In this document: in pieces, positions 1 through 64,000 of the stretch | Layout of the letters: each line of letters starts with the position of its first letter | Numbering within the stretch: position 1 is the first letter of the stretch | NCBI GenBank assembly: GCA_965644495.1 | Contig: CBFFSA010000007.1 | Coordinates: 434,001 to 498,000, forward strand | Origin: Perkinsela sp. CCAP 1560/9 | Lineage: Eukaryota; Protista; Euglenozoa: Kinetoplastea | Length of the DNA stretch: 64,000 bases | Reading direction: 5' to 3' | The notes under the pieces: generated by a model | The model's database searches: none | The model's input: the letters and a program-made list of their open reading frames with translations, nothing else | What the model was told of the DNA's origin: nothing | Position numbers and translations under genes: made by a program

Positions 1-277
1 TCCATGGAGGAAAATAGACAGCAACATGTTTAATTAATTGCATGTTATTAATTCCGTTGCTTGTTTATCAAAAGCATGTTACCAATTGTTAATTATTATT
101 AAATGCAGCTTAATTACTATTCCACTAATCATATGCCGCAATATTTCACTACAGTAATTGCGGGGCGGGCGATAATCTCAAGGCATCTTGTAAATTTTAT
201 TCAAAAGGGTCCATCTATTTCTACATCTGTTCTGTGGTTTCCTTGACACCGGCACTCTTATTTAGGAAGTACCTCAT

Positions 278-1066
278 ATGTGTAAGTCGAATATGGAGAT
301 TGACTTTCTTAGGCGAAAACCGACAATCATACGAAATCTTTCAGAAGATTTTGAACACGCAGCCTTCGTTTCCATTATCTGTCGAGGAGAGCGGAACAAA
401 TCCGAAGTGCACGTCAAACACGATTGCTCTCCTAAAGGAAGCGTTGACAATCGGTGCTGGCCAATTCTCAGAGTCTTAAACCTCACTCCATGTAAAAATT
501 GTCCAATGGGTGATTACGTTACTACGAGTAGTTGTAGCGGGCGAATCGCTCTGTGGCGCGGTGTAGAAAAAGGTAAGGGCACATGGTTATTTACATCTCA
601 TGACTCGGTACCTTTGGATAAAATAAGTCCTACGATTGCCAACGTCGACTCCAGAGATGAACATAACCTGGACAATGAACAGGTCTCCCCACCTGTAGGC
701 TCACTTTGGAATATTCTGCAGGAAGGAACACAACAGGATCGTACCACGAACGTAGCGTGGACTTTTTTGAAGTTTGAGCCCTTTGTGGCGCACGTTCAAT
801 GTCGCACAATAGAAGCAGGGAAACTACTTCTCAGCAGTGCTTTGCAATGTGGATACAGACACAGTGGGCTACTTCTAGGGAAAAAACGTATTATTTGCAC
901 TATTCGTCAATCTACATCGATCGATACCCCGCTGGCTAAAGGACACAATATTTTCATCTCAAAAATTGGGTTAATCAATATTGTTGAAATGCTTAACTTC
1001 AGGCTAGAGGACAATCACAGGCGTGTGGAATCCCTTCTTGATGAGTTAAAATGTATGATGGCGTGA
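278..1066 (+). CDS. TYW3: tRNA wybutosine-synthesizing protein 3 (tRNA-Phe methyltransferase)
   Basis: Motifs SPKGSVD, YVTTSSCSGRI, WLFTSH and FLKFEPFVAHVQCR are characteristic of TYW3. Confidence 0.92.
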   Translation: MCKSNMEIDFLRRKPTIIRNLSEDFEHAAFVSIICRGERNKSEVHVKHDCSPKGSVDNRCWPILRVLNLTPCKNCPMGDYVTTSSCSGRIALWRGVEKGKGTWLFTSHDSVPLDKISPTIANVDSRDEHNLDNEQVSPPVGSLWNILQEGTQQDRTTNVAWTFLKFEPFVAHVQCRTIEAGKLLLSSALQCGYRHSGLLLGKKRIICTIRQSTSIDTPLAKGHNIFISKIGLINIVEMLNFRLEDNHRRVESLLDELKCMMA

Positions 1067-1138
1067 GACCAAAAAATAGTTTTGTCTATCTATAAATTTA
1101 TCCCGGTTGTTGTACTGTACCTTATTTATCCCGGTTAT

Positions 1139-1280
1139 ACTGTACCCGCACTAGTTATCTATCGCACGGCAACCCCCCTGTTATCTGTCACTTTTTGGCC
1201 CTTTATTTTTGGTCGGTGACTCCCCCCCCCCTAGTTACTATCCCCCTATCCTAGCTCTGCCCCGGCACCCCCCTTATTAG
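1139..1280. repeat. MITE-like end with repeated CCCCCTAGTTATCTGTC-type motifs
   Basis: The same motif family occurs three times at 30494-30600, after a TGTACCC start similar to the one here. Confidence 0.5.
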
Positions 1281-2429
1281 TGTTGCTTTTGAAGAGAATG
1301 CATCCTGCCGCGAAGTGGATTTTTTTTTGTGGTATCATGTTCATGCAAAAATAAGAAAATACCATCCTCGAAATAATTGTGCACTACAACTACTAGACTC
1401 TACGCTATGTCTGAAGATGCACCTGAGCATCGTGGACGGATGAGCAAATACATCGTTCGCAAACCCCCTTTGCGGAGAGGGTATCCCTTTGCGGGATAGT
1501 ATTCGTCACACGTCAGGGTCTACGGGCTCGGTGCGGGTTCGGCGCAGGTTGAGACAAAAATCCTCTGAAAGCAGGCGAAATTAGTAGGAAATACAGACAA
1601 TGAAGGAGTAAAATAACTAGATGGGAAGGAGAAAAAAACTAAGTGATAGCTAAGTGAAATTTATTTCACTATCGAAGTCATATTGGGGTTCTAATACAAG
1701 CAAACCCTACATAGCAACAAATTCAATGTGAACAACATCCTGTACTCATGCAATATCGTGGTCTGTTCCATAAAAAGAGCGAAATTCATCGAAATTGGAA
1801 AAATAGCGCTCACTTTTGGAGCGAATCCAAGAATGCTTCGGTTGAACCGATATTAGTGTTCATCAAGACAACCTTTGTGTGGTGCCTTGAATTGAACAAG
1901 ACTGGTTGCGCACCACCTGCTGCTTCTTAGAACAGAACTCTGCAACGTGCTTGTAAATGGGGATCCGGTTTAGTCCCCCCGGTACGGTACGAGGTCACAG
2001 GTATGGTAAGTTGCAGGGGTCTGAAAATCTACAAAATCTATAATTATAGTACTATACTAGTAGTATTATAATTTTTCAAATACTACACAAAAAATACTAT
2101 ACCATAAAAATCCATAAATTTTAATAAGGATTTTTTGGCGGATTTGGATGAGTTATTCCCTCAAAAGAGAGTCCTAGATTACTATTGTACTTACTTAATG
2201 AAAGGAGAAGTATCTCTTGCTATTTATGTGAAGCGCATTCCCGTGCTATGATATCACGAGTATCATACCTGTAATATCATGGTATCAGATTATGAAGGTG
2301 GATTCATTTGTTTTTCTTTAAAATATTCTTCGCTAGACGGTAATTCTGCAAACTTGTCTGTAAGCTTGTCTTGTCTATGTATCCACAAAGAACGTATGGT
2401 TGTATCTTCTGCATTATTACTTTTTCAAA

Positions 2430-3953
2430 ATGGGTTCTGGGGCAAGCAAATCTACGAGTGTCAGAAAACATAGCACAGATGAGAGTCGTGATTCAAAGAC
2501 TGAAACAATGTCACCTTTGTCTCCAAAAATTTGTCGTCTACCCGACAAACCACTTCAAACCTTGCACAGTCCACAAGAGACGTTACCCCAGGACAATCGA
2601 GATACATGGAAAATGCGAGGGAACTGGAGTCATGAAATCCTCCAAAGCTTGAGTCAAATTCAGCAGGAAAACAAAGCGAATATGTCTCGTACGATTCGAT
2701 ATTCCCGACATTCTAAATCTAAGGAAGTGTACCTGCCGAGTCGTCCAGCCCATGATAATTCCGCTGAACATGTACCTCGGCTCGACTTCTCGAGGTTATC
2801 TCAAAGAGCAGAGCATTCTTCCGTGAACTACTGCACCGCGGCCACTTCTCGTAGTCACTGCAATCCGAGGGGCGCTATTTCACATAAACTAGAAACGCCA
2901 CATTCCATTGTTGCTACCGCAAGATTTGCATTTCCGAAATCTACGGCCCCCAAAGTTACAGAATCTTCATTCGGTACTTTGGCTGCCTCGCCAATGAAGT
3001 TATCCGGCAGTTCATATCAGAGTAATGAAATGCGAATAACATCTAACGTGGGAAAAAACTTCAGGAATAGAAACTATAATCAAGATCCGCGGCATAGAGA
3101 ATACCAGCAGCCAGCACTCACGACACGTGTTGAAAAAGGCAATGTTGAACTAAAACATTTTCAAAAAGGTTTTACTTGTACAAGACCAAGCCTACGTAGG
3201 TCGGAGAACTTACCAGCCGCAACTTCCCGAACATCAAAAAGAGAAACCCCATGTAAAAAAGTAAGTCTTCAAGCTTCTGCAGATGCGAAGCAGTTTCGAT
3301 TTGCTTTCTACTCAACTCCAACTAAAAAAATGCAAAAAACAAGTTTTAGAACGCCTGGCCCTCAGAATCGAATCCCACAACCGGTTTCTTTCCCCGGATC
3401 CGAACTATTCTCTTCATTTAATCGCAGTAATCGTCGTAGGGACCGCAGTGATGAGTACGCTTCTCATAAATTAACAGGGCCTAGCGAATCGCCTCTAGTG
3501 TCCGAAACTGCTGCTCACCGCTCATTACATTCTACTGAAGGAAAGTATACGGCACATGATAGTGACGACGATTATGACATGAAAGCAATCCTCAGTGAAA
3601 CCTACACTACAGCCAATACTGCACAATCGCCAGACCACAAGTCATACCAGCCAAGTAGCATAACTAATGAAACATTATCAACTTCTGGAATGAAAAAAGT
3701 GGCTATTCTGCAGTCTCAGCTTACTCCAAGTCCGGCTCTTTACAGTCAAGATCATAGAAGGATTAGATCAGTGGTTTCTGCCGATAAAAGCTATCCTCCG
3801 TCAACGGAACCAGCAACCATTGAAAATGCATCTAATTCAGAATTAACAGCGAGACCCGCTCTATTCTGCGTGGCCTGTGGATGGAAACATACGCGAGACA
3901 GTGCTCGTTTTTGTTGCCTTTGCGGCACCCCCCGAGAGTTATTATTCGGCTAA
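2430..3953 (+). CDS. Hypothetical S/T/R-rich protein with N-myristoylation motif and C-terminal zinc ribbon
   Basis: First ATG gives MGSGASK (MGxxxS). C-terminus FCVACG...RFCCLCGTPR has two CxxC pairs. Confidence 0.8.
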   Translation: MGSGASKSTSVRKHSTDESRDSKTETMSPLSPKICRLPDKPLQTLHSPQETLPQDNRDTWKMRGNWSHEILQSLSQIQQENKANMSRTIRYSRHSKSKEVYLPSRPAHDNSAEHVPRLDFSRLSQRAEHSSVNYCTAATSRSHCNPRGAISHKLETPHSIVATARFAFPKSTAPKVTESSFGTLAASPMKLSGSSYQSNEMRITSNVGKNFRNRNYNQDPRHREYQQPALTTRVEKGNVELKHFQKGFTCTRPSLRRSENLPAATSRTSKRETPCKKVSLQASADAKQFRFAFYSTPTKKMQKTSFRTPGPQNRIPQPVSFPGSELFSSFNRSNRRRDRSDEYASHKLTGPSESPLVSETAAHRSLHSTEGKYTAHDSDDDYDMKAILSETYTTANTAQSPDHKSYQPSSITNETLSTSGMKKVAILQSQLTPSPALYSQDHRRIRSVVSADKSYPPSTEPATIENASNSELTARPALFCVACGWKHTRDSARFCCLCGTPRELLFG

Positions 3954-4003
3954 ATTCGGTGTTTTCTTCATGGGTTGTCAATATTTTCTTTTTCATAAAA
4001 ATA

Positions 4004-4750
4004 CAGTGGTGATCAGCGTCTTTTACCCCCCCCCCTACAGGTCTTGTATTTTGTCCGATTTTGGAAATATTTGGTATACCACCGTTTTTGACCAAATCGT
4101 TCCGAATCCGAGGTCTTTTTCACTCGAGCGATCCCCTACCCCCCCTAGCCATATAGGGGTCAAAAAGCCAATTACAACTTTTTCGGGTGTGCGTTTTGAA
4201 ATGTTTCGGATGAAGAACAGTAGTAAATTAGGTCAGCAGACGTGGAAAAGGAGTGCAAAGTAATCTCAAGTATTTAATCATATGTCCTTTGGCCCCCTTC
4301 ACTAAAAATAAATGCTTACGATAGTCCCGGAAGATATTCGTAAGCGTTTCCGGTTGATCTTCAGGAAAAAACGAAAAGTTTCAATGATGGACCAGGGGAT
4401 AAGTTTATGAAGACTTGCGACTGCCTTATAGGACTTAAATCGCTTATAATAAATTACGGGTATCGTGCGTATCTCGGGGCGCACTCGGAAGGAAGGTAAA
4501 CAGAGGGGGTCGTGCTTCTTCATCATGAATCACCAAACATGCACCATTTTTGAAAAAAATGCAATCTATGGAAAATTTATCGACTTTTTTGCAGATTCCT
4601 TTTCAGTTTAGGTATGATACAGGTGTTCACGAGTGAAAGGGACCTCGGATTCGGAACGTTTGGGTCGAAAAACAGTCCGCGACAAAATAATTTCAAAATC
4701 GGACAAAATGCAAGACCTGTAGGGGGGGCAAAAGACGCTGAACACCACTG
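4004..4750. mobile_element. Non-autonomous Tc1/mariner-type element (MITE family A)
   Basis: Long TIRs CAGTGGTG(A/T)TCAGCGTC...CCCCCTACAGGTCTTG with TA on both sides (4002-4003, 4751-4752). A second copy lies at 32681-33471 in the opposite orientation. Confidence 0.9.
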
Positions 4751-4761
4751 TAGATACAGTA

Positions 4762-5612
4762 CTGTGCCCCCCCCCACTTATAGTGCCGCGGTTTTCGACC
4801 AAACGGCACTATAAGTGGGGGGCGTAGTATTTTTCAGGTCGAGGGTGAAAATTTTCCGCCCTCGAAATAACGATAAAGACGAATAACTTCGTCACTGCAT
4901 GCTTACCATTTATTTTTTGGACCTATTTAAGGTGCACTTTCCTTAAAATTGTCTTTCGCTCTTTGTTAAAGCTTCTCTGGCGCTTTCTTCCTTTGAGGCC
5001 GTGATTAATGATTGATAAGAAGAGGCACCGTTGCTTTTAAACCCCCCGCACACTTATTATTCCGGATTTTTTCGCCCCCATTTTCCGGAATAATAAGTGT
5101 GCGCGAACACTTATTATTCCGGAAATTTTAGGGCCGTGTACTGCCATCCACCTGTTTCAACCCTCTAAGCATCATATTTTTGCTACTTACACGACTCCGT
5201 TCTATCATTTTTCTTTGCACAGGTTGTAAAATGTTTGACCGTATTTTCTTGTAAGGGTGGTAATGGGCAGGAGATGGGATTCCCGTGAGGGCTAAGGTGC
5301 TTTTCCTCTAGATTTGCCAATGTTTCTTCACCCCCTTTAACATGAAAACAAAGAATATTTCGAAGAACTTGCCCAATACGCTGTGCGATATAAACGTTTG
5401 TCCAGATATAGCTTTCGTAATCAACCTGCCCCCCCTAATACAGTATGCGCCTCGGAAGTTCGAAAAACGCACAGGACATAAAAGCGCCGCGAAGCAACGC
5501 ATTTTTTTTTTTTTTGGGGGGGGGGGGGGGGCGGGTTCTCCACCCTATTACGCCCTCCCCCTTAATATGCACAAACCCCAAAAACGTGTGCATATTAAAG
5601 GGGGGGTCACAG
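4762..5612. mobile_element. MITE family B ends (CTGTG-C-run termini, TA flanks, internal palindromes)
   Basis: TA|CTGTGCCCCCCCCACTTATAGTG at left and ...TTAAAGGGGGGGTCACAG|TA at right. The left end recurs inverted at ~38289-38390 and the right end at ~57710-57771. Confidence 0.6.
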
Positions 5613-5754
5613 TAATGTTTCGACGGTACGTGGAAAATGAATTTACTTTAGTATTTGATATTTCCATCTCTTACTAGTAGATCTACGTACGTGTATATTT
5701 TTCTCTTGCCCTGTGCATTAATTCAATTTTTCATCCTCTATCACTTCTTTTTCT

Positions 5755-7050
5755 ATGAAGCAAGAGCTAGTACAATCGCTCCTAGAATTACGTCACGCAC
5801 TTTGTCTAACACGTGAAAAAGCATTGGACAAATTAAATCCGATGAAAAAATCGCAAGTACTGGTAAATCAAATTCTGCTGTGGAAGGCGCTTGGCGAGAA
5901 AACAAGGGAAGTAATAAGTTGTTTGCGAACTCATGCCCCTTGCGAAGGGCTTTCAGCCACAACACCTATTGCTCAAAAGTACATTGCGTTCTTGAATCGA
6001 AGCAGCACTCTGCGAGACGCTCTTGAGCACTCGATCGAAATTTTAGAAACCGCGTTGTTGATGAAAAAAGGGGAATTAAACGACTTTGATCTGTCTGAAG
6101 CGAGTAAAATTTGTGACTCTTGGCTCACATTTCAGGATAACGTTGTTTGTGAAATTTCAAGTTTGGAAAAGGAAGCCACAACTCTGGATAATCACGCCCG
6201 AACTACTGTTGAAGAACTTCACACTCGCTTTCATACTTGGCAAGACTTGATCCAACCATCCTGCACAATTGTTCAACGCGAAATCCTTCGTAGAAAAACG
6301 TTTCGTGATGACATTGTTGTGTTTCGCGAACAAAAACTTGCTTTATTAGCGTGGTGTAGGAAAGAATTTCAGCTCCTTACAGAAATGGAATCTGCCGCAC
6401 ATACTTCAGAATTTTGTGCATCTTTGCATTCAAACGCTGTCGCAATGTCGCAAAATTTACGTTTATTAACCCATTTTACTGCCTCATTGTTATCTTCTAA
6501 GGAGGTGCAGCATGGTATAGTAGAGTTATGTTCCGCGTGGTTTGAACTACAGTCCTCGTCGTATGAACGTATGCGCGAAGCGGTCTTGAAGGTTCATCTA
6601 GACTCTGATGTGTGCAAGACCTTTTCCTCCTTTGAAAAGGGCACAAATAAACTTAACGACTTCTTGAACGCGATTCCAGAGAGCATGTGTGATGACGAAA
6701 GTAACCACTCCCCGATGTGGAAAGTTTCGGCTAAGTGGAAGGAAAATTACGAAGGCACTATTTCCTGTGAGGGACTTCTAGCAATCTGTAAAGATTTTTC
6801 TTTGAATGTAGAACTAGCAAATGTGTGTTTTACTACTCTTAAGGAAGCTCTAACTGCGCCACTCTCCAAGTTGTCCCAGCTGCTACTCATATTAGAGCAC
6901 GATAATCATGAAGCGGAGCCCGTTAGAAAGGAACTAGAGATCACGGCTGTATGTAATAACGCGAGCACTCGAAAGGAAGGATGGATCGATATTCTTGAAC
7001 GCACGAATCGATTATCACATATCCTAGAATCGCACAAAAATAGAATCTAG
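5755..7050 (+). CDS. Hypothetical alpha-helical/coiled-coil protein
   Basis: 431-aa ORF on the cluster strand, preceded by a pyrimidine tract. No motif recognised. Confidence 0.75.
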   Translation: MKQELVQSLLELRHALCLTREKALDKLNPMKKSQVLVNQILLWKALGEKTREVISCLRTHAPCEGLSATTPIAQKYIAFLNRSSTLRDALEHSIEILETALLMKKGELNDFDLSEASKICDSWLTFQDNVVCEISSLEKEATTLDNHARTTVEELHTRFHTWQDLIQPSCTIVQREILRRKTFRDDIVVFREQKLALLAWCRKEFQLLTEMESAAHTSEFCASLHSNAVAMSQNLRLLTHFTASLLSSKEVQHGIVELCSAWFELQSSSYERMREAVLKVHLDSDVCKTFSSFEKGTNKLNDFLNAIPESMCDDESNHSPMWKVSAKWKENYEGTISCEGLLAICKDFSLNVELANVCFTTLKEALTAPLSKLSQLLLILEHDNHEAEPVRKELEITAVCNNASTRKEGWIDILERTNRLSHILESHKNRI

Positions 7051-7650
7051 CATTGAAAAGACAGAGGTTAGGATATAGTGAAGAATATATCAAGGTAGAT
7101 CTAGCGTGAACTATGTGTCTAGTCTACTAGAATTGTGTGCGTGCTTCGTTTAACGCATATTAGTAGTAAAATGTTGTAAAAAACCTTAAAATGTTTCACA
7201 AATTGATAAATGATAGTGCAATGATTCATTGTTGCTGGTTCAGTTTATTATTGAAACGTCAAGGACTTGGAACAATCAAGTACAAGTTTGATGCATAGTA
7301 TCAGGAAACCTATAAATTATTAACGGTTTCATTTTTTGGATATTTCTTTGTTCTTCTTTGCATACATGCTTATGAATAATCCAGGACAAAAAGTCAGCTC
7401 TCCACGGAGTAATTCTTAGATATCTGAGGCGAGTGTTACACATGTCCGAGATCAGAAGAAATTTCTTCTCAAAAAATGAAATATATTGCACGTTTTCTTT
7501 AGTAGAGGATAATACATAGAGGTATATTGTTATTGCGGGGGTTGTTTACAAGCTCTGCCTCTCCCTTCTTTATGGTATCCGGGGTAGGGTTTCGCCAGAA
7601 GAGTGAGAAAAGGAGGTCCAGCCTCCCTCCCCCCCTATGGTCGATTTGTA

Positions 7651-7786
7651 GTTCGAATCCCGGTTCGAATCCACAAGATGCGTCATATCGGTGAGCCTAG
7701 AAACGTACGTCTCGGGATTCGAGCGCAGGTAGTCCAGTTGGTAACACCTGCCATAAAAATAATCTGGTGGTCGCAGGTTCGACTCC
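7651..7786 (+). promoter_or_regulatory. RNA polymerase III box cluster / tRNA-like relic
   Basis: A box TAGTCCAGTTGG at 7730-7741 and B box GGTTCGACTCC at 7776-7786 at tRNA spacing. Extra B boxes at 7651-7660 and 7662-7672, and an inverted one at 7714-7724. Cloverleaf stems do not pair. Confidence 0.6.
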
Positions 7787-8686
7787 CGGTGGTTATATTT
7801 TCAGCCATGCGCGACGTCGTTAGTGGGAAAGAGTTTGCGAAGCGGGAGGATTTTGCGAAGCAGCTACCACACCGAGATCACCTTTGCCTTTCTTTTGCAC
7901 TCAGTCCCCGATCAATTTTTTTGTGGGGCGTGGTATATCTGGATAAGACTACCACACACATATAGAAAGGGCGGTAGAGAGGCATGGTTCATCTGAAGAC
8001 GATCTGTGGTATGGTATGGTACAGTGATTTAGATCCTCTAAAGGTAAAAACTATTTTATCGCCTAAACGGAAACCCAGTCGCCTAGCGTTATTAGTTAAA
8101 AAGATTTACATTGTCCTGTACAGAAAAAAACAGTGTCATCGTTTAGAATAACTCCTCTTATCTTCCTCTTCGGTATGTTTTTGCTCTGAAGCTAGTCCTA
8201 GCTTTCTGTAGCTTTCTGTGTGATCGAACACACGATTCAGAACTTTGATTGGGTCCGTACTATCAGGATTTATTGATGTTCTTGCAGTTTTCAGGATGTT
8301 TAAGTTTATATTGGATACTCGCATACTATTTTGTACTAAAGCTTTTGCAGTAAAGGTCATACAAGTCAGCTCCTCTTTGAGTCTGTAAAAGATATTCGAG
8401 ATGAGTGTTACTGGTGCCCGAGATCACTTGCCGTGTACTCCAAATTCTTACAGCTGTACATGAATATTTCGCTTTTTGATAATAATAATCGCCACAGCTG
8501 TGATCATAATTGTCCATACTGTGACCCAACTTTTTATAAGCACACCCCCTCAATCTTTTTCATTATTCATTGATGATTTTATAACAAATACCTTTATTAA
8601 TATTGAATCTATATTAAATAGCTTACCACCAATAAATTTAACATTTTTTACTCGTGTCTTAATTACTTAATTTTTTCGATTCACCA

Positions 8687-8842
8687 ATGGGAGCAGTCCG
8701 TAGCCTTTCCATTAAATTAAAGCATGCGAAAAAGATGCGTCAGAACCGACCGGTGCCCTATTGGATTCGACTTCGCAACGTTCACGCGGTACGGTACAAT
8801 TCTAAACGCCGGCACTGGAGACGTGGTAAGCTAGGGTGGTAA
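8687..8842 (+). CDS. RPL39: 60S ribosomal protein L39 (eL39)
   Basis: Manual translation [30 protein letters not shown]...[15 protein letters not shown] (51 aa). Below the ORF-track length cutoff. Confidence 0.95.
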
Positions 8843-9216
8843 GACGTTTGGCAAGGAGCAAAAAGAAGAAAAGAAAGCGTTTCAAGTGGTTAAGTTTCAT
8901 GGAACAAAGGAATAAAGATGTATTTGCCAAATGCAGGGCCGCTATACGGAGAACTGTCTTTATCTAACTTATGTGAACGGTTTCTTCCTCTTCTACGTAC
9001 AATTTATTTGGCTCTTCATTTCTCACTAAGTTGTAATATGTTTCAAGCATTTAATTTGTCTTCCAAGGACAAAATATTTGAGAGTTGTTTTTAATCCTTT
9101 TTTGCTTCAAGTATGTTCTAGCAGACATATGGGATTGTACCTTATTTTCACATTTTCGGCTATCGCAATCCTTATTTTACAGTCCATTCCTATAAATGAC
9201 GTAGTGTGGGCATCAA

Positions 9217-9705
9217 ATGCCAGGCATTTTTTATTCTTCCGACTTTGGAAGTAGTTCGTCTCTCTCTGTATTTCGCGATCCCGTTGCATACGCGGCGGCC
9301 AGTGTTTTCTTACTGACAACTGCAACACAAGTGTGGCCTAACACTTTTCTCGACCCTTTCTTTAGGGGAAAGATTTACTTTAGCTACCCAGCTCAACGAT
9401 TGATGTTACCTGGGCTCGGCATTCCATTCTCCGGGTATTGTCTATCTTCGAACTTACTGCAAGACGGAGAACTTGTTCGGGGTCATTCTCTGTCTTTGCT
9501 TACTTGTATGTATATGACACTTTGGAGTCTACCAAGCCACAAGCTTACTATGTGGTATACTTCGATAGGTCTTAGCGCAATTATGCTTGGCTATTTTTAC
9601 AATTACAAGGCGCTGGTCCTTTACACTGAGGGAGCACCGTGGTGGACGGAACAGGATTGGAGGGAAATAATTGGAGACAAAAGAAAACACGAAACTGTCG
9701 CGTGA
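9217..9705 (+). CDS. Hypothetical membrane protein
   Basis: 162-aa ORF with several hydrophobic segments, on the cluster strand. Confidence 0.7.
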   Translation: MPGIFYSSDFGSSSSLSVFRDPVAYAAASVFLLTTATQVWPNTFLDPFFRGKIYFSYPAQRLMLPGLGIPFSGYCLSSNLLQDGELVRGHSLSLLTCMYMTLWSLPSHKLTMWYTSIGLSAIMLGYFYNYKALVLYTEGAPWWTEQDWREIIGDKRKHETVA

Positions 9706-10049
9706 AAGTCGTTGCAATTCAAGACAATGTAAATATCGCATCATACGCTAAAGTATGTATGTACCTTGCGTCATGTGCTACTCACAGGATGGCATTGCTA
9801 CACATGGTACAGGGGTTTTCTGTACAGGATCTCTTCTAGGCCACGGTACTTATTTCGCTGCACTGCATACTTTTAGACATACAGTTGTAGTTCTCCAAAT
9901 ATGTTCTAATATGACTTTCTCTCTTGTCTACCACTCCGTGAAGTCGAGTGCTATAAGCTTCGTTAAGTTTTCCGCAGCTTACTGGATAAAAAATGAAACA
10001 TTTATCAATTTATCTACTCTTCTAACATAAATTATCTGAGTTTGGCAGA

Positions 10050-11021
10050 ATGGTGGCTCTTCAATTTGCCGAGAAAAACCGCGAAATGCCGGAACAGTAC
10101 TTTAACTATGACAATCTCGAAATCTCCTGGAGCAGTCCTGAACGGTACGAAATTGTACGCAAACTAGGTCGAGGAAAATATAGTGATGTATTTGAGGCAG
10201 TCGACACTTCTATTGGCTCATCGGTTGTTATAAAGGTTTTAAAACCGGTAAGAAAAAAGAAAATCAAACGTGAAGTAAAAATCTTACAGAACCTTATTGG
10301 GGGACCAAACATTGTTCGACTGCTCGACACAGTTCAGGATCCTGCAAGTCATACTCTCTCACTAGTTTTTGAGCACGTTCGCAACGTCGATTTTCGCACT
10401 TTTTACCCGACCTTAAATGACTTGCAATTGAAGCGGTATGTCTACGAACTGCTTCGCTCATTGCATTATAGTCACTCAATGGGTATCATGCATCGAGACG
10501 TTAAACCACAGAACATTATGATTGATCCGACATCAAATACCATCCGGCTTATTGACTGGGGTTTAGCAGAATTCTATCATCCAGGAACGGAGTACAACGT
10601 TCGTGTTGCATCTCGCTACTTCAAAGGTCCGGAGCTTCTTGTTAATCACATGAAGTATGACTATCGACTCGACATGTGGAGTGTGGGATGCGTATTGGCG
10701 GCTATTTTATTCCGCAAGGAGCCTTTTTTTCGTGGAAAAGACAACGTTGATCAGCTTGTCCAAATAGCTGCCGTGTTGGGGACATCAGATTTACAACGAT
10801 ATCTGGATCGCTACGACCTCAAATTGGATTCCAAAGTAGTCAAACTTATTGGCCTGCGTCGCAAAAAACCCTGGAAAAGTTTTGTTTCTCCAGAAACAGA
10901 GTGTCTCTGCACTCCAGAAGCTATTGATCTACTGGATCACCTCCTGCGCTATGACATGTGCGAAAGATTTCAATCGTTTGAGGCTATGAACCATCCGTAT
11001 TTTTATCCCGTACGTCACTAA
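10050..11021 (+). CDS. CK2A: Casein kinase II alpha catalytic subunit
   Basis: GRGKYSDVF, LKPVRKKKIKRE, HRDVKPQN, IDWGLAEFYHPG and YNVRVASRYFKGPELL. Confidence 0.97.
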   Translation: MVALQFAEKNREMPEQYFNYDNLEISWSSPERYEIVRKLGRGKYSDVFEAVDTSIGSSVVIKVLKPVRKKKIKREVKILQNLIGGPNIVRLLDTVQDPASHTLSLVFEHVRNVDFRTFYPTLNDLQLKRYVYELLRSLHYSHSMGIMHRDVKPQNIMIDPTSNTIRLIDWGLAEFYHPGTEYNVRVASRYFKGPELLVNHMKYDYRLDMWSVGCVLAAILFRKEPFFRGKDNVDQLVQIAAVLGTSDLQRYLDRYDLKLDSKVVKLIGLRRKKPWKSFVSPETECLCTPEAIDLLDHLLRYDMCERFQSFEAMNHPYFYPVRH

Positions 11022-11458
11022 TGTGAACGTTTAAGTTGTGGAGTTTACTTATATTTTAGCAGGGCTCTGTGATAGCGGGGCAGTTTGTGCGAGATTAGTG
11101 TGCAGCTGAAAATTGGTTATCATGCATTTGTATCAATTACGACAATGTCGTGCGCAACGTATCAGAACCTGATCCTGGACGGATACTTTACCAAGGTTCG
11201 CGGAGGATCACGCACAACGCTTTAGATACACATGTAACAGCACGAGATGATGCTGCAATGAAATATTTCATTTGCTTTGCTACGTGGCAAATACATTGTA
11301 ATTGTTGCTACATTGTAATGATGAATATAGTAAAAAGAAGGACACAACTCCTTCAAAGCATTTCGTTTACGTACGTATAGAAATATCCAGAGCCATTGTA
11401 TATTACTCGATTATTATGCTTGAGTCTCGGTCTTGATCTCCGCTTTGCAAATCAAGGC

Positions 11459-12865
11459 ATGTCATCTATCCTAGGAATTCGACGGAAAATACGTAAGCCC
11501 CGGCACGCCGAAACCACCGGCAGGTATCTAGGCTTCGAACACACCCCTCTCCCCGCAGCTGTACACAAACACCCAGACACCTTACTACAAAATTGGACCC
11601 CCAATGCTCCACCCACCCTTCCATCCCCGAAACCTCACCACCCCCGCACCTGTCATCTCCATATCCTCAATCTCTTAAAACACAAACCTCCCTTCCCCTC
11701 CGCCCCCTCCCTTCAACACTACCTCGACTGGGCCCACCCCCCCACCACCCCCTCCCCCACCCCCTCCCTTCTTCTCCACGAGTGGCATCCACGAAATGCC
11801 CCCCTCACCCCCACCGCGGTCCCCTACCACAGCGCACGGTTCCTTTGGTGGAGCTGCGCCACGTGCTCCGCGCCCTACCTCGCTCGGGTACGGCACCGCA
11901 CGCTTCTCCGCGGCCCCCACAGCCCCGCCTGCCCGCGCTGCGTTGCGGCAACCCACAGCCTGTGTCTCACCCACCCCACGCTCGCGGCCGAGTTCGCCGG
12001 GGCCCTCGTGGACCCGCTGTCCGGGGATGCGGTGGGGGCGCTCGGGGTGGAGGCCCTCACGGCGCTGGACATGGCGGTGGCGCGGTGGGGGTGTCACCGG
12101 TGTGGGACACGGTGGTGGGCGGCGGTGGTGGAGCGCGCGGGGGCGGGGGGGATGGAGGGGGGGGAGGGTGGTGGTGGTGGTGGTGGGGAGGAAGAGCAAG
12201 GTGGGGAACAAGGACGGGAAGGGGGGAAGGGGGGAGCAGAACAACCGATGGATTGTCCCACGTGTAGGGGGAGTGCCCCGAGGACGGGGTTGGTGGCGGG
12301 ACGAGGGGTGGGGAGTGTGGGGGGGAAGAGAGAGGAACCGGCAAGGCTTGTGCCAGAGAAACCGTGTGAGAAGCCACAGCTGAGCGTTCCGGAAAGTGAG
12401 TCGTGTTCGAACCCCATTTTTGCGAATAGCATGTTGCTGAATTACCCGTTTTTGTACCAAGAAATGGATGAAAAATATTATCGCCACGTATCATGGAATC
12501 GCTTAGCGCGGATATCCATCTTCTCGCGCGAACTAGCTCGTTGGATATGTATTCGGTGCTCTAAGTCATACGCGTCGTCTCCATTCGAACGAATCTTTTC
12601 GTCGAACAAGAGTGGTAGAATACCAACGCGAGAGGGTCAAAAAATACGAATGCGTGACCTTCCCATATGCTGCCCCAAATGTCGGTGGACCTCTGGATAT
12701 GATCCTCTTGAACCTGTTTTGGGTCAAGAACAGACGGAACCTAACACACCCGCACCGAACTTACATAAAGTCAGTTGTCGCAGTAAGCGTGTCCCGGGTA
12801 GGTCCAATCCTTCATTCTTCAGTAGACGGTCTTACCCTCGGTGGGTTGATGATGCTGTAAATTGA
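11459..12865 (+). CDS. Protein with repeated treble-clef zinc-ribbon (DUF4379-like) domains
   Basis: Three W-x-CxxC...CPxC units (WWSCATC..CPRC, WGCHRC..CPTC, WICIRC..CPKC), each preceded by an HPxLxxE-like segment. First ATG at 11459. Confidence 0.75.
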   Translation: MSSILGIRRKIRKPRHAETTGRYLGFEHTPLPAAVHKHPDTLLQNWTPNAPPTLPSPKPHHPRTCHLHILNLLKHKPPFPSAPSLQHYLDWAHPPTTPSPTPSLLLHEWHPRNAPLTPTAVPYHSARFLWWSCATCSAPYLARVRHRTLLRGPHSPACPRCVAATHSLCLTHPTLAAEFAGALVDPLSGDAVGALGVEALTALDMAVARWGCHRCGTRWWAAVVERAGAGGMEGGEGGGGGGGEEEQGGEQGREGGKGGAEQPMDCPTCRGSAPRTGLVAGRGVGSVGGKREEPARLVPEKPCEKPQLSVPESESCSNPIFANSMLLNYPFLYQEMDEKYYRHVSWNRLARISIFSRELARWICIRCSKSYASSPFERIFSSNKSGRIPTREGQKIRMRDLPICCPKCRWTSGYDPLEPVLGQEQTEPNTPAPNLHKVSCRSKRVPGRSNPSFFSRRSYPRWVDDAVN

Positions 12866-13114
12866 CATGAGCAGCAGTAGGCAAGACGAAGGGTGGTCTC
12901 CGTGTGCTGTACTATACTACTGAAGAATGTACTAGTTAGGGGGGACCTTCGATGTGTAAGCATTGAAAGTTGTAGACTACGGATCTGCCTTCCTCTATTT
13001 CTTCCCTAGGTCTACGTATCCTTCTATGGGCCCGTATCCGTATAGTTCTATGTTACGAGTTTTTATTTTCATTGGAGTTATTTCTCTTTAATACCACCTC
13101 TTTTGTAACGGAAA

Positions 13115-13693
13115 ATGAATTCGAAACGATCTGGTAAACCGAAAGAGGATAGGCACAAGCTTGATAAGGAACTAAAGACTCTTCATTTCCAAGCTGCTAA
13201 TTTAGATCGCAAGAACTGGAATAAAAAACAAAAGCGTGACCACGACTGGAAGCACTTTGAAAGTTTGGGAGGCGGTTCAAGGCCAAAACAACGGCAAGGA
13301 TACGTTGAGCACTTACGACGCACGCACAAAAGAAACCGGCTTGACCGCGAAGACGCAATATGCGAACGCCGTACAGGCCAATATGACCTTACAAGGGGAA
13401 GCGCCGTTCGCCGTCTTCGTCAAAAAGTCCAGAAGCGCCGTGTTAAAGTAATTAAGCGCCTTAGATACGAATCACATCATATGGGAAATCCGCATGTGAT
13501 CTACACGGCAGGACGATTAAACAAGAAGAGCCAGAACTTGGAACTTTCATCACGGTTGCAAAGGCGTATTGGCAGAACTCAAAATCATCAAGATGTCATC
13601 TTAGACAAAGTTTGTCGGGACATGAAACGGGAAACTTTTTCTGGAAACTTTCTCTCTGGGAAACAAAGTTCTGTCTACAGAAAAAAAAGGTGA
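13115..13693 (+). CDS. Basic protein, possibly small-subunit processome assembly factor (Faf1/DUF4602-like)
   Basis: K/R-rich 192 aa with an LGG..PKQxxGY pattern. The family assignment is tentative. Confidence 0.55.
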   Translation: MNSKRSGKPKEDRHKLDKELKTLHFQAANLDRKNWNKKQKRDHDWKHFESLGGGSRPKQRQGYVEHLRRTHKRNRLDREDAICERRTGQYDLTRGSAVRRLRQKVQKRRVKVIKRLRYESHHMGNPHVIYTAGRLNKKSQNLELSSRLQRRIGRTQNHQDVILDKVCRDMKRETFSGNFLSGKQSSVYRKKR

Positions 13694-13807
13694 CGTAGAT
13701 AAAGAAGTTTATGTCTATACCTCTTTATTCCGTACGTGTATACTCTGGGTTTGCTGCGAATACATTGAATTAGATGCCTTAGGAACATGCGTACATGTAT
13801 ACTAATA

Positions 13808-13886
13808 TGATATTAGTATTGTGATATTAGTATTGTGATATTAGTATTGTAATATTAGTATTGTGATATTATAATATCACAATACT
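13808..13886. repeat. 14-bp tandem repeat (TGATATTAGTATTG) x~4.5 ending in an inverted copy
   Basis: Read directly from the sequence. Confidence 0.85.
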
Positions 13887-14057
13887 TTATGCAGGGAAAT
13901 ACACAATGTTGTATGCAGCGACGGTTTAACTCGAGTTTTTTCAGAGTGTAACGGCTTAAGAAGGTCATAAAATAGTAATTTGTATTAGGATGGAGTACAC
14001 TATTGCGAATATCGGACAGAAACAATTACTGCATTAGTGCTATAATACTTTATTATC

Positions 14058-17000
14058 ATGGCTAAAAAGATACGTAAGGTTGGACAGCGCAAGTCCAATT
14101 CGTGGAGTCCTGCTACGCCAAATGCCAGTACAAATAAAAGCGTTAAAAAAGCGCAACACAAAACTACGGCAGAAAAGAAAAATCAGCGTACTCGACGATC
14201 CGAAAGTGTGACCAGCAACGAAAAACATATAATTCAGGAACCAGAAATGGGATATGATGTGTCACCAACACCAATATCCTTGATAGAGGTACTAAACTCT
14301 TCTGCCAATGTCACGATCATTGCGACCGAGCTGTTTAACCTTTTAATCAACCCTGAGAAACCGCAAGGGGAATCTCAAAAGCGTCGGCGCTCAAAAAGCA
14401 ATGACATTGGCCCATCACAATCAATGACCTCATCTTTGGATAAAGTACTCGCAGCACTAGTGAATCTTCTGTGTCGTGCCTGCGGGTCAACAGTTGAACT
14501 GGAGCTATGGCAAGTGCAACAGGACGATATTCAATCTACTTTGGAAGAAGTCTTTTTGCGTATTGATCCCACTGCAGAAGCGTACCTCTTAGTCAACAAA
14601 GATTCAAAGTACAAAAACATTCGCAAAAATTTCTCGCCTTTTTGGCGTATTTTGGTAGAACGGAGTACCGAATATCACAAACTTGTCCAACTGCTCGACC
14701 GTTTGAGTCCCTGGATCATATCCATGAGTGATAGTAAGAGTCGAGCGTTCCGGCATACTGCGACATTGTGTGCTTATTCAATTATTTCTGGATTGAGCAG
14801 TGTGCTGCGCGAAGCAGAGGAGTCGTTGTTGACAAGTCGGCGACCAGCAGATGTGAGGACTACTATGCAGGAAATTACACGAATAATTCTTGAGCTATTT
14901 CGAGATGTTTTTACGATGCGGGTACGCGACTTGTTCGTGGAGCTACGTATTGCTACCATACGTTTTCTTCAAGACTGGATGTGTGAGTTTCCTTCACAAT
15001 ATGTCAAGCCTGAATACGCCAAAAATTTGGGGTTTTTGCTTCATGATCGCAAACCTGAAGTACGCCACGCTTCATTAGAGGCATTAATCAGCGTGTATTC
15101 CATGGATACAGAAAGCATCACGCCGATGGATAGATTTACCGAAAGATTTCGAGAGCGTTTCGCCGAAATGACTCGAGACGTTGACCCAAATTGTGTCGAA
15201 GCGGCCCTTCGTCTGTGTTCACTGGTGCTAAAATGCGATCACAAGCAGAATCGACTTGACGAAGACGGGACATATGATCGCGAAAGCTTGAATCAGATGT
15301 TGTCGACGTGCTTTGCTGAGACCGATAAAGTGAGAGGTTCCGCCGGTACGTTTTTGCGGCAAGTGCTTCGAATCAATACTTCAGGTTATCCTATCTTGGA
15401 AAGGGAACAGAAACAAGTGGATATGCTTTTGGGATTTGTTACTGAGGCAAGAGACGACAAAGGAATAGCCAATGCCGCCAGTTACGTAGTAGATGCTCTA
15501 TGGAACGTTGCTAGTAGTGAGCATTTGAGCCAGAAGCGCAAAGCAAAGGAGGAACAAGGTTCTGTCACTGCTTCGGCCGCCGTTTTGCAAGTTGCACAAA
15601 GTTCTTCTGCCGAAACACCAATAGCACGTAGCGCTGTAGAATTGTTGGCCGCTACAATGGAGAAGCTGAACGGCAGATTAATTTTAGTACGTGATCGGAA
15701 ACCGACACTGTCAAAGCATGAAAAAGTGGGCCAGAAGTCCTCCTCAGATATGTGGCTTACACTCAGCGTGTCATGCACAACAGTGGTCCTCCATGGTATT
15801 GATTTCCATAAATCCGAAACATCGATGCTTATAGCTACTTCCAGATTGTTGAAAGCAATGAATATGCAGGCGTGGGAAATGCAACATATGGAAAAGCGGT
15901 TCAAGTCGGTAATCGAGTTCTTTTCTAACATAATCATGAATACGACGGACGTAGTGTTGCAGAGTACCGTAATTCAACTATTTCACGAAATTAAGGACTC
16001 CACAGCAACTTCCTCTTTAGTAAATATGGAGAATATATTGAAAAAAATATCACGCTCTGCTGTACGAGAAATGAGTGAGCTTACGAGTGACGAATCGACT
16101 GATAAGAAACTGGTGTTATGGAATCGAGCCAATGCTTTGTGTGATATTGATAGTATGGAGGGCCTATTACCGTATGCTCAGAAATGGTTAAACGCTGCCA
16201 ATAAAGATGATCATGAGGAATCGAAACCTGTTCCACTGGATCAAGATTTGTCACGATCGATCACTCTTTCTCTTGAATTAGAAGATGACAATGCTATTCA
16301 ATCCGCTTGTACAAAACACTATGTGCCCTTAATTCGGCTTAACGATATTGCGCTTCTAGAATGTGTCACAAGCTGTGCGTATAAGTGTGTAATGTGGCAC
16401 CTTTCGAAGGGAAACCAGGACACATGCAATGCAACGGAGATCTGTAAAAGCCTTGTTTATCTGATGAGCAGGTTAGAATCACAGAACTCTGCGTCAGCAT
16501 CCTTTCTAACGGTACATATTTTGGTCTACTTATCGGATTTAGCTTTGATCCCGCGATCCACAATTTCCGATATCGTGAGGTCCGCGATCCGCAAAACGTT
16601 TTCTCTCGTTTGCGCAATTTTAGGAGAAATGTACAACGAAAAGAAGAAACGTATTGCTGAACTATTGAGCGTGAAGGTATCTCAAGAAGTTTTGAAAGGA
16701 ATGGATGATCACGCAGCTGAAATCACGGATCTCCACGAGGAACAACTCCGTATCGAGTACGAATTATATTGTCTTACGGCAGCTATGTACCGGCTTGTTA
16801 ATTTTGGTGTCCTAGGTTTCGAGGATACTACAATGATTTTGCAACATTGGACCAAGGTTCCTTGCAAAACTTCTACTGATACCATGAAGGACTTGTTTCG
16901 CGCGGCTCGAGCGAACGCTGGTCAGCGACCTGGGGTGAAACCTTATGAGCTAGAACTCGGAATTGTACTGCAAGGGTTTCAAAGTGCTGTTAGTCAAGGT

Positions 17001-17837
17001 GAATCTCCATTCGCAGTAGATGCGTTTCAAAGCCTTTGCTCTAAGCTGTCGCAAACCCACTTTATGCCGCATTTAGATAAATATTATTCCGTAGTACCAA
17101 ATCTAATTCAGGAAGTTGTAAAACTCGTGAGGGAATCACCCGAGACCAAAGGTCTCCTAATGCTAGGCGTATCATCTTTTATTTCTCGTTTGCGAATACA
17201 GGATGCGACGCACTTTTTGAAAGTCATAAATCCAGGCGACTTTATGAGCGTTGCTCCAGCATACAAAGCTGTCTTTTTGGGGGCACTGCGTCGTGTTGCT
17301 CATCAAGGTCCGAGAGATCAGGCGAGCGAAGGACAGGTCGATCGAGAACATGACGATGAGGGCGAAGATTTCCTGGCCAATGAAATTATACTTCCAGAAC
17401 GTGACGCAAAAACTTCTGAGGAAATTACGTATGGGCGACAGGTACAAGTTACACCAGCACGCAGTAAGCCCAAAATTGGAAAACGAAATAACCGCAAAAT
17501 ACAGAGAACGCCGAACGCCCATATTACCGAAACAGGATGGCGGTCGCGAGATCGAAATCATCTCAAAGGTCAAGATGAACCAGCACTCACGTTTACTTCA
17601 ACTCCTGTCGAACTACAAGAGGCTTCTCCTAGTTTCGGGTATGAAACTGGATTCACTGAAAATAATCTAATCAATACAGTTGCCAAACCCGTTACTGCGC
17701 TGGAATCTACACACTCAAAGGGCCTGCATGAACTTGATAATGCCACCGAAACTAACACTCCGAATCAAACGACAGAAACAGTGCCTATGGAAGAGAGTTC
17801 CGAATTTTTTGTAGAATCTCAACTATGGGCCGATTAA
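14058..17837 (+). CDS. SCC3: Cohesin subunit SCC3/STAG (stromal antigen)
   Basis: STAG motifs SMSDSKSRAFRHTATL, VFTMRVRD..ELR, LGFLLHDRKPEVR and FTERFRERFAEM; 1259 aa. Confidence 0.93.
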   Translation: MAKKIRKVGQRKSNSWSPATPNASTNKSVKKAQHKTTAEKKNQRTRRSESVTSNEKHIIQEPEMGYDVSPTPISLIEVLNSSANVTIIATELFNLLINPEKPQGESQKRRRSKSNDIGPSQSMTSSLDKVLAALVNLLCRACGSTVELELWQVQQDDIQSTLEEVFLRIDPTAEAYLLVNKDSKYKNIRKNFSPFWRILVERSTEYHKLVQLLDRLSPWIISMSDSKSRAFRHTATLCAYSIISGLSSVLREAEESLLTSRRPADVRTTMQEITRIILELFRDVFTMRVRDLFVELRIATIRFLQDWMCEFPSQYVKPEYAKNLGFLLHDRKPEVRHASLEALISVYSMDTESITPMDRFTERFRERFAEMTRDVDPNCVEAALRLCSLVLKCDHKQNRLDEDGTYDRESLNQMLSTCFAETDKVRGSAGTFLRQVLRINTSGYPILEREQKQVDMLLGFVTEARDDKGIANAASYVVDALWNVASSEHLSQKRKAKEEQGSVTASAAVLQVAQSSSAETPIARSAVELLAATMEKLNGRLILVRDRKPTLSKHEKVGQKSSSDMWLTLSVSCTTVVLHGIDFHKSETSMLIATSRLLKAMNMQAWEMQHMEKRFKSVIEFFSNIIMNTTDVVLQSTVIQLFHEIKDSTATSSLVNMENILKKISRSAVREMSELTSDESTDKKLVLWNRANALCDIDSMEGLLPYAQKWLNAANKDDHEESKPVPLDQDLSRSITLSLELEDDNAIQSACTKHYVPLIRLNDIALLECVTSCAYKCVMWHLSKGNQDTCNATEICKSLVYLMSRLESQNSASASFLTVHILVYLSDLALIPRSTISDIVRSAIRKTFSLVCAILGEMYNEKKKRIAELLSVKVSQEVLKGMDDHAAEITDLHEEQLRIEYELYCLTAAMYRLVNFGVLGFEDTTMILQHWTKVPCKTSTDTMKDLFRAARANAGQRPGVKPYELELGIVLQGFQSAVSQGESPFAVDAFQSLCSKLSQTHFMPHLDKYYSVVPNLIQEVVKLVRESPETKGLLMLGVSSFISRLRIQDATHFLKVINPGDFMSVAPAYKAVFLGALRRVAHQGPRDQASEGQVDREHDDEGEDFLANEIILPERDAKTSEEITYGRQVQVTPARSKPKIGKRNNRKIQRTPNAHITETGWRSRDRNHLKGQDEPALTFTSTPVELQEASPSFGYETGFTENNLINTVAKPVTALESTHSKGLHELDNATETNTPNQTTETVPMEESSEFFVESQLWAD

Positions 17838-18361
17838 GGCGAAAGCGGGATACGTACGCAAAATTGAGCTTTAAGTTCACCAAGCAATAAAAAGTACATG
17901 TAAATGTATTGAGTTTTGACCTACATGAAGAATTGGAACGGTATTTACTGACTGACTAGTGAGATTTATGAAATAATTTATGTGTTCGGCTTGAATTTAT
18001 TTTATTCATAGGTTTTTTAATTATGTCACCTTTTGAATCACACGATCAATTTGCGGTGTACAGGATTCCCACAGAAACTTGTAGTATACAAGTTTGTAAA
18101 ATAGTTGTGATTGAAAAGCAAGATTTTATACGGTTGTGTAGTCAGATGAACGGACCATTACGTTCACTGGGAGCTGGCCATAAATGAGTGTGCCGAAAGA
18201 AGAATATCAGAAAACTGATTAAAGCAGTGATGTACGTATTATATGTGCATGACACATATGGTACTGCATGATGCTATAAATTATAGTGTCGCATCGAATA
18301 ATACGATTCAGCATATTGTGTTATTCTTTTTAGAACTTTCCTTGAACTATACATCTTGAGT

Positions 18362-18910
18362 ATGACTGCCTACGACCGTTTCTCTCTGCTGGACTTGTTT
18401 AGTCTAGGACTAACGAACATTGATCGTTTGACTGAAACGTATTCCGTCGGATTCTACGGGCTATATTTGACACAATGGCCAGAGTGTTCTATAATTGCTC
18501 GTCATTCAACCTCGGGCCAAAACATGGGTTACGTCATAGGAAAGGTTGAAGGAGAAGGAGAAGATTGGCATGGTCACGTTTCTGCAGTTACGGTAGCTTC
18601 ACCATTTCGAAGACAAGGTTTGGCACGACTTTTGATGTGTTATATCGAAGCGGTTTCAGACAAACTTCACAAGGGGTACTTTGTAGATCTTTTTGTACGA
18701 AAATCGAATAATACAGCTCAAATCATGTATGAAAAGCTAGGTTACATAGTTTATCGGCGAGTCTTGAAATATTACCAAGGCTCTAAAGAGATTTCTGATG
18801 AGGATGCGTTGGACATGAGAAAACCAATGACAGCCAACACTTCTAGGAAGAAATCTGCTGTTATTCCGTTAAAGCATCCAATCTTGCCTCACCAGCTTGA
18901 GTGGCAATAA
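18362..18910 (+). CDS. NAA20: NatB N-terminal acetyltransferase catalytic subunit
   Basis: NIDRLTETY, YLTQWPE, GKVEG..WHGHVSAVTV, FVDLFVRKSN and EDALDMRK. Confidence 0.95.
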   Translation: MTAYDRFSLLDLFSLGLTNIDRLTETYSVGFYGLYLTQWPECSIIARHSTSGQNMGYVIGKVEGEGEDWHGHVSAVTVASPFRRQGLARLLMCYIEAVSDKLHKGYFVDLFVRKSNNTAQIMYEKLGYIVYRRVLKYYQGSKEISDEDALDMRKPMTANTSRKKSAVIPLKHPILPHQLEWQ

Positions 18911-20038
18911 TCTTTCAATGCAAGACAATGATTATGTAGTACGCGAAACTGAGCTGCGGGCGTCAACTTAGAGGCATACTTCGCAAAGGAAAATGTACCG
19001 CCCATTGAGTTTTGTACATTATCGTTTTTTTTGTTAGCATTTTTTCTGAATGTCATCTCAAGCTCCACCCTGCAAAATGCTCCCGATGTTTTCCACAGTA
19101 CGTTGCGTCCTTTCACGCCGCTGAAAAAAAATTCCTATGTTTCCTCAAGAGTGTGCGGCTTGAGGTGACATTAAACAAGTGCACAAAAATAATAATAACC
19201 TTTTGTCTCTTTGCTTTACATTCCACCAATTTCTGTTTTTGTTCGACTGGTACCGACGCTGGGTACGATAGCTCGGCGAAGGGTTTTGTTTCATAAAATT
19301 ATTGGACATTGTTCTCACTAGTAAGCATGTTTTTGTCTTCCAAGCACTACGTCTACATCTCTAACGAACGTTTTGCCACGGTTTGCGTAGAACGCCGTGA
19401 AATTTCTTGTGCTCAGGGCGTGCCCATGAGCTAGGTTGACTAATGTGTGCGAGAGACTGTATTTTATGGCTCGGAGGCACAAAGTCATTGCTCAAACCGT
19501 GAGATGCAAAAGTGGACATTCACAAACCGTGTACGTTACGAAGAGGGCGGTGGGAGGTCAGCCTTCTGACCTGGCTTGAGCACTGCAAGCAGTGTTCCGA
19601 CTCCCATTATGAGCTGCGCCACGATTAAATTATTGCTTAACGCAATGGGCAGCAAAAAAGGTAGCAATGCAAAAAAAAGTATGGTGTATAAAATATATTC
19701 CAATTTACCTGTACGTTGCAATATGGCTCTGATAAGGGTGTAAAACATTTTCATAATGTTTGCTACAATGGGAATAATTGTGGTAAATGCTCCACAACGT
19801 TTTGTATTTGTCATCCGCAACGGTAATTAAATTATTTATGAATGTTGATTATTACTAAACATTTTCGAAGGGGGACACAAAAACGTATCGTATTGTCTGT
19901 TTAACCGCATACAATGTAGTACAACTACGGTGAATCACTTCCGCTTTAAAATTTCTTTTTGTACACCATGTAGCTTAGGAAAACGTTCTCGCATATTGTA
20001 TATTACCATTCTGTGTTTATTAGCATTCAGCTTTGTCA

Positions 20039-21460
20039 ATGTCTAGTAGTCTTCTCCAGAAAGAAGCTTTGCGCAATGCTTCGACCATAGCAAATGATCT
20101 ACGTTTATTTTTGCACCGCGCCGTCACCCCGTTTCACGTGATTAAAATCGTAGCAGAGATGCTGCGAGAGGCGGGGTTTTGTACAATGCAGAGTACTGGT
20201 ACAAATACCTTATGTGCCTCTAATTTTTTTATGACAAAGAACGATTCAGCCTTGATTGCAGTGGCACGCAGTGGAAAATACAATCCTAGAAATGGGGCGA
20301 CTATTGTTGCAGCCCACACAGATTCTCCTAATTTGATGCTTAAGCCTAAGAGTATAATTTCAAATCAATCCTATGAATCTGTCGCTGTGCAGTGTTACGG
20401 TGGAGGCCTGTGGCACACCTGGTTTGATCGAGACTTGAGTATCGCGGGACGAATGGTTTTGGAAAACCCAGAGACCAAAGAATCGAAGTCACGGGTTTTA
20501 TCTACACATTTGGTTGATTTACGTCGTCCAGTCTTGCACATTCCGAATCTTGCTATTCACTTGCAGAGCTCAGAGGAACGTGAAGCCTTTCGCTTCAACA
20601 AGGAAAAACATATTCGTCCAGTCCTATGCACTGCTCTTTCCAAAGAAATCAGCGGTACAGAGCTACCCCAGGGAGGAAAACATGATTCAGGGCTGCTACA
20701 GGAACTTTTGGGGCAATGCGACAAGATTTCTGAAAATGTTGCTGTGTTGGATGCTGATCTTATGGCATATGACACTGCTGCCCCAGGACTTATTGGGCTG
20801 TATGGTGAATTTCTTCGCTCAGCACGCTTAGATAATCTTGTCAGTTGTTACTGCGCGGTAAAGGCTCTTATTGACTCGTTGGATACAATCGAACAAGAGA
20901 ATATGGCTCGTATTGTTGTTTTGTATGACCACGAAGAAGTAGGCTCTGCATCGCTCAGTGGAGCTCACGGAACGCTTCTTCAGGAAATTATACCATACCT
21001 AACGCATTCCAACGTTTCCAGCGAGTGCATTATAAACAGGGATGATTTCTTAAAAAGATCTTTTTGTATTTCTGCAGATGGTGCCCACGGACTTCATCCG
21101 AATTATCCGGATAAGCACAATGCAGAACACAGTCCTTATTTGCAGGGAGGACCTGTATTAAAGCACAATTGCAATATGCGTTATGCAACGGATGCCTGCG
21201 GTGCATCTGTAGCACGACTGATCGCTAAAAGCGCAGAGGTTCCCCTACAAGATTTTGTTGTGCGCAACGATAGTTCATGTGGTAGCACAATTGGACCTAT
21301 CCTGTCTTCGCAAACAGGAATACGCACGGTGGATATTGGAGTTCCTATGTGGGCGATGCACAGTATTCGTGAAACGTGTGGTATTATGGACGTGTTTTAC
21401 TTGCATAAATTACTAGTAGCGTTCTTTTCAGAGTATGGCACTATATCCTGGACGTCGTGA
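20039..21460 (+). CDS. DNPEP: Aspartyl aminopeptidase (peptidase family M18)
   Basis: AHTDSP, YGGGLWHTWFDRDL, RLDNL, DHEEVGS, CGSTIGPI and MHSIRE. Confidence 0.95.
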   Translation: MSSSLLQKEALRNASTIANDLRLFLHRAVTPFHVIKIVAEMLREAGFCTMQSTGTNTLCASNFFMTKNDSALIAVARSGKYNPRNGATIVAAHTDSPNLMLKPKSIISNQSYESVAVQCYGGGLWHTWFDRDLSIAGRMVLENPETKESKSRVLSTHLVDLRRPVLHIPNLAIHLQSSEEREAFRFNKEKHIRPVLCTALSKEISGTELPQGGKHDSGLLQELLGQCDKISENVAVLDADLMAYDTAAPGLIGLYGEFLRSARLDNLVSCYCAVKALIDSLDTIEQENMARIVVLYDHEEVGSASLSGAHGTLLQEIIPYLTHSNVSSECIINRDDFLKRSFCISADGAHGLHPNYPDKHNAEHSPYLQGGPVLKHNCNMRYATDACGASVARLIAKSAEVPLQDFVVRNDSSCGSTIGPILSSQTGIRTVDIGVPMWAMHSIRETCGIMDVFYLHKLLVAFFSEYGTISWTS

Positions 21461-21796
21461 CCCAACGGTTCAGGGTATGCACACTATTAAAAATAGCCAA
21501 CGTTACTTTAAATCCAGTTCTGTAAAACTACAGATGGTACATGAAGTGAACATGCGGCACATATTGGCTTCCATGGAGTCAAAAACTTACTACTACGATA
21601 AATTAGGTCAGACAAAATAAGGCAAATTACCTTCAAATCAAAGCTAGACTAGCTTATTATACATGAGCACTAGCCTAGTACCACTGTATTTTCTTGATTA
21701 CGAATTACTTCACTGGAATTCTATAGGAATTTACATGACAGACACAAAGACGTGCACTCATCCTTAGGTTTCTCCCTACGATATTAAAAAGGCTTC

Positions 21797-22705
21797 ATGT
21801 TATCCCGCAGCGCTCGAAGACACTTTTCTAGGCTTGTTGTCTTTGGCGGTGGCACGCGCGGCGGTGGGATTGCTCATCTTTCAGCTGCCCACGGAATGGA
21901 CGTAACGGTCGTTGAGGCAACACGAAGTCTTTCGGAGCACTGTGAACGAGCCGTACACGAATGCTTACGGAGGACAGCTGAGCAAATGGCAGAGACCAAT
22001 GTAGTCGGACATGAGGACTACGTGGAACGGGTAAATTCAAAGCTCAACTTTACAAGTGAAGGTATAGAGGCCGATCGAGTCACAGAGCAGGCCGATCTTA
22101 TCATTGAAGCAATTGTGGAAGATATGGCCAGTAAACGGAAGTTATGGTCCAGGTTAGATGGACTTGCTCCCCCTGAATGCGTATTTGCATCAAATACTAC
22201 ATCATTGTCTGTGCGCTCGCAAGCGGAGGCCACGAATCGACCTCAACAATTTTTGGGTCTACATTTTTTCCCACCTATAGTGCTTATGAAACTGGTTGAA
22301 GTTGTTAAGACTGAACAAACCTCCGAGAACGTGTTAAATCAAATTCTAGAATACGTCAAAGATATCGGCAAAGAGGCTGTTCTATGTCGCGACACGAAAG
22401 GGTTTATCGTTAACCGACTGCTAGTGCCTCTAATCCTTGAAGCAGCCCGTATGGTTGAGCGTGGTGACGCTACTAAGGAAGATGTGGATCGGGCTATGAG
22501 ACTAGGCGCCGGTCATCCATTGGGACCCTTTGCGTTGTGCGACAACATAGGTGTGGATGTAATTTCCAATATTAACAAAGCGTGGCATCAAGAAAGCCCA
22601 GGCGAAAGTTTGTTTAAAGTTGTTTCACTCATTCAAGACACTGCTTCTGAAGGAAAATGGGGCAAAAAGTCAGGAGAGGGTTTCTACAAATACGTTAAAA
22701 AATAG
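21797..22705 (+). CDS. HADH: Short-chain 3-hydroxyacyl-CoA dehydrogenase, probably mitochondrial
   Basis: Rossmann GGGTRG, IIEAIVED, FASNTTS, GLHFF, GFIVNRLL and GAGHPLGP. N-terminus MLSRSARR resembles a presequence. Confidence 0.93.
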   Translation: MLSRSARRHFSRLVVFGGGTRGGGIAHLSAAHGMDVTVVEATRSLSEHCERAVHECLRRTAEQMAETNVVGHEDYVERVNSKLNFTSEGIEADRVTEQADLIIEAIVEDMASKRKLWSRLDGLAPPECVFASNTTSLSVRSQAEATNRPQQFLGLHFFPPIVLMKLVEVVKTEQTSENVLNQILEYVKDIGKEAVLCRDTKGFIVNRLLVPLILEAARMVERGDATKEDVDRAMRLGAGHPLGPFALCDNIGVDVISNINKAWHQESPGESLFKVVSLIQDTASEGKWGKKSGEGFYKYVKK

Positions 22706-23104
22706 AAGGCTATGTCGCGTAATGCTAAATCTTAAGTTGACTTGGGTTTGCTGTCAGAGAATTTCGGTATTTTAATAATCGGAAACATGATCATGCCTCA
22801 TATTCGTGACGTTTCCGTTGAAATTCGTCACTATGACTTTGTGCATAAAGTTCTCCTGGAGAAATCGGAATGCAATTGCACTTCATACAGTTGACACCCC
22901 TGTATATTCTTTCTTTAGGTATGTACTTTAGGTATACTTTATATACAGTTTAAGTATACAGTACTATATAAAAATTCTAATCTATATAAGTTTAAAATGA
23001 AATATTTTCTTGATTCCATTGTGACTGCGGTATCAACTCTGTTTTCGTGCGCGCTCTATGATACTGATTTACTCCAACCAATGCACAGCTAATTCTTTTT
23101 TGTG

Positions 23105-24472
23105 ATGTCTTCCTACACTCTGGAGACATTTGCGGAGGAAGCCAATTTATTGCAAGAAGTCGATGTAAAGACACATGAAGGTGAGGAGCCGCACGACATC
23201 CAATTACTTTCAGAGAAGCAAAAGCAAGAAGTGAAATCCTTCCTCAGCCTGCAAACTAGCAAGCGCGACGACGATAATTGTTTAGTGATGTCAAACGCAC
23301 TCATAAGTGGATGTTTTAAAGCTTTGCGACCACTTCTTCCTTCTGAGGACATTGATGAGAAGGTAGAAGCACAGTTACGCAAACTTGGGTACAAGCATGA
23401 GAAATCAAGACATTGTAAAGATCTTTCCATTAATGTAGAAGAGGTTCAACCTTATGCCGAACGAATGAGAGGAATGCGAGAACAGACGAATTTAAGTTTG
23501 TTTCAAAAGCAACATGCGGCATATTTTTCAGAAATTCTATCCAGCGATTATGGAGTGAGCCACCGAGCTCATGTAAATTCCATCTACGGTCATCTATATC
23601 ATAAACACTTGCACGAGCGAGCTGGATCAAGAAAATTTAACGACACGAGCTCCACGAACCATATTATGGATCTCGAATTTTGGATTTACCGTCCTCTTGA
23701 TTACGGATACCCAAGCTCCAAGTTACTGATTCCAGCAGAAGCGCCACTATGTCATGTAACAAACATGCACTGTAACAATGCTGAACTACCACTGCCAATT
23801 ATTCAGAAAATGACTCGTACAAAAAGACTGGATGAACATGATATGGACAAGCATTGTGTTTTAGAAGAGCTTTGTGGGTGTGGGGTCGGGATTGATCCAA
23901 TAAAAATTGTGTTTCTCAGTGGCATATACTATACGTGTCCTTTTCCTCCAAGCTCAGCGTCCTATAAGTATATTCAAGAGGCAGAAAAGGCTTATGAAGC
24001 CCCTTCGGATGGCATTCCAAAGGCTCCACAGGAACTTCGAATACGGAGTCTGCACACACCGCTCTATGACGTTCCGATAACAATGCACACTAGAGGTTGT
24101 TATATTCATCTTGCAGGAACTTGTGAGCATACTTTTATGATAGTGGACGTCATCCGCCAGCGTTTGAATCGATCTCGCTCCGATGGTCTACCCGCTCATG
24201 GTACTGAATTCTTTCGTTCAAAGGCTCAACCTATACTGTGCGCCGCTTGTACCCAATTGCCCGCTGTAGTGGCCCATTATTTCGATATTCGCTTGCCGCA
24301 TCATCCGACCTTACTGTGTTATTTTTGTGATAGAGCTTATGAAGCAGCAACTCTCTCCCCTGTAGATATACAGGGCGATAGATTAAGTCCCAGCACTGTA
24401 TTGCGTTTACCTCCAGGAGAGTTCTTTGAAAAAACAGTGCAAAACTTTCCACTGGGAAACGTAAAAGTTTAG
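23105..24472 (+). CDS. SNAP50: snRNA-activating protein complex subunit SNAP50 (SNAPC3)
   Basis: C-terminal zinc finger YIHLAGTCEH...CAAC...D.RLP..P.LLCYFC matches the SNAP50 pattern. Confidence 0.8.
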   Translation: MSSYTLETFAEEANLLQEVDVKTHEGEEPHDIQLLSEKQKQEVKSFLSLQTSKRDDDNCLVMSNALISGCFKALRPLLPSEDIDEKVEAQLRKLGYKHEKSRHCKDLSINVEEVQPYAERMRGMREQTNLSLFQKQHAAYFSEILSSDYGVSHRAHVNSIYGHLYHKHLHERAGSRKFNDTSSTNHIMDLEFWIYRPLDYGYPSSKLLIPAEAPLCHVTNMHCNNAELPLPIIQKMTRTKRLDEHDMDKHCVLEELCGCGVGIDPIKIVFLSGIYYTCPFPPSSASYKYIQEAEKAYEAPSDGIPKAPQELRIRSLHTPLYDVPITMHTRGCYIHLAGTCEHTFMIVDVIRQRLNRSRSDGLPAHGTEFFRSKAQPILCAACTQLPAVVAHYFDIRLPHHPTLLCYFCDRAYEAATLSPVDIQGDRLSPSTVLRLPPGEFFEKTVQNFPLGNVKV

Positions 24473-24914
24473 GAAATTCATATAATATACTAATAAGGAA
24501 AGAACAGCTGCAACGTTTTTGACGTTCAAGAATACTAAACTGCTTTATTTTATTGAGATTTACCCGTATTTTATTGGGATTTATATGCTGCATAAAGCTT
24601 TTTAAACCCTATATACGAAAGCAATATAAGAATAGGAACCCTAGCATTTATGCTACAAACCAGGGAAGCTCTTGTGGTTCTTAGAAGCGTTATCGCGCCG
24701 CACGGCTATCACCTACCAGGCCAACACCAGAAGCATAGTCCGTACGAATACCCTCCGAAGTCGACCGAATAACTACAGCAAACATCGTATTCTATCCACC
24801 TACAGCATACATCGTATGCCATTATAATGTTCTTTGTCAGTTTCTATGTCTACCAGCTACTATCTTCATAGTCTATCATAGACTATATTTTTTTATGTAT
24901 TATACGTTGATTGC

Positions 24915-25343
24915 ATGCCTACTTTGCGTTACGCCGGCAAAAGCGGGATTTCCGGTTTCACAAATCTTATAGATGGGAGCTATGGACTACAAAAATCGTC
25001 TTTTCTGGTTATCTCAACTGCCATTGGATTTCGTGCTTCACATTTTGCGAAATGTCAAATTAGCACTTCCGTAACTGCCTTGAATCTTTTCGCTACTGCT
25101 CGACGCCATCACTGCCCGTCACGCTCGCGAAAGCCAATCGTGTGGCTTCGGCGAAAACCTTGGTTCAGTAGAAAGTGGAGCATTGAGGCTTCGATCCCTC
25201 GGAAAGGCCCACCAACGCGAACGTTTCCCGATGGCATTCCCATAGTGCGTATTCGCAAGTTCAAGGACTTTTCTGGTCGTGCGTGGAAAATCAATACAGG
25301 ACGCAGGAAACGCGTCCGCATACGTAGGAAAAGTAAAAAGTAG
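24915..25343 (+). CDS. Small very basic protein, possibly a mitochondrial ribosomal component
   Basis: 142 aa with an R/K-rich C-terminal half. The function is a guess. Confidence 0.55.
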   Translation: MPTLRYAGKSGISGFTNLIDGSYGLQKSSFLVISTAIGFRASHFAKCQISTSVTALNLFATARRHHCPSRSRKPIVWLRRKPWFSRKWSIEASIPRKGPPTRTFPDGIPIVRIRKFKDFSGRAWKINTGRRKRVRIRRKSKK

Positions 25344-25516
25344 TAAATCATCTCCTTGTAGCCCCATTGACATTTTATGACAAGCAAACAGGGATTTCGT
25401 ACCTGTTTTCTAGCCTTCAATGTTACACCTTTTCCTATGAAACACACCCTCCTTTTATTGCTCTCCTCTCATAAATCACCTTTTTTTCAACTCACCTTTC
25501 TAACCTCCCCCACCCC

Positions 25517-26095
25517 ATGGTAAAAGTAGCGGAGCGCCCCAAAGTGTTTGGCAAGTGGTCCACGGATGAGGTCAAAACCGCCGATCTCTCCCTGCAGGAT
25601 TACATCAACCTTCGCCCCATCTTCGTCCCCCACTCCGCGGGGCGGTGGAACAAGAAGCGGTTCCGCAAGGCGCAGTGCCCCATTCTCGAGCGTCTCACCA
25701 ACTCCATGATGTTCACCCACTACAACAACGGCAACAAGCTGCGCGCGGTGAACATTGTCAAAAACACGCTGGACATCATCCACCTGGTGACGGATGAGAA
25801 CCCGGTGCAGGTGGTGGTGAATGCGGTGTCGAATGCGGGCCCCCGGGAGGACAGCACGCGGGTGGGGACCGCGGGGATTGTGCGGCGCCAGGCCGTCGAT
25901 GTCGCCCCGATGCGCCGCGTGAACGAGGCGATCTACCTGATGTGTAAAGGGGCGCGTGAGGCGAGCTTCCGGACGATAAAATCCGTCGCGGAGTGCCTCG
26001 CGGATGAGTTGGTGAATGCCGCAAAAGGGTCGTCGAACTCGTACGCGATCAAGAAGAAGGATGAGATTGAGCGTGTGGCGAAGGCGAACCGTTAA
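25517..26095 (+). CDS. RPS5: 40S ribosomal protein S5 (uS7)
   Basis: [29 protein letters not shown] and [21 protein letters not shown]. Confidence 0.98.
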
Positions 26096-26372
26096 AAAAT
26101 GGAGTGTTGGGGAAACAAGGGAAAGTTTTTGAGGGAGAAGCGTGAAGCGGTGTCAATAAGTAATGTGGTTTGTTGTGTGTGATTTCAAGATATGGAAGTA
26201 GATTGCTTTTGTATTTCATGTGTTACGTTTTGATTCATTGTAAAATAGATTAAGCGCCAAATACTATCTAGTTCTTCAATTAATTTATTACTGAACTCCT
26301 ATATGAGTATATTTTATTGGTGGAAGTTCACGTGGATAGTAAGCATATTGGATTAGTCTGTTTAGGAAACCC

Positions 26373-26966
26373 ATGTCAGGCACAGCGTCTTATCAAGAGT
26401 ATGAGAGAGAATCAGGTTACGTTGAATTGCCTCCGGCGTTGCTTGTCTTCCTTGAAAGCAAGTCCTATTCACGCTTAGCAATGACTTGGAGCGTTGTATT
26501 TAGCATATACTTTATAACACATATCATGGGTTACAGCGCAATTCTTCTTTTATGCCGCTTAATACAGGGATTACTTCTGGCTCTACTCACAGCAAAGCTA
26601 TTAGGCCATAGTATTCACTACTCGGAAGCATTTCTTCGTGAACATACACGGCGACTGCTCCGAAAAGTGGAAACAGTAATTGTCAAGCAGCTGGGCTCCG
26701 AACGTGCATGCTCTGTTGCGCGGGGAGAGAATATGACGGATTGGTTTTCTGCGTTTTTTACCGTTACTGGAATAGGTTTTCTTGCTGTCTGGTTCGCGAC
26801 TCCTACCGTTCTCTTCTTAGCATCGTCTTTTGCACTAGTCTATGAAGAAAAGCGCGATCTTTTACAACCGTTTGTGACGCAAATACGGACATGGACTCAC
26901 GACACAATCGGAAGAGCTACAAAGGTTCTTCCTTCCGCTCACAAAATGAAAAAGAAAAAGCATTAG
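26373..26966 (+). CDS. Reticulon-domain protein
   Basis: Two long hydrophobic hairpins, LVYE after the second, and a basic C-terminal KKKKH (ER-retrieval-like). Confidence 0.65.
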   Translation: MSGTASYQEYERESGYVELPPALLVFLESKSYSRLAMTWSVVFSIYFITHIMGYSAILLLCRLIQGLLLALLTAKLLGHSIHYSEAFLREHTRRLLRKVETVIVKQLGSERACSVARGENMTDWFSAFFTVTGIGFLAVWFATPTVLFLASSFALVYEEKRDLLQPFVTQIRTWTHDTIGRATKVLPSAHKMKKKKH

Positions 26967-27583
26967 GTGGGATTGACGGTAGGTAGCAGTGCAACGGGAA
27001 TGTTGTTGGTATTATGTACTTTTCGCTGACACTGTGGTTATAGCGCTGACACTATTATAACTGTGGTTATAACGCTGGCACTGTGGTTATATACATATTG
27101 CATATCGGAATCAAGCACGTTTGGTGTTCGTTCCCTTTAAAATTAGATCGAGTTTGTTCGTAAGGTTAATATTGCTCAAGTAGATAGAACTGAATTAGGA
27201 GTTGTTGTGTAAGCCTATGTAGTTAATTTGTTTATAGCAGCTTGATTGAATTCGTTGCTGGGCGAATAGTGCGATACGAATCTTGTATTCGTATTTTGTG
27301 CAACGGACAATGCATTTTTTTAGTTTGAAGCTTTCGTCGATGAATCTGCAACATTCATTATTTTTACAGCGGACTACAGCTTTAGCACATGCAAATATTG
27401 TGCATCTTGTTAATAATTTTTTTGGCGAGTGTGGTCGATATTTTTTATGGAAACATGTGAAATGCAACACACTTCATTATAGTAACAACACTGAATGCAA
27501 CAATTCGTTACTTTTGAATCAGCCACTTGGAAAGTGCAGATAGCTTGCAAAGATGTGACTTTTCATTTTACGTATATTCACAC

Positions 27584-28558
27584 ATGGGTGATGCATCCAC
27601 CGGCTTCGTTCGAGAGAAGCTTCTGTTTTCTGAATCTTATCGTCAATGGTTGTTGCAGTGCTTTGGTCATAAGCAAAAGACTGATAGCAAATACAGCGCT
27701 GTTGAACGGAGGTGTGAATGTCAAAAATGCGGTCGGCGGCGCTCGCTTTACTGCTACGATTGTCTCGTGCCTACGAGTCGTCTGCGAAACATAATGCCTT
27801 CCGACGGCACCCCGCTACCTTTGAAGATTCATCTTGTTTTGCACCCTCAAGAAAAAAGAAGCAAGGCTACTTCGTTGCAATGCCCCATTTTATGTCGCCC
27901 GGAGGATGTCACGCTTCAGGTTTATCCGAGGCTGCCACCATGTGTGTACGATGATCCTGACAGAACACTCCTAGTTTACCCTACCCCAACGGCCCGTTCG
28001 CTAAATGCTATTTATGATCTTGGTCGCTTTAAGCATGCGGTCTTCATTGACAGCACATGGAAGCAAAGCGGTAGCATACTACGAGAAGCTACTGTGCTGC
28101 ATGAACTACCTCACCAAGTGTACTTACAGCAATACAACACAAAATTTTGGCGTTTTCAGGACAAAGGGGAAACATTTCTTGCTACAATTGAAGCCATATA
28201 CTATTTTTTAAGAGAATATCACACTATTCGAATGCTATCACCGTGGAGTAGCGCTCTAGAAAACCATTATTATGATGGTCGCTATGATGATCTTTTGGTG
28301 TTGTTTGTTCACCAATATTGCAAAATACAGTTTCATTATCGAATGCCTGGCGTGAAACGTACTTTTACTCGACGTCATCGGTTGGGTGACTCCTACATTC
28401 AAATGTCAAATGATATTTTTGATAGTGAAGAGGATTTCAATAGAAAGAGTTTTAAGCCGTCTGTAGGAATGAAAATACGAATTGGTTTCCTATGTAAAAA
28501 CTTAAAAACGTTTTACAAATATTGCTTCACCTGCCATACCCTTCGTATTAAACAATAA
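27584..28558 (+). CDS. DTWD1: DTW-domain tRNA-uridine aminocarboxypropyltransferase (DTWD1-like)
   Basis: CxxC...YCYDC, HPQE..SKAT, FIDSTW, TKFWRFQ and LATIEAIYYF. Confidence 0.88.
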   Translation: MGDASTGFVREKLLFSESYRQWLLQCFGHKQKTDSKYSAVERRCECQKCGRRRSLYCYDCLVPTSRLRNIMPSDGTPLPLKIHLVLHPQEKRSKATSLQCPILCRPEDVTLQVYPRLPPCVYDDPDRTLLVYPTPTARSLNAIYDLGRFKHAVFIDSTWKQSGSILREATVLHELPHQVYLQQYNTKFWRFQDKGETFLATIEAIYYFLREYHTIRMLSPWSSALENHYYDGRYDDLLVLFVHQYCKIQFHYRMPGVKRTFTRRHRLGDSYIQMSNDIFDSEEDFNRKSFKPSVGMKIRIGFLCKNLKTFYKYCFTCHTLRIKQ

Positions 28559-28835
28559 AAATTAGAAGACTTTAGCCAACTTTTTGCGCATCCCATATGT
28601 AGTATTATTTTTTTTCGTCTAAAGGTCAGCCAAGACCATGGTTTACGTCCGTTTTGCGTTCCGTTTCTCCGGTGATAATCAGTCCGGGTTACCTTTTTAG
28701 CTACATGTACACATTCATTCCTCCCAGGAATTGTCTATGAGTCAAAAAAATCAGTAAGGATACAACTCCAGCTAATTTTTATAGAATTGTATTTATATTG
28801 TGGGCGTTTTGTGGCAGCCTCTTTTATAGTGCGGT

Positions 28836-30011
28836 ATGAAACGTTTAACCGAAGTATTCCTTCAACAAAACTACCTTTTGCAAGTCGCTTTGCGAAGCGC
28901 ACACCTTCCGGGAAAGTCTAGAAAGGTTGACTTCCACGACGTCAACGAGATCAAGGGGTACACATCAGCATTTATGGCGAATAAAAACAGTGTTGCGATC
29001 GACGGCGAAGTATGGCATGAGGCCATCACGATTGATTATCGACGTGGCATCGCTCTACTAGACCAGGGAGATGTTCTAAGTGCGAGACAAGCTTTTCTGG
29101 AACAATCGCGCGTAAATGATAACATGGCAAAAAACATTTGGAAGTGCGATACGCCCCACGAGGGACAATTGTCAACAATGTTTCATATCACGCGTCACTG
29201 CTGGAATTTTATATATCGCATTGAGAGTAAACTTAACGAAACCTTCTTTAATCTTCCTGATGAAATTGAAGCTGCGGAGCCTCATTTTGCTCTAGTTTAT
29301 CATGGAATCGTACGCTACACAATGTTGCATTGGCCAAGATTACTCAATATTTGGCGTCGAATTCGAGAGCTTGGAAATAGAAGATTGCTACTTCCCCAAA
29401 ATTCAAAGATAGACAAGTTCTGCATTGTCGACGCTGGTGTAGCCGCGGGTGGAAGCACAGTTTTAATGGCAGTGGCTTCACATCTTTATTTGGGTAAGTG
29501 GGAAGATCTGAAAGGTGTCCCTCCAAAGGTTTTGGCATTTGACACTTTTAGGGGAATGCCTCCTGTTGGAAATATGGACTACCGTTGCTTCGACAAGGCA
29601 ACTGCGCAGTCGTTGGGCTGGGGTGAGGGTACTTGCTCTTCTGGGGGGTCGACGGAGATTGTTACGAAACTTGCTACTCAATACAATGTGAACTACCTTG
29701 TGGATTGCATTTCTGGGGATTTTAGTGATACATTACCTGCGTATTTCACTTCTGCCTCGGAGCCTCGTAACGTTATCTTCGCTCATCTGGACAGTGACTG
29801 GTACGACAGTACAAGACTGGCCTTGCGGTACGTCTACCCTGCTGTCATTAACAATGTGGGGGAAGCACAAATCGACGACTACAACTATTGGAATGGAAGC
29901 AGAAGAGCCGTTGATGAATACTTCGCCCTGTCAACTAAGAATTACAACAACAATATTCTCAAGAAAGTGCCGTACGATGATAACGCACGTTGGATCACCA
30001 AACAAAAGTAA
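28836..30011 (+). CDS. TylF/MycF/NovP-family O-methyltransferase
   Basis: GVAAGGS, FDTFRGMP, GDFSDTLP, HLDSDWYDST and IDDYNYWNGSRRAVDEY. Confidence 0.85.
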   Translation: MKRLTEVFLQQNYLLQVALRSAHLPGKSRKVDFHDVNEIKGYTSAFMANKNSVAIDGEVWHEAITIDYRRGIALLDQGDVLSARQAFLEQSRVNDNMAKNIWKCDTPHEGQLSTMFHITRHCWNFIYRIESKLNETFFNLPDEIEAAEPHFALVYHGIVRYTMLHWPRLLNIWRRIRELGNRRLLLPQNSKIDKFCIVDAGVAAGGSTVLMAVASHLYLGKWEDLKGVPPKVLAFDTFRGMPPVGNMDYRCFDKATAQSLGWGEGTCSSGGSTEIVTKLATQYNVNYLVDCISGDFSDTLPAYFTSASEPRNVIFAHLDSDWYDSTRLALRYVYPAVINNVGEAQIDDYNYWNGSRRAVDEYFALSTKNYNNNILKKVPYDDNARWITKQK

Positions 30012-30669
30012 TCAGTCTACGCAAAAGTAAACAACTGAAATCGTCTACTACTCAGAGGGTTGAAACCTGTCCTGTTTTCTTAGGTTTTGCCAGGACGCTT
30101 GGTAATTGCTCTAGTTTTATTTTTTTTCTTCTCTCTTTCTTCTGATGAAATTTTGCGTATTCCAAAATGCATGCGGATTTTTATTGTGCTGCGGGTTATT
30201 ATTCCGAAACAGCGCGAAACACCGCGAAACAGCGCTTTACGTCATACGCAGCCCCTCATGTAAAAGGCAAACGTTACACGACTGATAGTTCATATCCCAC
30301 ACAACATAACCAGTCAGAATAAACAGACATTATTTTAGTCGCTTCGCTACTAACGGTTAAACGCGCTGGTTGTTTTCAACTTAGAAGTCACTCAGGTGAA
30401 AGTCAAGCCTTATTTCGCAAAAAGAGGAATTTTTTCTATGTGGTCATTCGGTCATACTTCCAAAGTATTTCTTATGATAATTTTCGCATATAGTGTACCC
30501 CCCCTAGTTATCTGTCAACCCCCCACTCACCCCCTAGTTATCTGTCGCTTTTCGCCCATTCGATATTTTGTTTCGTCGACCCCCCTAGTTATCTGTCGCC
30601 ATTTTTCAAAAAAATGAAAAATCTAAAACATAATACATACTATGTTGTTCTGAGAACTGTTCTTTGTTC

Positions 30670-31143
30670 TCAGAACACCGAGAACACCATTCTATGAACC
30701 CAGTTTACTTGAAAGGTTTCGATGAGCTTTGAAAAATAAATCATCCAGCGAGCCGTTGTTGCATCGACTGCAGCGTAGAAAATACGCTTCCTATGGGCGG
30801 ATCTGGAGAACATGATCCAGTCCCAGTGATTTTTATTACCAGAAAGCAGGCGACGCATGCCATCCTGTATGAACGACCGACATGCGAAAGCTTCATCCGA
30901 GTCATTAATTTCACCGAGAAGACTTTGTTGCTTCGAAATGTGACTTGTTGCTAGTTCCAATATGTCGTATTCATGTCGCAAGTAACCGGCGAATTGATAC
31001 TGTTTTCTTACAGAGACAATATCAACACGATTGGCCGCAAGTGCCCAATTATCAGCGATACACAGAGTACTATCAGTGAGGTGGCAGTGTCTGTCAGGGA
31101 AGACACAATCACATTTGGTGACCATAAGTAATCTCTTCTCCAA
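30670..31143 (-). pseudogene. Fragment resembling the C-terminal (ExoIII) part of a DnaQ/WRN-type 3'-5' exonuclease
   Basis: DW....RIFYAAVDA motif. No ATG start; the upstream part is cut off by the retroelement 3' end. Confidence 0.35.
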
Positions 31144-32680
31144 GCTAGCATTGTTGGCTCCTCAAGTTTGATGTTCATGCGTTCGTTGGCGCAGAGATAC
31201 AGCCCTTGATGCGACAGCCGATATCATCGGCTCAATCCGTAATGACGGATGTCGCACCAAGTATATTAATCATGCAGTTGTACTGCAGAGATTAGCCCTG
31301 GACAAGTGAGCACGCCCAAAACGTGCTGCTTGTTCGGGTTTGCCGTTTCACTGAAAGCTGTGCACCTCCCACGTAGGGTTCTCGCGGTGCTGATATATTA
31401 CGAAGCTTCCCCTGATAGCGCGCTGGGCCATTGTTTCCCTACATTCGGAGGCAAGGCTCTTGTCTCCTCCGAAAAGAGAGTTCAACGCGCGAGTGGTGGA
31501 GTTAAGCTTTCCTCTTGCACCCACCTCAAAAACCAGTAAAAATGTAGATGGATTGATCAGCTTTCTCTGATTATAGATAAACGAATACTTTTGAACCTTC
31601 CGCTCATGAGCATCAGCAAAGTTTTCTTCCCATGGTGAGGTCAACTCGATGATGAATTCCGCCCCATTGTGCAACTTTAACCACCCGTCTGGTCTCAATT
31701 CAGTTTCTTGCGAGAGCCAGGCGGGAGGGTTTCTGTATTGTTGCAAGTCGAAGTGTAAGTGGGCCGTGTGGGGAGATGAGGACATGGCTTCCGCGAGTGT
31801 CGAAAGGGTGAGGTCGTGCCGGTAGTTGTATCTCCCTTGGCTTAGAGCTACCGAGCATCCCGTTAATATATGACGTGGTGTCTGCATGGCTTCTCGGCAA
31901 ATTGGGCACTTTGCATCCGTGTGGGTGGATATACCCCATCGACGGAGGGACGCACGGGTCGGTAGAGGGGTTTGAGTCAATACGGATGCCGCGAAACGCG
32001 AGAGAGAAGGGCTCTTGATATTGCATAGGGCAGACGCAAACTCTTTTGCTAACTCGCCTTCAGTGGCCATTTGAAACCATTGGCAGGCGATCGTAGTTCG
32101 TCGCTGCACAGACGCGGCGAGGAAACGCTCGTACTCGTCATTTACTGTCTGCCGTAACCGTCTTGGGCCGTCACGATTCTCGTAGAGCTGAACAGCTGGG
32201 CGGATGCGTCCGGATGATCTCCTGTTTTGCTCGGTGGCAATCCTCTGTCTCAAAGCTTGCAAAACGGCGGGGTCGCGCGATCGATTCATTTGGGAAATAG
32301 CTGACGCAGTGCACTGCAGCCACAGCTTCGTTATACTGGTTATGCTCCATCCGCGTTCTGAGTAAATGAGCTCGCTTGTGGCGGTTTTCGCAATATTGAG
32401 CCACTTCCGTATACGTGTTGTCACTAGTTTTTGTAGACGGAGAACGAAGTTAAAGGTTAATCCAGGATTTACTGTGAGAACATAGCGCAGTCTGGAAATA
32501 ATAGCATTATTATAAATATATATGGTTATATCCACAGTCGTGCTGGTTGTTCGTGCGCACTTTCCGATATGTTATCCAACCACGTTCTCAATTTCGAGCG
32601 CAGAGATGAAAATAGAGTTTTGCCTTGCTGTGCTCCGGGTGCGAGAGTCATCCCCAAGAAGCAGCTACCCTTATCACATG

Positions 32681-33471
32681 CAGTAGTGTTCAGCCTCTTT
32701 TACCCCCCCCTACAGGTCTTGTAATTTGTCCGATTTTGGAAATATTTTGTATGGGACTGTTTTTTGACCCAATCGTTCCGAATCCGAGGTCCTTTTCACT
32801 CGTGGACACCTGTATCATACCTAAACCGGAAAAAAACTGCAAAAAAAAGTCGATGTTTTTTTCACAGTGCATTTTTTTAAAATTGGTACATTTATTTGTG
32901 ATTCATGACGAAGAGGCACCGCCCCCTGTGTTTACCTTCCTCCCGCGTGCGCCCCGAAATGCGCACGGCACTCGCAATCGATTACGAGCGACTTAAGTCC
33001 TATAAGGCAGTCGCAAAACTCCAGCGATGTCTCGCCGCGTAAAGGATGTGCTGAAACCCCGAAACAGGACTCAACTTCGGGAGTCCATCATTGAACGTTT
33101 CGTTTTTTTCCGAAGATCAACCGGAAACGTTTAAGAATATCTTCCGGAACTATCGTAAACATTTACTTTTGGTCAAGGAGGCCAAAGGGCATATGACTAA
33201 ATACTAGAGATTACTTTGTACTCTTTTTCCACGTCTTCTGACCTACTTTACTACTCATATTCATCCGGAAAATTCGAAAAAATGCCCCGAAAAAAGTCGC
33301 AATTAGCTTTTTTGACCCCTACCTGGCTAGGGGGGGGTAGGGGGTCGCTCGAGTGAAAAGGACCTCGGATTCGGAACGATTGGGTCGAAAAACGGTGTTA
33401 TACCAAATATTTCCAAAATTGGACAAAATACAAGACCTGTAGGGAGGGGTAAAAGAGGCTAAACACCACTG
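32681..33471. mobile_element. MITE family A copy inserted in the retroelement RT
   Basis: TIRs match 4004-4750. Removing the element and one target-site dinucleotide restores the RT frame IPHI-CDKGSCFLG. One TA flank is mutated to TG. Confidence 0.9.
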
Positions 33472-33768
33472 TATGTGAGGAATCGGTTGTCCACAAGCCA
33501 TAATACGGGGGCGATGGGTCATATATCCTCCCTCATGTACTGCCATGTGTTGCGTCCGACATTTCTTGACATTTAGCTGAAGACCCATGATGCCTAATGC
33601 CTTTATCAGGGCATTTGTTACTTGTTGCATTTCTCCTGGGGTATTGGTCATAATTGTTACATCGTCTGCGAATGCTTTGAGGAAAGATTGAGTGTCATTC
33701 CACACTATGCCAAGTAGTTTTATCATGCACTTATAGTGCAGAGATTTACTCATCATGTCCTTATCCCG

Positions 33769-34310
33769 CATACGACGGGTGGATCATGTGAGGTTTCGTC
33801 CTCGCCGGAGGTGTGCGGGTGCGGAGAGCTGGCGTCCCAGGTGCAGAGAGCTCGGTTGTCATGTGCAGGTGCAGAGAGCCGGATGCGTAATCCCCATATT
33901 ACAGTTTCGGGGGCAATCCGGGTGCAGAGAGCTGCGACAGAGCCGAGGTGCGGAGAGCTGGGCGACCGCCAGGTGCAGAGAGCCGAGCCTCGTCGGCGGA
34001 GGACACGTCTAGTGGTCCTCAAGGGAGGCCACCGTGACGCATGGCCCTCTCGGAGAGGAAAAAGACAAGTCGAAAAAAAGCCGAGAGGGGGAAGCACACT
34101 CACTCCAGGGGAGTGAGTCGGGGAGGGGTGAAGTGGTGAAAGCGCGTCCCCTGCTTCAGCGACAAGAGGGACAGTTCCGACCTTAGTGCCGGCCGGCAAC
34201 GGGCATAAAAATACAGTAAGAGTATGCCCGTTGCCGGGGAAAGAAAGGATTAACTCAACAAGGTACAGAAACTAGTTGGGTAGAGTTGATCTTAGGTAGC
34301 GAAAGACTAC
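33769..34310 (+). ncRNA. Unknown highly structured insertion with six GTGCRGAGAG motifs (candidate ncRNA or non-autonomous element)
   Basis: Nested helices visible by eye. G-U pairs favour the + strand. It replaces the RT3-RT4 portion of the host retroelement. Confidence 0.6.
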
Positions 34311-37300
34311 TTCTATGGTGCTCCAGAAGCTCACACAAAGCCTGTGTATGCTCGATCGTTCCGTTGACCCCAGGTAAGAACCCCTGCTGTATAGTTGTAT
34401 CTATGATTCCCGTGGATGTGACATGCTCAAGAATTCGATGGCTAATTATCGTGTGGAATAGTTTACCCAGACAGCTTGTGAGGCAAATTAGACGCCAGTT
34501 CCCAAGATTGCTGGTTTCCCCATCCTTATGTGTCAGAAGAGTGGCTCCTCGTTTCCAGCTATCGGGGCACGTACCGAAGGTAAGGAGGTCGTTGAAAGCC
34601 TGTGCTATGGAAGGATATAGAGCTGCGCAGCGTTTTAAGACAGCGTTCCCAATGGTATCTGCGCCAGGGGCAGCGGATGGTCTCTTTGAAGCTATCGCCG
34701 CCTCGATGGCACTGCAATCGATCTCAGCCCAATACATGTCTGACTGTACCTGAGGTCCCAAGAGCTCTGTGGGAGGAAGTCCATAGTTTTCTTGTGGGGT
34801 TTGCATGCTATTCCGAAAATAGGTTGTGATTTCCTCCTAGGAGCAGTCCGGGTACTTGCCCCACCGCTGATCTGCCTCTTTCGTGTGCGCATCAAGGCAT
34901 TCCCCAGCTGCAGTCCCAGGATTTCTTTGGAATCGCACTTTAGCCCAGCGCTTGGCGATCTCCTCTCGTTGTGTCCTGCTTTCTTCTGCATAGACTTTTA
35001 GCAGCTTACTAGCTTCTTTTATTTCTCCTTTTAAGCGGTCGCGTTCCACTCGTCCATGGCTGTATCGCAGTGATATTTTGAGCCGGCGGATATGGCCCTC
35101 CATTTGCTTGGCTGAACGGTCGGCTGCAAGGGGTCGAGATCTACGTTGGGCGCGTCCTGTGTGGGTGCGTAGGCGAAAGCCTTCCACTGCGTCAGCCTTG
35201 CACGCAGTCTCGTAGGCACTCACCGCAATACTTGCAGTCAGAAGTTCTGCCTGGTGTTTAGCTTCATCTGCGGTAGTTGCAGGGCGCAGAAATTTCGCGC
35301 ATCGCTCTGCTGCGCGTCTTTCGGTCTGCTTCCACTGATCGCTAGAAAAGTGAATCATAATTCTTCCTCCTTCAATGGACTTCAGAGTTCTTAGGAGGGA
35401 TGCGCTCGTCTCTTCCTCGTTGTGCGTCCTCTGTGACGACATTATTCTGTTTGCGTTGCGTGATCGACGGCTCGGTGCACTGGATTGGAGCATTGACGGT
35501 TGTAGGGGTGGCTGTGGGGGTGATTGGGGGCTGGGCAAAGTGGTGTCTGGGCCATCTGCCACGCCGCGTGTGGTAGAAGTTTCGTTCGCGTGTGCAGGTG
35601 TTCGGCTTTCCGTCCGTGCTGTGCGGAGGTGCGCTTCCTCTGTTACGTTTGTTGCCGGTACTCTGTGTTCCGTCTCTGTTCGGTTTCCACTGTTCAGCGC
35701 AGTACTTGGACGAGTATTACCATGATCATTTCGGGTTTGCGCAGTCTCTGGCTGTGCCTGGGTCACATGTTCAGTTGAGGGATTCGATTCGTCAGGGTGG
35801 ATCTGCATGTACGACCCGGAGATAAGGCTACGCAGGCCCCGGAGCCCGGCCCACACGAGTGAGTTGACCACAGGTCGGACTGAGGAGGTGGACACACCAT
35901 CCTTGCAGCACTTGTGCTTGCAAGTAGTTTTATCAAAGCATTTGGGTAAGCACGGGCGGAGCTGGGTTTGTGGTTCTGGAGCACGCGTGTTGTTCTCTAT
36001 CGCCGGAGGTGTGCCGACGGAAAGAGGGACTGATAAGGGTGGGGTTTCATTTCTTTCAGCGGACGAGGGTAACAGGTTCCTCTATAGCAGGTCAGCCACC
36101 GGTTTCACGATACCTCGCTGGAGCTTTGGTGACCACAGGTCGTTTTATCGCGGCAGGAGTGTTTACATGGCTGCTCTACGGGAGTTTTTACAAGGGCTGC
36201 GGTGGGTGTAGCTTGTTTCCCGTTCCCTGTCGTCAATGCTGTAGGTTCTGTCGCATGAGTTAGGGATATAGGGCCAGAATGGAGCACTGCTCGCTCAGGG
36301 ATTAGGGACTCATGTGTGGCGTCTCGAGGCGGCGTTAGCGGCACACCAATTTTGCAGCATACGTGCTTGCAATGGGCTTTGTCCCGGCAGATGTTTTTAC
36401 AAGGGCGATGTGTGGGCAGGATCGAGGCCATTGGGGAGGACTCGTCCGGGACTGTACTTGTGGGCTCGGGCATTAAATCCAGGGTGTCCGCTCGCTCTAG
36501 GCCGGGCGCTGGCTGAGGGGAAGGGAGGGGCGCGAGATCGTTTGAAAGCGGGATGCCATCGTTTGTGACTTTACAACATAGGTGTTTGCAGGTAGCTTTG
36601 TTGCTGCAATGGTGCGCACATGGTCTCGTCCTTCGCAGAGTAGCACCGGGATCCGCGTTCGTGTTGTGCCGCGTCCGTATGCGATAAGACTCGTCGTAAT
36701 CCACTTCTTTGAGCTTCCAATATGAGCCTTCTTCCTCGGTTGACTCGCGTTGAATAATCAAAATTTCATATCCCGATAATGCAATCATGCTCCGCCCTCC
36801 CAACTTCTTAATGGCGCGACCTAGAGCTCCTGCCGAGGAATATGCGCCAGTGAGGTTCATGTCTTTGTCCGCGTATGCCGATGTCCAACTGGTGTGGCGG
36901 AAAGTCCGTTGTTCTCCATCTACTTCACGGAATTTGATGTAATCGCAACATCTTTGGTCCATAACGTCACTTATGTTGCATGTTTGGATCAGAATTCCAT
37001 CAGGTCGCTTGGCGCCTGATTTTAAGGTTCGTGCAATAGAAAGTTCTGCCGTGAGTTCTGCATTAAAAGCCCCCTTTTCCGTTAGAAACTGTGCTGCTGC
37101 GTGGATGTGGGGAAAGTAGGCCCATTTGCTCGCTTCAGGGTGTCTAATGCGAATTGGCACTGCACTAGTGCGTGTCGGGCGAAAGCTTTCTTCGTGAAAT
37201 GGCTCTGCGCTGGCAGATCCTCGAGGGGTGGATGGACATGCCCCTTGTGGGGATAGCAGTTATACGGTAACTAAAAAAAGTGTTCAAATGTTTTAACAAA

Positions 37301-37524
37301 TTTTAATGCTTTTATATTTTGCAAAAGAGATTCAAAGGATAATGCAGTAGTATATTACAGTAGTATAGGCTGGAGTAGTGCTTACATTCCCACGTACTTA
37401 GACTTCGTCAATGATCTTACTATAAAAAACTATGAAAGATGTAATGCGAGCCCAACACTTGAACACTTTTTTCACTTTTTTGAGATTACTTTTTTTTTGA
37501 ACAAAACTTTGTCATACTTCACCC

Positions 37525-37845
37525 TTACCAAACCAAAATGACCGAAACGTAATACTTCGTAAGTCCCCTCTTCGCCCTAATTACTGCCCTCAAACGAGGG
37601 GGTATGCTACGGACAAGAGGAAGACATGCACTCGGAGGAAGGTCTGCCCATGCTTTTTGGGCGCGTTCCCAAAGCTCCAACATTCGTACGGGAGGATCTG
37701 GATGATCCGCAGTTGACTTTTTGAGCTCGCCCCATAGGTGCTCTACGGGATTTAAATTGGGAGACTTCGAGGGCCAGTCTAGGACACACAATTCTTGTAA
37801 ACGAAGGAATTCCCGGGCCTACTCGTGTGCTTTGGATCATTATGG
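37525..37845 (-). mobile_element. Tc1-type transposase C-terminal fragment
   Basis: NDPKHTS (frameshifted), then WPSKSPNLNPVEHLW and AVIRAKRGLTKY. Confidence 0.85.
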
Positions 37846-38049
37846 ACCACCTCTACCGACTGAGACCGAGTCGGTTGCAGTACGCCCCTCCGGCTGCGTA
37901 AACAGAGGGCGAGTTGCCTGGACCACCTCTACCGACAGAGTCCGTGCTAATCCCCTTGGTGCGACATCCGTCATTACGGATTGTACCGATGACTTAGGCT
38001 GTCGCATCAAGGGCTGTATCTCTGCGCCAACGAGCGCATGAACATCAAA
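37843..38049 (+). mobile_element. SINE-like element sharing the 3' end of the HERO-like retroelement
   Basis: 37955-38049 is a near-identical reverse complement of 31167-31261. The 5' part is unrelated and carries an 18-bp direct repeat (37843-37860, 37919-37936). Confidence 0.7.
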
Positions 38050-39241
38050 ATTTGTCTAAAAAGCAAAAAAAAATTCCCAATCTGCAGTTGCTAGAAAAAT
38101 AGTGTCTTGACCTTAAAATGCGATTTCTTACCGTGTTATTGATAGAAAAGTTGCTCTGTCGCTTCTAAAAAAGGGACGTCGCCCGCTCCTGTCGCTGGGA
38201 GGGGGGTAGGTATAATAAGTGGGCATGGGTATACTATCCTGGAACATGGTTTAGAAAGAAGAGCTCCGCGAAACAGCGCGCTTTTTTTTGAGGGTGGAAA
38301 AATTTTCACCCTCGACCTGGAACATATTACCCCCCCACTTATAGTGCCGTTTGAACGAAAACCTCGGCACTATAAGTGGGGGGCACAGTATATATTAAAA
38401 TTCATTTTCCTTTATTTTTGACCGGAGTATCTCAGTACAGATTATTGTCATTGTATGGAAATATAAATTTCGATCTTTAAAGGTGCATACATAAAGGGTG
38501 TATAATGACGCGTTTTTTAACTTGGATGCAATGCTGCACGAAGTATACTACGGCTACCGAATGCAAGGATGCGTTTCTTTTTTACGTGGTGCGTCCCTAT
38601 TTTCCAAGTCTGTGCTTTCTGTATTTAGTGCACTCATTTTTGCCGAATCAAAATCATCTTCGTGCGACACTCAATCGGGGGTGGATTGCTTTACCCGTGC
38701 CTACCAAAAAGAATGCGTTACATAAGCGTGAAAATGTTTTAATGTTTGAGCAATCAAGCATTAAAACGAAAATCCTGAACTACAGTATTTTTCCCTCTTA
38801 CCCCTCGGCCTTTTCTATTTTCGCCGTCGCACGTGTCCAAAATCACGCTGATGGAGATTCTGAAAGTGGAGATTCGTATAACAATGATCAAATCAGGGTA
38901 CTGGGTTTTTTGAATATGTGGATTCGCTTCTAGTGATGGGTCTACACGCTACACACTGGGAGATGCATTACTAATTGCAAATATAAAAAAATTATTTCTT
39001 GTATTCATAATTGTTTCCCCCGTTTAAGCACACCTCGTTTTCCGTGAGTTCTATTCCTTCCGAATGAACCTTCAGCTGGATCGTTTCAAAAAAATTCGAA
39101 CTTTTTCGAACCGACCAAGCGTTGAAACGCTACATACAAAAGTGCTCTAGATAAGAGTGGTTTCAGGGTTTCACGGAGGTTACATTTATGGGCTACACAT
39201 TACTTACACCTTATATTGTACCCATACGAAAGCGTTACTCT

Positions 39242-39496
39242 TTATACCACCTTTTTACTCTTTTCCAGGATTTGAGCCCCTTTAAAACATCTTTGAAAGC
39301 GAATGGACTGCGTCGAGCGCTCCTCATCTAGATTTTCTAATTGACGCCATACGAGCGCCGAGTGAAAGGACTCTAGTGTAGAAGGACTGTAAAATCTTGC
39401 CAGACTGACGCATAGGCAAAGAAAGTCTTCTTCTTTGATGTGCTGAACTCCCTGAATACCCAATAAAACCTCGAGTCGATTGTAATAGTTGGCCAA
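39242..39496 (-). pseudogene. Possible tyrosine-recombinase N-terminal (core-binding) fragment of a DIRS/VIPER-like element
   Basis: FL..L...YSPSTLESFHSAL...F...FKG pattern. No catalytic domain recognised. Confidence 0.3.
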
Positions 39497-40289
39497 AAGG
39501 GACTTTTTTCCCCCAAGATTTTTTTCTATTTATTAAAATATTTTATAAAAATATTTATAGAACTTTCCAACTTCAAGACCCCTTTTCTGAATACTTACTC
39601 TTGGCTGGTTAAAAATCTTTCAAAATCATCCAACGCCCCGTCACAAGCACCCTTTACTTTGGAAAACCTTTGCAGTGTCTTGAGGAATTCCACAAACGAA
39701 TGTTCACGACGCAAGCTCAGAGTTGAGCGGGCATGCATCCAAACGCGAAGTGATGCACATCGACGATGCCTCTCTTGTTGGTCTCAGCGCCCGCAACTCT
39801 GCGCTCGAATAACCTCCTGCCCAGTCTCGTCAAAATGGACAAGTAAGTGGGGGGTGGGACTATGACAAATACAGTACCTCAAGAAACTGATCACACTTTC
39901 TCGCGTTGAACATTGTGGTAAGAAAATGTTTATAAAACATATTAGAAGGGTGAAACCAGCTCGGTTCTAGCGTGTTCCCCCGTGTTTGGTCGAGTTAAGA
40001 GTTCGGACACTTAACTTGTGGAGAATATGCAGTTTCTTTCTAATCTTTTAGTTTGTATTTTGTAATTTTTTTTATTCGTTTTTTTGAAACGCGGCATTCC
40101 CTCTATATTTTTACCCAGTACTTGAACCATGTAGGTCCATTGGGGGGGTATATGATTTTAAAACAAGCAATCAAATTAGCGATTTCACATGTGCCCAAAA
40201 CTAGCAATTCAACCTGCCTTAAGTTATTTATGATTCTGATAACAATAATAATAAAAAGAAGCAATCCAGGCCCAGTCCATTCGCGCTTT

Positions 40290-41750
40290 CCGGACCGGGT
40301 CTTTCGACCTCTCCACGGCCTGACTTGTGAACCCTTCGCTTGCTATATGGGAGGGCGCAGGCGCGGGCCTGTGTCGACAGCAACACGGCCGCGAAACAGG
40401 ATGAATTTTTTTTATCCCCCGTAATACCAAAGAAGTTTGTGGCCTTGGTAACCTTCGATAGGACCCATCCCTCTTCAACTGCTTCCGTGGCGCCAATATA
40501 CGCCCCCAGAAGTTTAACGCCCCCCGGAGCATGTTGCATCCTGCTCCCCGAGAAGACCGAGTACAAGTCCGGGTGGCGGGTAGCCACCATGCACTTGGTC
40601 GTATTGAGCTTTAGGCCCAAAAACTTGATCTCCTCTTCCAAGGAGTCAAAGGCATTTACGCACACCCCGGGCTCCGCGGCTATGGTTTTATCATCCAGAT
40701 ATGCCCATAGTTTTAGACAGCCAGAGTATTTTGCCGCCACGGCCGAGATGGCGCCCTGTATCCCTAAGGCAAAAAGGATGGGCGCCATCGGGTCCCCTTG
40801 TTTCACCCCCCGGGAGCTAGGGATGGCAATCCCCTCCCGCAGGTGGAGCTTGCTAGGGGTCCCGTACCCGAAAAGGGAAATGCCGATCATAGGGGAAAGG
40901 TTCGGATACCTTTTCAAGGCTCGGAAAATGGCCGCGCGGGAAATGCTGTTAAAGGCATTTTCCACTTCGACCGCCGCGGTCACCTCATCGGGTCTGTCGC
41001 GGAAGTGATCTCTCACTACGACGTGCTCGCATCCTTGAGTGTATTGGGCTCCGAATTGGAGGCCCTGAAACACAGCAGGGAGGTGGTCTCTGACCTGTTC
41101 GAGGGCTAGTAGACCCGCGAGCTTCAAGATGCCCCCCCTCATGGCAATGGGCCTGTACGAGGAGTGGTGTCCCACTGGGGCCCCAGGCTTGTTAAAGAGC
41201 TTGAGGTTAGCTCCCGTGAGAAAATCCCTCATCGTGGGAGGGAGGGAGGGGGTGGGGATCCCTTGGATGATCCAAGTGACCACGTCCCTCGGGTCATCCT
41301 CCTGTAGGATGGGGACCAGGAGTTCCTTGGTCCATCCGGACGAGCCTGGCGCTCTAAGCGGCGCAAGGCTAGTTGCCTTTCGGACAACGTCTGCCGCCGA
41401 CGGGAGGGGTCCATGACTTTCCTTGTCATAGACGAACTTGGGGGTGTTATAAGGACCTCCCGTAGGGTGGAGGCGTTCCACCTGTTCCCCCGCTGTAGCC
41501 GGGTTTGCCGACGGATCGAGGGGGCTTCCAAGATTTTAGCCGCCTTCGAGAAAGCCCCCGCCCGGATCAGCTCAGTGACTCGTTTGATAACAGAACGGGG
41601 GAAACTGTTGGTGAGGAGGGGAGTAGAAGCGATGGTTTCTGACCTCTCTAGGTTAGCCCGTTTCCGTAACTCCCTCGCCAACTGCCTCTGGGACAGCTTG
41701 TCCTCGGGGAAAAACAGGAACCGTTTAACCCCGAGGGGGGTTACAATTTT
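40290..41750 (-). mobile_element. Truncated CRE-clade-like non-LTR retrotransposon RT
   Basis: APGSSGW, YRPIAM, LQFG, NAFNSISR, SSRGVKQGDPMAPILFAL, AYLDD, GLKLNTTKC and GVKLLGAYIG. Frameshifted and truncated at both ends. Confidence 0.85.
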
Positions 41751-42371
41751 GTAATTGTATACTGTAATTTGACTACGAAAAAAATACGTATTTTAATAGT
41801 AAATTTTTTGTTTCGTAACTATTTTTTCGGGCTCATTTTGGAATGAAACACGACTTTCCCCCCGATTAAAACGTTTACATCGAAGACATCTACGGGAATC
41901 CTGCCTCGGACACTTCTGAACGTCTTCGTAAGGGGGTGCGCCACCAGATGAAGGAAACCTTTTTGATACCACTAACTCGTAAGGAAATAGTGGATATCAA
42001 GTTTTCGGGACTGAGCGCGGCCGAAAATGACTGAGAAAATGGCTAAGACAAGCACAAACTGCTCCACTAGAATCAGCATAGCAAAGAATTTCTGAAGTCG
42101 GCATTCGGACTTCTGTGGAACAGTGAGCGCGTCGACTGGCGTATTCGGCCTCGGCAACTTTATTTAACTTCGTTGACACTCCTTGATGTCGATCACCCTA
42201 ATGTACAAGAATGGACATCTCGCGAGGATTGTTTCTGCAAGTTTCATAAGGGGAATGCGAACGACTCTCTCTCTCTATTAAGAACTACAGAACTCAGGTA
42301 ACACAAGAGCTTCAAATCAAAGGAATTGAATCTGTTGGAAAGTGTTCATCGAAGTGTAAAGAAGCCCCTAA

Positions 42372-43852
42372 GACGTATGTAAAATTGAGTAAAAATCAAA
42401 TTACTTACTTACTTCTTTCAATAAATGCTTACATCAATACTTTGTGTAACCGCCCTTGGCCGTGATTACCGCTTGCATACATCGCGGCATGCTTTCGACC
42501 AGAGTACGGCAGTATGCGGGGGATATGGTCTCCCACATTTCCCTGGAACGGTCCACAAGCTCCCCGATATTCGCCGGTGGCGGTTCAACTTCACCCAGCT
42601 TTGCCTTCTGTTGGCCCCAAAGATTCTCAATGGGGTTTAACTCCGGTGACTGCGGCGGCCATCCAGACAGAACTTGAACTCCCACGCTGGCGAAATGCTC
42701 CTTTGCAATCTTGCTGGTCTGTTTTGGGTCATCATCCTGCTGGAAGATAATTTTGCCCATGTTGTCACCCAGTTTTCGAAGTGAGGCGGGAAGGTTCTCC
42801 GCTAGTATGTCCTTGTACTGGGAGGCGTCCGTATTACCTTGAACGATTTGAATGGTTCCAATACCATCTTTGGACATACACCCCCACGCCATTATGCTCC
42901 CCCCACCGTGCTTTAGAGTTCCTATGACGGTTCGGGCACTAGGTTCACCAAGCCTCTTCTACACCCAGTGAATACCATCAGATCCGAAACGGTTGATTTT
43001 GGTTTCGTCGGAAAAATACAATGAAAACCACTCTTCCTTCCAAATATTGTGGTCGAGGGCAAATTTTAAATGCATAGCACGGTGTCTATCGCTCAGGAAG
43101 GGTTTTCGCTGACGCTTCCGACCCCCCAGACCATCAGAGCGCAAGATATTACGAATGGTTTCTGGCGAAACATTGCCGATGCCTTCACGGCAGAAACGAT
43201 TCCGCACTCCCACAGGAGTCCTTTCCGCCCCGCTCTCAATTAGACGCTGAGAGCGCCTTATCGAGGTCTCAGAGAGCTTTCTACGGCGACCTCCCTTGTT
43301 GATTGGACGCGGCGTCACGTTCATCGACCTTATTGTGCTCACTGCACCTCCCTTTCGGGATATTTTTCTATGTGAGTCACCATTGTCTATTATTTCATTG
43401 ACTTGTTTTAGCTTTGAATTCGACAAACGTAGTGGTATGTGGATAATACAAAAATATATTGGTTTGGTGGCAATTCTTTTCTTATCTCTCAGTAAATATT
43501 TTTTACCATTTTTTTTATTGGTTTCTATCGTTTTGTACCCAAGGTTTGTCAATGCCACCCCGGTTGTCGAGGTCCTGTCATGGTAAGTACTTGCCAAGGT
43601 CCTGACGAATATGAAGATTATTGACCGATTGTGGTATAATAAATTTGGCTTACTATTCATATTATGAATAATAATAAGCAGTTGTGACATAACTGCGAGA
43701 GTTTGAAATCAAGGCCTTTAAGTCATTTAATATGTAGAATTTGATGTTTGTTTTAGAATTTCTAAGCGTAACCTCAGCCCACGTTTTCTTTAATCAAAAT
43801 TAGCCGAAGGTAAGAGACCACCTAGGCATTACTCACATTTTTACCTGTACTG
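42372..43852 (-). mobile_element. Near-complete Tc1-family transposon with a premature stop
   Basis: FSDETK...KHGGGSIMAWGC...FQQDD...WPPQSPELNPIENLW. ORFs 42959-43690 and 42434-42892 are in frame across one TAG. A TIR beginning CAGTAC ends at 43852 next to TA, with a degenerate partner at ~42372. Confidence 0.9.
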
Positions 43853-43983
43853 TAGACATACCTAAATTTTTATCACTGTTTGACTTTCTGCACTGAATTT
43901 TCCTTATACGTAAGAAAAAACTCTTGAAACACGAGACTCACTATACTAGGGAAAACATTCGGATATTCCAGGAACCTTTATGC

Positions 43984-44526
43984 CTATTTCCGCGGGTAGG
44001 CAGACTTTCCTTGTCCTGCGGCGTTGTAGCGCGGCTTAATTGGGAGGACTTTTTCCTTTTCGCTGGAAGAGAGCCCGGACCACACTTCTTCATTTGACCG
44101 AGTGCACTGTCGCACACCATGGCCTTTCCGGCCGCAGTGTCGACATCCCCTCGCCGGTGCATTCGGATAGTACCAAACCGGCTTAAAATTGCTAAAACTT
44201 GAGCGCGATCTTTCGAACTTGAAGCGTTTCTTCGAGGACTCGTCGTGCGTCCATCGACGTTTCTCAACCGTCCGGCCTAGTTCATTCATAGCTTTCTTGT
44301 TACCAGCTAGGATCGAGACGATGGCCTTGTCCGATAATGAGGCTTCATTATACAGAAGTAGGTCCTCGATTTCGCTGGTCGTAATATCGACTTCCTTAGA
44401 TGCTGTCAGACGGTGATAACACAGCACCGACGCGAGCTTGCACAACAAACCCCAATACATGAGGCGGACAGAGTCCACTTCTATGTCGGGGAGGGCGGCT
44501 TGTGTGTGGGGGGGGAGAGCGGACAT
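43984..44526 (-). mobile_element. Gag-like ORF with CCHC zinc knuckle
   Basis: CRHCGRKGHGVRQC fits CX2CX4HX4C. Confidence 0.6.
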
Positions 44527-45574
44527 CGTTGTTCCACATAGAACTTTGCGAACAAATCAACAATCCCGCCCGTACGCCACGTGTTACAAATACAGTACAT
44601 ACAAGTGGAAAAAGCATTGGCGTCGCGAAGTGGCACCAAACGGTTTTTGCTTGCTATACTAGTAGTATAGTGAATTACTACATGTTGGTTACTGATTACT
44701 ACACGGAATACTGATTACTACGTCGATTACTACATGCGCCTTTTGAGAGTGTGGAGCAGCAGTTTCCGACATGATTGAGGCAGGTAAAAGAAGGACTGAT
44801 GCGACCGGTGTCATCAACTATGTAGGTTGTTGAGATTTAGGAAAAACTTCTAAACATACATGTACGTATGATTATCACACCAGAGGACGTTATTATGATT
44901 ATCACTGTACATGAATTCGCATTCGGTGACTACAGGGACAATAAAGAAGTAGTGGTGAACAGCTTCATAAATAGTGGGTAACAATCCCCTTCCTCTTGAC
45001 TGCCACCAGCTTCAGGCCGTCTGATGTTTGGCTGGATCGCGGTCAAAACCTTTGCCGGACGAATACTCAGACCAAACGTTGGCAGTAATTACAAGCACTG
45101 GTGTCCCGCTTTTGAAGAGATCGTTGGCCTCGTCAACTCCAATGATCTTACCGGCCTCTTCGAACCATCAGTACGTACATGCTCTCGAACCATCAGTACG
45201 TACATGAGTGAAAAACTCATCGCTCCCTTCCAGAAGAACATGAACCACTTTTGTTGCAGTCTGTCTAGGTGTTTTCGAAGATCTGCACCTAACGCTGCGG
45301 GACAACCTTCACGATCTGCCTCTCTGAGCAAAAGTTTAGTAGCCCAGTAGGGAATCAGCGCCGTAGGATTGTCTCGAACGTCAGAAAGCTCCTTCAGCAT
45401 GTCTTTTTGGATGAAACTGGACGACAAGGGATGGTAATTGAAAACTGTATAGGTCCCCAAAAGAGATGTCATTGGAGAGTCATTAGTAGCTCCAGCGACT
45501 GCTGGTGATCGTCTGCGGTTGTCGGCGATTGGCAATGACTTTCAGCGCCCTCCTGAGACTGCCCAAATGCTCCT

Positions 45575-45710
45575 CAATGTTAACAACATTCGATTTTTTA
45601 TTGCAACTCGTATAATGTTAACATTGGGGAGTAAAAGTTCGATTATTGTCAACATTCGATCATTGTTAACAAAAAAGGTTCGAAAAACTTGTTAACAGTA
45701 AACGAGCCCC
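45575..45710 (-). repeat. Possible PIF/Harbinger-like terminus with subterminal TGTTAACA repeats
   Basis: The minus strand begins GGGCTCGTTTACTGTTAAC. TGTTAACA occurs four times, with AACATTCGAT repeats. No partner TIR seen. Confidence 0.3.
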
Positions 45711-45865
45711 GCCTTTAACTTGAACACATTACCAGTCGCTGTACGGTACCTTATACATGTATAGTTTACGACAACTTTCGTCGTGGTAACTTCCCTCCGC
45801 TTGTGTTGAAATTTCAGCAAATGTGCCAGGTCTTTCTTTAATTCTTGTCTTCTGTATAGTTTCTA

Positions 45866-46405
45866 ATGCTTCACACCCTGGCGTCCTCGAGGTTTCACAC
45901 AAGGAAGTGTGGAATACTGAGTTGTGAAAGAATTTTTTCGGTGGATGTTATAAGGCCTACGACCCGTACATGTGGCACGTGGTCATATTCTCAGACACGG
46001 AGATGCTCGTCTCAATCGGCTTCTCTGCGTAGTACACTGCACGAAAGTGCATCTGGAACGAAGCAGTTGCAATCTCCACATTCTAACACCGCTTCGAATG
46101 CCTCAGCGTGTCACGCCCAGCGTTTCCCAATGGAAAGGTCTTCTTTCGTTTATGAGGGGGCGGAGAAAGGAACTGATATTGGAGCTCGGAATGAGGCAGC
46201 ATATATTCCGTACAAATCGTTTGTTCCATCCATTTTTAGTTGGAAACGTCGCATTGGCATGCCCTCGTACAACAATATAATGACCACTATAATAGTGGAA
46301 CTAGGGATTATTTTTACAACTGTTACAGCCGTATCCATACTACTGTGGAGTGCATGGATCCAAAGAAAATACGAAGTTGTTCGTCCTACTCGAGCAGCAT
46401 CCTAA
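45866..46405 (+). CDS. Hypothetical single-pass membrane protein, probably mitochondrial
   Basis: S/R-rich N-terminus and one C-terminal hydrophobic helix. Confidence 0.65.
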   Translation: MLHTLASSRFHTRKCGILSCERIFSVDVIRPTTRTCGTWSYSQTRRCSSQSASLRSTLHESASGTKQLQSPHSNTASNASACHAQRFPMERSSFVYEGAEKGTDIGARNEAAYIPYKSFVPSIFSWKRRIGMPSYNNIMTTIIVELGIIFTTVTAVSILLWSAWIQRKYEVVRPTRAAS

Positions 46406-46977
46406 GGTTACAAAGCAAATAACCAAGATGGGGACAAATGTAACCCTCTGCTTCTTTATCGGCCTACTAGCCCTTTAGGCTGTTTGTGACCTTTTTGTTA
46501 TATCTACGTTTATTTATTCAACAGTTTTTAATTTTTTAATTTCAAATCGCCAAATTTGTAGGTGTTACCAGGTTTGTCTTGTTAAAGCATATAAAATTTA
46601 TCATTTTTTTCTCATATTCGTTTCTCCCTGCACTAATTTAAGCCTGTATTAAAGTCGCAAAAACATACAAGCAAGTATTATTACGTAAGATTGATGGAGG
46701 TTGTCTGCGTACTGTTATTATGTTTTATTAATATACCGAAATGTGTACTAAATAGAGCGTCAGGGAAGAAGGGACACTTTTGCAGCATCTATGTTTCTTT
46801 TTGATTTTGAAAAAATCTAAAATATTTTTAAAATATTCGACGTTTTTTACATTTATTTTACCCTGAAGCGCATATTTCTTGAAGAGGAAGACGAGTTTAA
46901 ACGGGGGGTATTAATATAATGTTATGATTCTATACCTCATAGTCTCATAGCCTTTTGCAACTTTACTATCAGCTGAC

Positions 46978-48558
46978 ATGAAGCATGACGTTTGGCAACC
47001 TTCCCTTAATGTAGAAAGTATTCCCAAAAAAGCCAAGTGGTCAGAGGGACCGCTGATTCGGGGGGGTGTTGCGTATAGTGATCTGCTCGACACCTACGAC
47101 TTCCGTAAGGTCTACGGCGCTAAGAGCACCGATTATTTTGGAAATATTATTAACTACGTAACATCAAGAGCTTTTCGTTCCCAAGACGATATGAGCACCG
47201 TAGCACCCTATCCGAAATATGCGTCACATTTATTCCCCACATCGAAAACTATAGAAAACCCTTTGAGCGCTATATGTACCCAGTGGACAAATACAGTCTA
47301 TAATCATGACTATAGACGTACAGATCCTGCGATAAGTGAACCTCGCACAAAGGGTTACTTTAGCAATATGATTTGGGTAAACGAAGGGCGTCGACTGATA
47401 GCATCTACCTCCACCGGAGAGTTTGCTTTATGGAATGGCCATAGCTATACAATAGAGGGAAGAACACTTTCTCACGAAGAAGCCCCATGTCGTTCTCTTG
47501 CTTACGCACCAATTAATGAGATCTTATTTAGTGCCGACGATTTAGGCGTTTTAAAAATTTGGAAATTGGACTTGAAATGTGTTGCAAAGCTTCAGGCGCA
47601 TTCTGGTTGCGGTTGTATGATTCGTGAGATCACTGTTTCTCCCTCGGAGATGAAATTCTTATCTGCAGGAAAGGATGGTACTGTTCGCGTGTGGGATACG
47701 GAGACGCAAACAATGATGAACAAATTTCAAGGGCATGGCAGTGACGTGACATCGTGCTCTTGGCATTCGGATATGGCTTTAATTGCAACAGCAAGTTTAG
47801 ACAATAACATTCGTCTATGGGATCCAAGAACACCTCGATCCGAATTGGCCATTATGCAGGGACATATGAGTGGTGTGGGCCGGGTGCGATTTAATCCAAC
47901 ATGCAAACATTGGTTGCTCTCGGCAAGTAAGGATAACACGATCCGATTGTGGGATATACGAAAGCTTGATACTGTTTCATTATTTCGTGGACATACGAAG
48001 GAGCCTACGGGCATTGAGTGGCATCCTCACCATAGCACACTTTTCACATCCGCCGGATTGGATGGTATTTTAGCGTTTTTTATTGTGAACTACGGGGGCG
48101 CTACTTTATACTACAAAGGTCGTGACGTACACAATCGCTGGATGGCAGCAATAAATCGCGCCCATGGGACATTTAGATCTTTGCCTACAGGGATTCAGAA
48201 CGTAACATGGCATCCCTTGGGTCACGTAGTAGCGACCTGTTCATTCGACGGTCGACTTTGGACAAGAAACAAAGTTGGTTCCGAAATTGAGGTGAATTAC
48301 AGCGAGAGTGAAGATTCTGCATACGACGTCATCACGACGCGACGAGAAACGCAAAGACATGACCCAGATGACACCAAACCGCAAACTTGTATCTATCATG
48401 ACTCCAAGACGCTAGCCCAACCGGAAAGCTCCCAATGGGCGATCACCCAAAATCACGGTACTTTAAATGAAAAATCGTACCTCGACGATGAGTATGATGC
48501 TCCTTCAACACGCAGTGACAATGAAGATGCCATTAACGCGACATTTACATTAGAATAG
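46978..48558 (+). CDS. WDR33: Polyadenylation factor WD40 protein WDR33/PFS2
   Basis: W..EGRRL...STGEFALWNG, GHGSDV...WH...LIAT.S.DN.IRLWDPR, WHPHH and WHPLGH. Confidence 0.88.
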   Translation: MKHDVWQPSLNVESIPKKAKWSEGPLIRGGVAYSDLLDTYDFRKVYGAKSTDYFGNIINYVTSRAFRSQDDMSTVAPYPKYASHLFPTSKTIENPLSAICTQWTNTVYNHDYRRTDPAISEPRTKGYFSNMIWVNEGRRLIASTSTGEFALWNGHSYTIEGRTLSHEEAPCRSLAYAPINEILFSADDLGVLKIWKLDLKCVAKLQAHSGCGCMIREITVSPSEMKFLSAGKDGTVRVWDTETQTMMNKFQGHGSDVTSCSWHSDMALIATASLDNNIRLWDPRTPRSELAIMQGHMSGVGRVRFNPTCKHWLLSASKDNTIRLWDIRKLDTVSLFRGHTKEPTGIEWHPHHSTLFTSAGLDGILAFFIVNYGGATLYYKGRDVHNRWMAAINRAHGTFRSLPTGIQNVTWHPLGHVVATCSFDGRLWTRNKVGSEIEVNYSESEDSAYDVITTRRETQRHDPDDTKPQTCIYHDSKTLAQPESSQWAITQNHGTLNEKSYLDDEYDAPSTRSDNEDAINATFTLE

Positions 48559-48732
48559 TTTAAATTATGCAAATCGTATGATACATTGTAAAAATCCTTT
48601 ATATGGACGTTGGGTATCGAGATTTCTCCTTCCTCCGATTCATCGCAACAGAAGCGCACCACTAATTTGGGAACAGATTTCATATTTATTAGTTTGTGCA
48701 TTGATTTCCGTTATTTTATATTTTCTTCGCAC

Positions 48733-49566
48733 ATGAGAATTATTTTTGTATGTCTGTGTATCATAGGGTTTGACTCGTGCCATATTAGGGCATTGCACGG
48801 AGTTCGATTCGCGGATCAGGAGGCCGTTCCTGGAGTCCCGCTGAACGCTCATCAAATACTTCAAACAGGTACCACTTCCATCGGGTATTGGGTAGAGCGC
48901 TGCCTTTATACTCTGGAGTACTACTTAGGAGGGATGATCGGAGGAAATCCTTCACCGATGTTGGATACAAATTCTGATTCACTCGGAGGCGTTGTACAAG
49001 AAACATTGCGTGCTGCACTGAGCTCGCGATATTGTTTTACAGTGTCGTGGAATGAAACATATTTCGGATTTTGGACATTGACGCAGCGCCGCTCGTTTCC
49101 ATGTGCCACATCATGCGAATCAAAGAACTCATCGCACGCACAGACATGTTCCGGGGTGGATTTCAATTACCGTCTCAGGACAAGGCGGCAAGCAAAGCCT
49201 CCATATCGTCCATGGTACACGCAACTGTTTGCCCGAAGTCATGGGCTACCAGATTTAAAGGATGAATGGCCTTGTGAACCTTGCAAGCCACAAATTTACA
49301 ACATTCCTGGTTTTTCTCAGAAGTGCGCAAAAGTTCAAATTGGCGATGCTCATGCGGAATTTGAGTGTGATGAGCCCACCATGTGCGATTACGATCCGAA
49401 CTGGGGCTTGGAACCTAGATGTTCATTTTGGCGCAACCGTGCGCGGCATGGTCTACTCTGGGGAGGTCCTACTCAATGTGCACAATGTGGTAAACAATAC
49501 TACGCTTCCGATGGTCACCTTGAGACATCTGCTCGAAAACAAATAGAGCAGCTGTTCGATCAGTAG
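48733..49566 (+). CDS. Hypothetical secreted cysteine-rich protein
   Basis: First ATG gives a signal-peptide-like MRIIFVCLCIIG. Many Cys in the C-terminal half. Confidence 0.65.
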   Translation: MRIIFVCLCIIGFDSCHIRALHGVRFADQEAVPGVPLNAHQILQTGTTSIGYWVERCLYTLEYYLGGMIGGNPSPMLDTNSDSLGGVVQETLRAALSSRYCFTVSWNETYFGFWTLTQRRSFPCATSCESKNSSHAQTCSGVDFNYRLRTRRQAKPPYRPWYTQLFARSHGLPDLKDEWPCEPCKPQIYNIPGFSQKCAKVQIGDAHAEFECDEPTMCDYDPNWGLEPRCSFWRNRARHGLLWGGPTQCAQCGKQYYASDGHLETSARKQIEQLFDQ

Positions 49567-50887
49567 TCGCATATTACTTTTTTCTCCTGCAGACACAATC
49601 AAAAACATTACCTTCCTTTCGCTCTTTGTATTTGTTATGAGTATTTGCATTTTTTTATAGTTCTACATGTATGTGTTCTCTATTCTTCCTGCTGCGCCTT
49701 ACGAAATATGTAAGTCTATAATATAAACATTGATCGCGTCACACTGAAAAATCGAAATGAAACAGGTGTCGTAGAATATTCGGGTATTCGAAATATTTAC
49801 AGGGCTGAAACCTGAAGGACTGTCACGTAACAGGTGGGATCGTGTGGGATGAGTGATTCAATCACATTTGATACTAATACTTTTGCTAATGCTACTCTTT
49901 TGGTCTTTGATTCCTTGATCATTTCTTCATCAATCTATTCAGAATAAAATATTCAGAGGAAATTTTTTGAGCATACATTTCTTTTTTCTTTTATCAAAAC
50001 TAATGGAAGGCTATATTACTCTAGATGACTCAGTGTATATGGAAGGCCTTTTCGTCTCCAGTGACTCGGAAGCCTATGATTGTCTAGTTCGTGGGTCGAA
50101 CGTTCGGTGGAGTTGAAACAATATTGCCGTATTTTTGTCAAAAAACTAATTATTCCATCGGAATGTTGTAAGAATCATCAACGAAGATACAATAAAGTGC
50201 AAAGGATGGAACGCACAAATGGCTTGGGTCCGCCTTGCGACCCCAAAAGACGGTTACAGTATTTCACTCCGCGCGAAGTGAGGCAGAGGGAGACCTTACC
50301 CTCCCTATTACGGCCGAAATTTGGTTCCTGGCTCCATTTTTTTGACGGATAAAATCAGGCGGGGCGTTGCCTGACGACCTGACCTATTCCGGTTCATAGC
50401 TAGTGGGACATACGTAAAATACTACAAGCCATGTGATACCTCGGGGGTAGGTACGGAGCCCGAGACAATGCCATAGAAAAACCATTTAACTCATATGTCT
50501 TGCCTTGACAAGCAACGTAGAAAAGATTTCGGACAATCAGTACCTAAATTGCGCAAAAAGAATCTAAACTTCTTTCTGCCTCACATACTTTACTCTCCGT
50601 GGGAATTTCTTTTGCCGCCCCCATCTTGTCAAGAGCGTGCTTTCGTTCTTGCAAGATGCATGCTGTTCAAAGTACAATCATTACAGGGGTCCGAATAACT
50701 ACAAAACTTTATTATAGGTACTTTAAAGTAACTATATCTATTTTTCCCTACCTTTATCTACCTTTATTTTTTTGTCAATGGTTTGCACTGTAATCGTAGA
50801 AATTTTGTAGAAATTTTTCAATGCCTAATCGCTCGGATTGATACAGAAAGTCGAGCTAAATTTGTCCAGTCTTTTTAGTAAAATTAC

Positions 50888-50996
50888 TTTTTTAGGATCT
50901 TCGTTAAACGCGGTGGTTGTTTTCAACTTAGAAGTCACACATGCTGTGCGCTTCCCGTTGAAAACTACCACCGCGTTTAACGAAGAGCCTAAAAAA
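50888..50996. mobile_element. Short palindromic MITE family C
   Basis: TCTTCGTTAAACGCGGTGGT.GTTTTCAAC inverted arms. Full copy at 62802-62914; partial copies at 52591-52670 and 30356-30392. Confidence 0.8.
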
Positions 50997-51950
50997 GAAA
51001 AATCTCCAAAAGATCATGAATAATCTACTTTTTTGGGGGAAAAAGTTCGATTTTTCGGCAAAAATTGCGAAATTTTACACCGAATTTGGGCTGTTTTGTA
51101 TACCTTACCAGTAGGGGCAGGAGTCGAATTTGTCGACAAAAACGTCGTAGAATGGTATCTGAGGTCCGAAATTCTCCAAATACGGTTTAGGAGTCGATTT
51201 TGGAAGAAGAATATTTTTCCTTTTTTTTGGGTCAAAAATTTTTTCCGCAGGCGTTGCCGCATCGTTATTGAGCGAAACGGATCTTCTTGTGGGTATTGAG
51301 GGTAATTTTTGACCATTTTTTACAGTTTTTCAACTTTGCAAATCGTGTTTTTGACCCTTCCATCAAATGGGGGTACCCCCCTAACCCCCGCAAACTGCGT
51401 ATCCTAAAACATACAACTCTGCGAGAGCTCTCGAATGCGCTATTATTTCCCAATATCGGACAAATTTTACGAATTTTAGACCCCTCCCCATCATGGGATT
51501 TTCACCCCTGTATGTACATCTACACATACTCTGTAAGTGTACAGTGTATATCAGCAGGGGATATTCTAAACCACAGTCCGAGTTAGCATTCCTGTAGCTA
51601 GATAACATTCCGGGGGGGAATGTTATTATGTCCCATTGCTCCCCCCGAAAAACCCCCGTGCCCCCCCGTGGCTTACAGGTTCACCCACTCCACCGACGAA
51701 GAGCCACCACGGGAGATTCTCAACTCTGCTCCCCTACAGGGTCCTCCAGGTTTTCGGTACGCATGTACGCTACGTAGTACTTTAAGAAAGTTCAAGAACT
51801 CCAAGAAAGTGAAGCAAAAGAAGTCGAAGCAATGGGCGAAGAGGAAGATACTGAATAAATGAAGTTATTTTTCCTTTCAACAAAATAACTCAAAAAATTA
51901 TCTTGAAAATTTGACAATCCTGTAGCTACTTAACCTTCCCCCCCGGAATG

Positions 51951-52589
51951 TTAAACCGGACTGGTGCATAGGTATCTGCAGGGGAAATGAAAGCTTGGCG
52001 CGAATTGAACATGACATGTCATGTATGACAGGATAGACAGCATTGAATCACACTTCATGACCACAACAGGAATCCATAGATAGTGGCGGGCAACAACGAA
52101 CAGGCTAGGAGATAAAATTTTCCCAGTACTGCACCACCATTGATATTCATATTCATAGACCGTGGAATCCCACCCATAGTCATCACAATCAGTGCTTCCT
52201 TCAACTTCGGTGATTGAAAAAATCGGATGCTCCGAGGCTTGGTCGTCAAAAAGGTTATTCGCGGCGGCGACTGAAATGGGCTCCTGTTGACATGGCCGGC
52301 CGAACCGAACAATCCAACTTGGTCGAAACCACATTACTTGTTTCCAGAGACGCATATTATGATTCTTATCTAGTCTTTTCTTGTGGTGCAAAAGGGATGA
52401 TCGTAGTCCTTGTGGTGCTCCTGTACCTTCCGAAATTTCGTATAGATGCTCCAACATTTGGCGAACGTGTGTTGCCATCGGAGTATCTTTGCTTTTACTA
52501 AATTCCTTGAGTGCCGCATGTAGTTCACTGCATTCGCTCAAAAAAGATTCACACTGCTTCTTAAAGCATTGTGAGCCAAATTTAGTCAA
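51951..52589 (-). mobile_element. hAT transposase C-terminal dimerisation-domain relic
   Basis: WW......PSL..VARHYL.IP.....D..LS pattern. Cut at 52590 by a family C MITE. Confidence 0.6.
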
Positions 52590-52696
52590 GTTAGAAGTCG
52601 CTCATGCTGCGCGCTTCTAAGTTGAAAACTACCACCGCGTTTAACGAAGAGCCTAAAAAAGAAAAATCGCCAGAAAATCCTTTAACGTAGGTGACG

Positions 52697-53030
52697 ATCG
52701 CAGGACGGGAAATGCGTTTCTGAGTGAACGAAGGGCTCCGGGTCGCCCCGGCTGGCCGCTGGCTCCCTCAGGAGGTTGTGCCTCCTTTGCGAACTTGCCA
52801 CCCTCCTTCAAGGGTGACACGCCAGGCCCTTCACAGACGGTGGGGGGTACGAGAACCGAACACGCCTACCAGTTTCCGCTTGTCCAAGGGGGTGCCGACG
52901 TGTTTAACATTGTTTGACGCCCACGACGGGTACGGGAAGATGCCTAGGTCAGGGGTGATATACAGCAGAGTATAGAACCAATCCCCAGCATAGAAGAAGA
53001 AGAAGACGAAGAAGAAGAAGAAGAAGAAGA
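52697..53030 (+). mobile_element. Structured SINE-like element with (GAA)n tail
   Basis: Core 52697-52937 is homologous to 54729-54950. GAA microsatellite at 52992-53030. Confidence 0.6.
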
Positions 53031-54323
53031 CACGGAGGGCTGTGCAGCGCCAAACGTTAGGGTAGCGTCTCAGGTCACCGACCTTCATTATCTTGCAACC
53101 CCTTTCTCAGACTGCACTCGACGCCTTCCGGCCCGAGCACGACTACCCAACCGTAGCTGCCAGGACGGGCGTCCACCCCGTTGCATCGTGTAGGCTGTGT
53201 CTCAAGCCTCCTTTGCGTAAGCCTCCTTTGCGTATTTACCCACATGTGGGTAAATGCGGGTAATTTACCCGTTTGAGTTACCCGTTTAACCGCATTTACC
53301 CGCCATTCTTCAATTGTTATTAACTTTAGTAGGAACTCAAGTTGCAATACCTAGTCGAAGAGCTACCGTGTCAGACACTCCAATGGGGATATTTCTGTCC
53401 TATATTCGCTTTAGTAGGCCCTCGCATTGTTTCTAGCCACATGATCGACTAAACTTCCATCAGTGATCATGAATGGATTAAAAGCTTCAACAAACGTTGC
53501 TCACCAAGATTGGCCTGCAGAGTACAGATTAGGTGCTGTGCCATAGTTTTTCCATCGATTGCTCGATGTCTCGGTGAATAGATGGGAGGTAGTAAGTATT
53601 ACTGCGGGCCAACGCACATCACTGACAATAAAATTAGAGGCTGTGGGTATGATCTCGCGTGGTCTCACGTGATCTCGTTTTGAGATCGTCCAACCACCTT
53701 CCCGAGCCAAATCTGCTCTCGAGAGATCTACACCCCCGTCCCAGAATATAGTTAGTAATATAGTTAGTAACATATATGTGTAGTTAGTACTATATGTATA
53801 GTTAGTAGTCCCAGAATATAGTTAGTAACATTTAGAGAACGCCAAAAGAGCTTTTCGTTTTCTGTTTTTTGTGGATTATGTATGACGTCGTCGTGACTAG
53901 CTTAAAATTGTTATTAGCTCGTGTTTCTTTTTTCCTACAATATGATCTTAAATTTTATTACCTACATGCCGCCGTACTGCTTAATTTTTTGGTCGGAGAA
54001 TCAAGTACCCGGATTTTTTTCTTTCTTTCGGGTTCTTTGACTTTAATCGCTTCATATTTACAGCTTTGATATTTGTAATTTCACGAATTAGACTATTCAC
54101 GCGTATCCCTATAGTCTGCCTATACTCCTTTATTTTTTCTGATTTTTTATGACTGATTCCACGTTCAAACTTTCGGATAGCGAATCAGACGATGCAGAAG
54201 TGATCACTTGCGAAACAGTCTCACTTTCTGAAACATCGAGTTCCGATTAGTATGACACCTCAGACATAACTACTCCCCCTCTCATTAATAATTATAAACC
54301 TCCAAAAATCATTAAAGGGATTG

Positions 54324-55335
54324 GGGCGGTAGGGACAAATAGGATAGGGACGAAAAATTGATTTTTTTCGAAATTGCTCACAATAATTTTTTAAACGTTT
54401 TCAAATCATTTTCGTATTCATGCAGCCATTTTCAGCGTCTCTGAGCACATAATTTTATTAACTTGTCGCACCATACTTCTTTAGTAACATGGCATAGTAT
54501 TTCACTCTATCGAAACTTTTCCCATGGGTAGATCACACAGAAATCCAACACTCTGGTCGAGAGTGCAATAAGTCAGCGCGGCGAGACGTTCTCGTGGGCG
54601 CTTGAGCTCCCCTGACGATTGCTTGGGAATGATCGGTTACTATGTTTCTTCCCGGCGATCTGAAGGAAGTTTCGACGCTTTGATCCACATGAAATCAACA
54701 TTTTCTTACCTGACAAACGCAGATGCCTATCGCAGGACGGCAAATGCGTTTCTGAGTGAATGAAGGGCACCGGGCCGCCCCGGCTGGCCGCTGGCTCCCT
54801 CAGGATGTTCCCCCTTTGGGAAGTTGCCACCCTCCTTCAAGGGTGACACAATAGGCCCTTCACAGACGGTGGGGGGTGCGAGGTCCGAACGCCTCTACCA
54901 GTTTCTGCCGACGTGTTTAACTTTGTTTGACGACCACATCGGGTACGGGAGTTGGTTCCATGCGGGGGGGGTCCGAGTCGGTCCCCCAGACCTCAGACCT
55001 AATCGGAGGGTCTGTGTGGATCACTAACCATTGTTCTTCCTCGTGGATAGCTGACTGGTCGAATTTCTCGGAGTGTTAGACCGCCCACTATTACCGTAAG
55101 TCCCGTAAGAGAGATTGGGCCTCAGTAAGCGAGATTTGGTTCGAGGGGCTGAGCGGGTGGCTGGATGGGGGATCGTGGCTGGGATAGGTGACGGTAGCTG
55201 TGCGGGCGGTGATGTCTCTTTTAAACGCTTAAAATGGGTGTATGAACCTGCAAATGCCATAAAAACATTTAAAAGGACTTTTGAATCATTTTCGAAAAAA
55301 ATCAATTTTTCGTCAAATATTTGTCCCTACCGTCC
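54324..55335. mobile_element. Non-autonomous Mutator-like element (MULE)
   Basis: ~110-bp imperfect TIRs (GGGCGGTAGGGACAAATA / TATTTGTCCCTACCGTCC) and a perfect 9-bp TSD AAGGGATTG at 54315-54323 and 55336-55344. Confidence 0.85.
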
Positions 55336-57609
55336 AAGGGATTGTTTATAGAAATTTAATGAGATTATATAATTCTGTAATGAGATTATATAATTCTGAG
55401 TCTCACTTTTATAATTATAAAGCTCAAATTCTTCATTTTTTATCTAGAAAGACACCTGTACCACATACTTCGCACAAATAAATGCTTCCAAGTTGAACGA
55501 AGTGTCTCGAAAATCAAGAATTTGAGGTCCATAATAAGAAAAAATCAGTTATCAAATCTCATTAATAATTATAAACCATAATTATAATTATAAACTAAAA
55601 AGGTTTATAGATTATAATTATAATTATTAATGAGGGGTAGTACTGTGTCTGAAGGAAATGATTCTGATTGGGATCCGGACGATGATCTCTCGAGTTCTTC
55701 TATTTGTGATACTGAGGAATGGAGCGATAAGGAGACTCTCGAAGCATTCAGCGAACTTCGAGGTGTGTCTGAAAGTTCCAAACAAGAACACATCATAAAA
55801 CATTTTACTGATTCTACTGTCGGATTTGATGACCATACCATAGCGATACCATAGCGATGAGGAGACGGAGCTACCCTATAGATACCCTATAGATACCCTA
55901 TAGATGACCATACCATAGCGATACCATAGCGATGAGGAGACGGAGCTACCCGATTCCACTGTTTTATATGAAGGACAGCTGTTAAACATAATGGAAGAAA
56001 GAGTTTCAAGTTCCTGTGTGGAGGAGATCACTGAAGAAACCATCCCCCGAATAGAGGTACCCATTGTCACGGAGTCATGCAACCGAGAAATCAGTGATAC
56101 TATATACACTGTACTATATCAGTGATACTATATACTATATTCCGGATACCTGTATGGAGGAATACGAAGCAAAACTTAGGTCCCTCCAAAAAGCTTTGTC
56201 CTCTAAGGCGAGGACTATACTCGTACTCCGCAGAAAATTATATTCTTCGAGGTCAGAAATTGTAAGACTGAAACAAAAATTGGACGAAAAGGGAAATCTT
56301 CTTAATGATGCAAAATTTAGAGAAAGAGAACTTACCATCGAGCTTGACATGGTTAAAAATGAGCTCCAAGAGTCAAACGAAAGGTGCGAGTACTACAAAA
56401 AACAGTGAAGTCCTAAAGATCAACGAAAACAAGCTGCTGGCGTCGATGTCCCGCCTCAGAAAAGAGAATTATTTTTCTACAAACCTCGCCTCCGTGCAGA
56501 AGAACAAAAGATCGGGGCGCCCAATGAAGAGACGTACTATAAATCGGAAAGGGCTCCCTCGAATATGGTACGGAAAGGATGGGTTGAGGGAAAAGGGCAT
56601 TACTACCTTAATGCTGCGAGAGGACGACGTGTCTGGAGGAGCGTTTCTTCAAAATCTTGTTTTCACGGACGAAGTAAACATTCATAGCGTGATCTCATGT
56701 GATCTCGCGTGATTTCACGTGATCTCTTCTTGGGCCTCACCCGCATCCAGATTTGGCCCGATTGATGCCAGCATCGACTGCGATCCCGTACACCATGTGC
56801 GAATCTACATACTGTACATGTCCGTGCGGAGTTTCCCCCAAACCTCGTTCGATAGAATAGTCCCGTTTTCGTGTCATGTTTTCAGATTTTTTTGTGGAAT
56901 TGCCTTTCTAATGGAGGTACTTCGCTCGCAGGTATCGGGCGTAGCTATTCGTACTTCTTGATTAGCCATGCAAACCGACTCGAGGGAAGGTTCGTGAAGA
57001 TTTGCAGGTGTGTGAGAACCTTCTCAACAAATCTTTTTACTACCGCATATTTTGGTACGGAGACCTCCTTTAGTTTCTCTGGCCCTCTCCCTCCGTTCAT
57101 GACACTCTCGTCGGTGCCTGTGATATGCGTTTTTGAATCGGCGGTGCGAAAAGAACGTACATCCCTCTTTAGCACACTCCAAATGCCTGGCAAAATTGCC
57201 TGGCACCGTGACTGCATGCAAAAAAAATGAAGTCACTGACACCAGATTTATCCCATTTGGCAATAGTAAATTAGCCATGGGGCCGCACCTACAAGCGAGT
57301 GATCTTCCCGGCAGCACCGAAGTGCGTCGAGAAGGCTGGTTTGTAGGCGCGGAAATTAAATACAGATGAAAATGATCTCTTTAAAAGGTATATTATGTTA
57401 TGTGTACCTCACTTTTGGTGATATACATGTATTACATCCGACAAACAGTTTATAATTGCAATTTATTCAAAAAGTTCTTATTAATTCAAATAACATACTA
57501 ATGCTGTGTTTTTTTTGTGCTGTGCATAATCTAAAGTCAATGTCAGCCGCATAAAGATCATAAATTCCACGAATCAAAATATCCGGAAACCAAAAGATTC
57601 CAAAAGAAA

Positions 57610-57687
57610 TACGCACAACGTAGTGGAAAGCGTCACTCAGACGCTGAGACATAAAGACCTCGGATCATAAAATCCGGAAAACAACAG
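57610..57687. repeat. Dispersed repeat with an inverted copy at 63023-63102
   Basis: GTGGAAAGCGTCACTCAGACGCTGAG...CCTCGGATCATAAAA matches the reverse complement at 63023-63102. Confidence 0.8.
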
Positions 57688-57886
57688 AGTAATTTTTCAC
57701 CCCCCTCTTACCCCCCCTTAATATGTACATACCCCAAAAACGTGTGCATATTAAAGGGGGGGGTCTCAGTATGTATTTTAACCTTATTTAAAATATGGCT
57801 AAAATTTATAACAAAATAAATTTATATAAATTTATAACAAAATAAAAGATATTTCTGAAGATTAATGAAAATTTTTCACACGAATT

Positions 57887-59701
57887 ATGAAAGTACATGA
57901 AATTACCAGTCGAGTGCAGCTAGCTCGAAAGAAAATGGACAGTTCAACTGGCTCCGAAAACTTCGCCAACACATTGGAAATGACGAAGCTTAAAACTGCG
58001 ACACACGACGAAAATATCATGCACCCGGAAAATCATCATGAAAAAGACGGAGTTGCCAACCTATCCGAATCATACGAACCTAAGGGAAAATATGCCAGAA
58101 TGAGCTCCAATTCTATCATGACAACTCAAAAAGTGAATGAATGTGATAATACGCGTGATTGGGAACTGCAAGAAAAAACTTCTCTTTCACTAGCGAAGTC
58201 TTCTATCGACGCTTCTTGTCGACGCCTGGCTCTGGAATATGAGCAATTCTCGTTTGATAGATGTATGACCACGCGCATGTACAGATGGATGCGAAGGGAG
58301 TTGAGCAACTCTTGCTGGAGACAGATGGAAGTGCATGCCAAGAGCTTGATATCAGATGCTCCTCGTTCTATGTGTTGCGCACCCAGAAAACTTCTAGGTC
58401 TTCCTAGGGGAGAATCTCAATTTATTGTAGGTACCATGAACGGACGTCTTCAGCTATGTGATTCTTCTACACTCGAAGGGGTGCCTTTAACCTACCAAGA
58501 TAGCGAAATATCATACCACAATAGGCAGAGTACTTTGCACAATGGCAGGATACTGTGTGTCAACTGGTCTCCACATTGGTACGGGGCAGGTGATACTGAA
58601 GAGGGAGATAAGCATAGAGGAATTTTCACAGCATCAGCTTCAGACGATGGGTCAGCGAACGTTTGGAAAAATCACGAACACCAAGTAGCTACATTGCGCC
58701 ACCCCACGACAGCAAATTATCAAATGCGTTTCGTGGGCTTCTCTCCCACGTCATCGCAGCACATCATCACAGCCGCCTCTGAGGGATCATGGGTACTTTG
58801 GGATATTGATCGAATAACATGCGAAAAAGGAGTGGAGGCACAGCGACCTATTTTTTTGCAAAGACACGAGTCGCCTATCACTTGTTCGGATTGGCAATCC
58901 GATGGCACGCTTGTATATTGCGGTAATCAATCAGGAAATGTTACAATATGGGACATAAGATGTGCCAAGGTAGTTGCATCAATATCTCATTCATCCGAGC
59001 GAGTGCTCACTTTGGCTGCTCATCCTACTGATGGGGTCTCGCTCGCCGTTGGAGGCGAAGACAATTTGGTATCAGCGTGGGACATAAGACAGCCTAAGCG
59101 CTTCTCTTCTCTTCTAGCTGCACATTCTAAAATGGTAACCAGCGTTCGTTTTGGAATCGCTTCTGAAGTTACCAAGCAAAATGCCTCATGCAATTCCTCT
59201 TGCATCTCTTCCTGTAGCTTCGATGGAACTGTGGTTCTCTGGGATTATTTGCCTAACATTTCACGAGATTATGAACATCATGAAGTCACCAAGGGCTCGA
59301 GATGTTCCAACGGCGAGATATTGTCTGTTTTGAGTGGTCATGACAGTCGCGTGTTTGCTTGTGATTTTGCTTATTTGATGGATTCTTCCGCCCGCACTTC
59401 ACAGGTAAGATTGATCAGTATAGGATCTGATCGCACGTGCCTAAGCTGGGAAACTCCGAGATTGACACGTGATGCCCATCTTACAGACGCTTTGGAAAGT
59501 GAACATGGTCCTAGTCTTCAATATTGCTCAAGGCGTGCATCAAGTACTATAGCATCATCATACAAACAACCCGTGCTCGAAACGTTAACCAGTAATGATT
59601 CCAGTTCCGTAGTCACACCCTCAAAATTCAAAGAACTTTCTGAATCAGATCTTTTAGAAAACGAGTTAGAGGAGGAAATGAGCAGCCATCACGAGCACTG
59701 A
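57887..59701 (+). CDS. WD40 protein, probably U4/U6 snRNP PRP4
   Basis: Multiple WD repeats with SWVLWD...LQRH, DGTLV.CG, IWDIR, GVSLAVGGEDN..WDIR, L.AHSK.VT.V.F and SCSFDGTV.LW, in PRP4-like order. Confidence 0.7.
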   Translation: MKVHEITSRVQLARKKMDSSTGSENFANTLEMTKLKTATHDENIMHPENHHEKDGVANLSESYEPKGKYARMSSNSIMTTQKVNECDNTRDWELQEKTSLSLAKSSIDASCRRLALEYEQFSFDRCMTTRMYRWMRRELSNSCWRQMEVHAKSLISDAPRSMCCAPRKLLGLPRGESQFIVGTMNGRLQLCDSSTLEGVPLTYQDSEISYHNRQSTLHNGRILCVNWSPHWYGAGDTEEGDKHRGIFTASASDDGSANVWKNHEHQVATLRHPTTANYQMRFVGFSPTSSQHIITAASEGSWVLWDIDRITCEKGVEAQRPIFLQRHESPITCSDWQSDGTLVYCGNQSGNVTIWDIRCAKVVASISHSSERVLTLAAHPTDGVSLAVGGEDNLVSAWDIRQPKRFSSLLAAHSKMVTSVRFGIASEVTKQNASCNSSCISSCSFDGTVVLWDYLPNISRDYEHHEVTKGSRCSNGEILSVLSGHDSRVFACDFAYLMDSSARTSQVRLISIGSDRTCLSWETPRLTRDAHLTDALESEHGPSLQYCSRRASSTIASSYKQPVLETLTSNDSSSVVTPSKFKELSESDLLENELEEEMSSHHEH

Positions 59702-60311
59702 GCGAGAAAACAAAAAGATGTAGAGTTTTTCGAGATTTTGGTCGTAACTTATTTTTGTAGCTAGCTCTTTTATAGCTTTTACAGTGGCAGGCTCTTTTGT
59801 AGCATTTACAGGTGCAGGCTCTTACACCTTTTGTAGATGCTAGAAGGATTTTTGACGTACAGGGGGGTTAGCTAAATCTGCAAATTCTAACTTTTTGTCT
59901 CGGTCAATTTTTGATTTTGGAAACTCGGCCAATTTTGGATTTTTATCGCGCTTTTGAGAGCTCTCGCATAGCCTTTTAGTGTACTAAGCTTCTATTCGCG
60001 TTCATTTAAGTCCTGTAAAACGCACGTGAAGAAAAATGTCAAGAGTCTTCAAAAAGAACAGACCATAGTACACGCACAGTACAAGAATGAAGATTTCAGT
60101 TAAAGAACGAGAAAAATGTTTCATAGACTTTCCTTTCGCATTGTACTCGGAAGCATAGAGAATGCGTATTTTGCTTTAATTTTACCACAAACACAATGTC
60201 CTGTTGTCATAAGTTTCGATTCTATGAGTTTCAATTATGGATGCGCTTATAAGACGAAATTCGAGTTTCAACATCTCTCCGCAGCAATAGACAACCCTAC
60301 GAAAAGTTTTC

Positions 60312-62726
60312 ATGCTTAGGCGTATATCCTGTCTGTGTATTATTCCTGCGTCGCAGCTAAATCCACTCTCACCTCTCGTACCATCTTTTTCCCTTGTGGG
60401 TGCTATGGTACAGGACATACAGGATCGTACTATAAAAGAAGAGTATACACTGTTTTTTGAGCAATTATCTACAGAGGAGCAGATCAGAATTTTCAAAGAG
60501 AATACGCACCGCTATCGTAGTTGGATGGAAACCGCTATAGCGCTGCGTGACATCGACGTTGTGTCACGTCTGGTGAAATTTGTTCGCGAAAACAGTTCTG
60601 TATTACACTCAAATCCCATGTCCGGTGGTCTAGTTCCTTATTATTATCATTGCCTGCTTCGAGTTTTTACTCTTCATAGAGATTTTTCTTCCTTGGAACA
60701 GCTTTTACAGGTTATGGAGGCTCGAGCTGCCTCTGATCCTATGAGTTCTCTTATAAATAGCAACACTCTAGCATGGGTAATGTGGGTCGCCCATCGGTGC
60801 GATGACTTATTTACACTTGTAAGAGCATTTCAATTAACGAGTCACACTCGACATGCTAATTCGCAACGCGTACTCGAAAAGGAAAGTGAAGATTATTTGT
60901 TTGCTGATTGCGAAGGAATCGCGTGCGAAGCTTCTAAAACAGTTGCTCCGACCGTTTCAATGATGCTGTATATTGTATCACAGTGTTCCGCACCAATGGC
61001 GGGCTTAATTTCAAAAATAGGACGCACAAAGAACTCGAAATTCAGTATGAAATTGATCGAAACGGCTAACTTTTCTTGTTCTTTGCCACCTGAACTAGGT
61101 GTCTTGCTGGCGGCAACGCTGAAAATGCTTGATATTCGTATGCAATCTATTGACTACATCTCTCTTCTGATGTGTGTTCTGAATAATCATAATAGATTCT
61201 CCCGGATCCAAAGGACTATTCTTTACCATTGTCATACATCCGATGTGAATAACGATGGATATAGCAGCTTTCAATGTCTGGTGGAGCGCATTAGTGTACC
61301 CAAGTCAGTTATTTCTGGGCATCAGCAACGATGTACTCAACTTGTTGATTCTATAGTACGTACAGTACACGAATGTCTGGTTAAATGCGGTAAAGATATA
61401 AGAAAACCAATGCGTTTAGGATTTACACAGTGCCGTCACGTCACCTTAGAAGGATGGGTGAGATCTGTGCTCCACCTAGCATGTGAAGAACTCACTGACC
61501 CTTCAGCCATTTTTGATGCACTTCTGACTTGGGGAGATGTCCAAAAACGGCGTATATTTGTGTTGGACGTATCGCTGCAACTTATGTCCGCACTTGCGAG
61601 GGATACCACAAATGCAAGTCAAAATAGAAAATCGGAGGATGTCCTTCTTACTTTGAGAAGCAAAATAATAAGAAAATGTAGACCTTCCATACAGGCTCAG
61701 GAACTTCATTTTCACCCAATGTTTACTTCAGTTGCGTTATTCGCTGACAATTTAATGCATTATTCTTCTGGGTCGCGGTTATGGGCGCAATTTAGTGCTT
61801 TGGCAGATGCAGCTTTGTCCCATCCAAAATATGAGGATGGCACTCGACTATACGTGAAATCTCAGAAATTAATGTTTCTTCAAACTGAGGATCTTAAACA
61901 AAACTTGCAACACATATTACACACTGGAATGAGAATGCGCAGTGATCAAAAAATCTCCTTCAGTGTGATGCGCGAGGCCGTTAGGTGCGCACTAGACGCA
62001 TGCGCCCGCTGGGTTCCAAAAGACCTAAAGCTGAATGAACTTTCGATGAAAGCGAGGTACAAGTGGTGGACATTCAATGATTGTAGGGACATGGCCTTAT
62101 CACTGTACGGCTCTGTTTCTGAGGCCAATGAAAAAATGAAAACTATATTCCTGAATAACTGTATACCCCCGGCCATGAAGGGCTCTGTTTCTTCAGAAGA
62201 AGAATTCTTCTTCGCGAAGAAAGTCGATTCATCAGTTCACAAGCCCAGTAAAGTATTACAGCGAAAAACGTCGTGCTGGTTACAGCTCCCCGATACCTAC
62301 ATTCCTGATCACATGACAGATCCCCATGTATACAACATGTTTCCGCGTATTAGATTACCCGCAGAATCTACCGCACAAGGCATTCATTCAGCTATTCGTC
62401 AGAACAGCATTGATGTTTTCCCACAAATATATGAGATGATAAAGGACTGTCACCTAAACCAGAATACTTGGTATTTAAACGACAAGGACACAGTAATACG
62501 ACTTGTTCGTTGCCTATTACATCGGCTTGATTTCGACGGTGCGATTGGGGTAATGCGTGCAGCTATTCGACTTCTGGGATATGGGCATAAAATGGACCGC
62601 GATATACAGAAAATCTTTTCTGAAATACACGATCCAAGTGGATCAATTTGCTTTAAGCTTGCATCAGGAATAATGGATGGAGAAGTACATCAAACTAAAA
62701 CTCGTCACTATGCACCAAAAGTTTAG
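60312..62726 (+). CDS. Hypothetical 804-aa helical-repeat protein, probably mitochondrial
   Basis: MLRR N-terminus and PPR-like segments (YHCLLRVF...LLQVM; INSNTLAWVM). Confidence 0.75.
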   Translation: MLRRISCLCIIPASQLNPLSPLVPSFSLVGAMVQDIQDRTIKEEYTLFFEQLSTEEQIRIFKENTHRYRSWMETAIALRDIDVVSRLVKFVRENSSVLHSNPMSGGLVPYYYHCLLRVFTLHRDFSSLEQLLQVMEARAASDPMSSLINSNTLAWVMWVAHRCDDLFTLVRAFQLTSHTRHANSQRVLEKESEDYLFADCEGIACEASKTVAPTVSMMLYIVSQCSAPMAGLISKIGRTKNSKFSMKLIETANFSCSLPPELGVLLAATLKMLDIRMQSIDYISLLMCVLNNHNRFSRIQRTILYHCHTSDVNNDGYSSFQCLVERISVPKSVISGHQQRCTQLVDSIVRTVHECLVKCGKDIRKPMRLGFTQCRHVTLEGWVRSVLHLACEELTDPSAIFDALLTWGDVQKRRIFVLDVSLQLMSALARDTTNASQNRKSEDVLLTLRSKIIRKCRPSIQAQELHFHPMFTSVALFADNLMHYSSGSRLWAQFSALADAALSHPKYEDGTRLYVKSQKLMFLQTEDLKQNLQHILHTGMRMRSDQKISFSVMREAVRCALDACARWVPKDLKLNELSMKARYKWWTFNDCRDMALSLYGSVSEANEKMKTIFLNNCIPPAMKGSVSSEEEFFFAKKVDSSVHKPSKVLQRKTSCWLQLPDTYIPDHMTDPHVYNMFPRIRLPAESTAQGIHSAIRQNSIDVFPQIYEMIKDCHLNQNTWYLNDKDTVIRLVRCLLHRLDFDGAIGVMRAAIRLLGYGHKMDRDIQKIFSEIHDPSGSICFKLASGIMDGEVHQTKTRHYAPKV

Positions 62727-62801
62727 TGATGATAATTTGCATAAAAAGAAAAAATGGATGTTTCATTCACACCATCAAAGTTGGGATACATTTAGTTTTT
62801 C

Positions 62802-62914
62802 TTTTTTATGCTCTTCGTTAAACGCGGTGGTGGTTTTCAACGCGAAGCGGGGAGCAACCGGGAACACGGTTTAAGTTGAAAACAACCACCGCGTTTAACG
62901 AAGAGCACAAAAAA
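62802..62914. mobile_element. Short palindromic MITE family C
   Basis: Same inverted arms as 50888-50996. Confidence 0.8.
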
Positions 62915-63593
62915 CACAATTATACCTAGGAGGTACAATAGGTGTCCCTAGGTATAATAACCCGGAGTAAAATAATAGTGGTATAAAATAATAGGGTATA
63001 ATAATAGTGAGGTATTTTCGGACTGTTGTTTCCCGGATTTTTTATGATCCGAGGCCTTTATGACTCAGCGTCTGAGTGACGCTTTCCACTGCGTGGTGCG
63101 TAGTGAGGTATTTTCGGACTGTTGTTTCCCGGAAATTCAGGAGTTTACTTTCTTTTGCGGCTCTTTTCTCGCGTTACAGCTTAACTCCTTTTAACTGAAC
63201 AGCCTTGGCTTTTTCAACTTCAGCGATGCTGCACCTTTCACGCAATTCATTAATCTTTTTCATGATATCCGCTCGTTCATTTTAACAAGATACGATCTTT
63301 TTCTACATCGGTGTGATTTTCTTTTTCAGAGAGGTACATTGTTTAGCTTTAACCCGACAAAGGTCTCGACTGTCTCTCAACTCGGCCTCAATTTTTCTTC
63401 CGTTTCCGTCGGCAAAACGTCATGTGAAGTCGTGATGTGCTCGACAAGATTCAGTTCCACTCCTGCTGCATGAGAAGTCGTGATATGGTCAATCAGGTTC
63501 ATTTGCTCTTCTGTCAACAGGAGGAGAAGCAATCTTTCTTTTTGCATCGCACCGCCACCTGCTGCCGAATGCTGTGGCCAGACCGTGCCCGCC

Positions 63594-63654
63594 ATACAGT
63601 ATTTAATTCCGGTAATACAGTATTTAATTCCGGTAATACAGTATTTAACTCCGG
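63594..63654. repeat. 21-bp tandem repeat x3 (ATACAGTATTTAATTCCGGTA)
   Basis: Read directly from the sequence. Confidence 0.85.
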
Positions 63655-64000
63655 TCAGGTGGTACTGTCTGTTCGTCGGCATAGCGCACCGCACCGTCCG
63701 AGCTACCCTATTATTATTATCATTACTCAAAGCCTTTGGAATTCTCAACAACTCAAGTTTAATTCTCGACAAAAGTCGCTTTCTCCTTTTATTATAATAG
63801 ACATTATTGCGGTGGTTGTAAAACTACCGCTCTACACTCGATTATTGAAAAAAAAGTGAACAAAAACAGTGAAAATATAAAGAGGAACACAGTAATATAA
63901 TAGAAGAAAAAAATATAAAAGGGGGCTCCGGTGGTCCAAAACTGAAAATTTTTTTTGAAAAAAATGGGGGGTCCATGGGGGGGGTCCAGGGGGGGGGTCC

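Follow-up and report, generated by a model that had tools for sequence, protein, structure and literature searches.

The region of Perkinsela DNA that carries six copies of the motif GTGCRGAGAG forms the middle module of a SINE-like retroposon of 557 bp, which lies at positions 33717–34273 on the minus strand of the window (by which we mean the whole 64,000-nt stretch analyzed here). The retroposon is non-coding, dispersed and was recently active; its RNA corresponds to the minus strand of the window, and it is an undescribed SINE that is headed by a spliced leader (SL) and partnered with the R2-like LINEs of the same genome. Comparison of its copies supports an arm within the middle module that is a real, selected structure, namely a rod without branches whose three loops each have two-fold symmetry. 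Each motif repeats one strand of the hairpin that closes both SINE and LINE, and the six motifs may act as additional docking sites for the LINE protein.

Copies, ends and strand of the element

A search of the genome (21 Mb in 110 contigs) found at least 40 near-full-length copies of the element, here called family A, which are 87–100% identical and lie in both orientations. These copies have exactly window positions 33717–34273 in common, and their flanks are unrelated. In public runs of the same organism the read depth over the element is ∼40–60 times that of single-copy sequence, and family A probably numbers 45–60 copies. The initial annotation had proposed an unknown mobile RNA; its mobility is borne out, but it is no longer unknown, being the SINE-like partner of R2-like LINEs. 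The main features of the window copy, several of them common to two sister families (B and C), are as follows.

33717–34273, minus strand: complete family A copy of the SINE-like retroposon, 557 bp long against a consensus of ∼570 bp, sitting in the RT region of a LINE
34256–34273, minus strand: SL exon, the last 18 nt of the host's 38 nt, with which the element RNA begins at its 5′ end; the letters are those of the exon in the SL RNA gene at L033
34193–34237, minus strand: head hairpin with a 15-bp stem (inverted repeat I19), found in families A, B and C alike, the latter two with a compensatory change from C-G to A-U
34011–34033, minus strand: invariant hairpin at the boundary of head and middle, in all three families; 159 genomic matches with at most 2 mismatches
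33798–34004, minus strand: predicted unbranched rod with basal stem, three symmetric internal loops and apical stem (33879–33884/33916–33921); from covariation, consensus fold and pair probabilities
33723–33745, minus strand: 3′-terminal hairpin (AUC-UC-UGCAC / GUGCA-U-GA), also present at the 3′ ends of LINEs; the motif equals its 5′ strand, UCUCUGCAC

The left end of the element in the window (the 3′ end of the RNA) is constant among copies, and the right end (the RNA's 5′ end) is ragged. Since this ragged end is the reverse complement of the SL exon, the element RNA corresponds to the minus strand. The same SL sequence is followed by GTATGAGAAGCT in each of two SL RNA genes arranged in tandem, other copies keep 16–31 nt of the 38-nt leader at their 5′ end, and a 16-mer of the SL exon occurs 484 times in the genome. 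In seven copies the SL abuts an internal pyrimidine-AG acceptor directly, as expected from fresh trans-splicing.

The joins between SL and body vary: most fall directly before GTAC, seven follow an internal AG, and that of the window copy lies two bases earlier. The terminal TG of the leader relic could itself serve as an acceptor and so renew the leader in each round; relaxed acceptors have been reported for Perkinsela. The SL RNA gene is present as two tandem copies 297 bp apart, outside large arrays (L033, G000:C1:661326-661638).

The element is non-coding, in that the overlapping frames of 126–150 aa run on into flanks that the copies do not have in common; we rejected ordinary coding sequence because these frames are not conserved as units. 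The surrounding genes are intronless and co-oriented, and the window copy is antisense to host transcription. For one host gene the nearest named homologue, at 48%, comes from the EukProt set PhF_6, a prokinetoplastid; together with the gene layout and a 38-nt SL exon present in hundreds of fragments, this fits a kinetoplastid host that is probably Perkinsela-like. The proposal that Rfam might name a family for the region led nowhere, as neither the window nor the element gave a match at the gathering score, and none fell below an E-value of 0.8. A classical Pol III SINE was likewise set aside, since Rfam recognizes no tRNA, 7SL or 5S head and the head is an SL exon. Among metagenome and viral contigs we found 126 triple-motif matches, of which 117 are plain tandem repeats and none is BLAST-related to the element, so that no relatives outside the organism were found in this set. 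Four runs contain the element, none of them recorded as RNA, and one run guessed to be RNA gave no match.

Partnership with R2-like LINEs

The window copy interrupts a LINE, whose remaining pieces lie on the same strand. A single-copy contig crosses the left SINE/LINE junction in two read sets.

34312–37205, minus strand: 5′ part of the host LINE (N-terminus, RT motifs 0–3), interrupted; tblastn with LINE relatives P0126 and P0141, 33–46%
33451–33711, minus strand: LINE RT piece with the FADD motif; ∼100 codons are absent at the SINE insertion point
31270–32681, minus strand: LINE C-terminus, short 3′ UTR and terminal hairpin (31270–31292), with CCHC knuckle, restriction-like endonuclease motifs and Pfam zf-RVT

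At this site the insertion of family A was accompanied by a deletion of ∼300 bp (the ∼100 LINE codons) and no target duplication, and no convincing target-site duplication was seen at ∼40 junctions of other copies. Deletions without target duplication are common with R2-type enzymes.

The 3′ part of the host LINE has 107 genomic matches, several of them with open frames of 1550–1860 aa; the CCHC and endonuclease motifs were read from the translation. For a full-length relative the best PDB matches are R2 proteins. The intact LINE frames, whose loci were compared by coordinates only, have an SL match at the start and the hairpin of the SINEs near the end, and the autonomous LINEs thus also appear to be SL-headed. 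At three loci (G000:C1:2073395, C1:3742181 and C3:390153) SL matches lie within ∼40 nt of the starts of intact frames of 1590–1640 aa. A 30%-identical LINE from another sample (L220:1-60, ENA ERZ27265265) starts with a different, bodonid-like spliced leader after an A run, on a contig that may be DNA or RNA.

The hairpin itself, searched as ATCTCTGCRS-loop-SYGCATGA, has 142 genomic matches, including sites ∼90–115 nt past LINE ORFs, and it closes both LINE 3′ UTRs and SINEs, as expected of a stringent LINE/SINE pair. Similarity between SINE and LINE is limited to the SL and ∼37 nt of tail. The tail folds as a stem with a UC/U internal loop, and compensatory changes keep this fold in L218 and L219, so that conservation covers another LINE subfamily and a 36%-identical LINE from an unrelated metagenome; UCUCUG and (Y)AUGA are retained in the latter. 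As a separate observation, an unrelated short repeat (window 38331–38383 and 4770–4822) forms a perfect 19-bp hairpin with GCACTATAAGTG, words of the family A tail loop.

The arm is an unbranched rod

The initial annotation described the module as a four-way junction with short side hairpins, and much of its base pairing stands. The basal stem (GTCCTC-GCCG / CGGC-GAGGAC) and the central arm (CTCGG/CCGAG, GTC/GAC, GCAG/CTGC and CCGGAT/ATCCGG) are present and held across copies. The junction itself is replaced by a rod, because the two side arms pair with each other: CTGGCG (33829–33834) with CGCCAG (33967–33972), and CCCAG (33836–33840) with CTGGG (33958–33962). Among 43 distinct copies, the pair 33832/33969 reads GC in 33, AT in 6 and AC, which is G-U in the RNA, in 3, and the neighboring pair 33833/33968 reads CG in 33, GC in 5 and AT in 1. 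These pairs are possible only if the side arms pair mutually, which gives the unbranched rod. Other genomic copies were indeed found to carry compensatory changes, as a selected fold would predict, and these support the rod and not the junction. Covariation is also seen at the basal pair 33806/33995; of six shared spacer changes, four make up two compensatory pairs; and the basal stem has been rebuilt yet remains paired among subfamilies (pair 56/247 in alignment A1 is C-G in 14, U-A in 7 and U-G in 4). In all, the compensatory support for the rod amounts to 2–3 independent events.

The rod is ∼8 kcal/mol more stable than the four-way junction on either strand, and pair probabilities prefer it over the side hairpins in most subfamily representatives. 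The CTGG..CCAG side hairpins are broken in 9 copies if read on the plus strand, or in 6 on the minus strand. The outer stems proposed in the initial annotation, GGTGG/CCACC and GGATCA/TGGTCC, did not survive either, as they compete with the hairpin at 34011–34033, which is kept in the three families whatever the middle and whose outer pair is U-A, U-G or C-G across them.

Folding energy, to which the initial annotation had looked for support, gives none for the region: relative to dinucleotide shuffles its z-score is −0.56 on the plus and −1.46 on the minus strand, no better than chance sequence. The rod alone, which covers ∼210 of 570 nt, scores −0.97 and −1.06, and the whole element −5.4 (sense) and −4.6 (antisense). 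Since the energy of the region is no better than that of shuffles, the fold is established by comparison of copies and not by energy. The series of changes from Watson–Crick through G-U to Watson–Crick work only on the minus strand. Some G-U pairs suit the plus strand better (33816/33985 and 33879/33921) and basal-stem energies are mixed, so that the strand call rests mainly on the anatomy of leader and tail.

The loop motifs copy one strand of the tail hairpin

The motif was found exactly where the initial annotation placed it, at six positions, and has no other exact match in the 64-kb window.

33819–33828, minus strand: motif 1, CUCUCYGCAC in the RNA; Y polymorphic between subfamilies
33841–33850, minus strand: motif 2, exact match
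33869–33878, minus strand: motif 3, exact match
33922–33931, minus strand: motif 4, exact match
33948–33957, minus strand: motif 5, Y polymorphic
33973–33982, minus strand: motif 6, Y polymorphic

Six copies in the module compare with an expectation of 0.04, and none of 20000 Markov simulations reached six. Each loop of the rod holds two motifs, which pair off as 33819/33973, 33841/33948 and 33869/33922; the facing motifs flank a UGCA/UGCA dyad, in which a C at the Y position makes a C-A mismatch on the RNA strand. Within CUCUCYGCAC lies UCUCUGCAC, which also makes up the 5′ strand of the hairpin in the element's own tail. The motif ends in GCAC, as does the family A tail, whereas LINE tails have GCAG, and the partner strand of the motif in the arm is without the conserved UGA.

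Shared variants are unevenly placed: the nine remaining motif positions (54 nt) have one, the 6 Y positions have three, and the basal region has 29 in its 64 nt. The central arm, including its apex loop, is invariant between subfamilies, and because the apex loop is as invariant as the motifs, a recent exchange of arms between subfamilies may inflate the apparent motif conservation. A stronger argument than conservation is the layout, since the motifs are direct repeats while the spacers of the two arms are reverse complements of each other, an arrangement that simple duplication does not give. The earlier view of the region as a pseudo-symmetric, selected fold rather than a simple tandem repeat is therefore retained. 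The number of motifs is not fixed, and copies with four or seven exist.

Sister families with exchanged middle modules

Families A, B and C have head and tail in common, and their middle modules have been swapped. About half of the loci with the head hairpin were read. Family C has ∼28 copies with the same head and tail (L062, L074 and L032; e.g. G000:C1:35525-35588), and in its middle GCAUGA, which corresponds to the tail's other half, recurs three times, with a further near copy, in loops that face each other within a possible rod. Under a Markov model the probability of this repeat, which was chosen post hoc, is 0.0015. A rod is a possible fold for this middle, with AGCAUGA-AC building its two symmetric loops; the copies are too alike for covariation. 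In family B a 77-nt module is duplicated, with a UGCAG/CUGCG stem like the LINE tail stem, and variants with one and two modules exist (L068 and L038; in the window 37720–38052 on the plus and 31164–31268 on the minus strand). A 105-bp inverted repeat around the LINE, considered for its likeness to Giardia Genie-2-like termini, turned out to be two family B SINE tails in opposite orientation.

It is possible, if doubtful, that several SINE families separately built two-fold symmetric arms from halves of the recognition hairpin as multivalent traps for R2-like proteins, with six uses of the 5′ half in family A, three to four of the 3′ half in family C and two of the stem in family B. If true, such traps would be an avidity strategy against the cis-preference of LINEs, of which we found no report, and might suggest a design rule for R2-type template RNAs.

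A model for the arm and its alternatives

Judging from its anatomy, the element would be read by polycistronic (read-through) transcription, its RNA would be trans-spliced and thereby gain the spliced leader, and the LINE protein would then bind the 3′ hairpin and insert the element by target-primed reverse transcription. We regard this series of steps, taken jointly, as very probable. Within it, the six motifs would be extra, non-priming docking sites that raise avidity and help the SINE compete with the LINE mRNA, and only the terminal hairpin would set the 3′ end for priming. We read the motifs as putative docking sites because they copy the conserved 5′ strand of the tail, UCUCUG, and face each other at a dyad, and we hold this role tentatively, as a real but somewhat less than even prospect. 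For binding in the 3′ UTR the R2Bm protein uses a small core that consists of stems and the single strands next to them (PMC10499050), and its binding determinants overlap with but differ from its priming determinants (PMC11194090). Since binding and priming are separable in R2Bm, half-sites could bind without priming. A counterpoint is that the LINE itself has one hairpin, which suffices.

Two other readings account for part of the same evidence. The motifs could be a by-product of template jumps or slippage by the LINE RT, which would have copied a piece of the tail repeatedly, with selection acting only for a compact RNA that has no ligand. The match of the motif to family A's own tail, down to the family-specific AC, fits this reading, as do exact deletions and duplications of 26–28-nt units in five copies, the unremarkable z-score of the arm, and the 1–4 internal repeats of 26–27 nt in EhSINE1 of Entamoeba, which have been ascribed to slippage (PMC2996970). 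Neither tandem nor inverted duplication, however, yields reverse-complement spacers together with direct-repeat motifs; the spacers have diverged fully but nine motif positions have not; and change in three separate motifs is restricted to Y. For these reasons we consider the by-product reading unlikely. Less likely again is that the CUCUC tracts bind a host protein, a PTB/DRBD-like or other pyrimidine binder that would control trans-splicing, 3′ processing, stability or localization. The U/C degeneracy suits pyrimidine recognition, CUCUCY resembles PTB-type sites, and the element relies on host trans-splicing, but the 9-nt identity with the tail would be left unexplained, as would the purine-rich other half in family C. 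RRM_5 (the PTB-type model) has no match above the cut-off in the genome, although PTB-like proteins of trypanosomes may escape this model.

The motifs might instead base-pair in trans with a tail's 3′ strand, either the element's own or that of a LINE mRNA, or the UGCA cores might dimerize, either of which would tether the SINE to LINE particles. Motif and tail 3′ strand do form the same bulged duplex, at −7.5 kcal/mol with the own tail and −4.7 with the LINE tail, but the local tail hairpin is equally or more stable (−7.8 to −10.0) and the common C variant lowers the duplex to −3.1, which makes this reading very unlikely. Finally, we give hardly any weight to the initial annotation's plus-strand junction, which would display GUGCRGAGAG for packaging or self-assembly; we found nothing that speaks for either role. 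On the plus strand the UGCR/UGCR pairs allow wobbles and the consensus fold is neat, and the window copy is antisense to host transcription; yet the SL at the 5′ end and the LINE-type tail at the 3′ end set the replicating RNA as the minus strand, so that the motif in the RNA is CUCUCYGCAC, and copies lie in both orientations. Shared variants, moreover, break the side hairpins, and the Watson–Crick/G-U/Watson–Crick series hold on the minus strand only. Docking of the LINE protein thus remains our preferred reading.

Relation to known elements

The closest system in kind is EhSINE1/EhLINE1 of Entamoeba histolytica (PMC2996970), a non-coding SINE of 500–600 bp and a LINE with a restriction-like endonuclease (RLE) that have a short 3′ end in common, the SINE with variable internal repeats. 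EhSINE1 has 1–4 tandem units of 26–27 nt, target-site duplications and no SL, and a fold is not reported in that paper; the repeats here, in contrast, each correspond to half of the tail and sit in symmetric loops, and target duplications were not observed. Our literature search found no paper on a SINE arm made of recognition-hairpin half-copies. Such an arm may thus be new, whereas RLE SINE/LINE pairs and SL fragments near Perkinsela retrotransposons are known. The eel pair UnaL2/UnaSINE1 belongs to the L2 clade, with a tRNA-derived Pol III head and one recognition hairpin. Its common 3′ stem-loop has a small pyrimidine loop, in which a bulged C and a U-U mismatch are needed for retrotransposition (PMC1636434); the tail described here has its UC/U loop at the same position, and we claim no homology.

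Among kinetoplastid elements, RIME, NARTc and SIDER of the ingi/L1Tc clade are likewise short, non-autonomous retroposons, but they are LINE deletion derivatives that begin with the Pr77 promoter/HDV ribozyme and end in poly(A), whereas the element here has only the SL and ∼37 nt of tail in common with an RLE-type LINE. We rejected this class since there is no similarity to the neighboring LINE beyond the tail and the partner is R2-like, not of the ingi clade; a search of the element with Rfam for an HDV-type ribozyme gave no match. CRE, SLACS and CZAR (PMC12278014) resemble the present elements in combining an RT with a restriction-like endonuclease and in being tied to the spliced leader. 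They insert site-specifically in SL gene arrays, however, while the elements here are dispersed and the SL exon is their own 5′ end; as the flanks of the element are unrelated to the SL gene repeat, this class was also rejected. In Perkinsela sp. CCAP1560/4 a 38-nt SL exon, >500 SL fragments, 24 of them next to retrotransposons, and an L1Tc-like transcript bearing an SL have been described (PMC5601477, Supplementary Notes 1.2–1.3). The elements reported there are of ingi type; the paper describes neither a SINE family nor a structured arm, and it considers the SL link worth further study.

Candidates from outside retroposons were considered as well. A retrozyme or hammerhead was rejected because GACGAAAC at 33793–33800 (minus strand) is changed in other subfamilies, CUGANGA is absent and Rfam gives no match; a viroid-like, HDV-like or Obelisk rod RNA, because the element is linear with an SL head and a LINE tail; and K-turn pairs, because on reading the sequence GA is absent from both strands together. 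CsrB and RsmZ are bacterial multivalent RNA regulators with GGA hairpin loops. Like the arm, they present a short motif repeatedly in single-stranded parts, and the likeness is a functional analogy only.

Significance and neighboring elements

How a SINE takes the RT of a LINE from the LINE mRNA is understood in few systems. Intact R2-like LINEs together with three young SINE families that have one 3′ hairpin and a swappable middle form a natural experiment on template choice by R2-type proteins, which are now being engineered for gene insertion. The SINE families also give a concrete source for part of the hundreds of SL fragments in Perkinsela genomes. If the loops bind nothing, family A would be an ordinary though undescribed SINE family with a curious internal repeat.

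Other mobile elements lie nearby. The same LINE holds a MITE-like element of 805 bp with 129-bp terminal inverted repeats (window 32674–33478), also found at 4001–4750, whose high read depth indicates many copies. Pieces of a Tc1/mariner-type transposase (DDE_3, HTH_Tnp_Tc3_2) are present at window 42434–43690 on the minus strand and at L218:4398-5518. Since no DNA transposon could be confirmed among 57 trypanosomatid genomes (PMC12278014), these pieces are notable in the present kinetoplastid. A second, distant RT-bearing element at window 40228–41481 (minus strand) is 27% identical to the R2-like LINEs and is related to a 5093-bp tandem repeat (G000:C1:2477645-2492938) that starts with an SL.

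What the first reader, a model, noticed from the sequence alone, without database searches (positions are those of the whole stretch)
34248..34310. 18-nt stretch antisense to the euglenozoan spliced-leader core at the end of the structured insert
Seen: the minus strand of 34256-34273 reads AGTTTCTGTACCTTGTTG. Established: the 3' end of kinetoplastid/diplonemid SL exons is AGTTTCTGTACTTTATTG, a 16/18 match. It is not followed by a GT donor, so this is not an intact SL RNA gene. On the + strand (the folded strand) it is SL-complementary, and one of the two differences becomes a G-U pair. It sits inside a hairpin closed by GATTAACTC/GAGTTGATC and is followed by a small GTAG-CGAAAGA-CTAC hairpin. 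Inference, three options: an RNA that base-pairs with SL RNA or SL-capped mRNAs (as primer, target guide or translation hijack), a remnant of an SL-gene-targeting retroelement junction, or a retro-copied trans-spliced 5' end.
Basis: partly seen in the sequence, partly recalled or inferred. Interest (0 to 1): 0.85.

Follow-up and report, generated by a model that had tools for sequence, protein, structure and literature searches.

The report
Relic spliced leader heading a retroposon copy
The 18 letters are the end of this protist's own spliced leader, copied back into DNA at the front of a short, recently active retroposon that landed inside another retrotransposon's reverse-transcriptase gene; it is a fossil of RNA processing, not an antisense regulator.

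Summary
The minus strand of 34256-34273 matches 18/18 the 3' end of this organism's own spliced-leader (SL) exon. I read that exon from two tandem SL RNA genes beside a 5S rRNA gene.

The 18-mer occurs about 619 times in the 21-Mb assembly (control 2). Only 8 sites continue into the SL intron, and only 2 have the SL-gene upstream region.

In the window it is the 5' head of a 557-nt non-coding retroposon, 33717-34273 on the minus strand. This family has at least 46 copies, and the window copy differs at 1 of 530 positions from its nearest relative. It sits in sense orientation in the RT gene of a dead R2-like LINE. The 3' junction is clean. The 5' junction has 41 nt of unique filler and has lost 99 RT codons.

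Family copies carry 0-36 nt of SL, always ending exactly at the exon boundary. Three recurrent junctions occur, including 13 copies joined right after a pyrimidine-tract AG; the window's junction is unique. The best reading is that the retroposon RNA was trans-spliced and then reverse-transcribed.

The antisense-pairing and SL-gene-junction options are not. The hairpins it described use the unique filler and occur in no other copy.

This scan had already met SL-headed retrocopies elsewhere in this genome. Dispersed SL fragments are published for Perkinsela.

The parts
34256..34273 (-). Relic spliced leader: the last 18 nt (nt 21-38) of the organism's 38-nt SL exon, forming the 5' head of the retroposon copy
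   Evidence: Exact match to the SL exon end in the SL RNA genes of L034. The 18-mer has 619 genomic sites against 2 for the control. Other family copies carry 0-36 nt of SL at the same place.
33717..34255 (-). Body of a 557-nt non-autonomous, non-coding retroposon (SINE-like; the 557 nt include the SL head)
   Evidence: At least 46 copies at 85-100% identity. The true 3' end was defined by where the flanks diverge. The 148-codon ORF has no ATG and is broken in diverged subfamilies. No Rfam family matches. The nearest copy, on C14, differs at 1 of 530 positions.
33717..33745 (-). 3' tail of the retroposon with a short hairpin (GCACT-ATA-AGTGC), ending in GATAAAAC; presumed recognition site for the partner LINE's RT
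   Evidence: It is conserved in all copies up to the point where the flanks diverge. A homologous hairpin with compensatory changes lies at the host LINE's 3' end.
34274..34314 (.).
   Evidence: Unique in the genome. Host RT homology to a relative ends at 34315. Part of it resembles an inverted copy of the adjacent retroposon head; this is by eye and was not tested.
34315..37160 (-). 5' part of the host element, a dead R2-like (restriction-like endonuclease type) LINE: ORF1-like ORFs and the N-terminal part of RT up to the residues before motif A
   Evidence: ORFs are listed. It aligns over 181 residues with an intact relative, L065.
31262..33716 (-). 3' part of the host LINE: RT from just before the FADD box, a zf-RVT/CCHC region, a restriction-endonuclease-like C-terminus, and a 3' UTR ending in the tail hairpin at 31270-31289
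   Evidence: Pfam RVT_1 and zf-RVT match. Homology to the relative resumes one residue after the retroposon's 3' end, and 99 residues (297 nt, RT motifs A and B) are missing.

Best explanation
The 18-mer is a relic spliced leader. A short non-coding retroposon is transcribed as part of a longer RNA and receives the organism's capped 38-nt SL by trans-splicing. The reverse transcriptase of an R2-like LINE, which recognises the shared 3' hairpin tail, then copies it into DNA at a nicked target. Reverse transcription runs from the 3' tail toward the cap, so each new copy carries as much of the SL as the enzyme reached. In this copy that was 18 nt.

This copy landed in sense orientation inside the RT gene of a LINE of the partner type, at a TACTTGG site like the one that flanks that LINE's own 3' end. 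The 3' junction is precise. The untidy 5' joining deleted 297 bp of the host RT and left 41 nt of filler.

Shown: the identity of the motif with the SL exon end, the element's limits, strand and copy number, the variable SL head, the junction types and the host damage. Inferred: trans-splicing as the source of the head, and the LINE partnership. No RNA data could be obtained.
For: - **SL RNA genes.** In L034 the exon ends in the 18-mer, followed by GTATGAGAAGC. There are two tandem copies next to a 5S rRNA gene.
- **Genome counts.** The 18-mer occurs 619 times against 2 for the control. SL plus intron start occurs 8 times, and the SL-gene upstream region only 2 times. At least 32 nt of SL occurs 364 times.
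- **The element.** The insert is a repeat with at least 46 copies. Its 3' end is fixed and its flanks diverge beyond it. Copies L024 and L025 keep the 3' end but lack the 5' part.
- **SL heads in the family.** Heads run from 0 to 36 nt and always end at the exon boundary. Near-identical copies (98-99%) have heads of 17, 21, 26, 29 and 30 nt, so head length is set at each insertion.
- **Junction types.** SL|GTAC occurs 71 times. SL|TTMATC, directly after the stretch TTTTTCCTTAG, occurs 13 times, in both body variants and in a 90% subfamily. Four SL|TAC cases were read among the loci in hand.
- **Coding LINE families.** They show SL, then a 25-45-nt leader, then ATG, as a trans-spliced mRNA would.
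- **Partner LINE.** The tail hairpin is shared with the host LINE's 3' UTR with compensatory changes, and both are followed by TACTTGG.
- **Host damage.** The host RT lacks 99 residues exactly at the insert.
- **Literature.** In Perkinsela, an L1Tc-like transcript carries an SL, hundreds of SL fragments are dispersed in the genome, and non-AG acceptors are common (PMC5601477).
Against: - Trans-splicing of this element is therefore inferred from DNA only.
- The main junction, SL|GTAC, is not behind an AG in the copies read. It needs a non-AG acceptor, the relic's own TG, which is documented for Perkinsela but not for this organism.
- The window's own junction, SL|AGTTAATCC, is unique. It needs either a TT acceptor or a later 13-nt deletion.
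- SL heads cluster at 26-30 nt rather than spreading evenly, which simple 5' truncation does not explain.
- The tree of copies is a star and cannot prove that the AG-joined class arose repeatedly.
Confidence: 0.78

Rival explanations
1. The SL head is added during reverse transcription, not by trans-splicing. On reaching the 5' end of the retroposon RNA, the RT jumps to an SL RNA or to another SL-capped mRNA and copies part of it.
For: Some heads are preceded by extra partial SL pieces (L008, L009, L010, L031, L046), which look like repeated template jumps. The element start GTAC shares GTA with the SL intron start, a possible microhomology. R2-type RTs are known for end-to-end template jumping (established knowledge).
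Against: The junction always falls at the exact exon end, and the SL intron is never co-copied beyond the ambiguous GTA. 13 copies are joined immediately after a pyrimidine tract plus AG inside the element, which is a splice-acceptor signature and not an RNA end. Coding LINEs show SL plus a short leader plus ATG. Known jumps go to 3' ends of templates, not to internal exon boundaries.
Confidence: 0.1
2. The head is a piece of an SL RNA gene. Either the retroposon arose from an SL RNA gene, or the locus is the junction of an SL-gene-specific element (SLACS/CZAR/CRE-like), or master copies sit behind an SL promoter and are co-transcribed with the exon.
For: The modal head begins at SL nt 11-12, which is the SLACS/CRE insertion point in trypanosomatid SL genes (recalled knowledge). 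The host is an RLE-type LINE, the superfamily that holds CRE/SLACS. The junction SL|GTA mimics the exon-intron boundary.
Against: There is no similarity between the SL intron and the retroposon beyond GT. Only two loci in the assembly have the SL-gene upstream region, and both are ordinary SL genes, so none of the 71 SL|GTAC sites has it. Flanks upstream of the heads are all different. Head lengths range from 0 to 36 nt. In SLACS-type junctions, SL nt 12-39 lies 3' of the element, not at its 5' end. The homologue search gave no named CRE-clade relative.
Confidence: 0.06
3. The + strand is the functional strand. An RNA carrying the SL complement pairs with SL RNA or SL-capped mRNAs, as a guide, primer or decoy.
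For: The + strand of 34240-34315 folds somewhat better than shuffles (z -2.1). With about 600 relic SLs in both orientations, some antisense-SL transcripts must arise from read-through transcription (inference).
Against: Every orientation mark puts the element's RNA on the minus strand: the SL sense, the tail shared with LINE 3' UTRs, and the 5' truncations. The hairpins depend on filler found nowhere else. The SL piece varies from 0 to 36 nt among copies, so it is not a conserved functional module. No Rfam match was found.
Confidence: 0.03

Closest known systems
Relict spliced leaders on retrogenes of dinoflagellates (recycled processed cDNAs; PMC6050394, PMC5585692)
   Same: An SL exon encoded in DNA at the 5' end of a retro-copied unit, ending at the exon boundary. 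It is used as proof that the unit passed through a trans-spliced RNA. Partial and tandem relics occur in both.
   Different: Here the organism is a euglenozoan with a 38-nt kinetoplastid-type SL. The tagged units are mainly retrotransposons and a non-coding retroposon rather than cellular genes. The main junction appears to reuse the relic's own 3' end rather than an internal AG.
Dispersed 'SL RNA gene fragments' of Perkinsela sp. CCAP 1560/4 (Tanifuji et al. 2017, PMC5601477, Supplementary Note 1.3)
   Same: One or two intact SL genes against more than 500 SL pieces, some next to retrotransposons. An L1Tc-like transcript bears an SL. Reverse transcription is proposed as the source.
   Different: That paper reads them as decaying SL genes, retro-copied introns and a SLACS-like arrangement. 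Here the SL exon pieces are heads of retroposed units with variable 5' extent. The SL sequence also differs from the published prokinetoplastid core (TTACAGTTTCTGTACTT, PMC7859406), so this is not that strain.
SLACS / CZAR / CRE1-2, SL-gene-specific LINEs of trypanosomatids
   Same: RLE-type non-LTR elements physically linked to SL sequence.
   Different: Those insert into SL genes between exon nt 11 and 12 and stay within SL arrays. This SL piece lies at the element's own 5' end, outside any SL gene, and the copies are dispersed.
Non-autonomous partners of LINEs that share the LINE's 3' tail (tail-sharing SINE/LINE pairs; internally deleted R2 derivatives; RIME/NARTc/SIDER in kinetoplastids)
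   Same: A short non-coding unit with the partner's 3' recognition hairpin, 5' truncations, and the same target motif as the LINE.
   Different: No Pol III promoter and no Pr77 5' hallmark. The 5' end is an SL relic instead.

Membership tests
Intact SL RNA gene | SL exon followed by a GT donor and the SL intron | tested here: not met
   In the window the 18-mer is followed by AGTTAATCC. Real genes continue with GTATGAGAAGC.
Intact SL RNA gene | Full 38-nt exon preceded by the SL-gene upstream region, in a tandem array | tested here: not met
   Only 18 nt of the exon are present. The upstream region occurs at just 2 loci, both on C1 near 661 kb.
Relict-SL retrocopy (RNA-mediated copy of a trans-spliced RNA) | SL in sense orientation at the 5' end of the copied unit, ending exactly at the exon's 3' boundary | tested here: met
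   every head ends at ...CCTTGTTG, and the unit's 3' tail lies on the same strand.
Relict-SL retrocopy (RNA-mediated copy of a trans-spliced RNA) | Marks of target-primed reverse transcription: fixed 3' end, variable 5' truncation, dispersed copies | tested here: met
   The 3' end is identical in about 30 copies with unrelated flanks. SL heads run 0-36 nt, and deeper truncations occur in L024 and L025.
Relict-SL retrocopy (RNA-mediated copy of a trans-spliced RNA) | SL joined at a splice-acceptor-like site of the unit | tested here: inconclusive
   Met for 13 copies joined after TTTTTCCTTAG. The main SL|GTAC junction (71 sites) and the window's SL|AG junction lack an upstream AG, so non-AG use must be assumed.
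Relict-SL retrocopy (RNA-mediated copy of a trans-spliced RNA) | The SL-joined RNA exists | not testable with these tools
SL-gene-specific LINE junction (SLACS/CZAR/CRE) | Element inserted within the SL exon (nt 11/12) of an SL gene, with SL gene sequence on both sides | tested here: not met
   The flanks are host RT, filler and retroposon body. There is no SL intron or upstream region.
Tail-sharing non-autonomous partner of an RLE-type LINE | 3' end homologous to a LINE 3' UTR end | tested here: met
   The host LINE at 31270-31289 has the same hairpin with compensatory changes and an identical surrounding motif.
Tail-sharing non-autonomous partner of an RLE-type LINE | No coding capacity of its own | tested here: met
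   The ORF lacks an ATG and is broken in diverged subfamilies.
Structured antisense RNA against the SL | Structure and SL complement conserved among copies on the + strand | tested here: not met
   The hairpin partner sequence is unique. The SL piece varies from 0 to 36 nt.

The most novel reading that the evidence does not exclude
The relic SL is a working part of the element. In a genome without gene-specific promoters, this retroposon family and its R2-like partners would obtain a capped, defined 5' end only by trans-splicing. The retro-copied, pyrimidine-rich SL remnant ending in TG would then serve as the splice acceptor for the next round, so a fresh SL replaces the old one at exactly the same junction. 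That would explain three things. The SL|GTAC junction persists across subfamilies 85-100% alike. Head length differs between near-identical copies and can reach 36 nt. No copy carries shared sequence upstream of the head. It would be a promoter-less retrotransposon that renews its own 5' end.
Probability: 0.3. Interest if true: 0.6.

Novelty: new member of a known kind. Interest (0 to 1): 0.35.

Why it matters
For this locus the result is mostly clarifying. An apparent SL-antisense RNA turns out to be an ordinary insertion scar with an informative tag.

The tag has practical uses. It gives the organism's SL sequence without RNA data. It also marks about 600 sequences as RNA-derived and fixes their strand and 5' ends.

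The retroposon family is young: the window copy is 1 difference in 530 nt from a sister copy. It also disables other retrotransposons.

More broadly, kinetoplastid-type genomes may hold relict-SL retrocopies on the scale known from dinoflagellates. The 'SL gene fragments' reported for Perkinsela may be the same thing. If the relic also acts as the next acceptor, that would be a distinct way for a retrotransposon to live in a genome with polycistronic transcription.

Tried and rejected
- **Known RNA families.** Rfam at gathering threshold over the window and at E<=1 over 33600-34400 gave nothing relevant. No ribozyme, tRNA-like or snRNA-like part was found in the retroposon.
- **Descent from the SL RNA gene.** Alignment of the SL intron with the retroposon's 5' region shows no similarity beyond GT. 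Rejected.
- **Coding function.** The 148-codon sense ORF has no ATG and is interrupted in diverged subfamilies. Rejected.
- **Conserved hairpins around the motif.** The partner sequence is unique and the fold is weakly significant. Rejected.
- **Empty site of the host LINE.** The only close relative (C64, L062) is collinear for just 554 nt and ends before the site. A 50%-identical relative, L065, had to serve as the reference instead.
- **LINE clade.** The search for homologous proteins returned only unnamed metagenomic RTs, so CRE-clade membership remains open.
- **Tree of copies.** It is star-like and cannot decide whether the AG-joined class arose more than once.
- **Literature search for the exact SL string.** No paper holds it.
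- **Organism identity.** Only indirect evidence: a kinetoplastid-type SL gene linked to 5S, and RPS5 closest to trypanosomatid ribosome chains. Earlier notes call the genome Perkinsela-like; I did not test that. Its SL differs from the published prokinetoplastid core.
- **Sampling limit.** Only about 60 SL sites were read in context; the rest are counts.

Full report
**The observation**

It is the only match in the window even at three mismatches. A 16/18 match to a remembered consensus would be expected about 0.003 times in 128 kb.

That statistic is overtaken by a direct finding. The same 18 letters occur about 619 times in the 21-Mb assembly, against 2 for the reversed control. In locus L034 they form the end of a 38-nt exon followed by GTATGAGAAGC, the kinetoplastid-type SL intron start. 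That locus holds two tandem units 297 bp apart, next to a 5S rRNA gene. The motif is therefore an exact copy of the last 18 nt of this organism's own spliced leader.

RPS5 in the window is closest to trypanosomatid ribosome chains. Earlier notes of the scan call the genome Perkinsela-like; I did not test that. The SL differs from the published prokinetoplastid core (PMC7859406).

**What the insert is**

The stretch is a dispersed repeat with at least 46 matches. Aligning the copies with their flanks shows that the unit ends, in minus-strand sense, at ...GCATGATAAAAC (window 33717). Beyond that point the flanks are unrelated. At the other end the repeat stops at 34273, the first base of the SL piece. 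The unit is thus 33717-34273, 557 nt.

Three marks put its RNA on the minus strand:
- The SL is in sense orientation.
- Copies L024 and L025 keep the 3' end and lack the 5' part.
- The terminal hairpin recurs, with compensatory changes, at the end of the 3' UTR of the surrounding LINE at 31270-31289, on the strand of that LINE's ORFs.

The unit is non-coding. Its 148-codon ORF lacks an ATG and is broken in diverged subfamilies. It matches no Rfam family. The window copy differs at one position in 530 from a copy on contig 14, so the insertion is recent.

**The host**

The ORFs on the minus strand from 37160 down to 31348 belong to a non-LTR retrotransposon. It has RVT_1, zf-RVT/CCHC and a restriction-endonuclease-like C-terminus, which is R2-like in layout.

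I compared it with an intact relative that is open over 922 codons (L065). The host RT aligns up to 34315 and resumes one residue after the retroposon's 3' end at 33716. Ninety-nine residues of the relative, including RT motifs A and B, have no counterpart in the host.

The 41 nt between 34274 and 34314 occur nowhere else in the genome. A clean 3' junction combined with an untidy 5' junction (element truncation, filler and target deletion) is the usual outcome of target-primed reverse transcription. Both the retroposon here and the host LINE's own 3' end are followed by TACTTGG. That fits one integration machinery with a site preference.

**The SL head across the family**

In about 50 SL sites read in context, every SL piece ends at the exon boundary. 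In this family the SL part runs from 0 to 36 nt, with a mode at 26-30 nt. Copies 98-99% identical in body have heads of 17, 21, 26, 29 and 30 nt. Head length is therefore set at each insertion, and the window's 18 nt is one draw from that distribution.

The junction types are:
- SL|GTAC, 71 sites in the genome.
- SL|TAC, four cases among the loci read.
- SL|TTMATC, 13 sites. This removes the 15 nt GTACTTTTTCCTTAG, so the SL is joined directly behind a pyrimidine tract and an AG. It occurs on both body variants and in a 90% subfamily.
- SL|AGTTAATCC, the window's own junction, which is unique.

Coding LINE families in the same loci show SL, then a 25-45-nt leader, then ATG, as a trans-spliced mRNA would. 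Of the 619 sites, only 8 continue into the SL intron. Only the two genes on contig 1 have the SL-gene upstream region.

**Mechanism**

The best-supported reading is that the retroposon RNA was trans-spliced, then copied into DNA from its 3' tail toward the cap by the RT of a tail-sharing R2-like LINE. The SL relic marks how far the cDNA reached.

The rivals fare worse:
- Template jumping of the RT onto SL RNA could explain the occasional extra partial SL pieces upstream of some heads. It does not explain the exact exon boundary, the AG-acceptor junctions, or the absence of intron sequence.
- Descent from, or insertion into, an SL gene is contradicted by the lack of intron similarity, the diverse upstream flanks, and the absence of any SL promoter region at the SL|GTAC sites.
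- The antisense-RNA idea fails on strand. The hairpins involve the unique filler, and the fold is weakly significant (z -2.1).

**What stays open**

- There is no RNA evidence.
- The main junction has no AG upstream. If a fresh SL is added there each round, as heads of 31 and 36 nt in a sister subfamily suggest, the acceptor must be the relic's own terminal TG. Perkinsela uses AG at only 27% of sites and TG at 26% (PMC5601477), so this is plausible but untested here.
- The clustering of heads at SL nt 9-13 is unexplained.

**Relation to what is known**

Relict SLs on retro-copied genes are well described in dinoflagellates (PMC6050394, PMC5585692). For Perkinsela, Tanifuji et al. reported one intact SL gene, more than 500 SL fragments, some beside retrotransposons, and an SL-bearing L1Tc-like transcript. 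They interpreted these as decaying SL genes and retro-copied introns, reminiscent of SLACS.

This scan had already reached the same reading for another copy, in an LRR gene (s1-686834), and noted a genomic SL fused to non-SL sequence (s1-698624).

The locus is therefore a new example of a known kind. The family-level pattern, and the possible reuse of the relic as the next acceptor, are the parts worth following up.

Noticed in passing
genome-wide counts; examples L041, L043, L044, L053: Among SL heads that reach the 5' end, 154 read T before CTTTAACG while 58 read the gene's A. None of the T copies listed is an SL RNA gene. This may be a reverse-transcription signature at a modified cap-4 nucleotide, or a non-templated addition.
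   Followed up: partly
G000:C1:2477631-2492909 and small contigs C41, C42, C44; L012, L013, L041: LINE copies with full SL heads recur at a period of about 5.1 kb. In several copies read in other loci the head is directly preceded by poly(A). Together these suggest head-to-tail concatemers of SL-capped, polyadenylated retrocopies.
   Followed up: no
G000 sites: Eight loci have the SL exon plus intron start, but only two have the SL-gene upstream region. The other six may be retro-copied unspliced SL RNA or broken genes.
   Followed up: partly
L008, L009, L010, L031, L046: Extra partial or degenerate SL pieces lie immediately upstream of some SL heads, as tandem relics.
   Followed up: no
L066:262-5000 (ENA assembly ERZ24900291, contig ctg1929l): A full-length R2-like LINE, 99% identical to L065. 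It has a 29-nt SL head, a short leader, ORF1 of 652 aa and ORF2 of 817 aa. It sits in a leucine-rich-repeat gene, and its 3' tail differs from the one shared by the window's LINE and retroposon.
   Followed up: partly
window 33717-33716 junction and 31262: The retroposon and the host LINE's own 3' end are each followed by the same 7 nt, TACTTGG, which suggests a shared target preference.
   Followed up: partly
window 37525-37791 (-): This ORF reads like the C-terminal part of a Tc1/mariner-type transposase, just upstream of the LINE. I judged this by eye and did not test it.
   Followed up: no
L034:2225-2343: A 5S rRNA gene (99 bits) lies adjacent to the two SL RNA genes, the linkage known from bodonids and other euglenozoans.
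   Followed up: yes
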